Of a stretch of DNA of 64,000 bases, positions 1 to 64,000 are shown one piece after another. Below the pieces are notes generated by a model, which was not told where the DNA came from, made no database searches, and saw only the letters and a program-made list of their open reading frames with translations. The translations under genes and the position numbers were made by a program. Origin of the DNA: an uncultured marine group I thaumarchaeote (GTDB lineage: Archaea; Thermoproteota; Nitrososphaeria; Nitrososphaerales; Nitrosopumilaceae); contig CACDFH010000003.1 of NCBI GenBank assembly GCA_902552015.1, positions 3,269 through 67,268 of the forward strand, written 5' to 3'. Each line of letters starts with the position of its first letter. Position 1 is the stretch's first letter.

Positions 1-1029
1 CCTGATACAGTTGGTTATTCAACTCCACAGTACATCGGTGAAATTACTAAAGATGCAATTGAGGTATCAAAGTTACCTATCAGTGTACATTGTCATAATG
101 ATTTTGGTTTAGCTGTTGCAAACGCAATATCTGGTGTACAGGCAGGTGCATCATGTGCACATGTAACCATTAATGGAATTGGTGAACGTGCAGGTAATGC
201 TTCTTTAGAAGAATTTGTTATGGCATTACATAGTTTAGAATTTGAAAACAAATGGGAAACAAACATCAATACAAAATTAATTTATGAAACTTCACGATAC
301 ATCTCTAAATTAGCAGGAATGTCTGTACAACCAAACAAAGCAATTGTCGGCGAAAATGCATTTGGTCATGAATCTGGAATCCACACTCATGGTGTATTGA
401 ATAACCCATTAACATACGAACCAATCAGTCCTGAAATTGTAGGTAGAACTCGTTGGTTACAGGTAGGAAAACATGCAGGAATTCATGGCATGAATGCAAT
501 GCTCAAAGAGTATGGTATTGAGCCAAATGATGACCAAACAAAACAAATTTTGGATAAAGTCAAGGCATTAGGTGACCAAGGAAAACAGGTAACCGAAGTT
601 GAATTACTATCTATGGCTAATGAAGTAATTGGCGAAAATAAATTAAAACGAATTGTCCAGTTAGCAGGTTTCTCTGTATCTACTGGTGTTGGAACAATGC
701 CATATGCATTTGTAAAATTGAATGTTGATGGTCAGGAATTTTCTGCAACTGATTATGGTGTAGGTCCTGTAGATGCAGCATTAAATGCAATTCAAAAAAT
801 TACAAGCCAAGTTACTGATGAAGTTCGATTAAAAGAATACAAATTGGATTCTATCTCTGGTGGTGCTAATGCATTATGTGAAGTAACTGTAAAAGTTGAA
901 GATGCACGTGGTAATATCATTTCATCCAAATCTGTTGGAGAAGATATTGTTACAACAAGTGTTCAAGCAATGGTTGATGGAATTAATCGTATCATGTTGA
1001 AAAATCTTCTAAAGGAAAAGAAGATTTAA
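1..1029 (+). CDS. leuA: 2-isopropylmalate synthase (LeuA/CimA family), 5'-truncated by window edge
   Basis: Frame open from base 1 (PDTVG...HCHNDFG...NGIGERAGNA), then NKAIVGENAFGHESGIH and C-terminal regulatory domain (GVGPVDA); adjacent to leuB. Confidence 0.88.
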   Translation, partial: PDTVGYSTPQYIGEITKDAIEVSKLPISVHCHNDFGLAVANAISGVQAGASCAHVTINGIGERAGNASLEEFVMALHSLEFENKWETNINTKLIYETSRYISKLAGMSVQPNKAIVGENAFGHESGIHTHGVLNNPLTYEPISPEIVGRTRWLQVGKHAGIHGMNAMLKEYGIEPNDDQTKQILDKVKALGDQGKQVTEVELLSMANEVIGENKLKRIVQLAGFSVSTGVGTMPYAFVKLNVDGQEFSATDYGVGPVDAALNAIQKITSQVTDEVRLKEYKLDSISGGANALCEVTVKVEDARGNIISSKSVGEDIVTTSVQAMVDGINRIMLKNLLKEKKI

Positions 1030-1056
1030 TCATTACAAAATTTTAGGTGATTATGT

Positions 1057-2070
1057 ATGTATAATATTTCGTTAATTACTGGTGATGGAATTGGTCCTGA
1101 ATTGTCAGAATCTGTAAATACAATTTTGGACGCAATCAATGATAAATTTAATCTAGAATTTAACATTAAATCGCTTGTAGCTGGTGATACTGCACTTGAA
1201 AAAACTGGAAAAGCCTTACCTGATGATGTCTTTGAATCAATAAAATCCTCTGATGCATGTTTGAAGGCACCTGTTGGAGAAAGTGCTAAAGATGTTATTG
1301 TTGCATTAAGACAAAAATTGGATTTGTATGCCAATATTCGTCCTGCAAAATCATATCCAAATACACCTGCACTTAGAGATGATATTGATTTAGTGATTGT
1401 TAGGGAAAATACTGAAGATCTATACACCGGTCAAGAATTTCAAGTAGATGATACTGCTGTTGCATTAAGAATAATTAGTGAAAAAGCTTCTAAGCGAATT
1501 GCTAAACATGCATTTGAAACTGCAATGGATAGAAATCAACAGAAACGAGTTACTTGTGTCCATAAATCCAACGTCATGAAGATGACTGATGGTCTTTTTG
1601 CTCGTGCATGTGAAGATGTGTCAAAAGACTATCCTGACGTTACTTTTGACCAGATGTATGTTGATGCCTGTTCTATGAACTTAATTCGGGCTCCTCACGA
1701 ATTTGACGTAATTGTGACTACGAATTTGTTTGGTGATATATTATCTGATGAATCCTCTCAAGTTGTAGGTGGATTAGGCATGGCTCCTGCAGCAAATTTG
1801 GGGGATAATTTTGGTCTATTTGAACCGGTTCATGGCGCTGCATTTGATATTGCTGGAAAACAGATTGCAAATCCTTCTTCCTTCATTTTATCTACAAAAA
1901 TGATGCTTGATTGGTTGGGCTCAAAACATAATGATTCTGAATGCATTTCTGCTGGAAAAAAACTGGAGACTGTTGTATTGGATTTGATAAAATCTGGCAT
2001 TACGACTAAAGATATCGGTGGAGAAAAATCCACACAGGAATTTACAAAAGAAATTACTAGTCGACTATAA
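1057..2070 (+). CDS. leuB: 3-isopropylmalate dehydrogenase (ICDH/IPMDH family)
   Basis: GDGIGPE, RENTEDLY, NLFGDILSD, FEPVHGAAFDIAGK motifs; follows leuA. Confidence 0.88.
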   Translation: MYNISLITGDGIGPELSESVNTILDAINDKFNLEFNIKSLVAGDTALEKTGKALPDDVFESIKSSDACLKAPVGESAKDVIVALRQKLDLYANIRPAKSYPNTPALRDDIDLVIVRENTEDLYTGQEFQVDDTAVALRIISEKASKRIAKHAFETAMDRNQQKRVTCVHKSNVMKMTDGLFARACEDVSKDYPDVTFDQMYVDACSMNLIRAPHEFDVIVTTNLFGDILSDESSQVVGGLGMAPAANLGDNFGLFEPVHGAAFDIAGKQIANPSSFILSTKMMLDWLGSKHNDSECISAGKKLETVVLDLIKSGITTKDIGGEKSTQEFTKEITSRL

Positions 2071-2077
2071 TTGTCTA

Positions 2078-2194
2078 CTAATTCCTTCTTCTAGTTTCCC
2101 AGCCTTTTACCGATGCATAACTTCGTTTCAGTGCTGCTATATCATGACCAATCCATCCTAATTTAGCTGCTCTGCTACGTTCTTCAGTTGTCAT
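2078..2194 (-). CDS. putative 38-aa basic micro-protein MTTEERSRAAKLGWIGHDIAALKRSYASVKGWETRRRN
   Basis: Hand-translated ATG..TAG ORF filling the leuB-aspS gap; internally repeated RSxAxxxGW motif. Confidence 0.6.
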   Translation of the reverse strand: MTTEERSRAAKLGWIGHDIAALKRSYASVKGWETRRRN

Positions 2195-2279
2195 TCTATT
2201 TCTTCAAAAATTGATTTAATGAAATATTTCACTCTGTCACCATTGTTTGTTTTTTTAATCTAATTTTTTTCTATAAAAT

Positions 2280-3566
2280 CTAAGGTTTGAGCCTATCTGG
2301 ATCCCTTGGATACAAAACTACCTCTCTTACATTATCAATTCCAATCAAAACTGTCATCAATCTATCTAATCCCATACCCCAACCTGAATGTGGAGGCATA
2401 CCCCATCCAAATGTTTTCAAATGTTCTTCAAAGCTTGTTGGATCTAAATTCTGTTCTTTTAATCTGGTTTTTAGCTGCTCTGGATCATGCAATCTTCTTC
2501 CTCCTGATGATAGTTCTAGATATCCATACTGCAAATCAAAAGAACGTGAAAGTGTAGGGTCGTCATCTTTTTCATGAATGTAGAATGGTTTTAGTTTCAT
2601 TGGCCAATCTGTCAAAAAGAAAAATCCTGGATGTTTCTCCCCTAAACTACGAAGGTGTGAATCTTGTAAATCTTCACCAAACTCTAATTTGATGTCCATA
2701 CCTCCTAATTCTTCTAATGCTTGTGTATATGATACTCTTTCAAATGGAGAATCTGGAATTTTAATTTCATGTCCAATTTCTTTTTGTTCTGTTTTTGAAT
2801 TTTCAGCAGTATTTTTGAAAACATCTACCACGATTGATTCTAAAACATCCATGACATCTGTATAGTCCATCATTGCAGCTTCGATATCCACGCTTGTGAA
2901 TTCGCTTAGGTGTCTTCCTGTATGTGATTTTTCTGCTCTATAAAATGATGATATCTCAAATACTCTTTCTAGTCCTATGGTCATCTGTTCTTTGTATAAT
3001 TGTGGGCTTTGAGCCAAGTATCCTTGTTTTCCAAAATAATTGAGACTGAACAAATCAGCACCCCCTTCACTTGCACTTCCAATAATCTTTGGAGTGTTAA
3101 TCTCAATGAATTTTCTTTTAATTAGCGTCTCTCTAATTGATGCTAAAACTTGACTTCTCAATTTGAAAATTGATGCTGTCTTTTGATTTCTCATATCTAG
3201 AGCTCTTGAATTTAATCTGTTATCGATATCACTTTCTAACCTTCCAATAGGATCAATAGGTAAAGGATATTCTGCTTTTGCGAGAACTTGAAGTTCTGTG
3301 GCAGAAATCTCAAAATCAAAATCTTTTGCTTTACTTGCTTGTACTTTACCTAAAATTCGAACAACACTTTGTCTGTTTAATCCTTCAAGCAAACTCATTG
3401 CATCGCCTTTTACTATTACTTGACACATTCCTGTAACATCTCTAACTGTCAAAAATGCCATCTTTCCAAGCTTTCGAAGATCAACTACCCATCCGCCAAA
3501 AAGAACATCTTGACCTTCCATTGATGAATTTAGGTCTTCGATTAGATGCGTTCTTGAAATGTCCAT
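2280..3566 (-). CDS. aspS: archaeal-type aspartyl-tRNA synthetase (probably Asp/Asn non-discriminating)
   Basis: N-terminal OB fold, LAQSPQLYK, YRAEKSHTGRHLSEF, GMPPHSGWGMGLDR. Confidence 0.95.
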   Translation of the reverse strand: MDISRTHLIEDLNSSMEGQDVLFGGWVVDLRKLGKMAFLTVRDVTGMCQVIVKGDAMSLLEGLNRQSVVRILGKVQASKAKDFDFEISATELQVLAKAEYPLPIDPIGRLESDIDNRLNSRALDMRNQKTASIFKLRSQVLASIRETLIKRKFIEINTPKIIGSASEGGADLFSLNYFGKQGYLAQSPQLYKEQMTIGLERVFEISSFYRAEKSHTGRHLSEFTSVDIEAAMMDYTDVMDVLESIVVDVFKNTAENSKTEQKEIGHEIKIPDSPFERVSYTQALEELGGMDIKLEFGEDLQDSHLRSLGEKHPGFFFLTDWPMKLKPFYIHEKDDDPTLSRSFDLQYGYLELSSGGRRLHDPEQLKTRLKEQNLDPTSFEEHLKTFGWGMPPHSGWGMGLDRLMTVLIGIDNVREVVLYPRDPDRLKP

Positions 3567-3627
3567 GCAATGTTGAAAATATACGCCAAGTAAAAACTTT
3601 CTAATCTAACCTCTCACAACTAAAATT

Positions 3628-4563
3628 ATGAGTTTTATTTCAATTGAAAATCTTACCACTCGTTATAATACCTCAAAGGGATTAGTTCATGCATTAGAAG
3701 ATGTTTCTTTTGCAATTGGAGCCGGTGAATCAATTGGAATTGCAGGTGAAAGTGCATGTGGAAAAAGTACTCTAGGGTTATCTATCATCCGAATGATTTC
3801 CAACGGAAAAATTTATTCTGGAAAAATTACATTTGATGGAAAATCATTGTTAGATGTACCTGATGATGATTTTGATAAAAACATCCGATGGAAACAAATC
3901 TCTATGGTTTTTCAGGGCGCAATGAACTCTCTTGATCCAGTATTTTCTATACAAGAACAGTTCAATGAAGTTTTAAAACAACATAATTTTGAAGGTGATT
4001 CAAAACAGTCTATCATACAATCATTAACCTCTGTAAACCTTGATGAATCTGTTCTAAAAAAATTCCCACATGAACTAAGCGGTGGCATGAAACAGCGGGT
4101 AATTATTGCAATGGCTTTGATTCTAAAACCTAAATTTGTAATTGCTGACGAGCCTACAACTGCGCTTGACGTATTGATTCAAGCCCAAATTGTTAATCTT
4201 TTCAAAAAATTGAAAAAAGAAGGCCAATCCTTTATGATCATCTCTCATGATCTAGCTGTACTATCTGAGGTTGCTGAAAAAATCGGAATTATGTATGGAG
4301 GAAAAATGGTTGAATTTGGTGATTCTGAAGAAATTTTTCTTGAACCCAAACATCCGTACACAAAGGGATTACTAGAATCAATTCCTGTATTATCTAAAGA
4401 TACAAAACCAAAATACATTCCAGGCATACCTCCAAATCTAGTAAACCCTCCTGAAGGTTGTAAATTCTATGATAGATGTCCTGAGGCAATGGAAAAATGT
4501 AAAAAAGATCCTCCAAAAATTAAAACAAAAACTGGTTATGTTTTATGCTGGCTTTATGAATAG
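3628..4563 (+). CDS. oligopeptide/dipeptide ABC transporter ATP-binding subunit (OppD/DppD family)
   Basis: GESACGKS Walker [22 protein letters not shown] and C-terminal Cys cluster [10 protein letters not shown]. Confidence 0.9.
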
Positions 4564-4584
4564 GTTAATCGGTGTTGGTGTTTG

Positions 4585-4764
4585 TTATTCGTAACCAACT
4601 GTCTTCATGCCGAAACAAGGTTTGTTGCCTTTAGTCCAACATTTACACGAACATGAAACTGCTTTTCCAGTTTCTAAATCTTTAACGACCTTGTGAAATA
4701 CTCCTTCTCTAACTTTTGATTCAATAGATATTGTTTCATATCGATCTTCTTCTGAGTTGGTCAT
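4585..4764 (-). CDS. small Cys-rich protein with a SWIM-like motif
   Basis: SCSCKCW...KPCF; ATG at 4764, alternative TTG at 4776. Confidence 0.55.
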   Translation of the reverse strand: MTNSEEDRYETISIESKVREGVFHKVVKDLETGKAVSCSCKCWTKGNKPCFGMKTVGYE

Positions 4765-4768
4765 ATTG

Positions 4769-5518
4769 TTAGACAATAGGTCTATCTACAAATACATTTC
4801 CAAATGTATGTGATGTATCATTAGTGGTTACCTCGATTGGAATTGGTTCTACATTTGAGTGTAAAATTGATTTTAATTCATCTTTGGTAAACCACTGGCT
4901 ACGGAAACCAAGTCCATTTTGAAAAACTCTATTTTTTCCATCAAAAGAATTTTCATCTATCTGTTTAATCATAGGCATCATGGGGTTGTACAATTTTGGT
5001 GCTATCAAATCAAATTCGTCTCCATTAAACGCTGTCAGGATGGTTAATCCTTTTTTGCCTGCAATATTTCTCATATTGTCTATAAACTGTTGTCGTTTCT
5101 CAGAGGGAATTACACCCAATGTGTTGTATAAGCACATTACAATATTTGTCTCATCCTTATTGAAATAATCTGATAAGTTTGGATCTGTTAAATCATATTT
5201 GAGAAATTCAATTTTTGAAACTCCCTGATGACTGTTGTTTTTTTGTTTAGCATAATCTAGCATCGGTTCTGATACCTCGACACCAAAAAATTTTGTAGCA
5301 CTTTTTTGCAATTTTTCATCTAGTGCAAATACCACTCGTCCTGTACCTGCTCCCATATCGATGATTGAAGAGTTTTTGTTAGAATCACATACTTTCTTAC
5401 AGAGATTTGTTAGAATATCGATTTCTCTCTTTAGATAGCTGACAATAACTGGATCTTGATTATTCTCTACACTATTGTCATAATCCACAGCCATTCCATC
5501 CCAAATTTTATGGTCCAT
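4769..5518 (-). CDS. class I SAM-dependent methyltransferase
   Basis: IIDMGAGTGR motif I, GVEVSEPML motif II. Confidence 0.85.
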   Translation of the reverse strand: MDHKIWDGMAVDYDNSVENNQDPVIVSYLKREIDILTNLCKKVCDSNKNSSIIDMGAGTGRVVFALDEKLQKSATKFFGVEVSEPMLDYAKQKNNSHQGVSKIEFLKYDLTDPNLSDYFNKDETNIVMCLYNTLGVIPSEKRQQFIDNMRNIAGKKGLTILTAFNGDEFDLIAPKLYNPMMPMIKQIDENSFDGKNRVFQNGLGFRSQWFTKDELKSILHSNVEPIPIEVTTNDTSHTFGNVFVDRPIV

Positions 5519-5602
5519 GAATGATTTTTTTTTATAATAAATTAAAACCTAACATTTGCAAACCCTTGTTCTATGAGTTTAAGATTTCATTCAAAACAAT
5601 TC

Positions 5603-5983
5603 TTACTGACTGGAATAACGCTTTACAATCGGTAGACATGAATCAATAATTCTAAGCATTTCAGAACGAATAACGTTTTTGTCAATTGTAATCCAGATTC
5701 TTTTTGATGATATTGCAAATGCAATTGTTTGCACTTTAGTTCTTTCTTCCCATACAAATTCTGTATCTCCTAACTGTTCATCAAATTGTTCCTCAAGTTC
5801 TGTTTTGATAGCAATTTGTGCAAATTGATACTGTGTCTTTTTTTGATCTAATAATGGGTCCAAATCCTCTCTTCTATAATATGAAAGAAGTTCTCCAGTT
5901 TTGCTAATCACTCCGATAAATCTAATGTATGGGCTGATTTTTGATATTAAATCTGCAATTTCGTAGTCATCGTTTTCAGTCAT
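5603..5983 (-). CDS. DUF6659-like (roadblock/profilin-like) protein
   Basis: IRFIGVISKTGEL...R....PLL, FDEQLG, REKV-like pattern; paralog at 60887. Confidence 0.6.
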   Translation of the reverse strand: MTENDDYEIADLISKISPYIRFIGVISKTGELLSYYRREDLDPLLDQKKTQYQFAQIAIKTELEEQFDEQLGDTEFVWEERTKVQTIAFAISSKRIWITIDKNVIRSEMLRIIDSCLPIVKRYSSQ

Positions 5984-6063
5984 TTATGTAATTGTTCATT
6001 TTCGATTATTTTAGTGATTTCTAATTCAATTTTTTTATATACAGTTGAGGATCTCGTTATCTA

Positions 6064-6729
6064 TTGGATCTTTGGGATTTCCTTCCATTCTTTTCTTCCG
6101 AAGTTGGTTATCTTGGTTTAGCTTTAGTTAGCTTTTTCGGATCGTTAATTCCATTTGTTCCTATCCCATCATTCATCTTACTAATCACAATGTCTGTTGG
6201 TGACCAATTCAATCTCCACATACTTGCATTAATTGCTGCCATCACTGCTACTGTTGCAAAACAAATTATTTTTGCTATTAGTTATGGAGGGCGAAGAATC
6301 ATCTCAGAAAAAACAAAACAAAGAATGAAACCTTTTCAAAAGTTGGTAAAAAAATACGGTGCAGGTGCTGCTTTCTTTGCTGCTGCAACTCCTATTCCTG
6401 ATGATTTAGTCTATGTACCTCTTGGTTTGGCAAAATACAACCCTCTTAGATTCTTTATTGCCACTCTAACTGGAAAAATTGTTCTATGTTATGTGATTGT
6501 TATATTATCTCATTATCTTAGCGGTCCTGTAGTTGATCCAATCTTTGAAATGTTTGGAATATCTGAACCTGAAGATTTGGAAGATCCTACTCCAATAATT
6601 CTGGGAATTGTTATTTTTGGTGTTGCTATGACTAGTGTTGTAGTACTATTACTAAGAATGGATTGGAATCGTATACTTGGAAGTATCTTACCTTGGACTG
6701 TAGAAGATGACGATGAAGATCAAAAGTAG
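6064..6729 (+). CDS. DedA/VTT-family membrane protein
   Basis: Hydrophobic helices, ATPIPDD...PLGLAKY...RFFIATLTGK. Confidence 0.8.
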   Translation: MDLWDFLPFFSSEVGYLGLALVSFFGSLIPFVPIPSFILLITMSVGDQFNLHILALIAAITATVAKQIIFAISYGGRRIISEKTKQRMKPFQKLVKKYGAGAAFFAAATPIPDDLVYVPLGLAKYNPLRFFIATLTGKIVLCYVIVILSHYLSGPVVDPIFEMFGISEPEDLEDPTPIILGIVIFGVAMTSVVVLLLRMDWNRILGSILPWTVEDDDEDQK

Positions 6730-7286
6730 TCTTTTGAATTAATACTGAAATTCCACTCTTTTTCTTTTGCTTTTGAAATTCCAACCCGTGGTAATTTTTT
6801 TATTTTTTTAATTGATATTCCTTCACTAATGTAAATTGAAGAATTTTTTGTCACATCTATGTTATTTTCTTTCATTGAAATGTCCATGGCCATTGTTATC
6901 TTTGCAGGACCATTAGTAATCTTGTTCAAATCATCAATACCTCTGTTTTTGACCATTGTTTTAATGCCTTCTTGAGGAAAAATTCCTCGAATTAATACAG
7001 CTCCTGCATTCTGCCTTTTGCTTTTTGCTACTACGTTTAGCATAAAGTACATTCCATAAGTGAAATAAACATAAGACATGCCAACAGGACCAAACATCAC
7101 CTTATTTCTCTCTGTCATTTTTGTTGATGCATGACTTGCAAGGTCATCTTTTCCTCTATATGCCTCTGTTTCTGTAATGATTCCTGATAATTTCTTACCT
7201 CTGATTTTCCTAGTTAGTGTTTTTCCAATGAGTTGTTTTGCTACCGTTACAGTTTCTCGTTCATAAAATTTTTTGTCTAAAATCAT
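6720..7286 (-). CDS. mpg: 3-methyladenine DNA glycosylase (MPG/AAG)
   Basis: ITETEAYRG, YVYFTYGMY, AVLIRG, NGPAK, PRVGI. Confidence 0.92.
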   Translation of the reverse strand: MILDKKFYERETVTVAKQLIGKTLTRKIRGKKLSGIITETEAYRGKDDLASHASTKMTERNKVMFGPVGMSYVYFTYGMYFMLNVVAKSKRQNAGAVLIRGIFPQEGIKTMVKNRGIDDLNKITNGPAKITMAMDISMKENNIDVTKNSSIYISEGISIKKIKKLPRVGISKAKEKEWNFSINSKDYF

Positions 7287-8386
7287 TTTCTTTTAATTAT
7301 TGTAAGAACATCTTCATCAATTAAAACATGGTTTAGTCCTACTCTTTGACCTCCAAATTTTACACTTTTGCCCCAAACCAAACCAAATCTGAATTCTTTT
7401 TTCAAATTTCTATGAAGTTTATTACAAACGTCTGTCACTGTATTTCCTTTTCTCACAATAAGCGGTTCTTTAAAATCAGTTTCACCACCCTTTGGTCTAA
7501 GATAAATTCTAATGAATTCTAACTCGTTGTAAATTCTTTCTTTTAACTCATTGATGTTTTTATTTGAATCTGCAGATGTAGGTATAAAGTCAGTTTTTAG
7601 CTTCTTAGATACATCTTCTACAAATTTTTCATCTACTAGATCAATTTTATTTAAAATCGTAATTGCTTTTGCATATGTTTTATTTCCATTAATGAAATCT
7701 ACTAGTTGCTCTGATTCTATGTCTTCTCTGATAACAACTCGTGCACTTGTATATCCATACACGTTAAGAATCTCTTTTAGTAATTTCTCAGACATTTTTT
7801 TTAATTTTACTTGTTGTGCTACTGCAATTCCTCCTGTAGTTGATTTTTCAATAACAATATCTGGGGGTGATTGATTTAGTCTGATTCCTATATTTCCTAA
7901 TTCAGTTATCAGAACATCTTCATGATAGGGTTGAAAGACATCTAAAACTAGTAATACAATATCTGCACTTCTTGCAACAGAAAGAATTCTTTTTCCTAAA
8001 CCTTTTCCAGTTGATGCTCCTTTGATAATTCCAGGTAAATCTAGAACCTGAATTCTTGCGCCTCTGTAATTCATTACTCCTGGCACAACTGTTAATGTAG
8101 TAAACTGAAATGCACCTACTGCTGATTTTGAACCTGTTAATCTATTCAGTAATGTGGATTTACCTACACTTGGCAATCCAATAAAAACAACTGTTGCGTC
8201 TCCTGTTCTTTTTACATCAAACCCATCTTGCTTTTTTGCACTTTTTTTGACCTGCTCTGCTTCTTGTTCTCTTTTTAATTTCGCAATTTTTGCTTTTAAT
8301 AATCCGATATGATGTTCTGTTGCTTTGTTTAGCTGTGTTCTATGTATCTCATCTTGAATTGCTTTAATCTTCTCTGGAATTCCCAT
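7283..8386 (-). CDS. DRG/Rbg family OBG-like GTPase with TGS domain
   Basis: NKATEHHIGLLKAKIAKL, GLPSVGKS, DLPG, NKID, WGKSVKFGGQRVG. Confidence 0.92.
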   Translation of the reverse strand: MGIPEKIKAIQDEIHRTQLNKATEHHIGLLKAKIAKLKREQEAEQVKKSAKKQDGFDVKRTGDATVVFIGLPSVGKSTLLNRLTGSKSAVGAFQFTTLTVVPGVMNYRGARIQVLDLPGIIKGASTGKGLGKRILSVARSADIVLLVLDVFQPYHEDVLITELGNIGIRLNQSPPDIVIEKSTTGGIAVAQQVKLKKMSEKLLKEILNVYGYTSARVVIREDIESEQLVDFINGNKTYAKAITILNKIDLVDEKFVEDVSKKLKTDFIPTSADSNKNINELKERIYNELEFIRIYLRPKGGETDFKEPLIVRKGNTVTDVCNKLHRNLKKEFRFGLVWGKSVKFGGQRVGLNHVLIDEDVLTIIKRK

Positions 8387-8470
8387 TGGTGTTCAATTTA
8401 TTAAAAAATTAACTCAATATCAAAGGTTTCTAACGCTTTACTCATTAATGGTATCTGAAATGGAAAAACA

Positions 8471-9166
8471 TTGTCAAAAAAAGTTCTCGCAGTAGATATT
8501 GATGGAACTATTACGTTAAACGGATTTGGAAAGATACACCTACAAGCACTAGAAAAATTGAGAAATCTAAAAAATGATGGACATCATGTAATTTTTGTTA
8601 CAGGACGTTCCTCTGTTGAAGCATACCTTCTATCAATATTTGGGGGATTAACATTACTCGGAGTAGGTGAAAATGGCGGCTGCATAACCCATGGTGAAAT
8701 TATGACTCATGAGATGATTGGTGATAAGAATGAATGCAAAAATGCTTTTTCTTATCTAAAAAAAACATTAGATGAAACAGTCGAAGAAAAACCTGTATTT
8801 CCTAGACTCACTGAAGTTGTGTTAGACAGAACTTTTGATATAAAAAATGCACAAACTATTCTGGATGAAGAAGGATTCAATGTAGGTCTATTCGATAGTG
8901 GTTTTGCTTATCATATCAATTCTAGAGGTGTCGACAAAGGATCTGGTTTGATAAAAGCACTTGAAATGCTAAATGCAGATTTGGAAGATACTATTGCATT
9001 AGGTGACAGTGAAACTGATGTACCTATGTTCAAAACTGTCAAAAATAATATTGCTGTAAACAATTCTATTCCTGAACTGAAAGAAATAGCTAAAATTGTC
9101 ACTACAAAAAATTCAGGTGAAGGTCTATTGGAAGGCTTATCAATGATATCTGATGAATTTCTATAG
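8471..9166 (+). CDS. HAD-IIB phosphatase (archaeal phosphoglycolate phosphatase-like)
   Basis: DIDGT, VTGR, KG, GDSETD. Confidence 0.85.
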   Translation: MSKKVLAVDIDGTITLNGFGKIHLQALEKLRNLKNDGHHVIFVTGRSSVEAYLLSIFGGLTLLGVGENGGCITHGEIMTHEMIGDKNECKNAFSYLKKTLDETVEEKPVFPRLTEVVLDRTFDIKNAQTILDEEGFNVGLFDSGFAYHINSRGVDKGSGLIKALEMLNADLEDTIALGDSETDVPMFKTVKNNIAVNNSIPELKEIAKIVTTKNSGEGLLEGLSMISDEFL

Positions 9167-9169
9167 TAA

Positions 9170-11089
9170 ATGGTATTTTTAGAACTCCTTGAAAATATAC
9201 GAAAGGAAACATCCAAAATTCTGGATTCTCAAAATTATGAACCTGTCTCATTTTCAGTTGAATCTGCAAAACCTGGATTTGGTGACATTACTTGTAATGT
9301 CTCATTTTTACTCTCAAAACAGCTCAAAAAAAGCCCTCAAGAGATATCTAACGAGATATCAAAACTTTACAAATTTGATAATATCCCACAAATCAAAAAT
9401 GTCGAGTCACATCCTAGTGGATATCTGAATTTCAATATTGATTACACGCAATTTTCTAATCTGGTAATCAAATCTTCTCTACAAGAAAATTACGGTTCAC
9501 TTGATATTGGACATAATGAAAAAATTGTTGTAGAGCACACGTCTGTAAATCCAAACAAAGCTTTGCACGTTGGACACATACGAAATGTAATCTTGGGAGA
9601 TATTGTTTCTAAAATTCTTAGAAAAGGAAATTTTGATGTAAAGGTACTAAATTATGTTGATGATTCTGGCTTACAAGTTGCTGACATTATAGTTGGTTTC
9701 ACAGAACTTGGATTCTCACAAGAACCATCTGGAAATGAAAAATTTGATCATTACTGTGGTGATACTGTTTATGTTAAAACCACTGAAAAATATGAAACTG
9801 ATAAAAAATTAGAAGAAAAACGACATGAAATTCTAAAACAAATTGAAGATAGTTCTAGTGATATATCAAAAATGGCACAAACGATTACTCGAAAAGTATT
9901 GAATGAACAGCTAAAAACTGTATGGAATTTGGGTGTCTTCTATGACTGTCTTAATTTTGAATCTCAAATTATACATTCAAAACTATGGGAGAAAATATTT
10001 GAGAAATTAAAATCTGAAAACCAAATAAAATATGAAGAAGCAGGCGATAATGCTGGATGTTGGGTTATTCCTGCAGAAGGAGAGGATGATAAAATTCTAG
10101 TTCGTAGTAACGGAGTTGCAACATACATTGCAAAAGATATTCCATATGCAGCTTGGAAATTGGGATTAGTTGAAGATCCGTTTTCTTACAAAATTCACTC
10201 AACGCAAAAAAATGATCAAACACTTTATGAAACAACTTTGGATGAAATTCCTGATCATGATGACAATAAACTAAATCTGTCTGGTAACAAAGTGATCACT
10301 GTAATTGATAATAGACAAATTCGTTTGCAAAAAATAGTATCTGGCTTGATGGCAAAGTTCAAAGAAGAAGGTGCCTATACTCATCTTGGCTATGAATCTG
10401 TCACTTTAAGCGCTGATACTGTAAAATCATTAGGTAAATCGGTACAATCAATTTCTGAATCCGGCTCCAAATCCATGAAAGGCTATTCTGCACAAATGTC
10501 TGGACGCAAAGGATTGTACGTAAATGCCGATACCGTGCTTGAAACACTCACAAAACGTGTCTATGATGAATCAAAAAGCAGAAATGAAAATTTATCTGAA
10601 TCTGAACTTCAAAATATTGCAAACATTGTTGCAGTTGGAACGATTCGTTATGAAATGATAAAACCTGATTTGGATAAAATAATCACATTTGATTTGAAAA
10701 ACTCGCTTCGTCTGGAAGGCGATACCTGCAGTTACATTCAGTATTCATATGCACGTGCTTCTAGAATTCTTGAAAAAACAGAAACAAAACCAAACTTTGA
10801 TTCTGGATTTGAATTGTTATCCTCTGAATATGAAAAAAATCTCATTAAAAAAATTGCAATGTTTGATGTACAGGTAAATGACTCTGTCAACAACTTTTCT
10901 CCTAAAGTGATTGCAAAATATTCTTATGAACTGGCAGTTACCTTTTCCTCATTTTATGAACATGTCAAAGTATTGAAATCTGAAACTCCTGAATTACTAA
11001 ATGCCAGATTATGTCTTGTAGTTTCCTTCCAAAAAACTCTCAAATCTTCTTTAGGTTTACTTGGTATTGACGCACCTGAAAGAATGTAG
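9170..11089 (+). CDS. argS: arginyl-tRNA synthetase
   Basis: EHTSVNPNKALHVGH (HIGH), MSGRKG, YIQYSYAR, C-terminal APERM. Confidence 0.96.
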   Translation: MVFLELLENIRKETSKILDSQNYEPVSFSVESAKPGFGDITCNVSFLLSKQLKKSPQEISNEISKLYKFDNIPQIKNVESHPSGYLNFNIDYTQFSNLVIKSSLQENYGSLDIGHNEKIVVEHTSVNPNKALHVGHIRNVILGDIVSKILRKGNFDVKVLNYVDDSGLQVADIIVGFTELGFSQEPSGNEKFDHYCGDTVYVKTTEKYETDKKLEEKRHEILKQIEDSSSDISKMAQTITRKVLNEQLKTVWNLGVFYDCLNFESQIIHSKLWEKIFEKLKSENQIKYEEAGDNAGCWVIPAEGEDDKILVRSNGVATYIAKDIPYAAWKLGLVEDPFSYKIHSTQKNDQTLYETTLDEIPDHDDNKLNLSGNKVITVIDNRQIRLQKIVSGLMAKFKEEGAYTHLGYESVTLSADTVKSLGKSVQSISESGSKSMKGYSAQMSGRKGLYVNADTVLETLTKRVYDESKSRNENLSESELQNIANIVAVGTIRYEMIKPDLDKIITFDLKNSLRLEGDTCSYIQYSYARASRILEKTETKPNFDSGFELLSSEYEKNLIKKIAMFDVQVNDSVNNFSPKVIAKYSYELAVTFSSFYEHVKVLKSETPELLNARLCLVVSFQKTLKSSLGLLGIDAPERM

Positions 11090-11803
11090 TTAGTTTTTCT
11101 TCTCATCACTCTTGTATCTTTTTAGTAAGAATGCATGTTGCACAGAATACTTGTTTTCTTTAGCATCTTTTTTTAGCAATTCTGCATCCTTTAATCTTAC
11201 TCCTTGTGCAGCTAAAAATGCATCATCTTCTCTACCTAATTCTTTGAATGCATTTGATTTTTCAATTGCGGCTCTAGAAAAATCTGGCATTATCTGTTGC
11301 ACTGTATCATAATATGGAATAGATTCTTCATATCTGTGTAAATAACTCAAAGTTACGGCCATGTTCATTAGCGCATCTACGTTTGTTTTATCCAATTCCA
11401 ATGCTAAATCATACAATGTTAACGCATTTTCATGATTTCCTGTTTTGTTTAATGCAATACCTTTTGTAACTAGCGCATCTACATCCTTATCATTTTTTGA
11501 TAATAGAATTTCACAACATTCTAACACTTGATCATGTAGTTCTAGCTTTTCCAATGATAACATTTTATTTTTTACTGCATGTTCTTCGTTTGGGTCCTTT
11601 TCTAATGCCTTGTTAGCACATTTGATTGCATCTTCATACGCGCCTACAATATAGTACGCTGTACTTAGATTTTGTAAGGCAATTGGGTCATTTGGGTCCT
11701 TTTCTAGCAATTTTTGACAAAATTCTATGGCTGCATCAAACTTTTTTGCATCAAATAATTTCTTTAATTCTGTAACTGGATCAAGTAATGGTATGTCCTT
11801 CAT
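11090..11803 (-). CDS. TPR-repeat protein
   Basis: ~34-aa helical repeats with A/G/Y-P consensus. Confidence 0.85.
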   Translation of the reverse strand: MKDIPLLDPVTELKKLFDAKKFDAAIEFCQKLLEKDPNDPIALQNLSTAYYIVGAYEDAIKCANKALEKDPNEEHAVKNKMLSLEKLELHDQVLECCEILLSKNDKDVDALVTKGIALNKTGNHENALTLYDLALELDKTNVDALMNMAVTLSYLHRYEESIPYYDTVQQIMPDFSRAAIEKSNAFKELGREDDAFLAAQGVRLKDAELLKKDAKENKYSVQHAFLLKRYKSDEKKN

Positions 11804-11845
11804 TTACAATATCTCTGTAACTCGTGAATTTTTATACTATATCTT

Positions 11846-12670
11846 TTGTTAAATCGTATGGATACTCGTATCAACATAGCTGTAATTGTTGGTGTTGTAT
11901 TTGTTTTAGCCTTTGCTGTAACTTTAACTCAATATGAAAATCAAGCTGTATCGCAAGATGCTGAATTTGAAATTAGTGATGAGTTAATGACTCACTGGAT
12001 AGAAAAATATGATCCTTCACAAAACACTATCTCAGTTTCAGGTAGTGCAACTGCTTCTTCAGAACCAGATACATTAATTGTTGTTCTTGGTGTTGATTCC
12101 GAAGCAAAAACTGCAAATGAATCTTTGTCTCAAAATTCTAACTCATTAAACGCAGTAATCTCATCATTAACTAATTCTGGAATATCTGAAGATGACATTC
12201 AAACATCGAATTTTAGAATCTATCCGCTATATGATTTTTCAGATTCAAAAGATAAACAAATTCTAATTGGTTATCGTGTATCTAACATGCTGTCCATTCA
12301 AACTGATAAGATTGATTCGGCTGGAAACGTAATTGATATTGCAGTATCTTCTGGTGCAAACCGTGTTGATAATGTTTCATTTCAACTTTCAGATGAAAAA
12401 TCACAAAAAATTAGTGATGATTTAATTGCCAATGCCATACTTGATGCAACACAAAAAGCAGAAAAGGCACTTGTTCCATTGAAACAACAAATTGTTGGAG
12501 TAAAGACTGTAGTTATTCATGACAATGTTATGCCATTTTATGGTAGTCCTATGCGGGCCTCATTTGATGGAATGGCAATGGAGTCTTCAATGAAATCTGC
12601 ACCAATCATTTCTGGAGATGAAGAAATCAGAACTGATGTAAGTGTAGTTTTCTATATTGCACAGAAGTAA
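11846..12670 (+). CDS. SIMPL/DUF541 domain protein with N-terminal membrane anchor
   Basis: ISVSGSA..EPD, IQTSNF.IYP.YD, GYRVSN, GANRVDNVSF; start may be ATG 11858. Confidence 0.85.
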   Translation: MLNRMDTRINIAVIVGVVFVLAFAVTLTQYENQAVSQDAEFEISDELMTHWIEKYDPSQNTISVSGSATASSEPDTLIVVLGVDSEAKTANESLSQNSNSLNAVISSLTNSGISEDDIQTSNFRIYPLYDFSDSKDKQILIGYRVSNMLSIQTDKIDSAGNVIDIAVSSGANRVDNVSFQLSDEKSQKISDDLIANAILDATQKAEKALVPLKQQIVGVKTVVIHDNVMPFYGSPMRASFDGMAMESSMKSAPIISGDEEIRTDVSVVFYIAQK

Positions 12671-12913
12671 TTATTCGCCTTGACCTTCAATCTTAGTTAG
12701 TGTCAAAGTAGAACGAATTTTTCCAATTTTACGTATTTTCCATGTGATGGTTTCTCGAATTTTATCAACTGATTCTGATGATATTTTTGCTATTATGTCA
12801 TATGCGCCAAATGTTCCATGAACTTCTTGGACATCTTCAAATGTTTTCAGCTCTGAAATAATTTGTTCTTCTGAGCCTAGTTCGCAATTTATTAAAACAA
12901 ATGCTTGAGCCAT
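12671..12913 (-). CDS. Lrp/AsnC ligand-binding (RAM) domain, stand-alone
   Basis: AFVLINCELG, HGTFGAYDIIAK, IRSTLTL. Confidence 0.88.
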   Translation of the reverse strand: MAQAFVLINCELGSEEQIISELKTFEDVQEVHGTFGAYDIIAKISSESVDKIRETITWKIRKIGKIRSTLTLTKIEGQGE

Positions 12914-12992
12914 GGTGTCAATACATTCTCATTGCAGTTAAATTTTCTTTCCTAAATCTAATATACCTCATGATCTTCTGTCCTAACTTACA

Positions 12993-13748
12993 ATGTTTGA
13001 AAATTTATGGCTAATTCCATTGGGTTTTGCAGCAGGTGTGTTGGGCTCCATCGTCGGACTAGGTGGTGGAATAATTGCAGTCCCTGCAATGACTTTTGCA
13101 GGATTTCCTCCTGCATTGGCTGCAAGTAACAGTCTTTTTGCGGCATTTAGTAATTCTGTTGCATCTACAGTATCTTATGCACGTCAAAAACGTGTAGAGT
13201 TTGGAATTGGAATAAAACTTGGGTTAATGTGCATTCCTGGTACAATCTTAGGTGCATTTGTTTCTGATATAATGACTCCTGTTGCATTTCAAATTCTATT
13301 TGCATTTGTATTGATAGCCTCTGCTGTTTACATTTTCATAAAGCGTGCAATCGATGAAAAACCATATAATAAAACTGCCATAATGATGGTTTTTTCTGCA
13401 GGTGCAAGCTTCTTTGCAGGAATTATTTCCAGTTTATTTGGTATTGGAGGAGGAATTGTATTTGTTCCATTAATGGTTATTGGAATAGGAATTCCTATGA
13501 GAAGGGCGGCTCCTACTGCACAGCTAATCTTGATGTTTGCATCTCTTAGTGGACTTTTAGTTCATTCTGCATTGGGACATCCTGATTACTTGCAAGCATT
13601 TTTCTTAGCACTTGGTGCATTTGCAGGAGGCTTGCTTGGAGCTAGATTATCCTTGGAAATCAAAGAACGAAAATTAAAAATTCTTGTAACTGTTGTTCTC
13701 TTAGCGGCTGCAGTAAAATTGATTATCGACTCGGTGGCTCTTTTTTAA
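12993..13748 (+). CDS. TauE/SafE (TSUP) family transporter
   Basis: Duplicated GLGGG / GIGGG..FVP motifs, multiple TM helices. Confidence 0.88.
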   Translation: MFENLWLIPLGFAAGVLGSIVGLGGGIIAVPAMTFAGFPPALAASNSLFAAFSNSVASTVSYARQKRVEFGIGIKLGLMCIPGTILGAFVSDIMTPVAFQILFAFVLIASAVYIFIKRAIDEKPYNKTAIMMVFSAGASFFAGIISSLFGIGGGIVFVPLMVIGIGIPMRRAAPTAQLILMFASLSGLLVHSALGHPDYLQAFFLALGAFAGGLLGARLSLEIKERKLKILVTVVLLAAAVKLIIDSVALF

Positions 13749-14181
13749 TTCTGTAAAGATTATTCTTTGATGTTAAAACTAATTCCCCATCTTCAAAGGT
13801 AGCCTCGAAATCAACACTAATCAAACCATATTCGTCATCGATATCTCTCTTATCTGAAATTGTATATTTGAGGCGTAAGACTTGGTCCGTATAAACTGGT
13901 CTTAGAAATCTAGTTTGTCTATTTTTCCATTCTTCGTCTCCATCTATCCCATACAGGACAATATAATTTCCATAAATCTGTCTTAATCTTGTAAACTCTC
14001 CTTCCATTCGTGAAATTATTGCTCTTCCTGAAATTACTCTATCTTCATCTTTTCCAGTATCTATCTCAAACATTGCATTTTTAATTCTTGAAAAACCAAG
14101 ATATTCATCTAATTCTTTTTTTGAAATACTTGTTGTGGAAACAAAGGAATTTCCTATCTTTATTGTTTTGAATTTTTCCAT
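13723..14181 (-). CDS. MaoC-like hot-dog fold protein
   Basis: TRFLRPVYTDQVL hot-dog strand motif; the D-x-N-P-x-H hydratase motif appears degenerate. Confidence 0.65.
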   Translation of the reverse strand: MEKFKTIKIGNSFVSTTSISKKELDEYLGFSRIKNAMFEIDTGKDEDRVISGRAIISRMEGEFTRLRQIYGNYIVLYGIDGDEEWKNRQTRFLRPVYTDQVLRLKYTISDKRDIDDEYGLISVDFEATFEDGELVLTSKNNLYRIKKEPPSR

Positions 14182-14184
14182 TTC

Positions 14185-15933
14185 TTATCTAGATTCATCA
14201 GGACAGAAAATTACTTCTGCACTGGATCTTGAATCATCGGATATTAAATAATTCACAGCATCTGTAATTCTGGCATTGTTTGGTTCTTTTCCGTCTACTG
14301 TTCCTGCTAATACTAGGAATGCTCTGACATTTGATTTCAAAACATCGCTTAGTTCTTGGTTAACAGTTGTTGCAAATGGTCGTAGTGCACCTCTAAAAAC
14401 TTCAACTTTAGCTCTTTCTCCGCCTCCTATCTTTTTTCCATATGGGAGGTCAGGACCGATTATTACAATACGTCCTTTTGCATCTTTGAAAAGTCTTGGA
14501 TCTTCTGAACCATTAGGAACAAAAATTCCCATTGCATTTTGACTAACAGTAGCTGGAATGTTGATGAATTTGTCGGTTAAACTATCCCATTCACTTCTAG
14601 ATAATTCTGTTAATTTCGATATTGCTGGAACTTTACCGGTAATGTGTATGAATACTTCAATATCTCCTTTTGATTTTGCAGTGTTAAACCATCTTGTAAT
14701 TTCTTCGTTATTTGAAAAATCAATTACATGTGAATGGAATTTGTTTGAAATTGAATCTTGAATTTCTTTTGGACATTTGTCTGAAATGAAACAAATTGCT
14801 TGACCTCCGTTAGATTGTACATTGGTTGCAATTTCTTCGGCTTTCTTTGCATCTTCTTCATCTGTTGCATCAATTGTTAGCACTGCAATTTTTGATGAAT
14901 AATCATATTGTTTCACAGTTTCTGGAACTGATGTTATGTGTGATCTTACTGGATAGAAAACTCTGTCACCTGGAATAATTTTTCCATTTAGAATTTTTGC
15001 CTGTTGATCATCTGCTAATGTTAAAACTGTTGTTGCAACTTGATCTTGTGATAAGAATTGTTGATCTGCAATCATTGTTGATGTATTCTTTTGAATTTTT
15101 TCTGCAATGCTTTGTACTTTATTGAGTAAATTGGTAAATGTTGATTCTTGTTTTCCTAATTTTTCTGCAGCGGCTTTAATTCCATTCTTGATTGTATCTT
15201 CGTCCTCTCCTAACAAACCTACAATTTCTTTATTTGCAGCCTCAACTTCTGTAGGTACTAAATCTTCAAATCCACTAACTCTAAGAAATTCCGATGCAGC
15301 TTTTGGATAAACTGTCTTGTAAATTCTGTCTGAGTGTACTGGACCTGGGTTTGTTCCAATTGAAATAATTCCTTTTTCAGTTAATTCCCATGACATTGCT
15401 TCAACTAATCTGTTCTTTGCACCTTGTGATGCTGTATATGGACCTCTGAATCTGTATGGTCTTTGTTCTAATGGTCTCTCTTCAGCAAAGAATGTTGAAA
15501 TTGTAATAATTTTGCCACCTTCTTTCATTACCTTTAATGCTTGTACGGATGTCCAAAATGTTCCAGTTAGGTGTATGTCAACTGTGCTTCTGAAATCTTC
15601 TAATGGTGCATGTGAGAAACATGTAACCGGTCCTGAAACTCCGGCATTATTTACAATTACATCTACATTGATACCTTCATTTTTTAAAGCATCAAACATT
15701 TCTGTAACTGATTTTTCATCACTGACGTCTACTCCTGAAAATATCTTTACAAATCCATTTGAATTTTTTTCATTAATGATTTTTGTTAGCATTTCTGATG
15801 TACTCTCAAGAGGCTCCTTTCTTCTGCCTAAAATGATGACACTGGCTCCATTTTCTACGAATTTCTTTGCAACCGTCATTCCGATGCCGGTTCCACTGCC
15901 TGTGATTAAAACAACTTTATTTTCGAACTTCAA
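14185..15933 (-). CDS. two-domain SDR oxidoreductase, malonyl-CoA reductase-like
   Basis: TGSGTGIG, GRR (NADP), NNAG, PYRFRGPYTAS, NPGPVHSDR; second degenerate Rossmann domain in the C-terminal half. Confidence 0.8.
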   Translation of the reverse strand: MKFENKVVLITGSGTGIGMTVAKKFVENGASVIILGRRKEPLESTSEMLTKIINEKNSNGFVKIFSGVDVSDEKSVTEMFDALKNEGINVDVIVNNAGVSGPVTCFSHAPLEDFRSTVDIHLTGTFWTSVQALKVMKEGGKIITISTFFAEERPLEQRPYRFRGPYTASQGAKNRLVEAMSWELTEKGIISIGTNPGPVHSDRIYKTVYPKAASEFLRVSGFEDLVPTEVEAANKEIVGLLGEDEDTIKNGIKAAAEKLGKQESTFTNLLNKVQSIAEKIQKNTSTMIADQQFLSQDQVATTVLTLADDQQAKILNGKIIPGDRVFYPVRSHITSVPETVKQYDYSSKIAVLTIDATDEEDAKKAEEIATNVQSNGGQAICFISDKCPKEIQDSISNKFHSHVIDFSNNEEITRWFNTAKSKGDIEVFIHITGKVPAISKLTELSRSEWDSLTDKFINIPATVSQNAMGIFVPNGSEDPRLFKDAKGRIVIIGPDLPYGKKIGGGERAKVEVFRGALRPFATTVNQELSDVLKSNVRAFLVLAGTVDGKEPNNARITDAVNYLISDDSRSSAEVIFCPDESR

Positions 15934-16019
15934 TCTGCAAAAATTTTGTCAAAATTGCAATATTAATTGCTTGTCACTCGAGAATTATCTTTATTTGAGG
16001 GTAGTCTTGAAGATAGCTA

Positions 16020-16256
16020 TTGCACGATACAGAACCTGATACATTTGTTATTCAATCAATGCCTGAAAAATTTTCAGAATTGCTAAAAGAGATCGCTATA
16101 GATTCAACTCCAAAAGAAATTGCAACTGATGATGTTGAACATGATGATTATTACAGTAGAGTGTTTTCACAAACTACTCGAATGGTTACAAACAAGGGCT
16201 GTCTTGACGTCACTGGAACTAACATTGATGTCATTCAGATTATACAGAAGGGATAG
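16020..16256 (+). CDS. hypothetical protein
   Basis: TTG-start ORF with typical codon use, divergent from the SDR gene. Confidence 0.7.
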   Translation: MHDTEPDTFVIQSMPEKFSELLKEIAIDSTPKEIATDDVEHDDYYSRVFSQTTRMVTNKGCLDVTGTNIDVIQIIQKG

Positions 16257-16258
16257 TT

Positions 16259-16630
16259 ATGCAAGATCCAAATCCACTTCCTTGGGGCGCACAAGACCGT
16301 TTTCAGGCTCATTTCATTGTTAGAAAGCAAGCAGACAATTCTTTAGACCTTACAGCCAGAACTGTTCTAAACACCTCTGGTCACTTTGGTTCAAAAAAAG
16401 TCACTAAAGTTCAATGGGAAGGCGGAAAAATTGCTGACACATTAAACTCTGATTCCGTACTGAATGATCTTATTGCACAACAATCTGTTGATGATGCAAC
16501 AATAACAATTGATCCTACCTCAAAAGGTGTCAGAATTTATGGAAAATGGAAAAATAGTTTTGAATTTAACGTATCAAAAGTTCAATTCGAAATATTTGAC
16601 AAAATTGCTGGCCACGTAAAGAGTTTCTAA
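16259..16630 (+). CDS. hypothetical protein
   Basis: Starts 2 nt after the previous stop; fills the gap to endA. Confidence 0.72.
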   Translation: MQDPNPLPWGAQDRFQAHFIVRKQADNSLDLTARTVLNTSGHFGSKKVTKVQWEGGKIADTLNSDSVLNDLIAQQSVDDATITIDPTSKGVRIYGKWKNSFEFNVSKVQFEIFDKIAGHVKSF

Positions 16631-17163
16631 GCTTTCCACCAATCAAGTGCAACATAATCAACTTTATCTTTTCCAGATGGAATTGCCAAAATGAATTGTT
16701 TTTTTACACTTGATGCTAATCTTCCTGCTAAAACAATATCTGTCGATGTCATATTCTCATTTCTATTGTAAACTTGAACTAAAAACGGTGCATGATCAAT
16801 TCCTGGTCCTTTTTGATATACTGCAAAATCACATCCGAACTTTATTCCGGGATTGACAATGTATCCTTTATCTCTAAAATCTTTGTACACTTGAAATTTT
16901 TTTTCAAAGTTATGGTGCTGCTCTTGACAAATATCAAGCATTTTTTTTGTAGTAATTTTCTTTTTGTTCTTATAGATTTGAATTTTAGATTTATTCATTA
17001 AGTAAAATCCTTCAATTAAATCTAAAATTAAAGGAACATTGATTTCATCTAATTTTGGTTTTGGAATTCCAATAGGTTTTCCATAATAACCTTGACTGAA
17101 TAATTTTTTAGAATCATCTAAATTCCATACAATCAAACGATTTTCTAGTAATTCTGTTTTCAA
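16627..17163 (-). CDS. endA: tRNA-splicing endonuclease, catalytic subunit
   Basis: GIKFGCDFAVY, GPGIDHAPF, RLASSVKK (Y-H-K triad); TTG start at 17163 preferred over 17214. Confidence 0.9.
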   Translation of the reverse strand: MKTELLENRLIVWNLDDSKKLFSQGYYGKPIGIPKPKLDEINVPLILDLIEGFYLMNKSKIQIYKNKKKITTKKMLDICQEQHHNFEKKFQVYKDFRDKGYIVNPGIKFGCDFAVYQKGPGIDHAPFLVQVYNRNENMTSTDIVLAGRLASSVKKQFILAIPSGKDKVDYVALDWWKA

Positions 17164-17165
17164 AA

Positions 17166-17816
17166 CTATAAACTCAATGCCAAAAGAATGAATGAATCTG
17201 ATACTTCTTGACATTTGTCAGCCATTTCTTCAATTCCTTCTATTGTATCTTTCATCAATAGCATTTCACTTGTAGTAGAAATTTCAAGTGCTTTCAACAC
17301 CATTTTTCTGTATTTGATATCAATTTCTCTTTCTAGTTTTTGTGTATCTTGTGCTAGTTCAATTGATTTTGCAGAATCTGAATTTAGACTTCTAATAATT
17401 TCATTTAATTTGTAAATCTCATCTACGACTAATTCAATTAATTCTGTTAAGTCTCCATCTAGTTTTGATGATTTTAGTGTGGTGGCTTTGATATTTGATA
17501 ATTTGAATGCGATTCCTGTGATATATCCTGCAATTTCATCCATAGTATAGGCGGTATTTAGTAAATTTTCTCGATTTAAGATTAGGCCGCCAACATCAGC
17601 AACATCTCTTGTGATCTTTCTTCTTAAACTCTCTACTTCTTCTTCTAATGAAGCAATTTGCTCTAATGCATCTTTAATTCCTGCTTTGTCCTTTTTTACA
17701 ATTAATTCTGGTAATTGTGAAAGACTTCTTCCTGCATTTAATATTCTATTAATTTCGTCTTGCAAAACTGCAACTGCTTTTCGTTTTGCTTGTACTTCTA
17801 ATTCCCCACTGTACAT
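17166..17816 (-). CDS. DUF47/PhoU-like phosphate transport regulator
   Basis: Repeated E..D helical motifs (LEEEVESLRR, LEREID, IEEMADKC); start trimmed to MYSGE. Confidence 0.75.
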   Translation of the reverse strand: MYSGELEVQAKRKAVAVLQDEINRILNAGRSLSQLPELIVKKDKAGIKDALEQIASLEEEVESLRRKITRDVADVGGLILNRENLLNTAYTMDEIAGYITGIAFKLSNIKATTLKSSKLDGDLTELIELVVDEIYKLNEIIRSLNSDSAKSIELAQDTQKLEREIDIKYRKMVLKALEISTTSEMLLMKDTIEGIEEMADKCQEVSDSFILLALSL

Positions 17817-17871
17817 AACAAGTAGCATAAATTTCGTACTGAATATTAAGGCTTGGTTAAATGAATTTAAC

Positions 17872-19629
17872 CTATTCTTGATTTTCTGTCTTTTTTTGGA
17901 CTTTGTATAATGCGATGACTTCCTCATCTGTTGAGGCATCTTCTGAATTTTTCTCAGTTCTGATTTTTCCTGTAAATTTCGGGAATCGTAATGCTAATCC
18001 TGTACCTTCTTTAATTTTACCCAATGCCGTTTTATGAATTGGGCTTTGAGTAATTTCTGATGCAACTATTTCTATAACTAATTCTGGCTCAAACCACACG
18101 TCTGCTTCCATTTCACTAACTATTCTTGGATTTTTTTTCAGAGTGACTTTAGGTGAAAGAATTTGGTATAGCTGATCTAAACTTTCATCTGTGAATCCTG
18201 TTCCAACTTTACAAATGCTTGGAAAGATATCTTCTTCGTCATTGTATGTAGATAGTAACAGCGTTCCATACTTGCCAGTTCGTCTACCTTTGCCAAAAAA
18301 TGCGCCCACAACTACCAAATCAAGACTGTCTCCTAATTCATTTTGATATTCTCTTTTCAGCTTCAGCCAGTTACTTCCTCTTATTCCTGCTCTATACGTT
18401 GAATCCAGATGTTTCAGCATCAATCCTTCACATCCTGAATTTATTGAATTTTCTAAAACTTCTAACACTTGTTCTTCGCTTTCTATAACTGACATTGGAA
18501 TCAGTCTGGCAAAATCATCTTGTTTGATAATTTTTTCCAATAACTCTCTTCTTTCTTCATATCTTATATCCATGCAATTTTTTCCATCAGAAAATAGCAC
18601 ATCAAAGAAATTAACTGTAATTGGATATTTTGTTACAGCTTCTTCAATTTCATATTTTCTTCTTCTATGCATTAATTCTTGAAATGGCAGAAAATCTCCT
18701 GAATTTGAATTCATGGCAACTACTTCTGCTTCTAAAATCACATCATCTGAAATAATTAATTTTGAAATTTTTTCAACAATGTCTGGATAATAAGATGTTA
18801 TTATTTCTAAACTTCTTGAAAAAATTTCTATCTTATCTTTTTGTTTGTGAATTTGCGCTCTTTCTCCATCTAACTTGTACTCTGCTGCAAACTTTTCTTG
18901 AAATTTTTCAACCGTTTCTTCTCCACTCTTTATTCTATCTGCTAACATTGGCCTAATTGGACTAAATAATTTAATTTGAAACTTTTCAATTTCACTAATG
19001 CCTCCTGTTGAAATTACTTCTGCAACTTTTCCTAAATCGCTTGAAACGTTATACGCATTTTCTATAATTTCTCGATTTTCTTTTTTACCTGTAAATGCAA
19101 TTGCTAGTGCATCCATGACTGTGTTTTCTGCAATACCTAGGCGTAGTGTTCCTAGTAAAATCTTCAAGATGAATTTTGATTCTTGAGGGGTTGCATCATT
19201 TAACATACTTGAAACATACTTCATTTTCATTTCTTGCGAACCTTTTCCTTCTAATTTTGAAATTTTGAATAATGTATCGTAAACCTTCTCTAAGGTAATT
19301 ACTTCAGACGCAAATGTTGTTTGAATTTTTTGCTGCAAAATATTCTCTGCAGTTTGTCCTAAATCTCCGCCTTTGTTGTAATCGTCTTCAATTTTTTTTA
19401 ATGGTATTCCTGATGATTTTGACATTGCTCTCATCACAAGTTTCTCTGCAATACCGAGCTCAACTCCTTCAAAGTTTGGTCGTAATTTTCCTTGTATCAG
19501 ATAGATTGCTTTTGCAATCACATCTTCTGGAATTTCTTGTATTAATTTGACAAGAATGTCTGTTAGCTCTAGCCTTTTGCTTGTTGCTTCCATCTGTTGG
19601 AATGCATCTGAAATAATTGAAAATTTCAT
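17872..19629 (-). CDS. lig: ATP-dependent DNA ligase
   Basis: EYKLDGERAQ, EGLMLK, WLKLKREY, ALRFPKF. Confidence 0.96.
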   Translation of the reverse strand: MKFSIISDAFQQMEATSKRLELTDILVKLIQEIPEDVIAKAIYLIQGKLRPNFEGVELGIAEKLVMRAMSKSSGIPLKKIEDDYNKGGDLGQTAENILQQKIQTTFASEVITLEKVYDTLFKISKLEGKGSQEMKMKYVSSMLNDATPQESKFILKILLGTLRLGIAENTVMDALAIAFTGKKENREIIENAYNVSSDLGKVAEVISTGGISEIEKFQIKLFSPIRPMLADRIKSGEETVEKFQEKFAAEYKLDGERAQIHKQKDKIEIFSRSLEIITSYYPDIVEKISKLIISDDVILEAEVVAMNSNSGDFLPFQELMHRRRKYEIEEAVTKYPITVNFFDVLFSDGKNCMDIRYEERRELLEKIIKQDDFARLIPMSVIESEEQVLEVLENSINSGCEGLMLKHLDSTYRAGIRGSNWLKLKREYQNELGDSLDLVVVGAFFGKGRRTGKYGTLLLSTYNDEEDIFPSICKVGTGFTDESLDQLYQILSPKVTLKKNPRIVSEMEADVWFEPELVIEIVASEITQSPIHKTALGKIKEGTGLALRFPKFTGKIRTEKNSEDASTDEEVIALYKVQKKTENQE

Positions 19630-19671
19630 GTATTGTTTTATTTTTGTTTGTTTATTTGATTAACTTTTGTT

Positions 19672-20106
19672 CTAGATGTATCTGAACATGACTTTTTTTC
19701 GATCCTTTTTTACGTCTGATACTAGTGCAAAATTGTTTAACGGATATGCCTCTTTGTATTGTTTCATAAAACTCCATGCCACATCGTGATTTCTAAATTC
19801 TGTTCGTAATCCTGGCAAGATTGTTTCTTTTCCATCAATATCAAAAATTACTATTGAGTAATGTTTTGGTCTGTTATGTGGTCTTGCTTTTAGAAACCAT
19901 GCAACTGCAAATGCAAATGCTGTAACTAAAATGAATCCTGCTCCTATGTCTTTGAACACTGGCCAGAAAATATCTGGAATAGTTTGTCCAAATAATTGAA
20001 CTACAATATGTGAGAATGTCAATACTGCTGCAACTGTAATTGCAATTTTTGTTACACTTTGAGATAGGAATGAAAATTGAAATTCATATTTTGAAATCAT
20101 ATACAA
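19672..20106 (-). CDS. hypothetical membrane protein (2 TM)
   Basis: Two hydrophobic segments and a soluble C-terminal domain. Confidence 0.7.
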   Translation of the reverse strand: MYMISKYEFQFSFLSQSVTKIAITVAAVLTFSHIVVQLFGQTIPDIFWPVFKDIGAGFILVTAFAFAVAWFLKARPHNRPKHYSIVIFDIDGKETILPGLRTEFRNHDVAWSFMKQYKEAYPLNNFALVSDVKKDRKKVMFRYI

Positions 20107-20156
20107 ACTACTACCACAACAATTGATTTAATCTTTGCTTAAAATATCTAAGATCT

Positions 20157-21293
20157 CTAGTCTGGATCTTCGTAATTTTCTTTTCTTTCACTAGTGTCTG
20201 ATTTTGAATCCATTGGAACCATTTTTTCTTTGAGTCCTGTCATGACATCTTTGTATCCTTCTGCATATTCTAATTCATCTGGAACAAGTGTTGCTGGATG
20301 AATGAATCCTTGACTTCTTATTGCTAATGCTTTCTTTGTTGCTTGTTCTCTTACATAATCCCAATCAGGTGTTGAGAATCCATCAAATGGACCTGTAAAC
20401 TTTCCATCATGCATGCTGAATACTAGTGATTGTACAATTGGAATACAGAAATTAATTGTTGCAGCAGAATTTAGTTTAACAGGCATTAAAGGCATGTTGT
20501 GACTTCCTCTTGTATTTCCTGCAACGTAATGTGGATTGTTGAAAACACTTCCTGCTTCTTCAGTTGCTGGGAACATTTTCTGTGTTCTTACAATACATAC
20601 TGGATCATCTTTACCAACATAAGTTCCTGCAATGTTGTGTAGTCTGTCTGTTGATGCATCCATTATTGGTTCTCCATCTTTTGTTGTGATTGATGAAATG
20701 ACGTATCTTCCTGGATACATTAAAGCAGCTTCTAAAACTGGTTTGTCTTGCCATAATGATAATTTTGCAATGCTTGCTTCTTCTACATCCATTATGTGAA
20801 AGTCAACACCTTTTGCAAGTGATTTGTTTACAATTAATCCTGTGTTACTTAATGCGTCTACAAACAATCTATACATTGGATAGTTAAAACATCCTGGTTC
20901 TGTTTTATCTGCAGCAAAAACTGTAAATGCTTCGTTAGCTCTTTCCTCAAATTCTAACTCTGCTACTCCTGGTCCCATTCCTTTTACGTTTCCTGAAAAA
21001 GAATCTTTCAACAAATCTTGACCTGCGCCATACAGTCCTTCTTTTTTTGCAACTGCGGTTCCTGCTTCAAATGCATCCCATGCTAACTTGTGAATTTTTT
21101 CATTGTCTACTCCGTGTGTGTGGCTCATGACAATGTGTACATCATCTCCACAATATCCGATATAATGATCAATCAATAGATCTGCTGAAGCGTTTACAGT
21201 ATCTCTAACTGCTTGAATCAAATTGTCACTAGGTCTTGTATGTCCTCCAATACCTCCGACATCTGCTTTGATTACCGATACTGTAATTTTCAT
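20157..21293 (-). CDS. fbp: fructose-1,6-bisphosphate aldolase/phosphatase (class V)
   Basis: SVIKADVG, GLYGAGQDLLKDSFSGNVKGMGPG, YVGKDDP. Confidence 0.96.
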   Translation of the reverse strand: MKITVSVIKADVGGIGGHTRPSDNLIQAVRDTVNASADLLIDHYIGYCGDDVHIVMSHTHGVDNEKIHKLAWDAFEAGTAVAKKEGLYGAGQDLLKDSFSGNVKGMGPGVAELEFEERANEAFTVFAADKTEPGCFNYPMYRLFVDALSNTGLIVNKSLAKGVDFHIMDVEEASIAKLSLWQDKPVLEAALMYPGRYVISSITTKDGEPIMDASTDRLHNIAGTYVGKDDPVCIVRTQKMFPATEEAGSVFNNPHYVAGNTRGSHNMPLMPVKLNSAATINFCIPIVQSLVFSMHDGKFTGPFDGFSTPDWDYVREQATKKALAIRSQGFIHPATLVPDELEYAEGYKDVMTGLKEKMVPMDSKSDTSERKENYEDPD

Positions 21294-21430
21294 ACTAACG
21301 ATTTTTTCTTCTTTGATTTATAGTATATGCTAAGACTGCAAATTTATCGTGATCTAAAAATTTCAAAAAAACACAGAAAAAAATGCAAAAAATCAAAATG
21401 ATTATAAAGCGGACTAGATACGAATTTTCT

Positions 21431-22729
21431 ATGGCAGACAAACCACACCTGAACATGATTATCACAGGACACATTGATAATGGTAAATCCACAACAATGG
21501 GTCACTTTTTGATGGATCTTGGTGTAGTTGACCAAAGAACAATTGATGCTCATGCTGCTGAATCTGAGAAAACTGGAAAGGGTGATACTTTCAAGTACGC
21601 TTGGGTTATGGATAACATCAAAGACGAAAGAGAAAGAGGTATCACTATTGACCTTGCTTTCCAAAAATTCGAAACCCCAAAATTCAATTATACATTAATC
21701 GATGCTCCTGGACACAGAGACTTTATCAAAAACATGATTACTGGTGCTTCAGAAGCAGACTGTGCAGTCCTTGTACTTTCTGCAAAACCTGGTGAAACAG
21801 ACACTGCAATCGCACCTGGTGGACAAGCACGTGAACACGCATTCTTACTAAAAACTCTCGGAGTTGGTCAAATCATTGTTGCAGTAAACAAAATGGATGA
21901 CAGTAACTTTGCTGAAGATGCTTACAATGCAGCAGTAGAGAAAGGTAAAGGATTAATCAAATCATGTGGTTACAAACCAGATGAAGTACCATTCATCCCA
22001 GTATCTGGATGGAAAGGTGATAATTTAGTTAAAAAATCTGAGAACATGGGCTGGTATTCCGGTAAAACTCTCTTAGAAGCATTTGATGATTTCAAAGCAC
22101 CTGAAAAACCAACAGGTAAACCACTAAGACTTCCAATTCAAGATGTTTATTCAATCACTGGTGTAGGAACCGTTCCAGTAGGACGTGTTGAGACTGGTGA
22201 AATGAAACCAGGACAAAAAATTGTTGTAATGCCATCAGGCGCACAAGGTGAGATTAAATCTATTGAATCCCATCATGCAGAACAACCAAGTGCTGAAGCA
22301 GGCGATAACATTGGTTTCAACTTGAGAGGAATTGAAAAGAAAGACATCAAACGTGGAGATGTATTAGGAACTCCTGACGCACCACCAGCAGTCGCAAAAG
22401 AATTCAAAGCACAAATTATCGTTATTCATCATCCAACTGCAATCGCACCAGGTTACACACCTGTAATGCATGCTCACACCGCACAAGTTGCAGCAACAAT
22501 CACCGAGTTCCTAGGAAAAATTAATCCACAGACTGGTGCAATGGATGAAGAAAATCCAAAATTCCTAAAAGTTGGAGATTCTGCAATTGTTAAGATTAGA
22601 CCTGTAAGACCAACACCAATTGAAACTTTCCAAGAATTCCCAGAAATGGGTAGATTTGCATTAAGAGACATGGGTGCAACAATTGCAGCCGGTGTTGTAA
22701 AAGAAATTACAGAAGCACACACACCTTAG
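21431..22729 (+). CDS. tuf: translation elongation factor 1-alpha
   Basis: GHIDNGKST, DAPGHRDFIKNMITG, NKMD, GRFALRDMG; start at MADK. Confidence 0.97.
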   Translation: MADKPHLNMIITGHIDNGKSTTMGHFLMDLGVVDQRTIDAHAAESEKTGKGDTFKYAWVMDNIKDERERGITIDLAFQKFETPKFNYTLIDAPGHRDFIKNMITGASEADCAVLVLSAKPGETDTAIAPGGQAREHAFLLKTLGVGQIIVAVNKMDDSNFAEDAYNAAVEKGKGLIKSCGYKPDEVPFIPVSGWKGDNLVKKSENMGWYSGKTLLEAFDDFKAPEKPTGKPLRLPIQDVYSITGVGTVPVGRVETGEMKPGQKIVVMPSGAQGEIKSIESHHAEQPSAEAGDNIGFNLRGIEKKDIKRGDVLGTPDAPPAVAKEFKAQIIVIHHPTAIAPGYTPVMHAHTAQVAATITEFLGKINPQTGAMDEENPKFLKVGDSAIVKIRPVRPTPIETFQEFPEMGRFALRDMGATIAAGVVKEITEAHTP

Positions 22730-22742
22730 AGAACGAGTCATT

Positions 22743-23051
22743 ATGGCTCAAAATGCTCGCATTAAATTAACCAGCACAAGTCTTTTGAAGCTTGGTGGTG
22801 TCTGTGATGAAATTATGGGCATTGGTAAAAAAACTGGTGTTAAAGTAAAAGGCCCAACTCCACTTCCTGTTAAACGTCTTAATGTTGTCACTCGCAAATC
22901 CCCATGTGGAAGCGGAACTGAAACATATGAAAAATGGGAAATGCGTATGCACAGACGAATTATTGATCTAAATGCTGACGACAAAGCAATCAGACAGTTA
23001 ATGCGCCTAAAGATTCCTGATGACGTCTACATTGAGTTATCTCTAAAATAA
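22743..23051 (+). CDS. rps10: 30S ribosomal protein uS10
   Basis: GPTPLP, RKSPCGSG, MRMHRRIID; follows EF-1a. Confidence 0.96.
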   Translation: MAQNARIKLTSTSLLKLGGVCDEIMGIGKKTGVKVKGPTPLPVKRLNVVTRKSPCGSGTETYEKWEMRMHRRIIDLNADDKAIRQLMRLKIPDDVYIELSLK

Positions 23052-23087
23052 CTTAGCCTTTTATTATGGAGTCTGTGATTAGCAACT

Positions 23088-23276
23088 ATGTCTGAAGAGA
23101 ATTTTGAAGAATCATTTTCTCAAGAAAAATTTGATGTATTTTACAAATGCATGAGATGTGGTCATGAAACCGCATTGGAAGAATTAGTAAGACTTCCTGA
23201 AATCAAATGCATCTGTGGTTTTAGAGTATTTACCAAGAAAAGACCTGGTTTGGTAAAAAACGTAAACGCTATCTAG
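23088..23276 (+). CDS. rpo12: RNA polymerase subunit Rpo12 (RpoP)
   Basis: YKCMRCG...IKCICGFRVFTKKRP. Confidence 0.88.
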   Translation: MSEENFEESFSQEKFDVFYKCMRCGHETALEELVRLPEIKCICGFRVFTKKRPGLVKNVNAI

Positions 23277-23473
23277 ATTCTATCCTTTTTGTAACTGTGC
23301 TTTCTTTGTAAATGAGTTCTCATATCTTCCATATTGGAAAAATTCTCTCCACATTCTTTACAATCGTACGGTAAATCTTTGAAATGTGTAATCTGAAGAT
23401 GTTGCATTAATTCTTCTTGACTCTTAAATTTTAGATCACATTTGTCACATGGGATTCTTGCAAAAAGTTTCAT
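23273..23473 (-). CDS. two-finger C2H2 zinc-finger protein
   Basis: CDKCDLKF..L..H...H and PYDCKECGENF..M..H...H. Confidence 0.88.
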   Translation of the reverse strand: MKLFARIPCDKCDLKFKSQEELMQHLQITHFKDLPYDCKECGENFSNMEDMRTHLQRKHSYKKDRI

Positions 23474-23474
23474 T

Positions 23475-23885
23475 TCAACTGTTTTTTGCTTTTTGTTCGT
23501 CCCAGCATCTTCTGCATAGCTGACCTTTAATTTTCCATTCTGGTTTTGGGTTATATCTGATAAATCCCATTTTTTTATTACATATTACGCAAAATTCTTT
23601 TTTTGTTTTAAAATCGCCTTCCTTTTTATCAAAACAATCTTTACAAAGTAATCCTTTCATGTCCCATTGCCATCTAGGCTCCCACAAATCTGTAATCTTT
23701 CTTTGGGTTCCGCATGTGACACATTTTGCTTTGATGTTTGAATCATAAGATTCCTTCATCTTGTCCATGTAACAATCTCCACAAAGCGGTGATTCTACAT
23801 ACCATTCTTTTTTTGCCTTATGCTTGTGTTTTGTTTCCTTATTACAAACGGTGCAAATTGCTGGTTTTTTATTAAACAATCCCAT
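23475..23885 (-). CDS. three-repeat Cys4 zinc-binding protein
   Basis: 3x CxxC-(~18)-W...LCxxC repeats. Confidence 0.8.
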   Translation of the reverse strand: MGLFNKKPAICTVCNKETKHKHKAKKEWYVESPLCGDCYMDKMKESYDSNIKAKCVTCGTQRKITDLWEPRWQWDMKGLLCKDCFDKKEGDFKTKKEFCVICNKKMGFIRYNPKPEWKIKGQLCRRCWDEQKAKNS

Positions 23886-23944
23886 ACTAAATGGTAAAAT
23901 GGAGATCTAATTAAATTATAAAATTAGAAAAAGAATTTTTTGAT

Positions 23945-24070
23945 TTAGAGTTCTGATAGTAGTTTCTCTAAACCTTGACTAGAATTTAGCATGCCTTTTT
24001 TCTTGGCAATTTCTTCGATCTTTTTGTATTGCTCATTAGTAAAGCATACTGGCATTGAACGTTTTTCCAT
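23945..24070 (-). CDS. putative 41-aa ribbon-helix-helix (CopG-like) protein MEKRSMPVCFTNEQYKKIEEIAKKKGMLNSSQGLEKLLSEL
   Basis: Hand-translated; beta-strand-helix-G-x-x-x-S-helix pattern. Confidence 0.7.
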   Translation of the reverse strand: MEKRSMPVCFTNEQYKKIEEIAKKKGMLNSSQGLEKLLSEL

Positions 24071-24148
24071 ACTCAAACTGATTTTTCTTTTTGTTTTAAA
24101 CCTTACCTTCTTTTTTCAATTATATTATGTACGTGTGATCCTATTGGT

Positions 24149-24658
24149 ATGGCAAAAATGCGTCAGATCTTGGTAATTGGAAATAATGACAATGGCTGCA
24201 CTCCTGAGCTTGAAAAAATTGCATATGATGCAGGAAAAGAAATTGCAGCATCTAATTCTGTATTGATTACTGGAGGTTTAGGTGGTGTCATGAAGGCTGC
24301 ATCTCATGGAGCAAAAGATGGCGGCGGTTTAACAATTGGAATTATTCCTCAAGATGATTCTTCTCTTGCAAATGAATTTTGTGATATAGTAATTCCTTCT
24401 GGTATGGGATTATCTAGAGACTTTCTAAATGCATTATCTGCAGATGGTGTAATAGTTGTAGGTGGAGGCTCTGGAACCTTATCTGAAATATGTGCTGCAT
24501 ATATGTACAAAAAACCAATTGCAACTCTCAAAAACTCCGGTGGCATGGCCACAAAATATTCTGATCAATTTTTAGATCACAGAGAAAATGTGAAAATTGT
24601 TGGATTTGATTCTCCAAAAGAAGCCGTTGATTATATTTTAGAACAGATTAACTCATAG
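24149..24658 (+). CDS. LOG/SLOG family protein (TIGR00725-like)
   Basis: TGGLGGVMKAA, GIIP, GGGSGTLSE. Confidence 0.85.
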   Translation: MAKMRQILVIGNNDNGCTPELEKIAYDAGKEIAASNSVLITGGLGGVMKAASHGAKDGGGLTIGIIPQDDSSLANEFCDIVIPSGMGLSRDFLNALSADGVIVVGGGSGTLSEICAAYMYKKPIATLKNSGGMATKYSDQFLDHRENVKIVGFDSPKEAVDYILEQINS

Positions 24659-25787
24659 ATTCTAGCAGTGGGTCTGGTTTGTAAAACTCACCATGTTCTT
24701 CTGCTAATTTGTTTAATTCATCTACAATATTTTTAATTCCAATTTCTTTTGCTGTTTCAAATAGTGGTTTTCTTAAACCCAGTCCGAGCTTGCATGCTTT
24801 TTCAATCTCTTCAATATCACTTGCACCGTTTGTAATTAACCATGCAGCATTATTCAGTATATTTGCAACAAGTTGAATAGGATTGCATTTTTCTGCTAAT
24901 TCCTCAGATAGTTCAACTCTTTCGTATTTATCATCTGAATATTTGTAATAACCTTCTCCGGATTTTTGACCCAACTTTTTCTCATCAAACATTTTTTCAA
25001 CTGTACTGTGTGGGTTGATTACTTTTTTATCTCGTAGATGCATTTCGACAGTTGCTTTGTGAATTACATCCATTCCTGTAAAATCAGCTAATTCAAAAAT
25101 GCCCATAGGGAATCCAAGCTTGAATTTGACTGCAGAATCTATCTCTTCTAATGTTGCACCTGTTCTATCTTGTAGATAACATGCTTCGTGAACCATTGGA
25201 ATGAATAATCTGTTTATGATAAATCCTGGAACGTCTTTTCTACATAACACTGCTTGTTTATTCACTGATTTTACAAACTCTTGAGTCATTTCAGTAATCT
25301 CATCGGAAGTTTTTTCTCCTGGAATTACCTCAACAAGTTTCATTAATTGTGGTGGATTGAAAAAATGAATTCCTATAAATTTCTCTGGACGTGATGTCGT
25401 ATTTGCTATTTCTGTAATTGGTAATGTGCTGGTATTTGATGCAAAGACTACTTCTGGTTTTGCAGCCTTGTCTAATTCTGCATAAACTTGTTTTTTGAGA
25501 TCCATTATTTCTGGAACTACCTCGATTACTAACTCTGCATCTTTTACTGCGTCATTCAAATCTACAATAGGTGTAATTCTTGAATAAATTGCATCTCCTT
25601 CTTCTTTTGAAATTTTCTCTTTTGTGACTAGTTTGTCTAAACTCCATTTTATTTTCTCCATGGCTTTGTCAAGAAATTCTTGTTTGATGTCACGTAGTAC
25701 AACATTATATCCTGCAGTAGCAGAGACTTGGGCAATTCCATGTCCCATAACTCCTGAACCTAAAACTGTGATATTTTTTACTGACAC
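24648..25787 (-). CDS. (S)-3-hydroxybutyryl-CoA/3-hydroxyacyl-CoA dehydrogenase (3HP/4HB cycle)
   Basis: GSGVMGHGIAQ, ASNTSTL, GIHFFNP, GFIINR, duplicated C-terminal domain; GTG start at 25787. Confidence 0.9.
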   Translation of the reverse strand: MSVKNITVLGSGVMGHGIAQVSATAGYNVVLRDIKQEFLDKAMEKIKWSLDKLVTKEKISKEEGDAIYSRITPIVDLNDAVKDAELVIEVVPEIMDLKKQVYAELDKAAKPEVVFASNTSTLPITEIANTTSRPEKFIGIHFFNPPQLMKLVEVIPGEKTSDEITEMTQEFVKSVNKQAVLCRKDVPGFIINRLFIPMVHEACYLQDRTGATLEEIDSAVKFKLGFPMGIFELADFTGMDVIHKATVEMHLRDKKVINPHSTVEKMFDEKKLGQKSGEGYYKYSDDKYERVELSEELAEKCNPIQLVANILNNAAWLITNGASDIEEIEKACKLGLGLRKPLFETAKEIGIKNIVDELNKLAEEHGEFYKPDPLLESMS

Positions 25788-25835
25788 GAACCACCTTTGA
25801 AAAACCATTATATCAATCCTAGTTTGAAATACTAC

Positions 25836-26018
25836 ATGGGATTATTTGGTAAAAAGAAAGAAGATAAGAAAAATAATACCAAATGTAAGGAATGTGGTTT
25901 AGAATTACATCAACCTGAAAGACTAGAACGCCACATGAAAAAAGCACATGGAAACGTCCCTGAGAAGAAACCAGAATTTAGCACCAAGGGTGGTGTTGAA
26001 CAAGGTGGTATGTGGTAA
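25836..26018 (+). CDS. single C2H2 zinc-finger protein
   Basis: MGLFGKK..., CKECG...L.RH...AH. Confidence 0.8.
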   Translation: MGLFGKKKEDKKNNTKCKECGLELHQPERLERHMKKAHGNVPEKKPEFSTKGGVEQGGMW

Positions 26019-26335
26019 AATTATTAATGCAAAATTTTTATGATTATACATTGGAGTTATCTGACGGTCAAAAATATGCAATAGTGTTTTTGGGTTCCTT
26101 GGCAGTTGCAGGTATTGTCCTAGGTACGCTAGTTTTCCCATTTTGGAACTTTATTCGTGAAGATATTACTGAAGAAGTTGAAATATTCAGTTCGGCAGAT
26201 GGTAATTGCTATGTTGATACCCTGGATGGCATTCCAAAAACAATTGAGAACTGTAATCTTGAAAAGGGAACTACTGTTACTATTACATATGGACATGGAT
26301 TGCCTTGGGCAAAAATTGTAACGCCTGGAGAATGA
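26012..26335 (+). CDS. hypothetical membrane-anchored protein
   Basis: One TM helix, then a beta-rich domain with two Cys; start uncertain. Confidence 0.65.
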   Translation: MVKLLMQNFYDYTLELSDGQKYAIVFLGSLAVAGIVLGTLVFPFWNFIREDITEEVEIFSSADGNCYVDTLDGIPKTIENCNLEKGTTVTITYGHGLPWAKIVTPGE

Positions 26336-26336
26336 A

Positions 26337-26747
26337 ATGGATTGCATTTTCTGTAAAATAGTATCAAAAGAAATTCCAACAAAAATTCTGTATGAGGATG
26401 AATACACAATTGCTTTCCTTGATGCATTTCCCGTTGCAAAAGGACATACGTTGGTAATTCCAAAACAACATTATGCAAAAATTCAGGATTTACCATCTGA
26501 AATAAATGAAAAATTGTTTAACACTGTGCATAAACTGATTCCTAAAGTTGATTCACTTCAAGGCTCAACTCTTGTGGCAATCCATAATGGAAAGGACAGT
26601 GGTCAGGAAATACCTCATGTTCATGTTCATTTGATACCTAGAAGCAAAAATGATTCTGCAGGCCCTGTACATTCTATGTTTAAAGATAAAATCGAATTAT
26701 CTGATTCTGAGACTGATTCTTTGTATGACCAGTTAAAGATTGTCTAA
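26337..26747 (+). CDS. hit: HIT family hydrolase
   Basis: DCIFCKI, GHTLVIPK, HVHVHLIPR. Confidence 0.93.
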   Translation: MDCIFCKIVSKEIPTKILYEDEYTIAFLDAFPVAKGHTLVIPKQHYAKIQDLPSEINEKLFNTVHKLIPKVDSLQGSTLVAIHNGKDSGQEIPHVHVHLIPRSKNDSAGPVHSMFKDKIELSDSETDSLYDQLKIV

Positions 26748-27436
26748 TATGGATAAACTCTTCTATTCTCGTCTAGATTGTCCACGATTATTGCTTTTGT
26801 AGGACAAGTTTCTGCAGCATTTATGATTTTTTGATTCTTTGCACCTTTTTTATTATACACTCTAGATTTTGGATTTGATTTTGTATTTTTATCGATTGTA
26901 AACACTTCTGGCGCAATCATTTCACAACTGCAGCATCCAATACACAGACTTTGATCAACGTCAACTTTTAATTCAAATTCCTTTCGTTTCTTTGTAAATC
27001 CTCTGTCTTCTGGTTGTTTTTCTGTCTGTTCATTAACTGTCTTTTCATATTTTTCCCAGAATTCACTTTCATATCTCTTCCACCATTCTTCATTGGCTTC
27101 AAAATCTTTTGTAAATTTTCCCCAGTCTGCTTCTGGCGTTTTTCCTTCTCCATCTTTTCCCCATTTTGTTCTCTTGTAGAATTTTCTGCTTGTTTGAGTA
27201 TAGTCTGACTCTTCTGCAGTTGTTTCTCTAGGTTTTTGTTTTGAAGAATGTTTATTCTGATTTTTTAAAAAATGATATGCTTCTGTAACTGTTTTGAATT
27301 TTTTTTCACTTTCTGAATTTTTGTTCTTATCTGGATGATGTTGAAGTGCCAATTTTCTATATGCATATTTGACTTCTTCAAAATCTGAATTGTTACTAAT
27401 CTCCAAAGCTTTGTAGGCCTGGCTTGAATTCATCAT
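26744..27436 (-). CDS. DnaJ-ferredoxin fusion (DnaJ-Fer)
   Basis: J-domain with HPD; C-terminal CIGCCSC...CP ferredoxin. Confidence 0.9.
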   Translation of the reverse strand: MMNSSQAYKALEISNNSDFEEVKYAYRKLALQHHPDKNKNSESEKKFKTVTEAYHFLKNQNKHSSKQKPRETTAEESDYTQTSRKFYKRTKWGKDGEGKTPEADWGKFTKDFEANEEWWKRYESEFWEKYEKTVNEQTEKQPEDRGFTKKRKEFELKVDVDQSLCIGCCSCEMIAPEVFTIDKNTKSNPKSRVYNKKGAKNQKIINAAETCPTKAIIVDNLDENRRVYPY

Positions 27437-27469
27437 TTTACATTATCCTCAATATGTTAAAAACATGCT

Positions 27470-27829
27470 CTATTCTGTGATTTCATCTTCTTGTTTCCAT
27501 GCTGGATCTACTATGCATAATACAATTAGATCATTTTCCCCATTGTTTTCTATAAATTGTCTAGACATTGGTGGCACAAAGATTGTTTCATTTTTCTTAA
27601 CTGTTTTTTGTTCTTCTTCAATATGCATAATGCCACTTCCTTGTAAAATATAGTAGATTTCACTTGTCTTCATTTTATGTGGCTTTGAATTACTGCCAGG
27701 TTTTATTGTACAGTGTGCAAGGCTATATCGAATTGCATTGTCTGTATCATTTGGAGAAAAAATTTGTCTAATTTGTGTCCCTTCATTTCCTGAAAATGCA
27801 TCTAAATTCTCAATTTCTTTAGTATTCAT
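27470..27829 (-). CDS. cupin domain protein
   Basis: PHKMKTSEIYYILQGSG, FVPP..QFIENNG. Confidence 0.85.
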   Translation of the reverse strand: MNTKEIENLDAFSGNEGTQIRQIFSPNDTDNAIRYSLAHCTIKPGSNSKPHKMKTSEIYYILQGSGIMHIEEEQKTVKKNETIFVPPMSRQFIENNGENDLIVLCIVDPAWKQEDEITE

Positions 27830-27830
27830 T

Positions 27831-28295
27831 TTACGGTAATTGTTCGGTTACGGTTGTTTTAAAATCTGATTCAAACCAAATTGTTTTTGGTTCTGATTTC
27901 TTCTTTGGAAATGAGTTTATTGCAACATGTGCAAAATCTTCATTTTTCTTTGTAGAGCCATGGGTGTGTAATCTTTTTGCAGGAATGTGTACACAATCAC
28001 CCTTACTCAAATTCATACTCTCCATTTTTTTTATTTTGAATTTTTTTGAACCTGTGCCAATTTTCTTATACATTACTAAACTACCTTTGCCTTTAGTAAC
28101 TATCAATGTTTGACCTGCGTCGTGAAAATGAAGTTTTGTACGTGCTCCATTTTTGAATGTTACATGATAAATTTTTTCTGTACTTGGCTTAATCTTTGCT
28201 GAAATATCTTTTGCAGCAATTTTTCCTGTGAAATAATTCACTTTAGCTTTTTTACTAGGAATGCCTGATTTTGTAAATAAATTCTCTTTTTGCAT
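27831..28295 (-). CDS. cupin domain protein
   Basis: HFHDAGQTL, GDCVHIPAKRLHTHG; start trimmed to MQKE. Confidence 0.82.
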   Translation of the reverse strand: MQKENLFTKSGIPSKKAKVNYFTGKIAAKDISAKIKPSTEKIYHVTFKNGARTKLHFHDAGQTLIVTKGKGSLVMYKKIGTGSKKFKIKKMESMNLSKGDCVHIPAKRLHTHGSTKKNEDFAHVAINSFPKKKSEPKTIWFESDFKTTVTEQLP

Positions 28296-28374
28296 ACTGT
28301 GAGTAATTTGGTGAGGTATATGAGTCATAGTTTGAATGATTTAAAAATACACAAATCTATTGTATGTAGTTCCA

Positions 28375-29079
28375 ATGGCAAAAAATAATCCAAAAGTAAA
28401 AGTAATTTCATTAAAACCATTACTTGATCTTGATTCCGCTGAAGAAATGGTTGATTCACGTAAAGTAAAAACATTCCAAACATTACTTCACAAACCCAAA
28501 AAAAGTGAGATTCATCAACATTCACTTACATTACATTACGAATCAATTCTTCTCTTATCTGGAAAATATTCTGTTGATTTTATTCGTGATGCAGATCATA
28601 CCTTACATGTTGATAAAGACGTACAAGAAGTAATCATATCTGATGAAGTTTTTCCTGTTAAACAAAAGCGTGGGGTTTTTAGTAAATTAGAACCTTCATT
28701 TAAAAATAAAATTAAGATACAGATGCAAGAACGTGTCATGCTCGAAAACACTGCTGATGTATCCTTTGATCATCATGGAAAAGAAATGAATCTTTCATAC
28801 AATGATACGCTCAAATTATTAGAAAAACATCCTAAAAAAACAATCTATGAAAATAAGGATTCTATACGTCGACCTGAAATTACAGTAGAGTCTGCAAAAC
28901 TAAAACTCATTACAAAATTAAAAAAACCTGCAGATTCTGGCATAAAATCCTCTGAAGAGACTTTTGAATTTAGAGATGTTCTGGAAATCTATGTGCCTAT
29001 CTATGAAGCACGATTGATTGGTCCTAAAAAGAGAGTCAAAATTTTAAGAATTGATGCTGTTAGGAAAAAAGTTCTCTAG
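28375..29079 (+). CDS. hypothetical protein
   Basis: Long ORF ending EIYVPIYEARL...RIDAV; start at MAKNN assumed. Confidence 0.75.
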   Translation: MAKNNPKVKVISLKPLLDLDSAEEMVDSRKVKTFQTLLHKPKKSEIHQHSLTLHYESILLLSGKYSVDFIRDADHTLHVDKDVQEVIISDEVFPVKQKRGVFSKLEPSFKNKIKIQMQERVMLENTADVSFDHHGKEMNLSYNDTLKLLEKHPKKTIYENKDSIRRPEITVESAKLKLITKLKKPADSGIKSSEETFEFRDVLEIYVPIYEARLIGPKKRVKILRIDAVRKKVL

Positions 29080-29895
29080 TTATTTTACCATTCTTTGGAA
29101 CTCTGGGTCATCATAAAACTTCTGAAAAACTTTTTCCTTTCTTGCCCATAATTTGATTGTCTTTGATTGTTTTATTGCAACATTTAGCAAATCAAATGCT
29201 TCATTTACTTCATTCAGTGCGGCTTTACTTCTGGCTTTAGCATAAACTACATTCACATTTCCCTTATGTCTATCTAAAATTTTATCAAAAACTTCTATTG
29301 CTTTTTCATGTCTTTCTAATTCTGCTAACTCTATTCCTTTGTGAAATAATGAATCTAGATGTTGCGGATTTGCTCTATGAACGCTTTCAAAACAATTCAA
29401 TGCAAGTTCATGTTTTCCCATTTTACCTAAAACAATCCCTTTGTAAAACCTTGGATTTGGTTTCTTTGGATCTTTCTCAATTGCTTCATCCAAAACTTTC
29501 AGTGATTCCTCATGTTCAAGTTTCTTATCCAATAGAACACCTTTGTTATAATATGCTGGTGCATAACTTGAATCCGCTTTGATTGCTTTTTCATAATATT
29601 CCATTGCTCCTTCCGGATCTCCGAGTTCTGCCATTGCAATACCTCGATTATTCAATGCTGCTGCATCATTTGGGTTTCTTTGTGTTATCATATCAAAACA
29701 TGTTATTGCATCTGCATATTTTTTCAATTGATTTAATGCCAAACCCTGATTATACCATGCGTTAACATTCTCTGGATCAATTTTTGTGACTTTTTTAAAT
29801 AATGAAACTGCTGCTTTTGGTTGATTTTTTTCTAAAAATGTCATTGCTTGATACATCAAGTCTTCTGGGTCTTCTTTTTTACCAAACAATCCCAT
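29080..29895 (-). CDS. TPR-repeat protein
   Basis: Multiple canonical TPRs (AWYNQGLAL, ALNNRGIAM, AYYNKGVLL). Confidence 0.9.
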   Translation of the reverse strand: MGLFGKKEDPEDLMYQAMTFLEKNQPKAAVSLFKKVTKIDPENVNAWYNQGLALNQLKKYADAITCFDMITQRNPNDAAALNNRGIAMAELGDPEGAMEYYEKAIKADSSYAPAYYNKGVLLDKKLEHEESLKVLDEAIEKDPKKPNPRFYKGIVLGKMGKHELALNCFESVHRANPQHLDSLFHKGIELAELERHEKAIEVFDKILDRHKGNVNVVYAKARSKAALNEVNEAFDLLNVAIKQSKTIKLWARKEKVFQKFYDDPEFQRMVK

Positions 29896-29907
29896 GTTTT
29901 TTTAATA

Positions 29908-30003
29908 TTATTCCTGCTTATAGCAATTACACTGCTTTGATTTGTGACGTATACATCCTATCAGTCTATGGTCTTTACATCCACAAATTATACACTTTTT
30001 CAT
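29908..30003 (-). CDS. putative 31-aa Cys/His-rich peptide MKKCIICGCKDHRLIGCIRHKSKQCNCYKQE
   Basis: Hand-translated; 6 Cys and 2 His; co-oriented 12 nt upstream of the TPR gene. Confidence 0.5.
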   Translation of the reverse strand: MKKCIICGCKDHRLIGCIRHKSKQCNCYKQE

Positions 30004-30086
30004 CTTCTCATCTGTAATTGCGATTGACTACTAATCAATGAATCGCATAATGAATCTGTAATATTCATCCATCCCCTGTTATAATT

Positions 30087-30269
30087 TTGAGAAAAATAAC
30101 TGTAAAAATAACCGAAAAAGATTATCTCGATTTTTTACTTGAAAGTAATGAACATGAAAATACTGTTGAAGAACAGATTACTGAAATCATACAATATTAT
30201 GTTCTAATTAGACGAAGACGTGTAAAACTCAAACTAATCTCTAAAGAAACTTTAGATTCTCACATGTGA
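30087..30269 (+). CDS. small hypothetical protein, possibly ribbon-helix-helix-like
   Basis: RKITVKITEKDY strand-helix N-terminus. Confidence 0.55.
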   Translation: MRKITVKITEKDYLDFLLESNEHENTVEEQITEIIQYYVLIRRRRVKLKLISKETLDSHM

Positions 30270-30464
30270 TTATCTGCACTTTTTCTTGTGTTTTCTCAAG
30301 TCATCTGGATCTCTAAACTCTGTACCACAATTACGACACTTGACATCAATCCTTCTTGCATGTGCAATTTTCTCATGTTTTTTTAGTCTCTCTGCATCAT
30401 GTAGTTCTAAGCCACATTTTTTACATTTTGTTACACTATCTTCTGATTTGGTGAAAAGTTTCAT
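30270..30464 (-). CDS. C2H2/C2HC zinc-finger protein
   Basis: CKKCG...H...AH and CRNCG..F...H...C. Confidence 0.82.
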   Translation of the reverse strand: MKLFTKSEDSVTKCKKCGLELHDAERLKKHEKIAHARRIDVKCRNCGTEFRDPDDLRKHKKKCR

Positions 30465-30552
30465 CGTATAATATAGTGATTAGATCTTAAAATGATTTTC
30501 CTTTTTCTTACTAATGATATTGTTTATTTTATCTATAGTATGAGAAGAAATC

Positions 30553-30834
30553 ATGGATTTGAATAAAGTAGTGAAAATTGGTCTAATATCTGGAATTTCT
30601 ATAATCGCAATAATTGCAATAACAAATACTGTTTTTCCATCAAACGCGATAAATCTGCATGAACAAGCATGCATGAGTCTTGCAAATCAAATGATTGAAA
30701 ACATGGAAGAATCAAATTTTGACACTGAAAAATTTGCAAAAATGAATGATCTATTATTTTCTCGTATGACTAACGAACAATGCACTGATACTGAAGGCTG
30801 GAAAAAAATTGTCAGCTATAGCCCTGAAGATTAA
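30553..30834 (+). CDS. hypothetical membrane-anchored/secreted protein
   Basis: N-terminal hydrophobic helix, two Cys. Confidence 0.65.
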   Translation: MDLNKVVKIGLISGISIIAIIAITNTVFPSNAINLHEQACMSLANQMIENMEESNFDTEKFAKMNDLLFSRMTNEQCTDTEGWKKIVSYSPED

Positions 30835-31208
30835 TTTGGTCTAAATCTTTCTGGCATCATTTCCAAAATTACTTTCCGAGATGGCTGTCTTTCTAATTTT
30901 TGACAAATTTTGTAAACACAATCCCCTATCATTGATGAATCTACATTTTTAACTTGAAATTTTTGGAAAATTTCTTCATCAGACATTTTTCCCATCTGTG
31001 AATCTATGTTAAACGCAATCTCAAGTGCCACAGGTTTTAATTTTGATTCATAATCGCTTTGTAAGATATCAATTTCTTTTTTCAGGTTATCCAATTTCTC
31101 CTCATCAGTTGTATTCTTTTTCTCCAGTTCCAATTTCTTTAATTTTTTAACAGTTTTTCCGCTATGATAGTCAAAACTAATGATTAACTCTCTTATCACA
31201 CTGATCAA
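30831..31208 (-). CDS. hypothetical protein (coiled-coil N-terminal half)
   Basis: ORF fills the gap; start uncertain. Confidence 0.6.
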   Translation of the reverse strand: MISVIRELIISFDYHSGKTVKKLKKLELEKKNTTDEEKLDNLKKEIDILQSDYESKLKPVALEIAFNIDSQMGKMSDEEIFQKFQVKNVDSSMIGDCVYKICQKLERQPSRKVILEMMPERFRPN

Positions 31209-31250
31209 ATCGAGAGTTTAGGATATAAGGTATATGAAATAATAACTACC

Positions 31251-31931
31251 ATGCAAGTAAATGAAATTTTCAAATCAATTCAAGGCGAGGGTCCAAATTT
31301 TGGTAAACCTGCAATTTTTCTAAGGACTGCTCAATGTAATCTGAAATGCACCTGGTGTGATACAAAATACACCTGGGATTGGAAAAATTATGATTTTCAA
31401 AAGGAGGTAAAAGAAATGACAATTGATGAAGTTAAGGATGCAATATTAGATCTTGAGATTAAACACCTTGTAATTACTGGCGGTGAGCCATTACTACAAC
31501 AAGATGATTTGGCTGATTTACTGTCTTTCCTAAAACCTGATTTTTATGTAGAAGTTGAAACTAATTGTACAATTCTACCAAACAAAATGCTAACTGATCT
31601 GATTGATCAATGGAATGTATCTCCAAAAACCCAAAACTCTGGAAATCCCTTGGAACTTTGTGAGAATAATGAATGTTATTACTTTTTTGCAAATCAAGAA
31701 AATTGTTTTTTCAAGTATGTTGTAGAAGATGAAACTGATATTCCAGAAATTAAAAAATTTGTTACAAAGTACAAAATTCCTGAAAAACGAGTACAATTAA
31801 TGACTCAGGCATCTACAAAAGAGGAAATTTCTATGAAAGAAAAATCAATTTCTGAACTGGCCAAATTACATAATTTCTCATTTTCTCCGAGACTACACGT
31901 TGCAATGTGGGGCTCACAACGTGGAAAATGA
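31251..31931 (+). CDS. queE: 7-carboxy-7-deazaguanine synthase (radical SAM)
   Basis: SIQGEG, CNLKCTWCDT, TGGEPLLQ, VSPK, PRLH. Confidence 0.92.
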   Translation: MQVNEIFKSIQGEGPNFGKPAIFLRTAQCNLKCTWCDTKYTWDWKNYDFQKEVKEMTIDEVKDAILDLEIKHLVITGGEPLLQQDDLADLLSFLKPDFYVEVETNCTILPNKMLTDLIDQWNVSPKTQNSGNPLELCENNECYYFFANQENCFFKYVVEDETDIPEIKKFVTKYKIPEKRVQLMTQASTKEEISMKEKSISELAKLHNFSFSPRLHVAMWGSQRGK

Positions 31932-31955
31932 TTATAACCAGAGAAAATTAGGATT

Positions 31956-32762
31956 TTGAACATGGCAAAAATAAAAGCAGGAGATCTTGTCTTATTCTTT
32001 TACAACGATTCAAAAAAATGGTTATTGAAAATTTCTAAAAAAGAACAGTTTCATTCTCATATTGGAGTTATCAAACATGCTGATGCCATAGGAAAAGAAT
32101 TTGGAAGTAGACTAATTACCAACAAAGACAAGTACGTCTATCTGCTAAAACCTACAATACATGATCATGTAATGAAAATGCAACACAGCACGCAAATTGT
32201 ATATCCTAAAGATTTTGGTTACATTGCTGCTAGAATGGGCGTCCAATCTGGACAAAAAATAGTTGAAGTAGGAACTGGCAGTGGTTCGTTAACCACTTTT
32301 CTTGCTAGTATTGTTAATCCTCGTGGGCATGTGTACACTTTTGATGTTGAGCCAAAATTCATGGAAGTTGCAGAAAAAAATATCAAAAAAGCTGGAATGT
32401 CAAAATATGTCACTATGCATGAAATGAATTTGAAAAAATCTAAAAAATTGCCTTTGAAAGATATGGATTTGGCCATAATTGATCTTGGCGATCCTTGGGA
32501 AGTTTTACCACAAGTTAGAAAAATGTTGAAAAGTAGTGGAAGCGTAGCTGCAATTTGCCCTACCATGAATCAGCTTGAAAAATTATCTGTAGCATTTGTG
32601 GAAAATGAATTTACCGATATCGAATGTACTGAGCACATCCTTCGTCGAATTGAAGCCAGAGATGGAAAAACTAGACATTCCTATCAAGGAATTGGTCACA
32701 CAACATATCTTGCAATAGCACGAAAAGTCCACTTTAATAATAAAAGAACAAAGAAAAAGTGA
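31956..32762 (+). CDS. trmI: tRNA (adenine-57/58 N1)-methyltransferase
   Basis: TQIVYPKD, EVGTGSGSLT, DLGDPW, GHTTYL. Confidence 0.92.
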   Translation: MNMAKIKAGDLVLFFYNDSKKWLLKISKKEQFHSHIGVIKHADAIGKEFGSRLITNKDKYVYLLKPTIHDHVMKMQHSTQIVYPKDFGYIAARMGVQSGQKIVEVGTGSGSLTTFLASIVNPRGHVYTFDVEPKFMEVAEKNIKKAGMSKYVTMHEMNLKKSKKLPLKDMDLAIIDLGDPWEVLPQVRKMLKSSGSVAAICPTMNQLEKLSVAFVENEFTDIECTEHILRRIEARDGKTRHSYQGIGHTTYLAIARKVHFNNKRTKKK

Positions 32763-32767
32763 ACTAA

Positions 32768-33622
32768 TTGACTACAAAACTAACAAAAGAAATCATAGAA
32801 AAATTCATTCCATCGCGTGAGAATAATTCACGTAAAGGTGATAATGGTAAAGTCTTGATTGTCGGCGGTAGTTACATTTACCATGGCGCTCCTGTACTTT
32901 CATCACTTGCTGCATTGCGTTCTGGAAGTGATCTTGTTTACACATGTGTTCCAAAAATCAATGCATTTTCTACCCGTTCAATTTCTCCAGATCTGATAGT
33001 TATTCCAATGGCCGATTCAAAACTTACACGTGGAACTGTCAATAAAATGCTAGGACAAGTTCCAATTGATATTGATTCAGTTGCTATTGGCATGGGGCTT
33101 GCAATACAGGATATTGAAGCAATAAAACTACTTGTAAAATCATTACTTGATAGAAATGTACGTGTATCATTAGATGCAAGTTCTTTAGTTAAAGAAATAC
33201 TTCCTGTAATTGAAGGACAAAATGTTGTTGTAACTCCACATTCAGGTGAATTCAAAAGAATATTTGGTGAATCATTAGAAACTGAAATGAATTCAAGAAT
33301 TTCCACCTGTGAAAAATTTGCAAAAAACCATTCAATAACAATACTGCTTAAAGGTCAAGAAGATATCATAACTAATGGCGATTCAACTTACACAAATCCA
33401 ACATCAACTCCGTGCATGACTGTTGGAGGTACTGGCGATGTCTTGTCTGGACTCACAGCTGGATTTTTGTCTAGAAATAAAAATATGATTGAATCTACAA
33501 GTGCTGCAACATTTGTTAATGGGGCTGCTGGTGAAATACTTCAAAAAGAATTTGGAAACCACATTGTTGCAAGTGATCTGATACCTGTCATACCTAAAGT
33601 TTTAAACTCATTTAATAATTAA
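32768..33622 (+). CDS. nnrD: ADP-dependent NAD(P)HX dehydratase
   Basis: RKGDNGKVLIVGGS, TPHSGEF, GGTGDVLSG. Confidence 0.92.
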   Translation: MTTKLTKEIIEKFIPSRENNSRKGDNGKVLIVGGSYIYHGAPVLSSLAALRSGSDLVYTCVPKINAFSTRSISPDLIVIPMADSKLTRGTVNKMLGQVPIDIDSVAIGMGLAIQDIEAIKLLVKSLLDRNVRVSLDASSLVKEILPVIEGQNVVVTPHSGEFKRIFGESLETEMNSRISTCEKFAKNHSITILLKGQEDIITNGDSTYTNPTSTPCMTVGGTGDVLSGLTAGFLSRNKNMIESTSAATFVNGAAGEILQKEFGNHIVASDLIPVIPKVLNSFNN

Positions 33623-33624
33623 AA

Positions 33625-34986
33625 ATGAACTCTCAAAAACCAATTAAATTCATTGATAAAAATAAAAATTCACTTCTAAAGGATCTTCAAACATTAATTC
33701 ATCAGCCAAGTATTTCTGCAAAAAACGAAGGAATCAAAGAATGTAGCATTTTAGTGTCAAAAATTCTAAAAAAATCAGGCATAAAATCAGAAATCTTACA
33801 ACTTGGAAAAAATGCTGCCCCTCTAGTATATGGTGAGGTAAAATCAAAAAATAATCCAAACACCACTTTGTTATTTTACAATCATTATGACGTTCAGCCT
33901 GTAGAGCCTCTTGAGTTGTGGGATGATCCGCCTTTCAGCGGTAAAATTATTGGAAATAAAATTTTTGGACGTGGTGCATCAGACGATAAAGGTGAACTAA
34001 TCACACGAATCAAAGCTGTGGAATCTTACTTGAAAACATATGGTGATGTCCCATGTAATGTAAAATTTGTAATTGAAGGTGAAGAAGAAAATGGAAGTGA
34101 AAACATTGGAGCTTATCTAAAAAAATACAAAAAGAAATTTTCATGTGATGGTGTTGTCTGGGAGTTTGGTTATGTTGATCAAAAAAATCGTCCTATAATC
34201 GGATTGGGCATGAAAGGATTGTTGTATGTGGAACTTACAGCAAAAGAATCTGTACGTGATGTACATTCTAGTTTTGCAGTAATCATCAAAAACCCTGCGT
34301 GGAGGTTAGTGCAGGCCCTAAATACAATGCGTGATGAAAATGGTAAAATCTTGATCAAAGGTTGGTATGATGATATCAAGCCTCTGACTAAAAATGACAT
34401 CAAATTAATTCAAAAAGAGCCTTTTGATGCAGATGGTTTCAAAAAAGAATACGGCGTAAAAAATTTTGTTGGTAACAAGAATTCGCTTGATGCAAAGAAA
34501 GCGTTAGTATCTGGAGTAACATGTAACATTGCAGGTATAGATTCTGGTTATACTGGTGATGGTGCAAAGACAGTCTTACCAGGTAGTGCAAAAGTGAAAA
34601 TTGACTTTAGATTGGTTCCAAACATGGATCCAAAAAAACTAATAAAATTACTACAAAAACATCTTCGCGATAATGGTTTTGGTGATATTACGATCAATGT
34701 TTTGAATGCAGAAGCAGCCGCAAGAACAAATCCAAATGAAAAAATTGTAAATACCGTTTGTGAAAGTACAAAAAAAATTTTTGGTGATTATGTTTTGAAC
34801 ATTTCTAACGCAGGAACTGGACCAATGCATGCGTTTACGCATATTTTGTCAGTACCGTGTATTTCTGTAGGTGCATCTTACATTTTTTGTCGAATGCATT
34901 CACCTAATGAATTTGCAAAAATCGATCTGTTACACAAAACAACTAAGAACATTTGTGTACTGCTAGAAAATTTTTCACGATCATAA
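33625..34986 (+). CDS. M20 metallopeptidase/deacylase
   Basis: YNHYDVQP, GRGASDDKG, EGEEE, HSPNE. Confidence 0.9.
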   Translation: MNSQKPIKFIDKNKNSLLKDLQTLIHQPSISAKNEGIKECSILVSKILKKSGIKSEILQLGKNAAPLVYGEVKSKNNPNTTLLFYNHYDVQPVEPLELWDDPPFSGKIIGNKIFGRGASDDKGELITRIKAVESYLKTYGDVPCNVKFVIEGEEENGSENIGAYLKKYKKKFSCDGVVWEFGYVDQKNRPIIGLGMKGLLYVELTAKESVRDVHSSFAVIIKNPAWRLVQALNTMRDENGKILIKGWYDDIKPLTKNDIKLIQKEPFDADGFKKEYGVKNFVGNKNSLDAKKALVSGVTCNIAGIDSGYTGDGAKTVLPGSAKVKIDFRLVPNMDPKKLIKLLQKHLRDNGFGDITINVLNAEAAARTNPNEKIVNTVCESTKKIFGDYVLNISNAGTGPMHAFTHILSVPCISVGASYIFCRMHSPNEFAKIDLLHKTTKNICVLLENFSRS

Positions 34987-35074
34987 TTTACAAAATCTAC
35001 TTGATTATTTTACACAATGTGTGTGAAAACATGTAACTTGTATAATATAACACCGAAGAGATCTCGGACAAGTT

Positions 35075-35509
35075 ATGGCTATGTCTAAAGCTAAGAGAAG
35101 CGCAGCAGCTAAAAAAGCAGCACGCACTCGCAAAAGAAGAGCAGCAGCCGCAGCAGCAGCAGCTACAAAGAAGAGAGCTTCTGCAGCTCGCAAACGTAAG
35201 AGAGCAGCCGCAAAAGGCGGTGCAAAACGTAAAGCAGCTCCAAAACGCAAAGCAGCCCCAAAACGTAAGGCAGCAAAGCGTAAGGCAGCTCCAAAACGTA
35301 AAGCAGCAAAACGTAAAGCAACCGGAAAGAAAAAAGGCGGTGCAAAACGTAAAGCAGCTCCAAAACGTAAGGCAGCAAAACGTAAAGCAGCTCCAAAGCG
35401 TAAAGCAGCAAAGCGAAAAGCAGCCCCAAAACGTAAGGCAGCAAAACGCAAAGCAGCACCAAAACGTAAGGCAGCAAAACGTAAAGCTCCAAAACGACGT
35501 CGTCGTTAA
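35075..35509 (+). CDS. histone H1-like Lys/Arg/Ala-rich repeat protein
   Basis: 144 aa, almost all K/R/A/P/G; KRKAA(P) repeats; ends RRRR; upstream TATA-like TATAATATAA. Confidence 0.82.
   Translation: MAMSKAKRSAAAKKAARTRKRRAAAAAAAATKKRASAARKRKRAAAKGGAKRKAAPKRKAAPKRKAAKRKAAPKRKAAKRKATGKKKGGAKRKAAPKRKAAKRKAAPKRKAAKRKAAPKRKAAKRKAAPKRKAAKRKAPKRRRR
35212..35367 (+). repeat. exact 36-bp direct repeat (35212-35247 and 35332-35367) within degenerate 15/18-bp coding tandem repeats
   Basis: aaaaggcggtgcaaaacgtaaagcagctccaaaacg occurs twice, 120 bp apart. Confidence 0.9.
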
Positions 35510-35512
35510 ACT

Positions 35513-35590
35513 GATCGAAAAATATGTCAGTAACGTTGACCGCGGTAACACGCTGATGCGTTCTCGGCAATTGACGATCTACCGTTTTTT
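35513..35590 (+). other. candidate structured RNA / terminator after the H1-like gene
   Basis: Nested pairings GATCG/CGATC, TTG(A)CCG/CGGCAA and ACGC/GCGT, followed by a T6 run. Confidence 0.4.
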
Positions 35591-35662
35591 AGATACCACC
35601 CTAACTAAGGGTATTCACAAATTTTTACTAATGCTTTTATTGTCTATTTTCAGAGTGTAGAT

Positions 35663-36256
35663 ATGAGTTACATGCCAGGCGCAACCGCTGTAGGTATTAC
35701 ATTTGATGAAGGTGTAGTATTTGCTAGTGAGAAACGAATTGCATATGGAAATTTCTTGGTTAGTAAATCTACAAAGAAAACTTTTCCGATAACTCCTAAA
35801 GTTGGAGCAACTTGTGCTGGTTTAGTAGCTGACATGCAATTACTATCATTACAAATTTCTGCTTTAGCAAAAATTAGAAAAATGGATTTGAAACGTGACA
35901 TTCCACCAAACACAATTGCAAAAATGATGTCCAATATGATGTATGAAAGAAGATACTTCCCATTGTTAACTCAAGTAATTGTTGGAGGAATGACTGACAA
36001 ACCTGTCATTTATACACTTGATCCTCTTGGTTCCGTACTCCCTGACGAATATGCTGCAGTTGGTACTGGTGCTGAAATGGCATTAGGTGTCTTAGACCCA
36101 CAGTTCAAAGAAAACATGAATGAAAAAGATGCTGTAGATTTAGCTGTAAAAGCAGTACGTTCTGCAACAATGAGAGATTCATTCAGTGGTGATGGAATCG
36201 ATGTTCTGGTAGTTAACAAAGATGGAATTAGCGAATTTACTGAAGATGTAAAGTAA
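35663..36256 (+). CDS. psmB: proteasome beta subunit (Thr1-lacking type)
   Basis: GATAVG, AGLVAD, LDPLGS, GTG, RDSFSGDG. Confidence 0.92.
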   Translation: MSYMPGATAVGITFDEGVVFASEKRIAYGNFLVSKSTKKTFPITPKVGATCAGLVADMQLLSLQISALAKIRKMDLKRDIPPNTIAKMMSNMMYERRYFPLLTQVIVGGMTDKPVIYTLDPLGSVLPDEYAAVGTGAEMALGVLDPQFKENMNEKDAVDLAVKAVRSATMRDSFSGDGIDVLVVNKDGISEFTEDVK

Positions 36257-36257
36257 T

Positions 36258-36728
36258 CTATAGTGTTTTAGAAATTTCCCACGCTTTATCTGAAATATAG
36301 TGCAAGTTTTTCAATACCTCGCCCTTGTCCATATTATCTAATTCTGAACTGTCTACTATTGATTTTCCTACTGCCAAAAACTTGTTTTGTGATTCTTCAA
36401 CTATGCATACAATATCATCCTTAGAAAATTCTGAAAATTTCTTAATCCCTGGTCTCATGAGATTTGCTCCTTTGCACATGAATCTCACTGCGCCCATATC
36501 CACTTGAACATGTGGAAATTTTTCTAATGTTGCAATCTCGCTAAGAAATGGAAGGTGCTCGTCTTTAATTTTCAAAATCTTAATCTCATCTCCCGTGATT
36601 AATTGAATTTCATTGTCAATTTCATACACTTTTAGATTTTTTACTTTAGGTAGAGTAATCTTCCATTTCTCTGAGACAATTTTTAGTAATTGTGTTGTCT
36701 CAGTCTTTGAAATTAGATTTGTTTTCAA
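36258..36728 (-). CDS. PUA-domain RNA-binding protein (MCT-1/Tma20-like)
   Basis: VDMGAVRFMCKGANLMRPGI, LHYISD. Confidence 0.88.
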   Translation of the reverse strand: MKTNLISKTETTQLLKIVSEKWKITLPKVKNLKVYEIDNEIQLITGDEIKILKIKDEHLPFLSEIATLEKFPHVQVDMGAVRFMCKGANLMRPGIKKFSEFSKDDIVCIVEESQNKFLAVGKSIVDSSELDNMDKGEVLKNLHYISDKAWEISKTL

Positions 36729-37735
36729 GATTTTGTAATCTCTTTTCTTATATCTATCAGGTCTCTGAGTATGGAACTAGCAGTTTCTGTTCCTCCTGCA
36801 CCTCTACCAATTATTGTTTGAGTACCTGAATGTTCTGATGTAAATGATATTGCGTTTAACGTTCCATTAACGCATAATGGGTCGTTAATCTTGATTTCTA
36901 CTGGTGATACTGTCAATTCTTTGTTACATGAAGCGATTAATTTTACAGCAGAACCATTCTTTTCTGCATTTTTGATATCATTTGTGTTAACTTTACGTAT
37001 GCCTTTTTTGATAATGTCTGGCATGGTAACTTTCATTCCCATTATCCAATTTGCCAAAATTACAAGTTTTGCAGCTGCATCTAATCCATCAAGATCAAGT
37101 GCCTCATCTGCTTCAACATATCCTTTTGACTTTGCATCCCTTAAAGCATCTTCAAATGACATTCCTTCTGCCATGTTTGTAAGTATGTAGTTGGTTGTAC
37201 CATTAAGAATTCCTTGAAATGATAATATTTTTTCTCCTCGCAAACTATTTTTTGCATAATCTAAAATTGGAGTTCCGCCTCCAACTGTACCACTAAATCG
37301 TAACATAACTTGATTGTAATTAGCTAATTCCATTAATGATGGAAATGCAAGTGCTAGCGGTCCTTTGTTTACTGATATTACATGCATCTTTTTTTTCATT
37401 GCAGAAATAATGTGACTCATTCCCGGTTCTGCATCTTTGTAGTTACTTGCAGTAGTTTCAATTAAAACATCTGCATCAAAATTCTCAATGATTTCTTTTC
37501 CAGGAATCTGTTTTATTGATTTATCATAATTTCTTACTGTACCTGATTGTTTTTTGATTTTATTTAGTTTCTTTAAATCTAAACCGGTCTCATCATATGC
37601 ACATCCTTTACTGTCAAAGACTCCTACAATTCGTGGTTTTAATCCAAATTTAGAATACAGATCATGTGTACGAGATTCTAATAGCTCCGAAAAGCTTTGT
37701 GCAACTACTCCAAATCCACATAGTATTATTCTCAT
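36725..37735 (-). CDS. hom: homoserine dehydrogenase
   Basis: GFGVV, NKGPLA, GILNGTTNYIL, GRGAGGTETASS. Confidence 0.93.
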   Translation of the reverse strand: MRIILCGFGVVAQSFSELLESRTHDLYSKFGLKPRIVGVFDSKGCAYDETGLDLKKLNKIKKQSGTVRNYDKSIKQIPGKEIIENFDADVLIETTASNYKDAEPGMSHIISAMKKKMHVISVNKGPLALAFPSLMELANYNQVMLRFSGTVGGGTPILDYAKNSLRGEKILSFQGILNGTTNYILTNMAEGMSFEDALRDAKSKGYVEADEALDLDGLDAAAKLVILANWIMGMKVTMPDIIKKGIRKVNTNDIKNAEKNGSAVKLIASCNKELTVSPVEIKINDPLCVNGTLNAISFTSEHSGTQTIIGRGAGGTETASSILRDLIDIRKEITKS

Positions 37736-37760
37736 AGTATCGTAAAATCAAGTCGATTAT

Positions 37761-38159
37761 TTAATTTGACTTGTCTAATTTGAGAGATAATGAGTTGATA
37801 CAGTATCTAAGTTTCGATGGAGCAGGACCATCATCAAATACATGTCCTAGATGTGATCCACATTTTTTACAATTAACTTCAACTCTAACCATTCCATAAC
37901 TTCTGTCTTCTACATATTCAATTCGTTCATCATCTTCTGGTTTGAAAAAACTTGGCCATCCAGTACCTGAATCAAATTTTGTATCTGATGAAAATAATTC
38001 AATTCCACATCCTCTACATTTGTAAACTCCATCATCTTTACAATCCCAATACATTCCAGTAAACGCACGTTCTGTACCTTTCATTCTACAAACCTCGTAC
38101 TCTTCGTCATTCAATTCTTTTTTCCATTCTTCTTCTGTTTTGAAAATTTTATCAGTCAT
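37761..38159 (-). CDS. msrB: methionine-R-sulfoxide reductase
   Basis: [31 protein letters not shown]. Confidence 0.96.
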
Positions 38160-39766
38160 TGTCTGTTTCTTTTCTCCTCTGTTCTTTTTTCTGACTCAAA
38201 TCTTTCTAATTCATATTTATTCATATCTACAAATTTCATTATGTTGCTAAGTATTGGATGTTTTTTGTTAATTGCCTGATACATTTTTTGTGCAACAATT
38301 CTATAATCTCGATGTCCTTGTGGAACTGTTCTTAATTCAATCATGTGTACTGCTTCTCTCATATTCATTTTCATCATGTATGGATAATTATATCCAAAAT
38401 TAACTACGTACTGTGCTTCTTCAGGAAATTTCTTTTGAATTTTTTTGAAAACAGTATCTGTATTATCCATACATTCTTTGAATTCTTTTTGCATTCCAAG
38501 ATCCTTTACCTCTTGAGGCATATCATATCCATGGTGTGTTGTTAGTAGTTGTCTTTCCAATGTTAATGCTCTATGTCTGTGAAAATCTCGGAACATTCCA
38601 AAATTCGTGACTAAATCAAAGGTATATTCTGCCATTTCAAATGCACGTGATGGTCTATGTCTTCTATTTTTTCGTAAATTTGCCATTTCTAAAATAATCT
38701 TCTTTTTTCTACTAGTTGGAATCTTTTTAACTTGCTGTAAAATTTTTTCAAATGAAATTCCTGGAGATTGTTCATAAATTATTGCAGATATCACACTATT
38801 GATTACCTTATTTTCATTTTCATATTCGACAAGCTTTGCTACTTTTCCTTTGATTGGCGTGCCTGAAATCGAGGTTTTTGCCACATTTTGTGCTGATTTT
38901 TTCACACTGTTCAGATATTTCTGTAAAACTTTTCCATATTTGTCATCGGATCTTCTAACAAATGATTTGATTGTAGTATCTAATTCTTTTTTAATTTGTG
39001 ATGCTAAATTATTTTCTTCTTTTAATTTTGATGCAAATAATATTGATAATAAATATTCGAATGCTCTACCGTTTCCAGTAACTCCTACATTTGTTAACGT
39101 TGATGCTGGAAGTAAACTTCGTAACGCATCAAGCGCTTTTGCTTTTGTTGCAGCATTGTATATTCTCATTGATGATTTTAGAACTGAATCATCATTTATG
39201 GCACTAAACTTTTTTTCTTTACCATCCTTGTCTTTGAATTTGTAATTGTTGATAGAATCTCTTTCTCTAATTAATTTTAACATAGGTTCTATGTTTTTTG
39301 AATACACTTCAAAATCTAAATTACATGCATCTATGTATTCGTCAGCAAATCTAGTTTTCATTATTGTTGGTTCGTATAGAAATTTGTATTTTCCTTTGAC
39401 TTTTTTATCCCATGATACATAACGTGATGATTTTTCTAAATATGAAAATCCAATTCTTCTATCCTCAATTTTTTTAACAGCTATGTTTGTAAGTCCTTCA
39501 ATTGCAATTTGTGCAATTCCTAGTTCTGCAACTGAATCGTCACCATATTCTAGTAAGACTCTATCGTAAAATTCTTCTCCACGGTTTTTATTTTTTAAAA
39601 ATTCATCTAAGAAAATTTTTCTCATGCTTTTGTCTGTTCTACTATAACGTGACATCAGTGCTCCACGATCAACTTGTCGTGGTGTAATTACTGCAAAGAC
39701 ATTCTTATCAGAGTTTGAAAAATGTTTTTCTAAAATTTTTCTTTCATTCTTAGAAAATTCGGACAA
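38156..39766 (-). CDS. thyX: FAD-dependent thymidylate synthase (long two-domain form)
   Basis: [36 protein letters not shown]. Confidence 0.85.
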
Positions 39767-39796
39767 TAATATTATTTTTCATGATTGGTTTTATCT

Positions 39797-40108
39797 TTAT
39801 CTTCTACTAATCTGAATTAGATCGGGTGATTTTGTTGGAAGATCAGTTGCTTTCTGTTGACCTTTAGCTTGCCAACGTGCTAAAACTTCTCTGAATGCTT
39901 TTTCCATTTCTTCATCTTCAAGATACATCAAAGTTGTAACCCATCTTCCTTTGGCCCCTTTTTCAGTTCCGACAGGTCCTCCAAGAGATTTCATCCAAAA
40001 CTTTGATGGCAAAATCTTTAGAGCTTCATTGTCTGGGTCATCTTTCAATTTTTCCCAGTATTCTGATACAAATTTCATTATCTGTCCCAGCTCTTCTTTG
40101 TCAATCAT
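39797..40108 (-). CDS. hypothetical protein
   Basis: ATG ORF co-oriented with thyX. Confidence 0.65.
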   Translation of the reverse strand: MIDKEELGQIMKFVSEYWEKLKDDPDNEALKILPSKFWMKSLGGPVGTEKGAKGRWVTTLMYLEDEEMEKAFREVLARWQAKGQQKATDLPTKSPDLIQISRR

Positions 40109-40241
40109 ATCATTTTTTTGTCAAATTACAATAATAAAATTACGATTAGTCGTGAATTTTTAATTTAGTTAATTTCTTTGTACTAAAATTGTCAACCTTG
40201 TTAACACTTGGTTGGTTATACGGATCTGTCAACTTCCATTC

Positions 40242-41048
40242 ATGAGCAACTGTGAAGTTGAGATTATTGGAAAACCCGTAAAAGACATGTACGGTGCACC
40301 AATGGGCAAAATTTTAGGTACCTCAACTGATGTTGACGGTTCTATTCAAACAGTCGGCATCAATTGCGGCTCTGAAGGCTTAAAACAAATTGCTTTTGAT
40401 CAACTTGTAGTTCAATCTGAAGTAGTAATTTTCATTCCAAAGTGGAGATTGGATTCACAACGTTTACTAAAACAAAAAGAACTTGTAATCCGACGTCTAA
40501 ACGCATTGATGGAAATTGTCTCTGACAACGACAGCATGAAGTCTGATGCAGAAATAATTCACGAAAAGTACAACACTAAATTAATGACACTCCAACGTAC
40601 TGAATTCGAAATTAGTTCTGAATTAGATAATAGAGTCGTCGAAATTGAAGAACAGGAAAAATCTGTCAAAGTTCTTTTGTTTGATGCAAAAGTTCAACTC
40701 AAAAGTAACGAAATTTCTCAGGAGACCTTCGATCATGTTCAAAGCGAAACAGACGAAATGCTTCAGCACATGAAACATGAGAAAGATGAGATTTCTAAAG
40801 TTAAATCCAGACTAGCAAATCTCTCTCTCGAAGATATGATTCCAGAGGTATCACCATCAGCGATGCCAGGAACTTATCTACCACAACCTTCTGAAGATGA
40901 GCCAACTGAGACTCGTTTGCCAGAACCTCCTAGCGCCGAGTCCTCATCTCAAAAGTCCTCTGAGACTCAAGTGATGACAATTCCTCCACAAGAACAAGTT
41001 TCAGCAGAACCTGAATCTGACTGGATTAAAAGAATGAATTCACAATAA
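40242..41048 (+). CDS. cdvA: cell division protein CdvA-like
   Basis: PRC-barrel N-terminus (IGKPVKDMYG), FIPKWR, coiled coil, Pro/Glu linker, C-terminal WIKRM tail; ATG 40242 lies downstream of a TATA. Confidence 0.85.
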   Translation: MSNCEVEIIGKPVKDMYGAPMGKILGTSTDVDGSIQTVGINCGSEGLKQIAFDQLVVQSEVVIFIPKWRLDSQRLLKQKELVIRRLNALMEIVSDNDSMKSDAEIIHEKYNTKLMTLQRTEFEISSELDNRVVEIEEQEKSVKVLLFDAKVQLKSNEISQETFDHVQSETDEMLQHMKHEKDEISKVKSRLANLSLEDMIPEVSPSAMPGTYLPQPSEDEPTETRLPEPPSAESSSQKSSETQVMTIPPQEQVSAEPESDWIKRMNSQ

Positions 41049-41091
41049 TCATTCAAAATTCTTAAAACATTCATTATTCAAATATCTATAA

Positions 41092-43017
41092 TTGCATTCT
41101 GAAGAATTTAACATTGGTTTGGGGAATAATGATTCCTCGATAAGAGATGCTTCAAAAAAAGATTATATCTCTTTTTGGGATAACTGTGCAAAATCATTGT
41201 CTTGGTTTAAACCTTGGACTGAAACCTTACAGTGGAATCCGCCTTTTGCAAGATGGTTTGTAGGCGGACAAATTAACGCATCTTACAACACTTTGGATAT
41301 CCATCAAGATACAAAATCTGAAAAACCTGCAATTCTATGGGAAGGTGAAGATGGAACTGATAGGAAAATTACATACAAGCAAATGTTTACAGAAGTCAAA
41401 AAACTTGCAAATGTTCTAAAATCTTTAGGCGTGGAAAAGGGAGACCGAGTCACAATTTATCTTCCAATGATACCTGAATTGCCTATTTCCATGTTAGCCT
41501 GTGCTCGAATTGGAGCAATTCATACTGTAGTATTTTCTGGATTCAGTTCAAAATCACTTTCTGACCGAGTTGAAGATTCTCAATCAAAAATAATTATCAC
41601 TGCTGATGGCGGGTACAGAAAAGGCAAGATAATCAATCTCAAAGAAATTGTAGATGATTCTGCATCTTCTGTACAATTTGTGAAAAATGTCATTGTCTAC
41701 CAGAGAACAGGTCAAAACATCCAATTGAATGAAAAAGATTTGCTTTGGCATGAGGTGATGCAAAATTCATCTGAAGAATGTGATGCTGAGATATTAGATA
41801 GTTCTGACTCATTATACATTTTGTACACTTCTGGTACTACTGGAAAACCTAAAGGAGTGTTACATGGGATTGGCGGTTATCTAACTCATCTTTATTCTAC
41901 ATACAAATGGGCATTTGACATAAAAGATTCTGATGTCTATTTTTGTACTGCAGATATAGGTTGGGTTACGGGTCATAGCTATGTTGTCTATGGTCCTTTA
42001 CTGCATGGTGCAACTCAAGTAATGTATGAAGGTGCACCTGATCATCCTGATTCATCTAGAATGTGGGATATAATTCAGAAATATGGTGTTACAATTTTCT
42101 ATACTACTCCAACTGCACTACGAATGTTAATGAAATTTGGTGACGATATTCCAAATTCATTTAATCTTTCAACTTTACGTTTACTTGGAACTGTTGGCGA
42201 ACCAATTAATCCTGAAGTTTGGAAATGGTATTTCAATACAATTGGAAAAAAGAAATGTCCGATAATTGACACGTGGTGGCAAACTGAAACTGGTGGAATG
42301 CTAATCAGTCCTTTACCTGGCATTGAAACAATTCCTTTGAAACCTGGTTCTGCAACATTGCCTGTACCTGGATTAGATATTGAAGTCGTTGATGAAACTG
42401 GCAATGAAGTGGAACCTGAAACAAAAGGTTCACTGATAATTAAAACTCCTTGGCCAGGAATGTTACTTGGATTGTGGAAAGATAATGAAAAATACAAAGA
42501 CGTCTATTGGTCAAAGTTTGAATCACTTTACTATCCTGGTGATTATGCCATAAAAGATTCTGATGGTTATTTGTGGTTGCTTGGTCGTTCTGATGACGTT
42601 CTAAAAGTTGCAGGTCATAGAATTGGAACTGCAGAGCTAGAAAGTAGCATTGTTTCTCATAATGATGTTGCAGAATCTGCAGTTTGTGGAATTCCTGATG
42701 AGGTAAAAGGTGAATCCATAATTGCTTTTGTCATGCTAAAAGAAAATATCAATACTTCTGAGGAACAACTTCGTTCTGAATTACGTGAAACTATTCGAAC
42801 ACAGATTGGTCCTATTGCAACTCCTAGCCAATTTTACTTTGTAAATAAACTTCCAAAAACTAGAAGTGGGAAAATTATGCGCAGATTGTTAAAAGCAATT
42901 GCAAAAAATGAAAAAATTGGTGATGTTAGTACGCTAGAAGATGGTGCTGCCGTAAATGAAATTCAATCTGCATTCCAAGAACTACAAAAAAATATTGAAA
43001 ATCAGAAAAATAACTAG
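41092..43017 (+). CDS. acs: acetyl-CoA synthetase (AMP-forming)
   Basis: [41 protein letters not shown]. Confidence 0.93.
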
Positions 43018-43190
43018 TAATCATCTAGAGTTGCTTCTTCGTCATCGTCATCATCTAATGCCACATTAGTCTGAAATGCTGCCCAAACTGTTGCTACTGC
43101 TTCAGATGTAACTTCTATTCCTTGTTCTTTACAAAACTTGATGAAATTTCTGCATTCACCATAAACATCTACGTCTTCTTCAAAACTCAT
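43014..43190 (-). CDS. putative 58-aa acidic protein [20 protein letters not shown]...[14 protein letters not shown]
   Basis: Hand-translated ATG..TAG ORF that fills the gap exactly. Confidence 0.65.
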
Positions 43191-43214
43191 AATCTTTCAC
43201 GATTTTTAGGTTAG

Positions 43215-43454
43215 TTAATCTTTTTCTTCTTCTGGTTTGTCAGTCTCTTGATCTATTGATTCTGCATCTCTACTCATCTCTGGAATTATTTCTCGAAGAT
43301 TTTCTATTGCACTTTTGATTTTTAAAACTGCAACTGACGCATCAACTTTTTCTTGATCATAATTATGACAAAATTTATCGATTCTCTCTAAAATTCCCTC
43401 TAATCGTTTGATATTCAACATCAAATTATGCTTGATATCGTCATTTTCTGTCAT
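43215..43454 (-). CDS. hypothetical helical protein
   Basis: ATG ORF from track. Confidence 0.6.
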   Translation of the reverse strand: MTENDDIKHNLMLNIKRLEGILERIDKFCHNYDQEKVDASVAVLKIKSAIENLREIIPEMSRDAESIDQETDKPEEEKD

Positions 43455-43491
43455 ATCTGTATTGAATTGTTAGTTGATTTATACTTTAGAC

Positions 43492-43564
43492 ATTGGCCGT
43501 TCAGCAAGTCCATCAACACGAGATGGAATTGTTTGGTATTCGATATATTCCCAAACTGACCAAT
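43492..43564 (-). ncRNA. candidate three-way-junction structured RNA
   Basis: Closing stem ATTGGTC/GGCCAAT, hairpins GTTTGG/CCAAAC and TCCATC/GATGGA. Confidence 0.4.
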
Positions 43565-43589
43565 TGTTAAATTTGGTATAATGTCTTAA

Positions 43590-44612
43590 TTAAAAGAACT
43601 GATCTAAGGTTTGACTTTTCTTCTCAAGACTTTTCTTCAATCTATTCATAGAAGTCTCTACTCTGTCTTTTGAGAAATCACGTTCCTCAGATAGATATTT
43701 CACAATTCCCTCGTAGTCTGTTTCTCCAAATTCAATTTTATCTATCTTGGCAACTTCTGGTTCAAGAAAAATTTTTCTTATTTGATCAAATGGTATATGT
43801 TCTAATTGTTCTTGAATTTGTGGAATGTCTTCTAATCTCTTATACTGTTTAATCATTTTGATGGCAGTCTTTGGTCCGACTCTTTCAAATCCGTCTGGAT
43901 TAAAGTCTGTTCCAATTAATATTCCTGTATCTACCAGCTCTTCTCTTGTTAATCCCATGCTGTCAAGATTTTTTTGAAATTCAATCATCTCTGGCAAAAC
44001 TTCAATGTAGGAATTTCTATTTGGAAGCTTTCTTCTTCCACTGTTTGTAAAATTTCTCACTAGTCTTTTTGCACCAAATAAAATCGAATCAAAATCTTGA
44101 CTTGCTGATGCGTATGCTTGACCGGTAATTGTAAGGCTTGCAGCTGTTGCTTCTCCTTCTGATGGTGCTTGAATATGTGGTATGCCAAATAAATCTAATA
44201 ATTTCTTTGAATCTTCTACCATCCCATCTCTCATTGATGTGGTTTGTTGTGCATATTTCCTTGCTTCTTCCATATCTCCTGAAGAAACTGCTTTTTCGTA
44301 TTTCACAGTAGCCTCTTTTTTGATTTGTTTTCGTTTTTCTATCTCTGCAGATTTTAATGAAGGTGGCTTACCATCAAATACGTAAACTGGTTTAATTCCC
44401 ATTGTAAGAAAATTTATGTTTCTAAATAACAATCCTGTAATATGACTTGTAACTCTTCCTTGCGAGTCTGTTAAATGAAGTCCTTCAGGTCCTCGGATAA
44501 TTGCTAAAAATTGATAAATTGCATTGTAAGCATCAATTGCAACAACTTTGTTTGTAAATGCTTCAAGTTGTGTTTTCTCTCTGACTAGTAATGGTTTTAG
44601 ATCTAATCCCAT
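43590..44612 (-). CDS. fen: flap endonuclease 1
   Basis: [25 protein letters not shown]-terminal PIP box QTLDQFF. Confidence 0.96.
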
Positions 44613-44683
44613 AGTAACTTTCAGTATTTGGTGCTTTTTTTGTTTACTGATTCGATTTTATACTAGAAATTCTTACTTTGCAT

Positions 44684-44783
44684 GTCGGGATAGCCAAGCT
44701 TGGTCCAAGGCGGACGCCTCGAAATCTCAAAACAGGATAGCGTCTGTGCTCTGCACACGGGGGTTCAAATCCCTCTCCCGGCG
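44684..44783 (+). tRNA. tRNA-Ser(CGA) with 15-nt intron at 37/38 (44724-44738)
   Basis: Acceptor GTCGGGA/TCCCGGC, G73, anticodon stem GACGC/GCGTC, anticodon CGA 44720-44722, long variable arm GTGC/GCAC, GGTTCAAATCC T-arm. Confidence 0.93.
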
Positions 44784-44829
44784 CCTAATTTTTATAAAAA
44801 TTGATATCATCCTTTTCCTCTGAAATATT

Positions 44830-45111
44830 GTGAGTGTAAAACAAGATGCTCTAGATGAATTAGTGACAGAACAGGAATTATTGTTAATGGACATGCTAAA
44901 AAATTGGAATGACATTAAAACTCGCCTTTCAAACATTGAACCGAATAACCCTATGAACGAAATGTTTGACAAAATGATTCAAGATTTAACAAAAATACAA
45001 AATCATACAAAAAATTACCGTACATTATTGGAAAAAATGACGCAAATCTATGATGAATTTGAAAAAGAATCTAAAGAATGGCATGAAAAATACGATAAAT
45101 ATGCCGATTGA
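44830..45111 (+). CDS. hypothetical coiled-coil protein
   Basis: GTG-start helical ORF. Confidence 0.65.
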   Translation: MSVKQDALDELVTEQELLLMDMLKNWNDIKTRLSNIEPNNPMNEMFDKMIQDLTKIQNHTKNYRTLLEKMTQIYDEFEKESKEWHEKYDKYAD

Positions 45112-45186
45112 TGAAATTATTGATTATTTTTAAGATGATTCTTTTCTAACGTCTCGTTTTTTAATACCTTTGAAGTTAATTGTTTT

Positions 45187-45618
45187 ATGGCCACATCAAT
45201 TAACAAAATTCTAGTTCCACTTGATAACTCTAAAAATTCCTTTAGAGGTTTATCATCTGCAATTTATCTTGCAAAAAATTGTGATGCCAAAGTTATTGCA
45301 TTACATGCAGTTTACGCACCTCCAAAAGGTGACTTTGACACTTCTGGAAAATTCAACAAAAATCACAAAAAACAACTAGATTCTATGATGAATATTGCAG
45401 AAAATCAATGCAAAAAGGCAGGAGTTGATTTTGATCAAAAAATTGTCTATGGAAATCCTGGTTACGAAATAGCTAAATTTGCAAATATGTCTCGAAACAA
45501 AATTGATATGGTTGTAATTGGATCAAGGGGACGAAGTTCTGCAAAAGAATTGTTCTTTGGAAGTACATCTCAATTTGTTTTACACAAGGCAAAACCTTCT
45601 GTATTAATCATAAAATAA
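45187..45618 (+). CDS. universal stress protein (UspA)
   Basis: KILVPLDNS, GNPG.EI, VIGSRG...FFGSTS..VLH. Confidence 0.92.
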   Translation: MATSINKILVPLDNSKNSFRGLSSAIYLAKNCDAKVIALHAVYAPPKGDFDTSGKFNKNHKKQLDSMMNIAENQCKKAGVDFDQKIVYGNPGYEIAKFANMSRNKIDMVVIGSRGRSSAKELFFGSTSQFVLHKAKPSVLIIK

Positions 45619-45737
45619 TCCACTAGTAAAAAAAGAGAGGAAAAAAAGGTCCTTCTCAATTTTGCCAAAAAACGGCATTTTCACTAATGGAACTATACTA
45701 CGGTAAAATGATTATTAAATATTATCCAAAAATCATC

Positions 45738-47132
45738 CTATTGTTTTTCTGATTTGATTGGTTCTTTTTTCATCCATAATGTTTTATTTTTATGATCAAT
45801 CAATGATATTCCCATTCCTGCTATTTGGTCTCTAATTTTATCTGCCTCTTCAAACTGTTTTTCTTCTCTTAATGCCTCTCTTTTGTTAATTAATTTGAAG
45901 ACTGATTCAATTTCCTCGTCTGAAACTGTTTGAATTTTAATTCCTAGTACGTCTAACATGTATTCTAATACCGGCAATGCTTGCTCTGCAATTTTTTTAG
46001 TAATCTTTTCTTCTGCTGCAAGACTGTTTATTGTTTTTATCATGTTGAAAAACACAGATAATCCCAAAGATGTATTGAAATCATCATTTAATGCTGTATC
46101 AAATTTCTCTCTTGTTTCTCTAAGTAATGATGAAATATCTTCTGTTTCTTGTGTTTGTTCAGCTAATCTTAATTCATAATAGCACGTTTCTATTTGTCTT
46201 AATCTAATCAAATTTTCTTTCAAAAGATCTTCTGTGTAATCAATCGGTTTTGAATAGTGTCCTGAAATACAAAATAATCTTGCAACGTTTGGTCCCCATG
46301 AATCCAATACATGATTAATTGATTTGACATTTCCAACTGATTTTGACATTTTCTCACCGTTTATGGTAATCATTCCTGAATGCATCCAAATCTTTGCAAG
46401 CTGTTCTGAAGTAAATGATTCTGATTGTGCAATTTCATTTTCGTGATGTGGAAAAATCAAATCTCTTCCGCCACCATGTATTTCAAAATTTTTTCCAAGA
46501 TACTTGGTACTCATTGCAGAACATTCTATATGCCAGCCCGGTCTGCCCTTGCCCCATGGGCTTTCCCAATTTGGTTGTCCTTCAGAAAATTTCCATAATG
46601 CAAAATCTAACGGACTTTCTTTTGCTTCGTCTACTCCTATTCTTGCACCGCTTTCAAGATCTTCTGTTTTCTTTTTCGATAGTTTTCCATATTCTGAAAA
46701 TTTTGAAACTCTAAAGTACACTCCATTTTTGGAAACATAGGCAGATTCTTTGTCTACTAAATCCTGAATTAGATTTATCATATCGTCAATGTGTTCGGTT
46801 GCTTTTGGATAATTTGTTGCTCTTTTGATGTTTAATCTATCGGAATCTTCAAAGTATGTTTGAATGTACTTGCTTGATATTCCACTTGCAGATTCGCCTT
46901 GTTCTTTTGCACGATTAATTATTTTATCGTCTACATCGGTAAAATTTTGAATAAGCTCTACTTTGATGCCATTTGCTTCAAGAAATCTTCTTAATGTATC
47001 AAATACAATTATTGTTCTAGCATGTCCTATGTGTGATTGATCATAAACTGTTACTCCGCAAAGATAAATTCGTACTTTATCTGAAAACTCTAATTCTTTT
47101 TTTTCGTTTGTAAGTGTGTCAGAAATCTTCAT
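45738..47132 (-). CDS. cysS: cysteinyl-tRNA synthetase
   Basis: CGVTVYD.SHIGH, PGWHIECS, FPHHENE, KMSKS. Confidence 0.96.
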   Translation of the reverse strand: MKISDTLTNEKKELEFSDKVRIYLCGVTVYDQSHIGHARTIIVFDTLRRFLEANGIKVELIQNFTDVDDKIINRAKEQGESASGISSKYIQTYFEDSDRLNIKRATNYPKATEHIDDMINLIQDLVDKESAYVSKNGVYFRVSKFSEYGKLSKKKTEDLESGARIGVDEAKESPLDFALWKFSEGQPNWESPWGKGRPGWHIECSAMSTKYLGKNFEIHGGGRDLIFPHHENEIAQSESFTSEQLAKIWMHSGMITINGEKMSKSVGNVKSINHVLDSWGPNVARLFCISGHYSKPIDYTEDLLKENLIRLRQIETCYYELRLAEQTQETEDISSLLRETREKFDTALNDDFNTSLGLSVFFNMIKTINSLAAEEKITKKIAEQALPVLEYMLDVLGIKIQTVSDEEIESVFKLINKREALREEKQFEEADKIRDQIAGMGISLIDHKNKTLWMKKEPIKSEKQ

Positions 47133-47189
47133 TTGTTAATTACAGATATGGCGTATCATTTATCTTATTTGTATAAAAATAATCTCTAT

Positions 47190-47972
47190 TCAAAGTGCAT
47201 TTGGATTGATTCGTTTATGTTCACTTTTCTCATACATAGAATGGATCTTTTCAACTAGTGCTGTATCTATCTGAGATTCATTTGCTGTATCTTCCACTGA
47301 CAATTTTTTATCTATCAAACAATGCAATATGACATCAATTTGCTCGTATTCCAAGCCAATTTCATGTTCTGCCTCGTGATTAGGCCATAAATGAGGACTA
47401 CTTTTCTTTGTAATTATATTCTCATCAATTCCTAGATGTCTGGCTAGTTCTCTTACCTGTGTTTTGTATAATGAAACAATTGGTAGTACATCTGCTGCAC
47501 CGTCTCCAAATTTTGTAAAATATCCGATGTTAAACTCACTTTTATCACTTGAACCTAGTGTAACTAAATTTTTTAAATTTGCATAATAGTATAATATGTT
47601 CATTCTAATTCTTGCTCGTAAGTTGCCTAACGCTCGGTCTTCTGGTTCTAATACCATGTTAAACTCCTTGTGTATTGAATTAATGTCAAGTAATTTGTAA
47701 TCTAATCCCAAAGCATCTACTATTTTTATTGCATCGCTTGTTTCTGATTCTGGAGAAATTTTTGAATCCGGCATTATTACTGCAAGAGTTTTTTCTTTTA
47801 CCGCATTATTGCACAAATATGCAATTACTGCTGAATCAATTCCGCCACTAAGACCGAAAATTATTCCGTTTGAATTAGTTTCTGCAATTTTTTGCTTTAA
47901 TCCTTCTTGTATTCTTGTCGAAATACTACTATAATCTTGATTTGTTATTTTCTTTAAAATCTCTTGGTTCAC
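47190..47972 (-). CDS. nadE: NH3-dependent NAD+ synthetase
   Basis: GLSGGIDS, NLRARIRM, GYFTKFGDG. Confidence 0.94.
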   Translation of the reverse strand: MNQEILKKITNQDYSSISTRIQEGLKQKIAETNSNGIIFGLSGGIDSAVIAYLCNNAVKEKTLAVIMPDSKISPESETSDAIKIVDALGLDYKLLDINSIHKEFNMVLEPEDRALGNLRARIRMNILYYYANLKNLVTLGSSDKSEFNIGYFTKFGDGAADVLPIVSLYKTQVRELARHLGIDENIITKKSSPHLWPNHEAEHEIGLEYEQIDVILHCLIDKKLSVEDTANESQIDTALVEKIHSMYEKSEHKRINPNAL

Positions 47973-48012
47973 AGGTTTTTCTTAAACTAATCTCATAAAA
48001 AGTCTACCAGAA

Positions 48013-48318
48013 TTATGCATCGACATAAATGCCGTCATCTCTAACATCTACATCGTATTTTTTCAATTTGATGCCTTTTAGATAATCCATTAATTCTCCT
48101 GTCTTAATATTATAATGCCAAAAATGTAATGGACATTCTACAATATCTCCTTCAATTTTTCCTTCAGGTGCAATTGAACCATCTTGATGTTGACAAATAC
48201 CATCTAGAGCATGAAATCCATCTTGATTAAAAACTGCAATCTTTTTACCATCTACATCAAACTCTTTACTTCTTCCGGTTTGAATTTCTCCTTTCTCTGC
48301 AACTTTAGTCCATGTCAT
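48013..48318 (-). CDS. Rieske [2Fe-2S] ferredoxin
   Basis: CQH and CPLH ligands. Confidence 0.9.
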   Translation of the reverse strand: MTWTKVAEKGEIQTGRSKEFDVDGKKIAVFNQDGFHALDGICQHQDGSIAPEGKIEGDIVECPLHFWHYNIKTGELMDYLKGIKLKKYDVDVRDDGIYVDA

Positions 48319-48359
48319 CTATTGCTCTTGAAAATATCTGCTTTATTTACTTATTCTTA

Positions 48360-49598
48360 CTACCAGCTTTCTGCATACTTTCTTTGTTCTTTTGTTAAAG
48401 TATCTATCTTGACATTCATAGCCTTTAGTGCGTCTACTGCAATTTGTCTATCAATTTCTTTTGGAACAATCATTGTTTTTGTGCCCATTTTTTTATGATT
48501 TTTTAAGATATACAATAATGATAAAATTTGATTTGAAAATGATTGTGCCATGACTTCCGGTGGATGCCCTTCTGCTGCAACTAAATTTGCCAATCTGCCT
48601 TTTCCGATAAGATAGATTTTCTTTCCATTTCTTAAGATACATTCATCAAGTGATGGTCTTACCTCTCTTACTGATTTTGATTTTTCTAAGAGGAATTTTG
48701 TATCAATTTCAACATCAAAATGTCCTACGTTTCCAACAACTGCTCCATCTTTCATTGCAAGAAGATGTTCTTTTCTAATTACACTAGTCATTCCTGTGGT
48801 TGTAATGAAAATCTGTCCTACTTTTGCAGCTTGAGACATTGGCATAACATCAAATCCATCCATATGTGCTTCTAATGCTTTAACTGGATCAACTTCTGTA
48901 ACAATTACTTTTCCTCCCATTCCTCTAGATCTTTCTGCAACTCCTCTTCCGACCCATCCATAACCTACAACAACTATCTTTTTAGATGTAAACAATAATC
49001 CCATTGCTCTAAGATAACCATCAATTGTACTTTGGCCTGTACCATATCTATTGTCAAACATGTGTTTTGTATCTGCATCATTTACAATTATTACTGGATA
49101 CTTTAGTTTGCCTTGCTTTTCCATTGCTCTTACTCTGGTAACTCCTGCAGTTGTTTCTTCAGTAGAACCTAAAACTTTGAGAGATTTGAATTTTTTATCA
49201 AAATGTACTTTGACATTCATGTCTGCTCCATCATCGCAGATTAAACTTGGTTTATGGCTTAGTACTTGTTCAATACACCAGTCATATTCTTTGTTGGTTT
49301 GTCCATTCCATGCATAAATGTGAATTCCTTGTGTTGCAAGAAATGCAGCGATATGATCCTGGGTGGTTAGCGGATTTCCTCCACAAACTGCAACATTTGC
49401 ACCTAATTCTTTAGCGCCCATCACCAAAACTGATGTTTCTTTTGTAATATGGAGACAAAATGCTACTGTCACTCCTTTTAGTGGCTTTGATTTTTTTAAT
49501 CGATTTAATGTATTATCTAAAATATCCATATGAGTTCGTGCCCATTCATATGCAGTTTTACCTTGTTTTGCTAATTTTGGGTTTTTTACCTTACTCAA
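48360..49598 (-). CDS. ahcY: S-adenosylhomocysteine hydrolase
   Basis: EETTAGV, KHMFDNRYGTGQS, GYGWVG, GRLANL..AEGHP. Confidence 0.96.
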   Translation of the reverse strand: MSKVKNPKLAKQGKTAYEWARTHMDILDNTLNRLKKSKPLKGVTVAFCLHITKETSVLVMGAKELGANVAVCGGNPLTTQDHIAAFLATQGIHIYAWNGQTNKEYDWCIEQVLSHKPSLICDDGADMNVKVHFDKKFKSLKVLGSTEETTAGVTRVRAMEKQGKLKYPVIIVNDADTKHMFDNRYGTGQSTIDGYLRAMGLLFTSKKIVVVGYGWVGRGVAERSRGMGGKVIVTEVDPVKALEAHMDGFDVMPMSQAAKVGQIFITTTGMTSVIRKEHLLAMKDGAVVGNVGHFDVEIDTKFLLEKSKSVREVRPSLDECILRNGKKIYLIGKGRLANLVAAEGHPPEVMAQSFSNQILSLLYILKNHKKMGTKTMIVPKEIDRQIAVDALKAMNVKIDTLTKEQRKYAESW

Positions 49599-49671
49599 TA
49601 CATTACAAAATTCAAAATCTCTTTAAAAACCATACTAACCTTAATAGTTAAAAAAAATGTAGACATTTCAA

Positions 49672-51321
49672 ATGAACAAAAAAGCAATAATCACAAGTGC
49701 ACTACCATATTCAAACGGTGAAATACATCTTGGTCATGTTGCATCTACTTATCTGCCTGCTGATGTCACCACTCGTTTCTTAAAACAAAATGGTGTTGAA
49801 GCCTATTACGTCTGTGCATCTGATGATTTTGGAACTCCTATACTAATACAATCTGAAAAATTAGGTAAAACTCCTGAGGAATATGTTGAACATTGGAATA
49901 AACGTGATTACGAAGATTTCACCGCTTTTGATATTGGATTTGACTTTTTCTACAAAACAAGTTCGGAAGAAAATATAGCATTTGTCCAAGATGTTTTCAA
50001 AAAAATTGAAAAAAATGGGCATATCTACGAAAAAGAAATTATCCAATCTTTTTGTACTTCTTGTGACAAATTCCTTCCAGACCGATTTGTAAAGGGCACT
50101 TGCCCATTTTGTAATGCTGAAGATCAATACTCTGATTTATGTGAAAAATGTGGGCGTATTCCTGAAGAAATTGACAATCCTCATTGTTCAATATGTGGTG
50201 AAACACCTGTACAAAAATCAACCAATCATTATTTCTTTAAACTGAAAAATTTTTCTGAATCACTTTTGGAATATCTTGAAAATGCTCCACATCTTCAAAA
50301 AGATGTAAAAAAATATGTTGAAAATTGGATTAAAGAAGGACTAGTTGATTGGGATATTACTCGAGATATTCCATGGGGAGTGCCTATTCCAATTCATGGA
50401 TTAAAAGATAAAGTATTCTATGGTTGGTTTGATAATCATCTCGCGTACATTTCTTCTACGTTAAAATTTCTGAATGATAAAAATATTGATGGCAAAAGTT
50501 TTTGGAATGATGCTGACATTTATCATTTCATTGGTAAAGATATTGTTTATCATCATTATCTGTTTTTACCTGCAATGAGATTGGGGCTTGAAAAAGAATT
50601 CAAATTACCTGATTACATTCCAACTCGTGGTCATCTTACCCTTGAAGGCAAAAAAATATCGAAAAGCCGAAATTGGTATATCGGTCTAAAAGATTTCTTA
50701 GAAAAATTTCCTGCTGATTATTTACGGTTTTATCTTATATCCATAAACCCATATTCTCAAGATGATCTTAATTTTGATTGGGAACAATTTTCAACTAAGA
50801 TTAATTCTGAATTAATTGGTAATTTGGGAAATTTGGTTAACCGTGCTCTTGGATTTACAAACAAAACTTTTGATGGTGTTGTTCCTGAGCCTGAAAAATT
50901 CGATGAAAAAGACTCCGAGTCTGAACAAAAAATAAAATCTCTTGCTGAAGATATTGGCAAACTAATGGAAGAAAATCATCTGGATCGTGCATTAAAACAA
51001 CTAATGGAATTTTCTGCTCATTTCAACCAATACTTCCAACACAAGGAACCTTGGAAAAAAGGACCTGGAACTAACGCTTGCATATATCTATCTGTTAATG
51101 CTGTTCGTTCAATTGCAATATGCTTACATTCATTTTTACCAAAATCTTCACAAAAAATATGGTCTCAATTGGGATTGGATGGAAATGTTTCTGATGTACA
51201 TTGGAATGAAATGTCTAATTTAGAATTGAAATCTGGTCATAAAATTGGAACTACTGAACCAATATTTTCAAAAATTGAACAATCTATAATAGACGAAGAA
51301 CAATCTAAACTAGGAAACTAA
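49672..51321 (+). CDS. metG: methionyl-tRNA synthetase (no C-terminal tRNA-binding domain)
   Basis: ALPYSNG.IHLGH, Zn knuckles, WDITRD, KISKS. Confidence 0.96.
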   Translation: MNKKAIITSALPYSNGEIHLGHVASTYLPADVTTRFLKQNGVEAYYVCASDDFGTPILIQSEKLGKTPEEYVEHWNKRDYEDFTAFDIGFDFFYKTSSEENIAFVQDVFKKIEKNGHIYEKEIIQSFCTSCDKFLPDRFVKGTCPFCNAEDQYSDLCEKCGRIPEEIDNPHCSICGETPVQKSTNHYFFKLKNFSESLLEYLENAPHLQKDVKKYVENWIKEGLVDWDITRDIPWGVPIPIHGLKDKVFYGWFDNHLAYISSTLKFLNDKNIDGKSFWNDADIYHFIGKDIVYHHYLFLPAMRLGLEKEFKLPDYIPTRGHLTLEGKKISKSRNWYIGLKDFLEKFPADYLRFYLISINPYSQDDLNFDWEQFSTKINSELIGNLGNLVNRALGFTNKTFDGVVPEPEKFDEKDSESEQKIKSLAEDIGKLMEENHLDRALKQLMEFSAHFNQYFQHKEPWKKGPGTNACIYLSVNAVRSIAICLHSFLPKSSQKIWSQLGLDGNVSDVHWNEMSNLELKSGHKIGTTEPIFSKIEQSIIDEEQSKLGN

Positions 51322-51322
51322 A

Positions 51323-52081
51323 ATGATTGGAAAAATATTTCCAAAAATATCTACTAGAGGATTCTATGATCTAAAAACCGGAAAAACTCTCAAAAACATC
51401 TCATATGAAGCATACCCAAAAACAAGTTTTGAAAAAATCTCTCAAAACTCTGAAATTGTTATCATGATTCATGGTTTAAGAAATAACAAATCTGGTGCGT
51501 TAGCAAAATATGTGATTGCAGAAAAACGCTTGAAAACTCTGAATTACAAATACGATGTTGTTGGGTATAGTTATGATTCTAACACTGCAGGCGTACAATA
51601 CAAATCAACTGCACTTTCTGCATTGAAAGTAGGAGTCACAATTGCAAAAAAGAATGGAAAAAATCTTTCAAAATTCATCAAAGATTTAAAATCTAAGAAT
51701 CCCTCGATAAAAATTCGCTTAATGGGTCATTCATTGGGCGCACAAGTAATACTATCTACTATAGAGCTACTTGCAAAAAACTCTCAAAACTCTGGAATTA
51801 TTGAATCTGTACATCTATTCGGTGCATCAATTCCCGCAAATTCTTTATCACCAAAAATACATGGAAACAAGTTCCAAAAAATTGTAAATAAAAAAATCAT
51901 CAATTACTATAGCCCATATGATGATGTTCTCAAAGCTGCTCATGATGAAAAATGGGTTGATTCGCCAATTGGTTATCGTGGCGCATTAGGAGGTACTTGT
52001 AAAAAATATCATCAAAAACAAGTTCGCCCTCAAAACCATAGATTCGCAAGTTATGCAAAAACGATAAAGTCGTTTCCTTAA
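51323..52081 (+). CDS. alpha/beta hydrolase (DUF726/DUF900-like)
   Basis: IHG, GHSLG nucleophile elbow, YSPYDDVL, C-terminal His. Confidence 0.8.
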   Translation: MIGKIFPKISTRGFYDLKTGKTLKNISYEAYPKTSFEKISQNSEIVIMIHGLRNNKSGALAKYVIAEKRLKTLNYKYDVVGYSYDSNTAGVQYKSTALSALKVGVTIAKKNGKNLSKFIKDLKSKNPSIKIRLMGHSLGAQVILSTIELLAKNSQNSGIIESVHLFGASIPANSLSPKIHGNKFQKIVNKKIINYYSPYDDVLKAAHDEKWVDSPIGYRGALGGTCKKYHQKQVRPQNHRFASYAKTIKSFP

Positions 52082-52103
52082 ATTAAAAAGAGAATATGCA
52101 ATT

Positions 52104-52262
52104 TTAACACATTGCTTTTTCTTCGAGAATAAAGTATTTTGCGAGTTTAAGATATGTCTCACGTTCGAAGTCAGATATCTCTTCGTCACTACTATAGATT
52201 CTCTCAAACCAAGAAATTATGTTCTCGATATCTTTTGTAGAAAAAACTGTCATTTCTGGCAT
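52104..52262 (-). CDS. putative 52-aa protein MPEMTVFSTKDIENIISWFERIY...KAMC
   Basis: Hand-translated ATG..TAA ORF. Confidence 0.6.
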   Translation of the reverse strand: MPEMTVFSTKDIENIISWFERIYSSDEEISDFERETYLKLAKYFILEEKAMC

Positions 52263-52354
52263 AATGTACTACTAATTTCACTGGTATTTCATAATTTTAG
52301 TGAAAAACTTTGTCGATCAGTGTTGCTAAAAATCCATTCTTTAAAGATCTTTAG

Positions 52355-52410
52355 TGGAGTAGAAGAGAGATGTTACTCTAAATACTGATGTCAAATGAAC
52401 TCTCACTCCA
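52355..52410. other. intergenic stem-loop flanked by 11-bp direct repeats
   Basis: TGGAGT/ACTCCA plus GAGAG/CTCTC; TTTAAAGATCT at 52340-52350 and 52432-52442. Confidence 0.4.
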
Positions 52411-52443
52411 AGGTGTATTACAAAATTTCTATTTAAAGATCTA

Positions 52444-52719
52444 TTACGCTAATCGTTTAATCAAGTGATATCCGAATTGAGTTTTTACCGGTGGTGACAT
52501 CTCTCCAATTTCTAAATTAAATGCCACGTCCTCAAATTCTTTGACCATCATTCCTTTTGTAAAATATCCTAAATCTCCGTCTTTTTTTCCACTAGGACAT
52601 TTTGAAATATCTCTTGCAATTGCCCCGAATTTTTTTCCACTCTTAATTTCTTCATACAGTTTCATAGCTTCACTTTGTTTATCTACTAGAATGTGTGAAC
52701 ATTTTATTTTATTTGACAT
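52444..52719 (-). CDS. parvulin-type peptidyl-prolyl isomerase
   Basis: CSHILV, SKCPS...[20 protein letters not shown]. Confidence 0.94.
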
Positions 52720-53006
52720 TATTTTTCAAAAATCCTCTCTCTTATTTGTGGAACGCGTTTGTATGCCATATCTCTAACTTGCATTTGATCCTGTGGTGTA
52801 GGGTTTCCTCCTTTCATTTGTGCAAGTGCTGCAACACCTAATCCCAAAATCTGGCCCATAATTAATCCAAAAACAAATTCTTTTGGATCTTTAATTTTCA
52901 AAATCTCATTACTAGCTTCTATCTCCTTGTAATATGCTTCTACATTCATGAGCGCCATTTCGATAGTCTGATCCACCATTCCTTGTAATTGTTCTTCGGC
53001 ACTCAT
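52719..53006 (-). CDS. hypothetical protein
   Basis: Stop overlaps the parvulin start; EFVFGLIMG motif. Confidence 0.75.
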
Positions 53007-53082
53007 ATTCTATACCTGTTTTTGATGAATAAATAAGTAATTGCATCAAGATATCTTTTAATTAAAGAATTCAAACATCACG

Positions 53083-53487
53083 ATGTTGTTCAAATACTTT
53101 ACAGTACAGACTGCCAATGAAGTTTTGCCTCTTGTTATACAAAAATATGATAATATCAAAAAACAAAAAATGGAAGTAATTAAAGCCGAACAGCAACTTC
53201 AGGTCACATTATCTGACAATAATACATTTGAAGAATATGTTGTGTTAAAACAAAAACTCAATGAAGAATTATCAAAATTCTATAAAACTATTGAAGAATT
53301 AGAAGAAATTGGAGTTGTCATGAAAGGATTAGATCAAGGCCTTCTAGATTTTCCCTCAAAAAGATTTGATGAGGAAGTTTGGCTTTGTTGGAAAGAAGGC
53401 GAAAAAGAAATAAAATTTTGGCACGAAAAAGATTCTGGATTTAATGGAAGAAAACCAATCAGTGTTGACACTGAATCATTAATCTAA
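53083..53487 (+). CDS. DUF2203 family protein
   Basis: FT..AN..LP, GLLDFP, LCWKEGE..I.FWH...GF.GRKP. Confidence 0.85.
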   Translation: MLFKYFTVQTANEVLPLVIQKYDNIKKQKMEVIKAEQQLQVTLSDNNTFEEYVVLKQKLNEELSKFYKTIEELEEIGVVMKGLDQGLLDFPSKRFDEEVWLCWKEGEKEIKFWHEKDSGFNGRKPISVDTESLI

Positions 53488-54371
53488 TGCTTTCTGTCTG
53501 GTTACGAGCAATACGTGTAAAATTTCTCTTAGCATCTGTTATTGCTGTCTCTCTTGGTTTATCTCTTGCATGGTATTCTGGTCATTCAATTGACATTATA
53601 CATGCATTTTTGACATTTGCTGGAGTAATTTCTCTTCATGCTAGTGTAGATCTACTAAATGATTATTGGGATTTCAAGCGTGGTATTGATACTAAAACAA
53701 AGCGAACCAAAATGAGTGGTGGCACTGGTGTCTTACCTGAAGGACTATTAAAACCAAAATCGGTTTACATCGTTGGTATTGCATTTCTTATCTTAGGTGC
53801 AATTATTGGAATCTATTTTGTTATAATTTTTGGAATTACAATTGGATTGATTCTTGGATTTGCAATACTCTCTGTAATTTTTTATTCTACAAAGATTGTG
53901 AATTGGGGATTAGCCGAAGTATTTGTAACAATTAAGGGCACTTTGATTATAATTGGAACATATTTCATTCAGTCTCAAACTATTGATGATTTCACAATAC
54001 TTGCAGGAATTGTGGTGGGAATTTTCTCTTCATTAGTTCTGTATGTGGCATCAATACCTGATCATGACATTGATAAAGAAAAAGGACGACGAACACTGAT
54101 CATAATTTTTGGTAAAACAAATGCGGTTAAGACATTTCTAATATTTCCAATACTGGCATATGGAATCATAATTTATGGTGTGATTTCTGGATTATTTCCT
54201 ATTTACAGCCTGATTGTTCTATTAGCTAAACCGTTCCTAATTCTGGCACTATTGCATTTGAAGGATTTTGAAAAGTCTGAAAATATTTTGATTAGTTCTA
54301 TGACCAACACACTTTATTTTAGCAGAATTGCTGGTGCACTATTCATTATTTCATTTTTGATAGGATTTTAA
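53487..54371 (+). CDS. UbiA/MenA-type prenyltransferase
   Basis: NDYWDFKRGID, PDHDID...GRRTL, multiple TM helices. Confidence 0.85.
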   Translation: MLSVWLRAIRVKFLLASVIAVSLGLSLAWYSGHSIDIIHAFLTFAGVISLHASVDLLNDYWDFKRGIDTKTKRTKMSGGTGVLPEGLLKPKSVYIVGIAFLILGAIIGIYFVIIFGITIGLILGFAILSVIFYSTKIVNWGLAEVFVTIKGTLIIIGTYFIQSQTIDDFTILAGIVVGIFSSLVLYVASIPDHDIDKEKGRRTLIIIFGKTNAVKTFLIFPILAYGIIIYGVISGLFPIYSLIVLLAKPFLILALLHLKDFEKSENILISSMTNTLYFSRIAGALFIISFLIGF

Positions 54372-54396
54372 GTAATGAAATGTTGTGTAATTTAGA

Positions 54397-55491
54397 ATGA
54401 TTTCTGGCTATGCAACAACTGAAGGTACAAAGTCTTTTTCTGAAAAATTCCTTACTGCAAATTATAATTCATTTCAAAATTTACATCTATCAAATGTTGG
54501 GATTGGAACATATCTTGGTGAACCTGATTCACAAACTGACGCGATAGTCAAAGATGCTGTAAAAAAATCAATTTTATCTGGAATTAATGTAATTGACACT
54601 GCAATAAATTATCGTGCTCAGAAATCTGAACGAAGTATAGGAATTGCATTATCTGAATTACTTGATGAGAATCTAATCAAAAGAGAAGAGATATTCATCT
54701 GTACAAAAAATGGCTATGTTACAAATGATGGAGATATTCAAGAAGATTTTATGCAATATATCATGCGTGAATTAGGTAAACCTGGAATTGTCAAAGAAGG
54801 AGATATCTCTTCAGGCTATCACTGCATGACTATTCCTTATCTTCAGGATCAGCTTGAGCGTAGTTTGAAAAATCTAAACCTTGAGTGTATTGATCTGATG
54901 TATCTTCATAATGCAGTTGAGGGTCATCCTGAAATGTCTAAATCGCAATTCTTAGAAAATTTGAAAAAAGTTTTTGAATTTTATGAAGAAAAACGCAAAG
55001 AAGGAAAAATTAGATTTTATGGTTTAGCAACGTGGGAGTGTTTTAGAGCCACTTTTGACAATGCGATGTTTCTTTCTTTAGAAGATGTGGTTAAACTTGC
55101 ACAAGATGTAGGTGGAAACGAACATGGATTTAGATTCATACAACTACCTTTCAATTTACATTATGATCAAGCGATGCTTTTGAAAAACCAAATTGTGAAT
55201 GGAACAAAAAAATCTATTTTAGATTCTGCAGTTGAATTAGGAATTGGAGTATTTACTAGTGTTCCATTGATGCAAGGACGACTTTTAGAATGGGCAAAAT
55301 CAAAACCTCTTTTTGCAGACTCATCTCCGTCTGTAGGTCTTTTACAATTCATTCGTTCTACTCCTGGAGTTCTTGCACCATTAATTGGTCAAAAATCTAA
55401 TACACATGTAGATGAAAATCTTCAAATCATGAAAATTAATTCAATGTTGCAGCCTGAATATGATGAATTTGTAAAAAAATTAGTTTCTTAA
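54397..55491 (+). CDS. aldo/keto reductase
   Basis: GIGTYLG, IDTAINY, IDLMYLHN, GKIRFYG. Confidence 0.9.
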   Translation: MISGYATTEGTKSFSEKFLTANYNSFQNLHLSNVGIGTYLGEPDSQTDAIVKDAVKKSILSGINVIDTAINYRAQKSERSIGIALSELLDENLIKREEIFICTKNGYVTNDGDIQEDFMQYIMRELGKPGIVKEGDISSGYHCMTIPYLQDQLERSLKNLNLECIDLMYLHNAVEGHPEMSKSQFLENLKKVFEFYEEKRKEGKIRFYGLATWECFRATFDNAMFLSLEDVVKLAQDVGGNEHGFRFIQLPFNLHYDQAMLLKNQIVNGTKKSILDSAVELGIGVFTSVPLMQGRLLEWAKSKPLFADSSPSVGLLQFIRSTPGVLAPLIGQKSNTHVDENLQIMKINSMLQPEYDEFVKKLVS

Positions 55492-55659
55492 TCAAACACA
55501 ACATAACATGTTTTTCAATTTTTCAATTTGTATTGCATAATCGCAATTTTTACAAACAATCCAGTTTTTGGTTTTCATTAGCATTTCCAAACAGTTGTAT
55601 TCAGTCATAAACAATTTCTGTTTTTTACATTCCGGACATACACCAAAAAGTTTTTTCAT
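55492..55659 (-). CDS. putative 55-aa zinc-ribbon protein MKKLFGVCPECK...VCKNCDY...MLCCV
   Basis: Hand-translated; two CxxC pairs. Confidence 0.65.
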   Translation of the reverse strand: MKKLFGVCPECKKQKLFMTEYNCLEMLMKTKNWIVCKNCDYAIQIEKLKNMLCCV

Positions 55660-55755
55660 GTACTAGATTCCTTTTTTTCCATATAAGACATTCTTATGAT
55701 TAATGAGTTCTACCTGTTTAGATAAATAGAAATACGACCCTAATTGCAAAAAACC

Positions 55756-55908
55756 ATGAAAGTTACAGATCCTGTCTGTGGTCTTGAATTTGATGAGGAT
55801 CTATCTGTAACTCATGATTACAATTCAAAAAAATATCATTTCTGTTGTGATGGATGCAAAAAAATCTTCATCAAAAAACCAAAAAAATGGTCAAAAAAAT
55901 CTAAATGA
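55756..55908 (+). CDS. YHS/TRASH metal-binding protein (50 aa)
   Basis: Hand-translated MKVTDPVCG...YHFCCDGCKKIF...P. Confidence 0.85.
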   Translation: MKVTDPVCGLEFDEDLSVTHDYNSKKYHFCCDGCKKIFIKKPKKWSKKSK

Positions 55909-56848
55909 TTGGAAACTTACCGCACATTCTACAAAATCTAGAGTTTACACCAATTTCATAATTACAATCTGGACATCTATTATCTGAATCTGATTTTTTA
56001 ACAGAATTTGATTTTCTAAAGCATTCGTAATAGTGCAATGATTCTTTAGTTCTGATATATACTCCGTCTTCTTCTAAAATTTTTGCCTTTTTTTGTGTAA
56101 AAATCTCGTCTGTAATTATTGTATTAAATAATCCTGTTAGATTATTTGTACCCGATCCGTCTTGCATAGGTGATTTTTCTCTCCACGTGATATTGTTTGG
56201 TAAATATTCCTCAAATGTTTCTCTTAGTATCCATTTTCCAAATTTTTTACCTTCTTTGGAATTAATTTTTTTTGAAACTGGTAACTCATCTGAAAATTTT
56301 ATCATATCTTCATTCAAAAATGGTGTTTCAACTTCCATGTCCAATGATCTTGCAATATCTTTTGATGGAAAGTGCATGATTTTTTTAATTCGTTTTAGTT
56401 CATCTTCTATTTCATTATCTGATTTTTTTAAAAGAAAATTATATCCTCCAAAAACTTCATCTGCTCCATCTCCAGTGATTACAGAATTGACTCCTTTGTT
56501 TTTTAATGTGGTAAGGTAAATGTATGGCACAATTGAATTACGTATTTCTATGTCGTTAAAATTACCTAAAATTTTGATTGTTTCGTTAATTGAATCTAGT
56601 ACTTCTTCCATGTTTACTTGAATTAATGATAATGACAATCCTACATGTTTGGCAATTATCTGTGCAAAAGTTAGATCTGTACCTAAGAAATCTTTGGTGA
56701 TTATTGTCATTGTCTGTGGTTTTTGATCTTTCCGTAAGTGTGCCAATATACTACTATCTAATCCTCCTGATAGTGCAATCCAATCTGATTTACATTCTCT
56801 TACTGCATTTTCTAAAATCTCCATGCATTGTTTTGTTTCTGTGTTCAT
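55901..56848 (-). CDS. asparagine-synthase C-terminal-domain (PP-loop) protein with C-terminal zinc ribbon
   Basis: LSGGLDSS, TGDGADEVFGGY, KWILR, REK..MQDGSG, CPDC..CRMCG. Confidence 0.82.
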   Translation of the reverse strand: MNTETKQCMEILENAVRECKSDWIALSGGLDSSILAHLRKDQKPQTMTIITKDFLGTDLTFAQIIAKHVGLSLSLIQVNMEEVLDSINETIKILGNFNDIEIRNSIVPYIYLTTLKNKGVNSVITGDGADEVFGGYNFLLKKSDNEIEDELKRIKKIMHFPSKDIARSLDMEVETPFLNEDMIKFSDELPVSKKINSKEGKKFGKWILRETFEEYLPNNITWREKSPMQDGSGTNNLTGLFNTIITDEIFTQKKAKILEEDGVYIRTKESLHYYECFRKSNSVKKSDSDNRCPDCNYEIGVNSRFCRMCGKFPII

Positions 56849-56951
56849 GTTCTAACCTAATGGTATTTCAAATAAAAATTTGTTAATTCATTAAGAGATA
56901 GTTTCAGCTAATTTCAGCCGAACTTATAAGGTAATTATGATAACACCATTC

Positions 56952-57368
56952 ATGTTACTACCTGCAGAAATTGAATCAAAAACATTGATTCCTGCTTTAC
57001 GTGCAATACTTGCAAAAAATTTAGCTGAGAAACATGAAGTTCGTGAAGATGAGATCTCAAAAATGTTAGGTGTTACACAAGCTGCAATTAGTAATTACAT
57101 TCGTGGAACTCGTGGTGATCCTGAATTAATTAAAAAATTGGCTGCTGAGAAACAAGTATCTGAAATGATTGATGAGATAGCTACAGACCTATCCTCTGAT
57201 ATGGCTTATTCTCCTTCAAGTTTATCCAAATTCATCGGTCTTTGTAATTACATTAAAACAAGTCTCTTGATTTGTGACATTCACCACAATTTAGAATCTG
57301 ATATCGATGAAGCAATATGTAAGGAATGTGAAAACATGCTTCTTAAAGGACCTGGTAGCGTCTACTAG
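56952..57368 (+). CDS. HTH transcriptional regulator
   Basis: EISKMLGVTQAAISNY..GTRG HTH; C-terminal C..H...C..C. Confidence 0.85.
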   Translation: MLLPAEIESKTLIPALRAILAKNLAEKHEVREDEISKMLGVTQAAISNYIRGTRGDPELIKKLAAEKQVSEMIDEIATDLSSDMAYSPSSLSKFIGLCNYIKTSLLICDIHHNLESDIDEAICKECENMLLKGPGSVY

Positions 57369-57664
57369 TTCTTTATTACAACAATTTCTATATTTGAAAT
57401 CATCTGTCCATCTTCTTCTGAAATAACACTATCCAACTTAATATCCTCAATCTTTGAATTTCCTTTTAACATATTTTCTGTTACGATATTTGCAACTGCT
57501 ACTGCGTTTGGTATTAAATTTCCTTTAGCCATCAAAACAACTCTTTTGCTTGCTGATAATGCTGTTAAAACGTCTAATGCGCTTGCCATTACTGATTCAT
57601 CTTTTACAAAAAAACTATCTTTATCTAGATTATTTTCTGATCGTTCAACTTCTTGTAATTCCAT
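57365..57664 (-). CDS. Alba-like DNA/RNA-binding protein
   Basis: LMAKG..IPNAVAVA...ISNIEI (Alba signature-like). Confidence 0.72.
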   Translation of the reverse strand: MELQEVERSENNLDKDSFFVKDESVMASALDVLTALSASKRVVLMAKGNLIPNAVAVANIVTENMLKGNSKIEDIKLDSVISEEDGQMISNIEIVVIKN

Positions 57665-57713
57665 CTTAATTGTAATCTTCTTGAACTTCTTTTAAATTTT
57701 ATAGACGAATCGT

Positions 57714-58259
57714 CTATTCTTTGAAATCAAATAATGGTATATTTTGATAATCGCCATTAGGTAATACACGTCTTATGGTAATTGGGATTACTCTTTCTTC
57801 AAGTTCTTTCATGGATATGTCTAATGAAGTTGCAGCGCTAACAGGTATGTCTATGAAAGGTGGTGCTCCTTGTGATAATTGTAATGCACGTGCTCCCATG
57901 ATTCTTGCTTTTTCAAATCTTGTTAATGTTGGAGGGCCCATCAATATTTTTCCATCTGCTGATAATTCTATTGCTTCGTGATGTTCATCTACATCGATAA
58001 TTTCTCTTTGTCTAATTGCTTCGCATTCTTTTTCCAAGTCTTCAAGTTCTTTATCAGTTAATTCTTTTTTACCTTCTTTGATTTTTCTATAATTTTCAAT
58101 TGCTTTTTCCATTGTTGCATGAACGCTAACTTCTGCATCTGGATCAATTTCTTCAGTTTCTGGTGTGATTATTTCGTCTATTTTTGCTTCTTCAATAAGT
58201 GGAGCTGGTTCCTCCTCTTTTTCTTCGGTTGTAACTGGTGTTTCTTCAGGCTCTGACAA
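57714..58259 (-). CDS. rpo6: RNA polymerase subunit Rpo6 (RpoK) with long acidic N-terminal extension
   Basis: LTRFEKARIMGARALQLSQGAP, IPITIRR.LP. Confidence 0.92.
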   Translation of the reverse strand: MSEPEETPVTTEEKEEEPAPLIEEAKIDEIITPETEEIDPDAEVSVHATMEKAIENYRKIKEGKKELTDKELEDLEKECEAIRQREIIDVDEHHEAIELSADGKILMGPPTLTRFEKARIMGARALQLSQGAPPFIDIPVSAATSLDISMKELEERVIPITIRRVLPNGDYQNIPLFDFKE

Positions 58260-58309
58260 GTAAACTAATTGAAAAATGCCAATATATAATCCAAAGCTTA
58301 CATTTCATT

Positions 58310-58696
58310 ATGGACAGTGGATCTGTATCAAAATCTCAAGTAATTTTAGAAATAAATGGTAAAATCAAAATCAAATGTGAATTAAAACGACATCTTTCTC
58401 CTTCTTTAGTTGGTACGATTATCCGTTCATTGCCTGTAACTGGAACTATCCACATACTTGGCACAAGTGGCGTCTATGTTGAATCTCATATTGAATCTGG
58501 TGGAGAACGTACTAGAAACGAGTTCAAGAAAGGTGACATTGCTTTTCTATCGGTCGGACATGCATTTTGTTTTTTCCACAAAGATACCAAGGTTGGAAAA
58601 GATCTAACTCCGATAGGAAAAATTATTGATGGTGTAGATGAGTTACTAAAGGCTAATTCTGGTGATGAAGTGTCTATCTATTGTGATGCAGGCTGA
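58310..58696 (+). CDS. cyclophilin-like fold protein (DUF369/TM1367-like)
   Basis: LSP.LV...LP, KGDIAF, FCFF, PIGK. Confidence 0.7.
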   Translation: MDSGSVSKSQVILEINGKIKIKCELKRHLSPSLVGTIIRSLPVTGTIHILGTSGVYVESHIESGGERTRNEFKKGDIAFLSVGHAFCFFHKDTKVGKDLTPIGKIIDGVDELLKANSGDEVSIYCDAG

Positions 58697-58977
58697 TAGA
58701 TGTAATGGCCACTAAATCCGCCAACTTTCTTTACAGCGCCTTCTGCTAATGCTTTTTTAAGAAATGCATTTGCAGTTGAAATTTTTACATTTGCTTGTCT
58801 TGCTAAATCTTGAATTGTAATTGCTTTAGATGATTTAATTATTTTATTTGCTTCGTCTTCGTTGATAAATACGGCAACTTCTTTTTTCTCAGTATGATCT
58901 TTTTTGTCTTTTTTTGCCTTATCTTTTCCACCTTGTGATTTTTCACTTGATGAGACGGATTTGTTCTTACTACCCAT
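58678..58977 (-). CDS. rps25e: 30S ribosomal protein eS25
   Basis: Basic N-terminus plus winged helix (KAITIQDLARQANVKISTA...GHYIY). Confidence 0.75.
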   Translation of the reverse strand: MGSKNKSVSSSEKSQGGKDKAKKDKKDHTEKKEVAVFINEDEANKIIKSSKAITIQDLARQANVKISTANAFLKKALAEGAVKKVGGFSGHYIYQPASQ

Positions 58978-59057
58978 AAATTTCCATCCATGATTCCTAT
59001 TTATAAACGAACAAAAATTTTCTTTGTTTCAACTTTATTAACCGTTGAATTCTTGTA

Positions 59058-59276
59058 ATGACAATGGGCATTGTTTCAAAAGGTTCTCCATGTAATGTCG
59101 AAGGCTGTGATGGAACCGCTGTACGTTCTCTTAATACAAAAAAAGTCGAAGATGCAGGATTTCGTTTAGATTCTTCTGGCAAGAAATCTGGATTGTGTAA
59201 AAAATGTTACAAAGAATGGAAAAAGGCAACAAAAGAAGACCGTTCTCTAGAACGTGCAAGATATGATAGAGGATAA
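59058..59276 (+). CDS. small basic Zn-binding hypothetical protein
   Basis: CNVEGC...LCKKC; start may be 59064. Confidence 0.72.
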   Translation: MTMGIVSKGSPCNVEGCDGTAVRSLNTKKVEDAGFRLDSSGKKSGLCKKCYKEWKKATKEDRSLERARYDRG

Positions 59277-59591
59277 TTAAGGTCTACAATCTGTTAATGT
59301 GTATAGTTTTTGTTTAATCTGCTCTAATTCATTTTCATCATCAGTTTCCATTGCCGCCTCTTTCAGAGTCAGTAACATGTTCGTATTGAATGAATTTAGT
59401 GCAACTGAGCTTCCACCCGCAAGATTTTGTTCAATGCATGTCTCTATTTCTTGCAAAATTGAATTATTTTTTTGAACTTCCATGGTGATAGGACTTTCGA
59501 TTGTGATGTTAGTTTGACTGAAAAAATATGCCGAAGATGAAAATCCAATTACTGCCACTGCTATCACTACAATTGGAAATATTTTTCCCAT
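59277..59591 (-). CDS. hypothetical membrane-anchored protein
   Basis: N-terminal hydrophobic helix, two Cys. Confidence 0.65.
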   Translation of the reverse strand: MGKIFPIVVIAVAVIGFSSSAYFFSQTNITIESPITMEVQKNNSILQEIETCIEQNLAGGSSVALNSFNTNMLLTLKEAAMETDDENELEQIKQKLYTLTDCRP

Positions 59592-59670
59592 GAAATATTT
59601 GAAAAATAAGCACTTTTAATTTTTTACATATACCGAATCATTTAATTGAAAAAGATTTTTTTTATCAGTT

Positions 59671-59751
59671 ATGGCTAAAAGAAAAGACGGAAAACATGCT
59701 CGATTTGCAGATCAAAAAGCTGCACGAAGAAAGGCAAATAAAAAATCTTAA
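59671..59751 (+). CDS. putative 26-aa basic peptide MAKRKDGKHARFADQKAARRKANKKS
   Basis: Hand-translated; TTTAAT TATA-like element ~30 nt upstream. Confidence 0.5.
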   Translation: MAKRKDGKHARFADQKAARRKANKKS

Positions 59752-60854
59752 TCCAGGTTTATGTCTGATTTTTTCAAAATATCGGCAAATTTGTCTGGAA
59801 CTTTGTTTGCAGAATCCTGCAAAGTCTTGTAATATTTGTCCAAGTTTTTGTAAATTCTTTTTTGTTCTCTTGACTGTTCATTTGATAACGCATAGAGTGC
59901 TAACAAAGGAAATGCAATGGTAGAGTCAGTATACACTGTAATCAAATCTTCATGCGAATCTTGTACTTTGCCCCAACTTTTTCCTTCTTGTAATGTTGCA
60001 CCCGATAATCCTCCTGTATCTGGTCGTGCATCTGTAATTTGAATAATGTAATCTTGTCCTCCGTGATCTTTTCTTAAAATTTGATCTAACAGTGGACCTG
60101 TTTGCTGTGCAGTGTTCTTTGGAACACCTCCTCCAAGTTCTAAAATTCCTGACTTTTCTGAATTATAAACAATAGCTGCTTGTTCAATAATCTCTCTAAC
60201 AAAATCTAAATTGAATGGCTTGTTTTTCAATCTGTGTACTGCCAAATTCATTGCAAGAGATGAATCTTTGAGTGTGGATACGTATACTGGAACATCTAGT
60301 TCATATGCAGTTGTAAGAAAACTCTTTTCTGGAAATTTTGATTTTTCTTTACTAATTTTTCCTAAAACATTACAAAATTCTGCAGTAGTGAAAGATTTTT
60401 CTGAAAATTCATCTTTGAACATTTTTTGAATTATATTATCTTCTAATTCTAATGTCTCGTAAAATTTCACATACACATCTCTAATTCTAACAATTTCTTT
60501 TTCATACAGTATGTTGTCATCAACTTCAAAATGACCTTGTTTTACAGGTAATCCCCATGCAAAATGATCCTCGTGGTAAACATTAGCACCTGTTGTAACA
60601 ATCCAATCCACAAATCCTTTTTCTAAAAGTGTCTTGATAATGCCTCCAAATCCTACCGGTGTCATTGCACCTGCCACCGTTAAGCAGATGGTTGCGTTTT
60701 CATGTATCATTTTTTGATATAATTTTGCAGCTTCTCCTAGTTGTCTTGCATTAAATCCTGAATTTGCATAAATTTCAATTAATTCTTTTACTGTTGTATT
60801 AGAATCAAGTTTAATGTGAGGTATGTCTTTTCCGTCAAAGTGATGATGATTCAC
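59748..60854 (-). CDS. deoxyhypusine synthase-like / homospermidine synthase (SpeY-like)
   Basis: TTGANVYHE, GGGVPKN, GGLSGATLQEGKSWGK, DSTIAFPL. Confidence 0.88.
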   Translation of the reverse strand: MNHHHFDGKDIPHIKLDSNTTVKELIEIYANSGFNARQLGEAAKLYQKMIHENATICLTVAGAMTPVGFGGIIKTLLEKGFVDWIVTTGANVYHEDHFAWGLPVKQGHFEVDDNILYEKEIVRIRDVYVKFYETLELEDNIIQKMFKDEFSEKSFTTAEFCNVLGKISKEKSKFPEKSFLTTAYELDVPVYVSTLKDSSLAMNLAVHRLKNKPFNLDFVREIIEQAAIVYNSEKSGILELGGGVPKNTAQQTGPLLDQILRKDHGGQDYIIQITDARPDTGGLSGATLQEGKSWGKVQDSHEDLITVYTDSTIAFPLLALYALSNEQSREQKRIYKNLDKYYKTLQDSANKVPDKFADILKKSDINLD

Positions 60855-60886
60855 ACAAAAATTTGTAATATAACTAAAATAAGCTT

Positions 60887-61288
60887 TTAGGATCTGAGGT
60901 TTCGTGAACCATCTTCATGGTCTGATTCACCAACGTGTTCTTTTACCATCTTTGTCACATTATCAATTACATCACATAGATGTACATCAACTTCGGTACT
61001 GAACATTAGTAATCCGTCCTTTCCACATGCCATGGTTATTCTGTTTACTTTTTCATATCTGGTCATGGCAAATTCAGGCTCGCCTATTTCTGCTGAAAAT
61101 TGTTTTCTTGTTTTCCATCGCATAATTGCTTGGGTCATAGATTTTTTTGTTTGATCCTTATCAAAATGTCTGGCAGTACCATTTTGCATTTTCTCATAAA
61201 CATCTCCGCTAAAAGAATTGTAGACTCCTACGTAACGGATCTTATCGTTTGAATCTAACAATGCATTACAAAGTTTAGCATAGTCCAT
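60887..61288 (-). CDS. DUF6659-like protein
   Basis: LC..LL...KIRYVGV, IGEP.FAMTRYEKV.RIT, STE; paralog of 5603. Confidence 0.65.
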   Translation of the reverse strand: MDYAKLCNALLDSNDKIRYVGVYNSFSGDVYEKMQNGTARHFDKDQTKKSMTQAIMRWKTRKQFSAEIGEPEFAMTRYEKVNRITMACGKDGLLMFSTEVDVHLCDVIDNVTKMVKEHVGESDHEDGSRNLRS

Positions 61289-61362
61289 AACAAAAGAGTT
61301 TCACAACTAAATGTGTTATAAGCTTTTCATTTGTTTTAATACGTTAAACTGTAATTCAAAAT

Positions 61363-61710
61363 ATGAAATTTGTTGATGTGCCTGACTCAAATAGAATTGA
61401 GAGTGGCCCTGATAATAGAACGGTGATCTTTTCTGATGGAAAAATAACGCAAGATGGTGTTGAAATTAAGAAAATTGAATTATTAGAATATAAAATTAAA
61501 GCAGACCAAAATTTAGGTCAATATTCAATCATTACTGCATTAGTTGATACGGATCAAGGCCTAATAGAAATTCTTTATGATGAAGGGTATAGGGGTGATG
61601 ATGCATTAACTGATTCTGCAAACATGCTTGTACAAAATCTAGGCTTGTCAGGATTGATACTTCGAAGCTTAATTTCATTAAAAAATAAACTGGGAAAAAT
61701 TGAAGAGTAA
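61363..61710 (+). CDS. hypothetical protein
   Basis: ATG ORF from track. Confidence 0.72.
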   Translation: MKFVDVPDSNRIESGPDNRTVIFSDGKITQDGVEIKKIELLEYKIKADQNLGQYSIITALVDTDQGLIEILYDEGYRGDDALTDSANMLVQNLGLSGLILRSLISLKNKLGKIEE

Positions 61711-61852
61711 AAACTATCATTACAAATTATCTGATGATGATAAAAAACCAAAATGTGCATTGTGTGAGAGTGAATGTGCATACTATTGTAACATGAATGA
61801 TCTCTATTACTGTGAAAAACATGTGATAGGGCACGATGAAAATGAATCTTGA
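61700..61852 (+). CDS. putative small B-box/AN1-like Zn-finger protein
   Basis: Hand-translated ...KPKCALCESECAYYCNMNDLYYCEKHVIGH; start (TTG 61700) uncertain. Confidence 0.55.
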   Translation: MKSKNYHYKLSDDDKKPKCALCESECAYYCNMNDLYYCEKHVIGHDENES

Positions 61853-61885
61853 TTGTTTAATACATAGTGGTTTTACCTCTTAACG

Positions 61886-62134
61886 TTGGACGACAATTTT
61901 AGGAACGAGTGTATCGATAAGATTGCACTCAAAATATCTGAAGAAAAGATTTCAACAGATGAACCTTCACCTGAAACTCTAGTGTATTTGCAAAAATATG
62001 CAATTACTTTGGGTGTAGATATCTCAAATACTGAAGAAGTAGTCAATGAAGCATTTTTGTATATTGCAATGAAAAATGCAAAAGATATTGATCCTTTAAC
62101 TAAAGGTGATGAGTTTGGTGCAGGATTCAGTTAA
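61886..62134 (+). CDS. hypothetical protein
   Basis: TTG ORF after TTTAATA TATA; ends GDEFGAGFS. Confidence 0.7.
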   Translation: MDDNFRNECIDKIALKISEEKISTDEPSPETLVYLQKYAITLGVDISNTEEVVNEAFLYIAMKNAKDIDPLTKGDEFGAGFS

Positions 62135-62256
62135 CTGTTTAATGATTTGAATTTTTTTATTGCTTCTTTTGCTATCTCTTCTGCACTTTTTTCATTAAAT
62201 TTTGTAGGGTCATCATTGGCAAAATGCTCATGATCTTTGTCTTTCTTTTCTTTCAT
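62131..62256 (-). CDS. putative 41-aa protein MKEKKDKDHEHFANDDPTKF...
   Basis: Hand-translated ATG..TAA ORF, TATA-like element upstream. Confidence 0.5.
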   Translation of the reverse strand: MKEKKDKDHEHFANDDPTKFNEKSAEEIAKEAIKKFKSLNS

Positions 62257-62310
62257 GATATGGTATATCCTCTAAGTAAATTATAAGTTGTGGCAAACAT
62301 TCCAGTCATT

Positions 62311-64000
62311 ATGCGAATACTACAACTTCATTGTGATAATATCTCGTATGAAGCAACAAAAAAAGAGATAAAATCTGCTGAAGATATTGAACCTAAACCT
62401 GTTTCAATTGATGAAGTTGTAGTCTGTTTTGTTGCCGTAGAAAACGGTGATGACAATGATGTGGGGCTGGATGCAATCTCTCAAATTAAAGAATCAATGC
62501 AAAAAATTGGATGTAAAAAATTATTGTTATATCCTTATGCTCACTTGAGTTCTGACTTGGCCGCTCCTTCTACTGCATTATCTATTTTGAAACTAATGGA
62601 ATCTGAATCTCAAGACTTGGAAGTTAGTCGCGCCCCATTTGGTTGGACTAAATCATATAATGTCAAAGTAAAAGGTCATCCGTTAGCTGAAAGTTCCAAA
62701 GTGATTACAGCTGGTGATAAAAAAGAAAAAACTTCTACTGCATTGGAATCTGAATCAAAAATCAAATCTTATTGGTTTATTTTATCTCCCGACGGTTCTA
62801 TGACTGAATTTGACAAGTTTAATTTCTCTAAACATAAAAAATTAGAAAAACTTGCAAAATATGAATCTGATAAAAACCGAAATGTTGACGAACCTCCTCC
62901 ACATGTCGCTTTAATGAAAAAACTTGCAATTGCTGATTATGAATCCGCATCTGATCATGGAAATATGAGATTTTTTCCAAACGGTCGTTTGATAAAATCT
63001 CTCTTAGAACAGTATGTGACAAATAAGGTAAAAGACTATGGGGGCTATGAGGTAGAGACTCCAATCATGTATGACTCACATCATCCTAGCATGGAGAGTT
63101 ATTTTAACAGATTTCCTGCAAGGCAATACAACATTGATGCAGATGGAAAACAACTATTCTTAAGATTTGCAGCCTGCTTTGGACAATTTTTGATAGCACA
63201 TGACATGCAAATATCTTACAAAAATTTACCATACAGACTCTATGAAATGACTCGATATAGCTTTAGACGTGAACAGTCTGGAGAATTGGTAGGTCTTAGA
63301 AGACTAAGAGCATTCACAATGCCTGACTGTCATGCATTTTGTAAAGACATTCCACAAGCTATAGAGGAGTTTAGAACTCGTTTTGATTTGTCTAGAGATG
63401 TTTTGAAAAATGTTGGAATTGAAAATGATGATTATGAAATGGCTATAAGATTTACAGAAGATTTCTACAATGAAAATAAAGAACTAATCACAGAAATTGT
63501 CAAAAAATTAGATAAACCTGTACTTGTTGAAATGTGGAAAGAACGATTCTTTTACTTTGTTTTAAAATGGGAATTCAACTATATTGATAATTTAGGAAAA
63601 GCTTCTGCACTATCTACTGATCAAATTGATGTTGAAAATGGAAATAGGTATGGAATTGAATTTGTTGATGAAAATAATAAGACAATCAATCCTATCATTT
63701 TGCATAATTCTCCAAGTGGCGCAATTGAGCGTGTGATATACGCTCTACTTGAAAAATGTGCTAAAGACGCAAAGGAAGGTCGAAAACCAATGTTTCCTCT
63801 TTGGCTTGCACCCACACAAGTTCGTATAATTCCGTTGAAAGATGAGTTTATGGAATTTTCACAAAATCTATTTGATAAATTAACTGAAAAAAATATTCGT
63901 GTTGACATTGATGATAGAAATGAATCGATTGGAAAGAGAATACGTGAATCTGAAAAGGAATGGATTCGTTATGTACTTGTAATTGGAGACAAAGAGGTTA
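62311..64000 (+). CDS. thrS: archaeal threonyl-tRNA synthetase, 3'-truncated by window edge
   Basis: MRILQLH...YPYAHLSS, APFGW.K (archaeal editing domain), LRFAACFGQF, FRREQSGE, ILHNSPSGAIER. Confidence 0.96.
   Translation, partial: MRILQLHCDNISYEATKKEIKSAEDIEPKPVSIDEVVVCFVAVENGDDNDVGLDAISQIKESMQKIGCKKLLLYPYAHLSSDLAAPSTALSILKLMESESQDLEVSRAPFGWTKSYNVKVKGHPLAESSKVITAGDKKEKTSTALESESKIKSYWFILSPDGSMTEFDKFNFSKHKKLEKLAKYESDKNRNVDEPPPHVALMKKLAIADYESASDHGNMRFFPNGRLIKSLLEQYVTNKVKDYGGYEVETPIMYDSHHPSMESYFNRFPARQYNIDADGKQLFLRFAACFGQFLIAHDMQISYKNLPYRLYEMTRYSFRREQSGELVGLRRLRAFTMPDCHAFCKDIPQAIEEFRTRFDLSRDVLKNVGIENDDYEMAIRFTEDFYNENKELITEIVKKLDKPVLVEMWKERFFYFVLKWEFNYIDNLGKASALSTDQIDVENGNRYGIEFVDENNKTINPIILHNSPSGAIERVIYALLEKCAKDAKEGRKPMFPLWLAPTQVRIIPLKDEFMEFSQNLFDKLTEKNIRVDIDDRNESIGKRIRESEKEWIRYVLVIGDKEV

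What the first reader, a model, noticed from the sequence alone, without database searches (positions are those of the whole stretch)
14185..15933. Two-domain SDR resembling the malonyl-CoA-reducing half of Chloroflexus MCR: candidate for the missing malonyl-CoA reductase of the thaumarchaeal 3HP/4HB cycle
Seen: a 582-aa SDR, about twice normal size, with an NADP-type fold (TGSGTGIG..GRR), a helical insert after NPGPVHSDR, and a second degenerate Rossmann domain. Its active-site region reads VKIFSGVDVS...ISTFFAEE..QRPYRFRGPYTAS...PGPVHSDR. Recalled from memory, needs alignment: the C-terminal half of Chloroflexus aurantiacus malonyl-CoA reductase has VHIAPGCDVS...SSYFGGEK..IPYPNRADYAVSK...PGPVEGDR, the same PY-x-x-R-x-x-Y arrangement and SDR-insert-SDR layout. 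Established: Nitrosopumilaceae fix carbon by a 3HP/4HB variant that lacks the Sulfolobales-type malonyl-CoA reductase; to my knowledge the gene for this step has not been biochemically assigned. Inference: this gene encodes that step. FBP aldolase/phosphatase and 3-hydroxybutyryl-CoA dehydrogenase genes lie within ~10 kb.
Basis: partly seen in the sequence, partly recalled or inferred. Interest (0 to 1): 0.85.

Follow-up and report, generated by a model that had tools for sequence, protein, structure and literature searches.

The report
Missing carbon-fixation reductase of ammonia oxidizers
This gene, found in nearly every ammonia-oxidizing archaeon searched and in none of their non-oxidizing relatives, encodes a protein predicted to fold like one half of bacterial malonyl-CoA reductase, and it likely performs the malonyl-CoA-reducing step of their CO2-fixation cycle, a step that still appears to have no assigned gene; no activity has been measured.

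Summary
Confirmed: an intact 582-aa SDR-lid-pseudoSDR gene of a Nitrosopelagicus-like archaeon. Its model matches both halves of malonyl-CoA reductase (MCR) full-length, tied. The malonate-binding residues of MCR (Y160, R163, Y166, R203) are invariant in 62 of 62 orthologues, but both halves share them. The YxxxK lysine is Gln, with Lys three residues on. Found in 164 of 166 genomes of the four amoA-bearing families, 0 of 134 others. It is not a member of the MCR-C or MCR-N clades; it nests among uncharacterised bacterial modules fused to, or encoded directly behind, propionyl-CoA-synthase-like genes, paired with an MCR-N-like module. By elimination it likely reduces malonyl-CoA (about 50%); a semialdehyde reductase is the main rival (about 22%), and trees do not decide. 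A published rival family (aldehyde dehydrogenases) was not found in 38 of 41 genomes of this genus. Gene neighbourhood gives no support. Hallam 2006 probably flagged this gene already; the step still reads as unassigned in 2026. This scan found it six times before on other genomes. Untested biochemically, cheap to test.

The parts
14185..15933 (-). Gene for the 582-aa two-domain SDR (MCR-half-like, 'Q-type')
   Evidence: ORF; model; fold matches
15325..15933 (-). Catalytic SDR core, residues 1-203
   Evidence: Pfam adh_short 6-202, E 1e-37; 58 of 203 positions invariant in 62 orthologues
15880..15903 (-). Dinucleotide-binding glycine motif, residues 11-18
   Evidence: invariant in 62 of 62; aligned to MCR 578-585 region
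15820..15825 (-). R37-R38, NADP(H) 2'-phosphate-type basic pair; R37 aligns with MCR-C Arg604
   Evidence: NADPH preference inferred
15493..15495 (-). T147, aligned with MCR-C Ser719 and MCR-N Thr165
15415..15456 (-). Active-site motif Y160-x-x-R163-x-x-Y166-x-x-x-Q170-x-x-K173 (MCR-C Y731, R734, Y737, K741, Q744: Lys and Gln swapped)
   Evidence: invariant in 62 of 62; pattern in 70 of 70 loci; alignment
15325..15327 (-). R203, aligned with MCR-C Arg773 and RfxMCR-N Arg215
15058..15324 (-). Helical lid, residues 204-292: first helix highly conserved (13 of 18 invariant, incl. K211, R218), middle bundle 0 of 49 invariant, last helix with invariant K279
14944..15057 (-). C-terminal tail of the SDR core, residues 293-330
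14188..14901 (-). Second, predicted non-catalytic Rossmann domain, residues 345-582
13723..14181 (-). Closely coupled downstream gene (3-base gap), 152 aa, MaoC/hotdog-like by language-model features; seen behind the SDR only in family f1
   Evidence: no Pfam or NCBIfam hit

Best explanation
[quoted passage not shown] Shown: architecture, residue conservation, distribution, and the fusion or adjacency of its bacterial relatives with propionyl-CoA-synthase-like domains. Inferred mechanism, by transfer from MCR-C: NADPH binds domain 1 (T11-G18, R37/R38, D69); Y160, R163 and R203 hold the malonyl carboxylate; T147 and Y166 polarise the thioester carbonyl; hydride transfer gives a hemithioacetal that collapses with R163 as acid/base, releasing CoA and the semialdehyde; the lid (K211, R218, K279) closes over the CoA arm against the inert second domain. 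Q170 would keep the ribose contact and K173 would supply the displaced lysine. AOA likely took the module from bacteria and lost or never took the partner half, whose job is done in most lineages by the iron-type semialdehyde reductase.
For: Full-length fold match only to MCR halves: the first 23 listed Foldseek rows and first 20 VIA rows are MCR chains, Z 32.4-34.5, 485-522 aligned. Y731/R734/Y737/R773 of MCR-C, of which three were each shown essential by mutation, map to invariant Y160/R163/Y166/R203. Distribution 164 of 166 against amoA 162 of 166; both 0 of 134 elsewhere in the order; three other SDRs of a closed genome of this genus reach only 37, 41 and 51 of 66. Closest non-AOA relative P0127 is 36% identical over 605 columns, E 1e-94 and carries synthetase, enoyl-CoA reductase and hydratase domains. 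6 of 11 bacterial proteins tested carry PCS-like parts and 8 of 11 related loci have a PCS-like gene directly upstream (best PDB hit 6eqo, E 7e-246). 10 of 11 representative bacterial Q-type proteins carry a second module with the short loop and YxxxK of MCR-N, closer to N than C in all three profile comparisons (269/249, 80/56, 378/303), which leaves the acyl-CoA step to the Q module. C-like traits: Ser/Thr-to-Tyr loop 13 residues (C 12, N and partner 7), polar residue at Tyr+7, conserved Arg 13-15 residues after R203 like essential RfxMCR R799, second domain closer to SDR4 (70 vs 54). Rival families missing: aldehyde dehydrogenase PF00171 not found in 38 of 41 genomes of the genus, including 8 of 9 at 90% complete or more; LuxC-type and acylating acetaldehyde dehydrogenase not found in 3 of 3; only two PF02774 genes in 5 of 5 AOA, the Asd copy tested being an ordinary Asd.
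Against: No activity data. Fold ties between halves (8hi6 N Z 34.5; 6k8u C Z 34.0). Catalytic-domain profile is closer to N (250 vs 209) and whole module too (313 vs 291); Thr147 and the R-I-x-x-T-V-Y/F helix start are N-like. AU tests reject none of the three pairings. The lid is shorter (89-107 vs 133-164), shows no profile similarity to the extra domain, and domain 1 folded alone ranks generic SDRs first with no MCR chain among 50 rows. Lid length is not a stable marker: among bacterial pairs the long lid sits on the Q module in 2 of 10, on the partner in 5 of 11 partner modules, on neither in the P0151 group. RfxMCR R1164 is not kept (D530/V531). The Lys whose mutation abolished RfxMCR activity is Gln. 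The iron-type dehydrogenase family is found in only 1 of 11 genomes of family f56, so those AOA need another semialdehyde reductase, and this gene is present there. AOA-restriction alone is not special: the three control SDRs are also 0 of 84 outside AOA. The bacterial relatives are themselves uncharacterised and one (P0143) has no partner.
Confidence: 0.5

Rival explanations
1. It works like MCR-N: an NADPH-dependent semialdehyde reductase (malonic semialdehyde to 3-hydroxypropionate and/or the unassigned succinic semialdehyde to 4-hydroxybutyrate step) of the same cycle.
For: Catalytic Thr as in MCR-N; catalytic and whole-module profiles closer to N; best VIA row is the N half; length 582 near MCR-N (549-579); YxxRxxY and the Arg after PGP bind the semialdehyde in MCR-N; family f56 lacks the iron-type enzyme in 10 of 11 genomes, as Abby 2018 reports for Nitrosocaldus.
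Against: Long active-site loop and lid unlike N (13 vs 7; 89-107 vs 32-42); the Tyr-Lys relay invoked for the alcohol-forming step of MCR-N lacks its Lys; bacterial relatives already carry an N-like partner; a semialdehyde reductase (Nmar_1110) is already characterised for N. maritimus (cited); it would leave the ALDH-free genus with no acyl-CoA reductase candidate but Asd.
Confidence: 0.22
2. It reduces a different or wider set of CoA esters: mainly succinyl-CoA, or both CoA esters, or it carries malonyl-CoA through both reductions to 3-hydroxypropionate in one site.
For: Four reductases are unassigned; the genus has no ALDH-type succinyl-CoA reductase candidate in 38 of 41 genomes; one enzyme serves both CoA esters in Sulfolobales (PDB name of 4dpk); mixed N and C traits; universal even where the iron-type enzyme is not found.
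Against: The carboxylate clamp is that of three-carbon substrates in both MCR halves; the PCS-linked context of relatives points to the C3 branch; no structural test of pocket size was possible.
Confidence: 0.13
3. It serves another AOA-specific pathway, or is weakly catalytic, and the true malonyl-CoA reductase is a moonlighting Asd or an unrecognised enzyme.
For: Canonical YxxxK is broken; by single-domain score generic SDRs match as well as MCR-C (4iuy 90.7 bits vs 87.7); Asd was proposed in print; no cycle gene is a conserved neighbour; many genes are AOA-specific.
Against: Invariance of the full malonate clamp; full-length fold match to MCR only; PCS-linked relatives; the Asd tested passes the ordinary asd_EA cut-off and is closer to Asd structures (E 1e-90) than to the Sulfolobus MCR (E 4e-55).
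Confidence: 0.15

Closest known systems
MCR-C (SDR3-extra domain-SDR4) of bifunctional malonyl-CoA reductase: Chloroflexus 8a30/8hjw, Roseiflexus 8hi5, Porphyrobacter 6k8s
   Same: Catalytic SDR, helical insert after the PGP..R motif, non-catalytic second SDR (about 520 residues superpose, rmsd about 3 A); Y731/R734/Y737/R773, D639, R604 equivalents; long active-site loop
   Different: Free-standing; about 18% identity; Thr for Ser719; Lys741 and Gln744 swapped; lid about 60 residues shorter and without detectable sequence similarity; R1164 not kept; separate well-supported clade
MCR-N (SDR1-SDR2), malonic semialdehyde reductase half: 8hi6, 8aew, 6k8v
   Same: Same tandem fold (about 490 residues superpose); Thr, YxxRxxY and the Arg after PGP; similar length; closer catalytic-domain profile
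   Different: N has a 7-residue loop, a 32-42-residue lid and YxxxK; separate clade
Uncharacterised bacterial 'Q-type' modules (P0127, P0129, Deferrimicrobium/Deltaproteobacteria P0142/P0148, Acidobacteriota P0151, Chlamydiota-labelled P0168)
   Same: Same YxxRxxYxxxQxxK motif, same clade (98-99% SH-aLRT), up to 36% identity over the whole module
   Different: They are parts of four-SDR or giant proteins with an N-like partner and PCS-like domains; the AOA form stands alone; none is characterised
Sulfolobales malonyl-CoA/succinyl-CoA reductase (4dpk; Asd paralogue)
   Same: The step proposed
   Different: Unrelated fold and mechanism

Membership tests
MCR-C (canonical) | Tandem catalytic SDR plus non-catalytic SDR | tested here: met
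MCR-C (canonical) | NADP-type cofactor site (glycine motif, Arg604, Asp639) | tested here: met
   T11-G18, R37, D69 invariant
MCR-C (canonical) | Malonate clamp Tyr731, Arg734, Tyr737, Arg773 | tested here: met
   Y160, R163, Y166, R203 in 62 of 62; also present in MCR-N, so not diagnostic
MCR-C (canonical) | Long Ser-to-Tyr loop (12 residues) | tested here: met
   13 residues
MCR-C (canonical) | YxxxK lysine (Lys741) | tested here: not met
   Q170 in 62 of 62, K173 in 62 of 62
MCR-C (canonical) | Catalytic Ser719 | tested here: not met
   Thr147 in 62 of 62, as in MCR-N
MCR-C (canonical) | Extra (lid) domain of about 150 residues | tested here: inconclusive
   helical lid of 89-107 residues at the same place; no profile similarity; about 30 more residues superpose on C than on N; domain 1 alone lists no MCR chain in 50 rows
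MCR-C (canonical) | CoA-binding basics of RfxMCR (R799, K807, K919, R1164) | tested here: inconclusive
   K211, R218, K279 invariant in plausible register, R1164 not kept; no residue-level superposition available
MCR-C (canonical) | Falls within the MCR-C clade | tested here: not met
   separate clades, 100 and 98-99 SH-aLRT; sister relation unresolved
MCR-C (canonical) | [quoted passage not shown] | not testable with these tools
   needs an assay
MCR-N (canonical) | Thr-Tyr-Lys triad | tested here: not met
   Thr and Tyr kept, Lys is Gln
MCR-N (canonical) | Short loop (7) and short lid (32-42) | tested here: not met
   13 and 89-107
MCR-N (canonical) | Falls within the MCR-N clade | tested here: not met
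MCR-N (canonical) | Reduction of malonic semialdehyde | not testable with these tools
   needs an assay
FabG-like classical SDRs | Single domain of about 250 residues with YxxxK, passing a curated FabG model | tested here: not met
   582 aa, two domains; best NCBIfam score 111 bits against cut-off 222, none of the 25 shown passes
Sulfolobales-type MCR (Asd family) | Aspartate-semialdehyde dehydrogenase fold | tested here: not met
   Pfam and fold are SDR

The most novel reading that the evidence does not exclude
A second, unrecognised lineage of malonyl-CoA reductases exists (Lys-to-Gln 'Q-type'). In Acidobacteriota, Deferrimicrobium and several giant-protein bacteria it pairs with an MCR-N-like half, often in swapped order, and with a re-ordered propionyl-CoA synthase, forming a 3-hydroxypropionate route that current markers would miss; the ancestor of ammonia-oxidizing archaea took the Q half alone, and this one enzyme carries both missing acyl-CoA reductions (malonyl-CoA and succinyl-CoA) of their carbon-fixation cycle.
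Probability: 0.2. Interest if true: 0.88.

Novelty: new variant of a known kind. Interest (0 to 1): 0.7.

Why it matters
[quoted passage not shown] Naming the gene would close a gap open since 2006-2014, give a one-copy marker specific to the thaumarchaeal cycle (2026 marker sets have none for this step), add a mesophilic stand-alone reductase for 3-hydroxypropionate engineering, and show how an SDR works with a displaced catalytic lysine. The bacterial sister clade suggests overlooked 3-hydroxypropionate metabolism. One expression-and-assay experiment decides it.

Tried and rejected
Neighbourhood as evidence: neighbours are housekeeping genes; FBPase lay within 5 kb in 1 of 40 orthologous 11-kb loci, and none of the 11 neighbouring genes tested was a conserved cycle gene. 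Phylogeny to choose the half: quick LG+G4 tree gave Q+partner 87, the C20 tree left four clades unresolved (the careful search did not finish); AU tests on 41 rows rejected none of three pairings for catalytic, second or joined columns. Rows left out: P0143, P0280, 9 of 21 canonical MCRs, 6 of 15 AOA rows and 8 of 20 generic SDRs; also the long P0127 partner row. Lid homology: hhalign found none; domain 1 alone (pLDDT 81) ranked generic SDRs, no MCR chain among 50 rows. Glu779 is not kept (Y209) but is not conserved among 21 canonical MCR-C either, so I dropped it as a criterion. Search for longer homologues found only three MCRs and two NRPS-like proteins (crowded search, weak); region search with P0127 found only P0127 and P0129. 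PF00465 mixes the iron-type semialdehyde reductase with other members; I did not separate them. PF07993 hits in 5 genomes were weak or partial and not followed. RNA contigs from 4 of 4 runs cover parts of the gene, one 2.6-kb contig spans it and the downstream gene, but contigs show neither level, strand nor a single transcript. Sigma-70 promoter scan is not suited to archaea and gave 6 sites against 10.4 expected. Literature: 'Nmar_1043' 0 papers; ten searches showed no biochemical assignment; four key papers were not held. No complex prediction was run, as I claim no binding.

Full report
Observation. The gene lies at 14185-15933 on the minus strand, starts with TTG and encodes 582 residues. 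Near-identical proteins are named by their sources as SDRs of Candidatus Nitrosopelagicus (95-97% identity). An AlphaFold model from 62 sequences (pLDDT 90.7, pTM 0.91) gives an SDR core (1-203), a helical lid (204-292), the SDR tail (293-330) and a second Rossmann domain lacking cofactor and catalytic motifs.

Structure. The first 23 listed Foldseek rows are MCR chains covering the whole model (query TM 0.67-0.75); next come the tandem SDR 2et6 (0.56) and single SDRs (0.39 or less). VIA-align ranks 20 MCR chains first; the N half (8hi6, Z 34.5, 485 aligned) and the C half (6k8u, Z 34.0, 521 aligned) tie. Domain 1 folded alone ranks generic SDRs first and lists no MCR chain among 50 rows, and by single-domain sequence score a generic SDR does as well as MCR-C (90.7 against 87.7 bits; MCR-N 75.3). 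So the link to MCR rests on the tandem arrangement and on the motifs.

Active site. Using the numbering and the roles in bioRxiv 2023.03.21.533589 (part 2 of 4 and passages), MCR-C Ser719, Tyr731, Arg734, Tyr737, Lys741, Gln744 and Arg773 align with T147, Y160, R163, Y166, Q170, K173 and R203, each invariant in 62 of 62 sequences. The malonate clamp is therefore complete, but PMC10470521 (parts 1, 4, 5, 6 of 9) states that YxxRxxY is conserved in both catalytic domains, so it marks a three-carbon carboxylate substrate and not the half-reaction. The YxxxK lysine is glutamine, with a lysine three residues on, the reverse of MCR-C. Inference: the published MCR-C mechanism uses Arg734 as acid/base and the lysine for the ribose, while the MCR-N mechanism uses a Tyr-Lys relay, so the swap fits the acyl-CoA step somewhat better; against this, the lysine mutant of RfxMCR-C was inactive.

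Distribution. In 301 genomes of the order, the gene was found in 164 of 166 genomes of four families (73/73, 9/9, 10/11, 72/73) and in 0 of 134 genomes of 16 other families; amoA was found in 162 of the same 166 and 0 of 134. The two misses are 67% and 97% complete draft genomes; many of the 134 are incomplete. In a phylum-wide sample, full-length matches came only from family f1. 156 of 165 positive genomes gave one match; the 8 of 9 multi-match cases re-examined were mostly one gene in two pieces or weak SDR paralogues, with one extra partial copy. Control: the three other classical SDRs of a closed genome of this genus are also confined to AOA at their cut-off but reach only 37, 41 and 51 of 66 AOA genomes and 0, 1 and 0 of 11 in family f56, and lack YxxRxxY. 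Kin are not independent, so this is one gain, not 164 tests.

Relatives. Among 1.84 billion cluster representatives the best non-AOA hits are modules of large bacterial proteins, ahead of canonical MCRs. They share YxxRxxYxxxQxxK. P0127 (5572 aa) is 36% identical over the whole module. In trees of catalytic domains the AOA rows form a clade (98-99) nested in these bacterial Q-type modules (98-99), apart from canonical N (100), canonical C (100) and a fourth, partner clade (98-99). P0193 was confirmed as a canonical MCR stand-in. Ten of 11 representative Q-type proteins carry a partner module with the 7-residue loop and YxxxK of MCR-N (P0143 has none; the motif is degenerate in the partners of P0147 and P0156). 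In P0151 the first (Q) module best matches MCR-C chains and the second matches MCR-N. Six of 11 large proteins tested carry parts homologous to a synthetase/enoyl-CoA reductase/hydratase protein, and 8 of 11 loci of the P0151 group, mostly Acidobacteriota, have such a gene directly upstream, 5-15 bases away in three loci measured. Its best PDB match is 6eqo (E 7e-246), which I recall as propionyl-CoA synthase; the three domains match the description of that enzyme in PMC1403158. This places the clade between malonyl-CoA and propionyl-CoA by association; none of these proteins is characterised, and the bacterial direction of flux is unknown.

Which half. For the C-like role: partner modules are closer to N in all three profile comparisons; the Q module has the long loop, a polar Tyr+7 residue, a conserved Arg 13-15 residues after R203 where canonical C has its invariant R798/R799, and a second domain closer to SDR4. 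For the N-like role: Thr147, closer catalytic and whole-module profiles, and presence in family f56, where the iron-type dehydrogenase family was found in 1 of 11 genomes. Lid length is unstable among relatives and its middle tolerates low-complexity inserts. AU tests reject no pairing.

Exclusion. Published candidates for the acyl-CoA reductions are Asd (PMC4084955 Table S1; PMC5797428 Table 1) and an aldehyde dehydrogenase. The aldehyde dehydrogenase family was not found in 38 of 41 genomes of this genus, including a closed one and 8 of 9 that are at least 90% complete, nor in closed genome G036, although most other AOA have it. Five of 5 AOA have just two PF02774 genes, and the Asd tested looks ordinary; a moonlighting Asd is not excluded.

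What is known. Hallam 2006 (PMC1403158, passages and supplement search) singled out a Cenarchaeum SDR whose N-terminal domain is 32% identical to Chloroflexus MCR; this is probably the orthologue, which I could not verify. Abby 2018 (PMC5797428, passages and table) found no MCR homologue in Nitrosocaldus, left the step blank and pointed to SDRs of about 30% identity as semialdehyde reductase candidates. Li 2018 (PMC6038301, passages) lists four unassigned reductases. A 2026 preprint (10.64898/2026.09.02.748891, passages) calls the enzyme lacking or replaced in this variant, and a 2026 marker set (PMC12894919, passages) uses none for it. PMC8287830 and PMC9802188 were seen as passages and add no assignment. 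Walker 2010, Kerou 2016, Otte 2015 and Konneke 2014 were not held, and the supplement of PMC4839502 was unreadable; they may contain proposals or tests of this gene. That Nmar_1043 is the orthologue and was listed as a candidate in 2010 is recalled, not checked. This scan reported the same gene six times on other genomes; those notes are not evidence. A word search of them found no mention of the PCS-linked clade (a narrow search).

Verdict. The protein works like an MCR half but belongs to neither canonical half: a new variant. I put about 85% on a reductase role in the cycle, 50% on malonyl-CoA to malonic semialdehyde as its main job. The candidate idea is old; the comparative support (a PCS-linked sister clade with an N-like partner, near-perfect co-occurrence with amoA, absence of a rival family in this genus) makes it the gene to assay first.

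Noticed in passing
window 13723-14181 (-): 152-aa gene 3 bases behind the SDR; MaoC/hotdog-like by ESM features, no Pfam hit; found next to the SDR in most family f1 loci and in none of the 27 loci of other families.
   Followed up: partly
L074 2868-9917, L075 1132-8262, L072 1-5889 and the genes behind them: Acidobacteriota (Polarisedimenticolia) gene pair: a 2350-aa hydrolase-like ECH_2/synthetase/enoyl-CoA reductase/hydratase protein, with domains in another order than 6eqo, followed by a four-SDR protein with the Q module first. Possibly an unrecognised 3-hydroxypropionate route.
   Followed up: partly
P0127, P0129, P0168, P0205 (4553-6910 aa): Giant bacterial proteins that string together PCS-like and MCR-like modules (P0129 instead carries PEP carboxykinase and other enzyme domains, with three MCR-like modules).
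   Followed up: partly
genus g1 genomes, G036: The whole aldehyde dehydrogenase superfamily (PF00171) was not found in 38 of 41 genomes of this genus, unlike most AOA.
   Followed up: partly
L111/L118 (G460), L112-L114: In genus g154 the middle of the lid carries Ser/Thr/Pro-rich inserts (lid up to 149 residues); in G460 the frame shifts inside the lid, either an assembly error or a split gene.
   Followed up: partly
window 16259-16630 (+): 123-aa hypothetical gene with no Pfam hit, divergent from the SDR and kept near it in many loci of families f1, f51 and f62.
   Followed up: no
P0143 (1465 aa): A Q-type module without partner, flanked by a kinase-like N-terminal part and a HATPase_c domain.
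   Followed up: no
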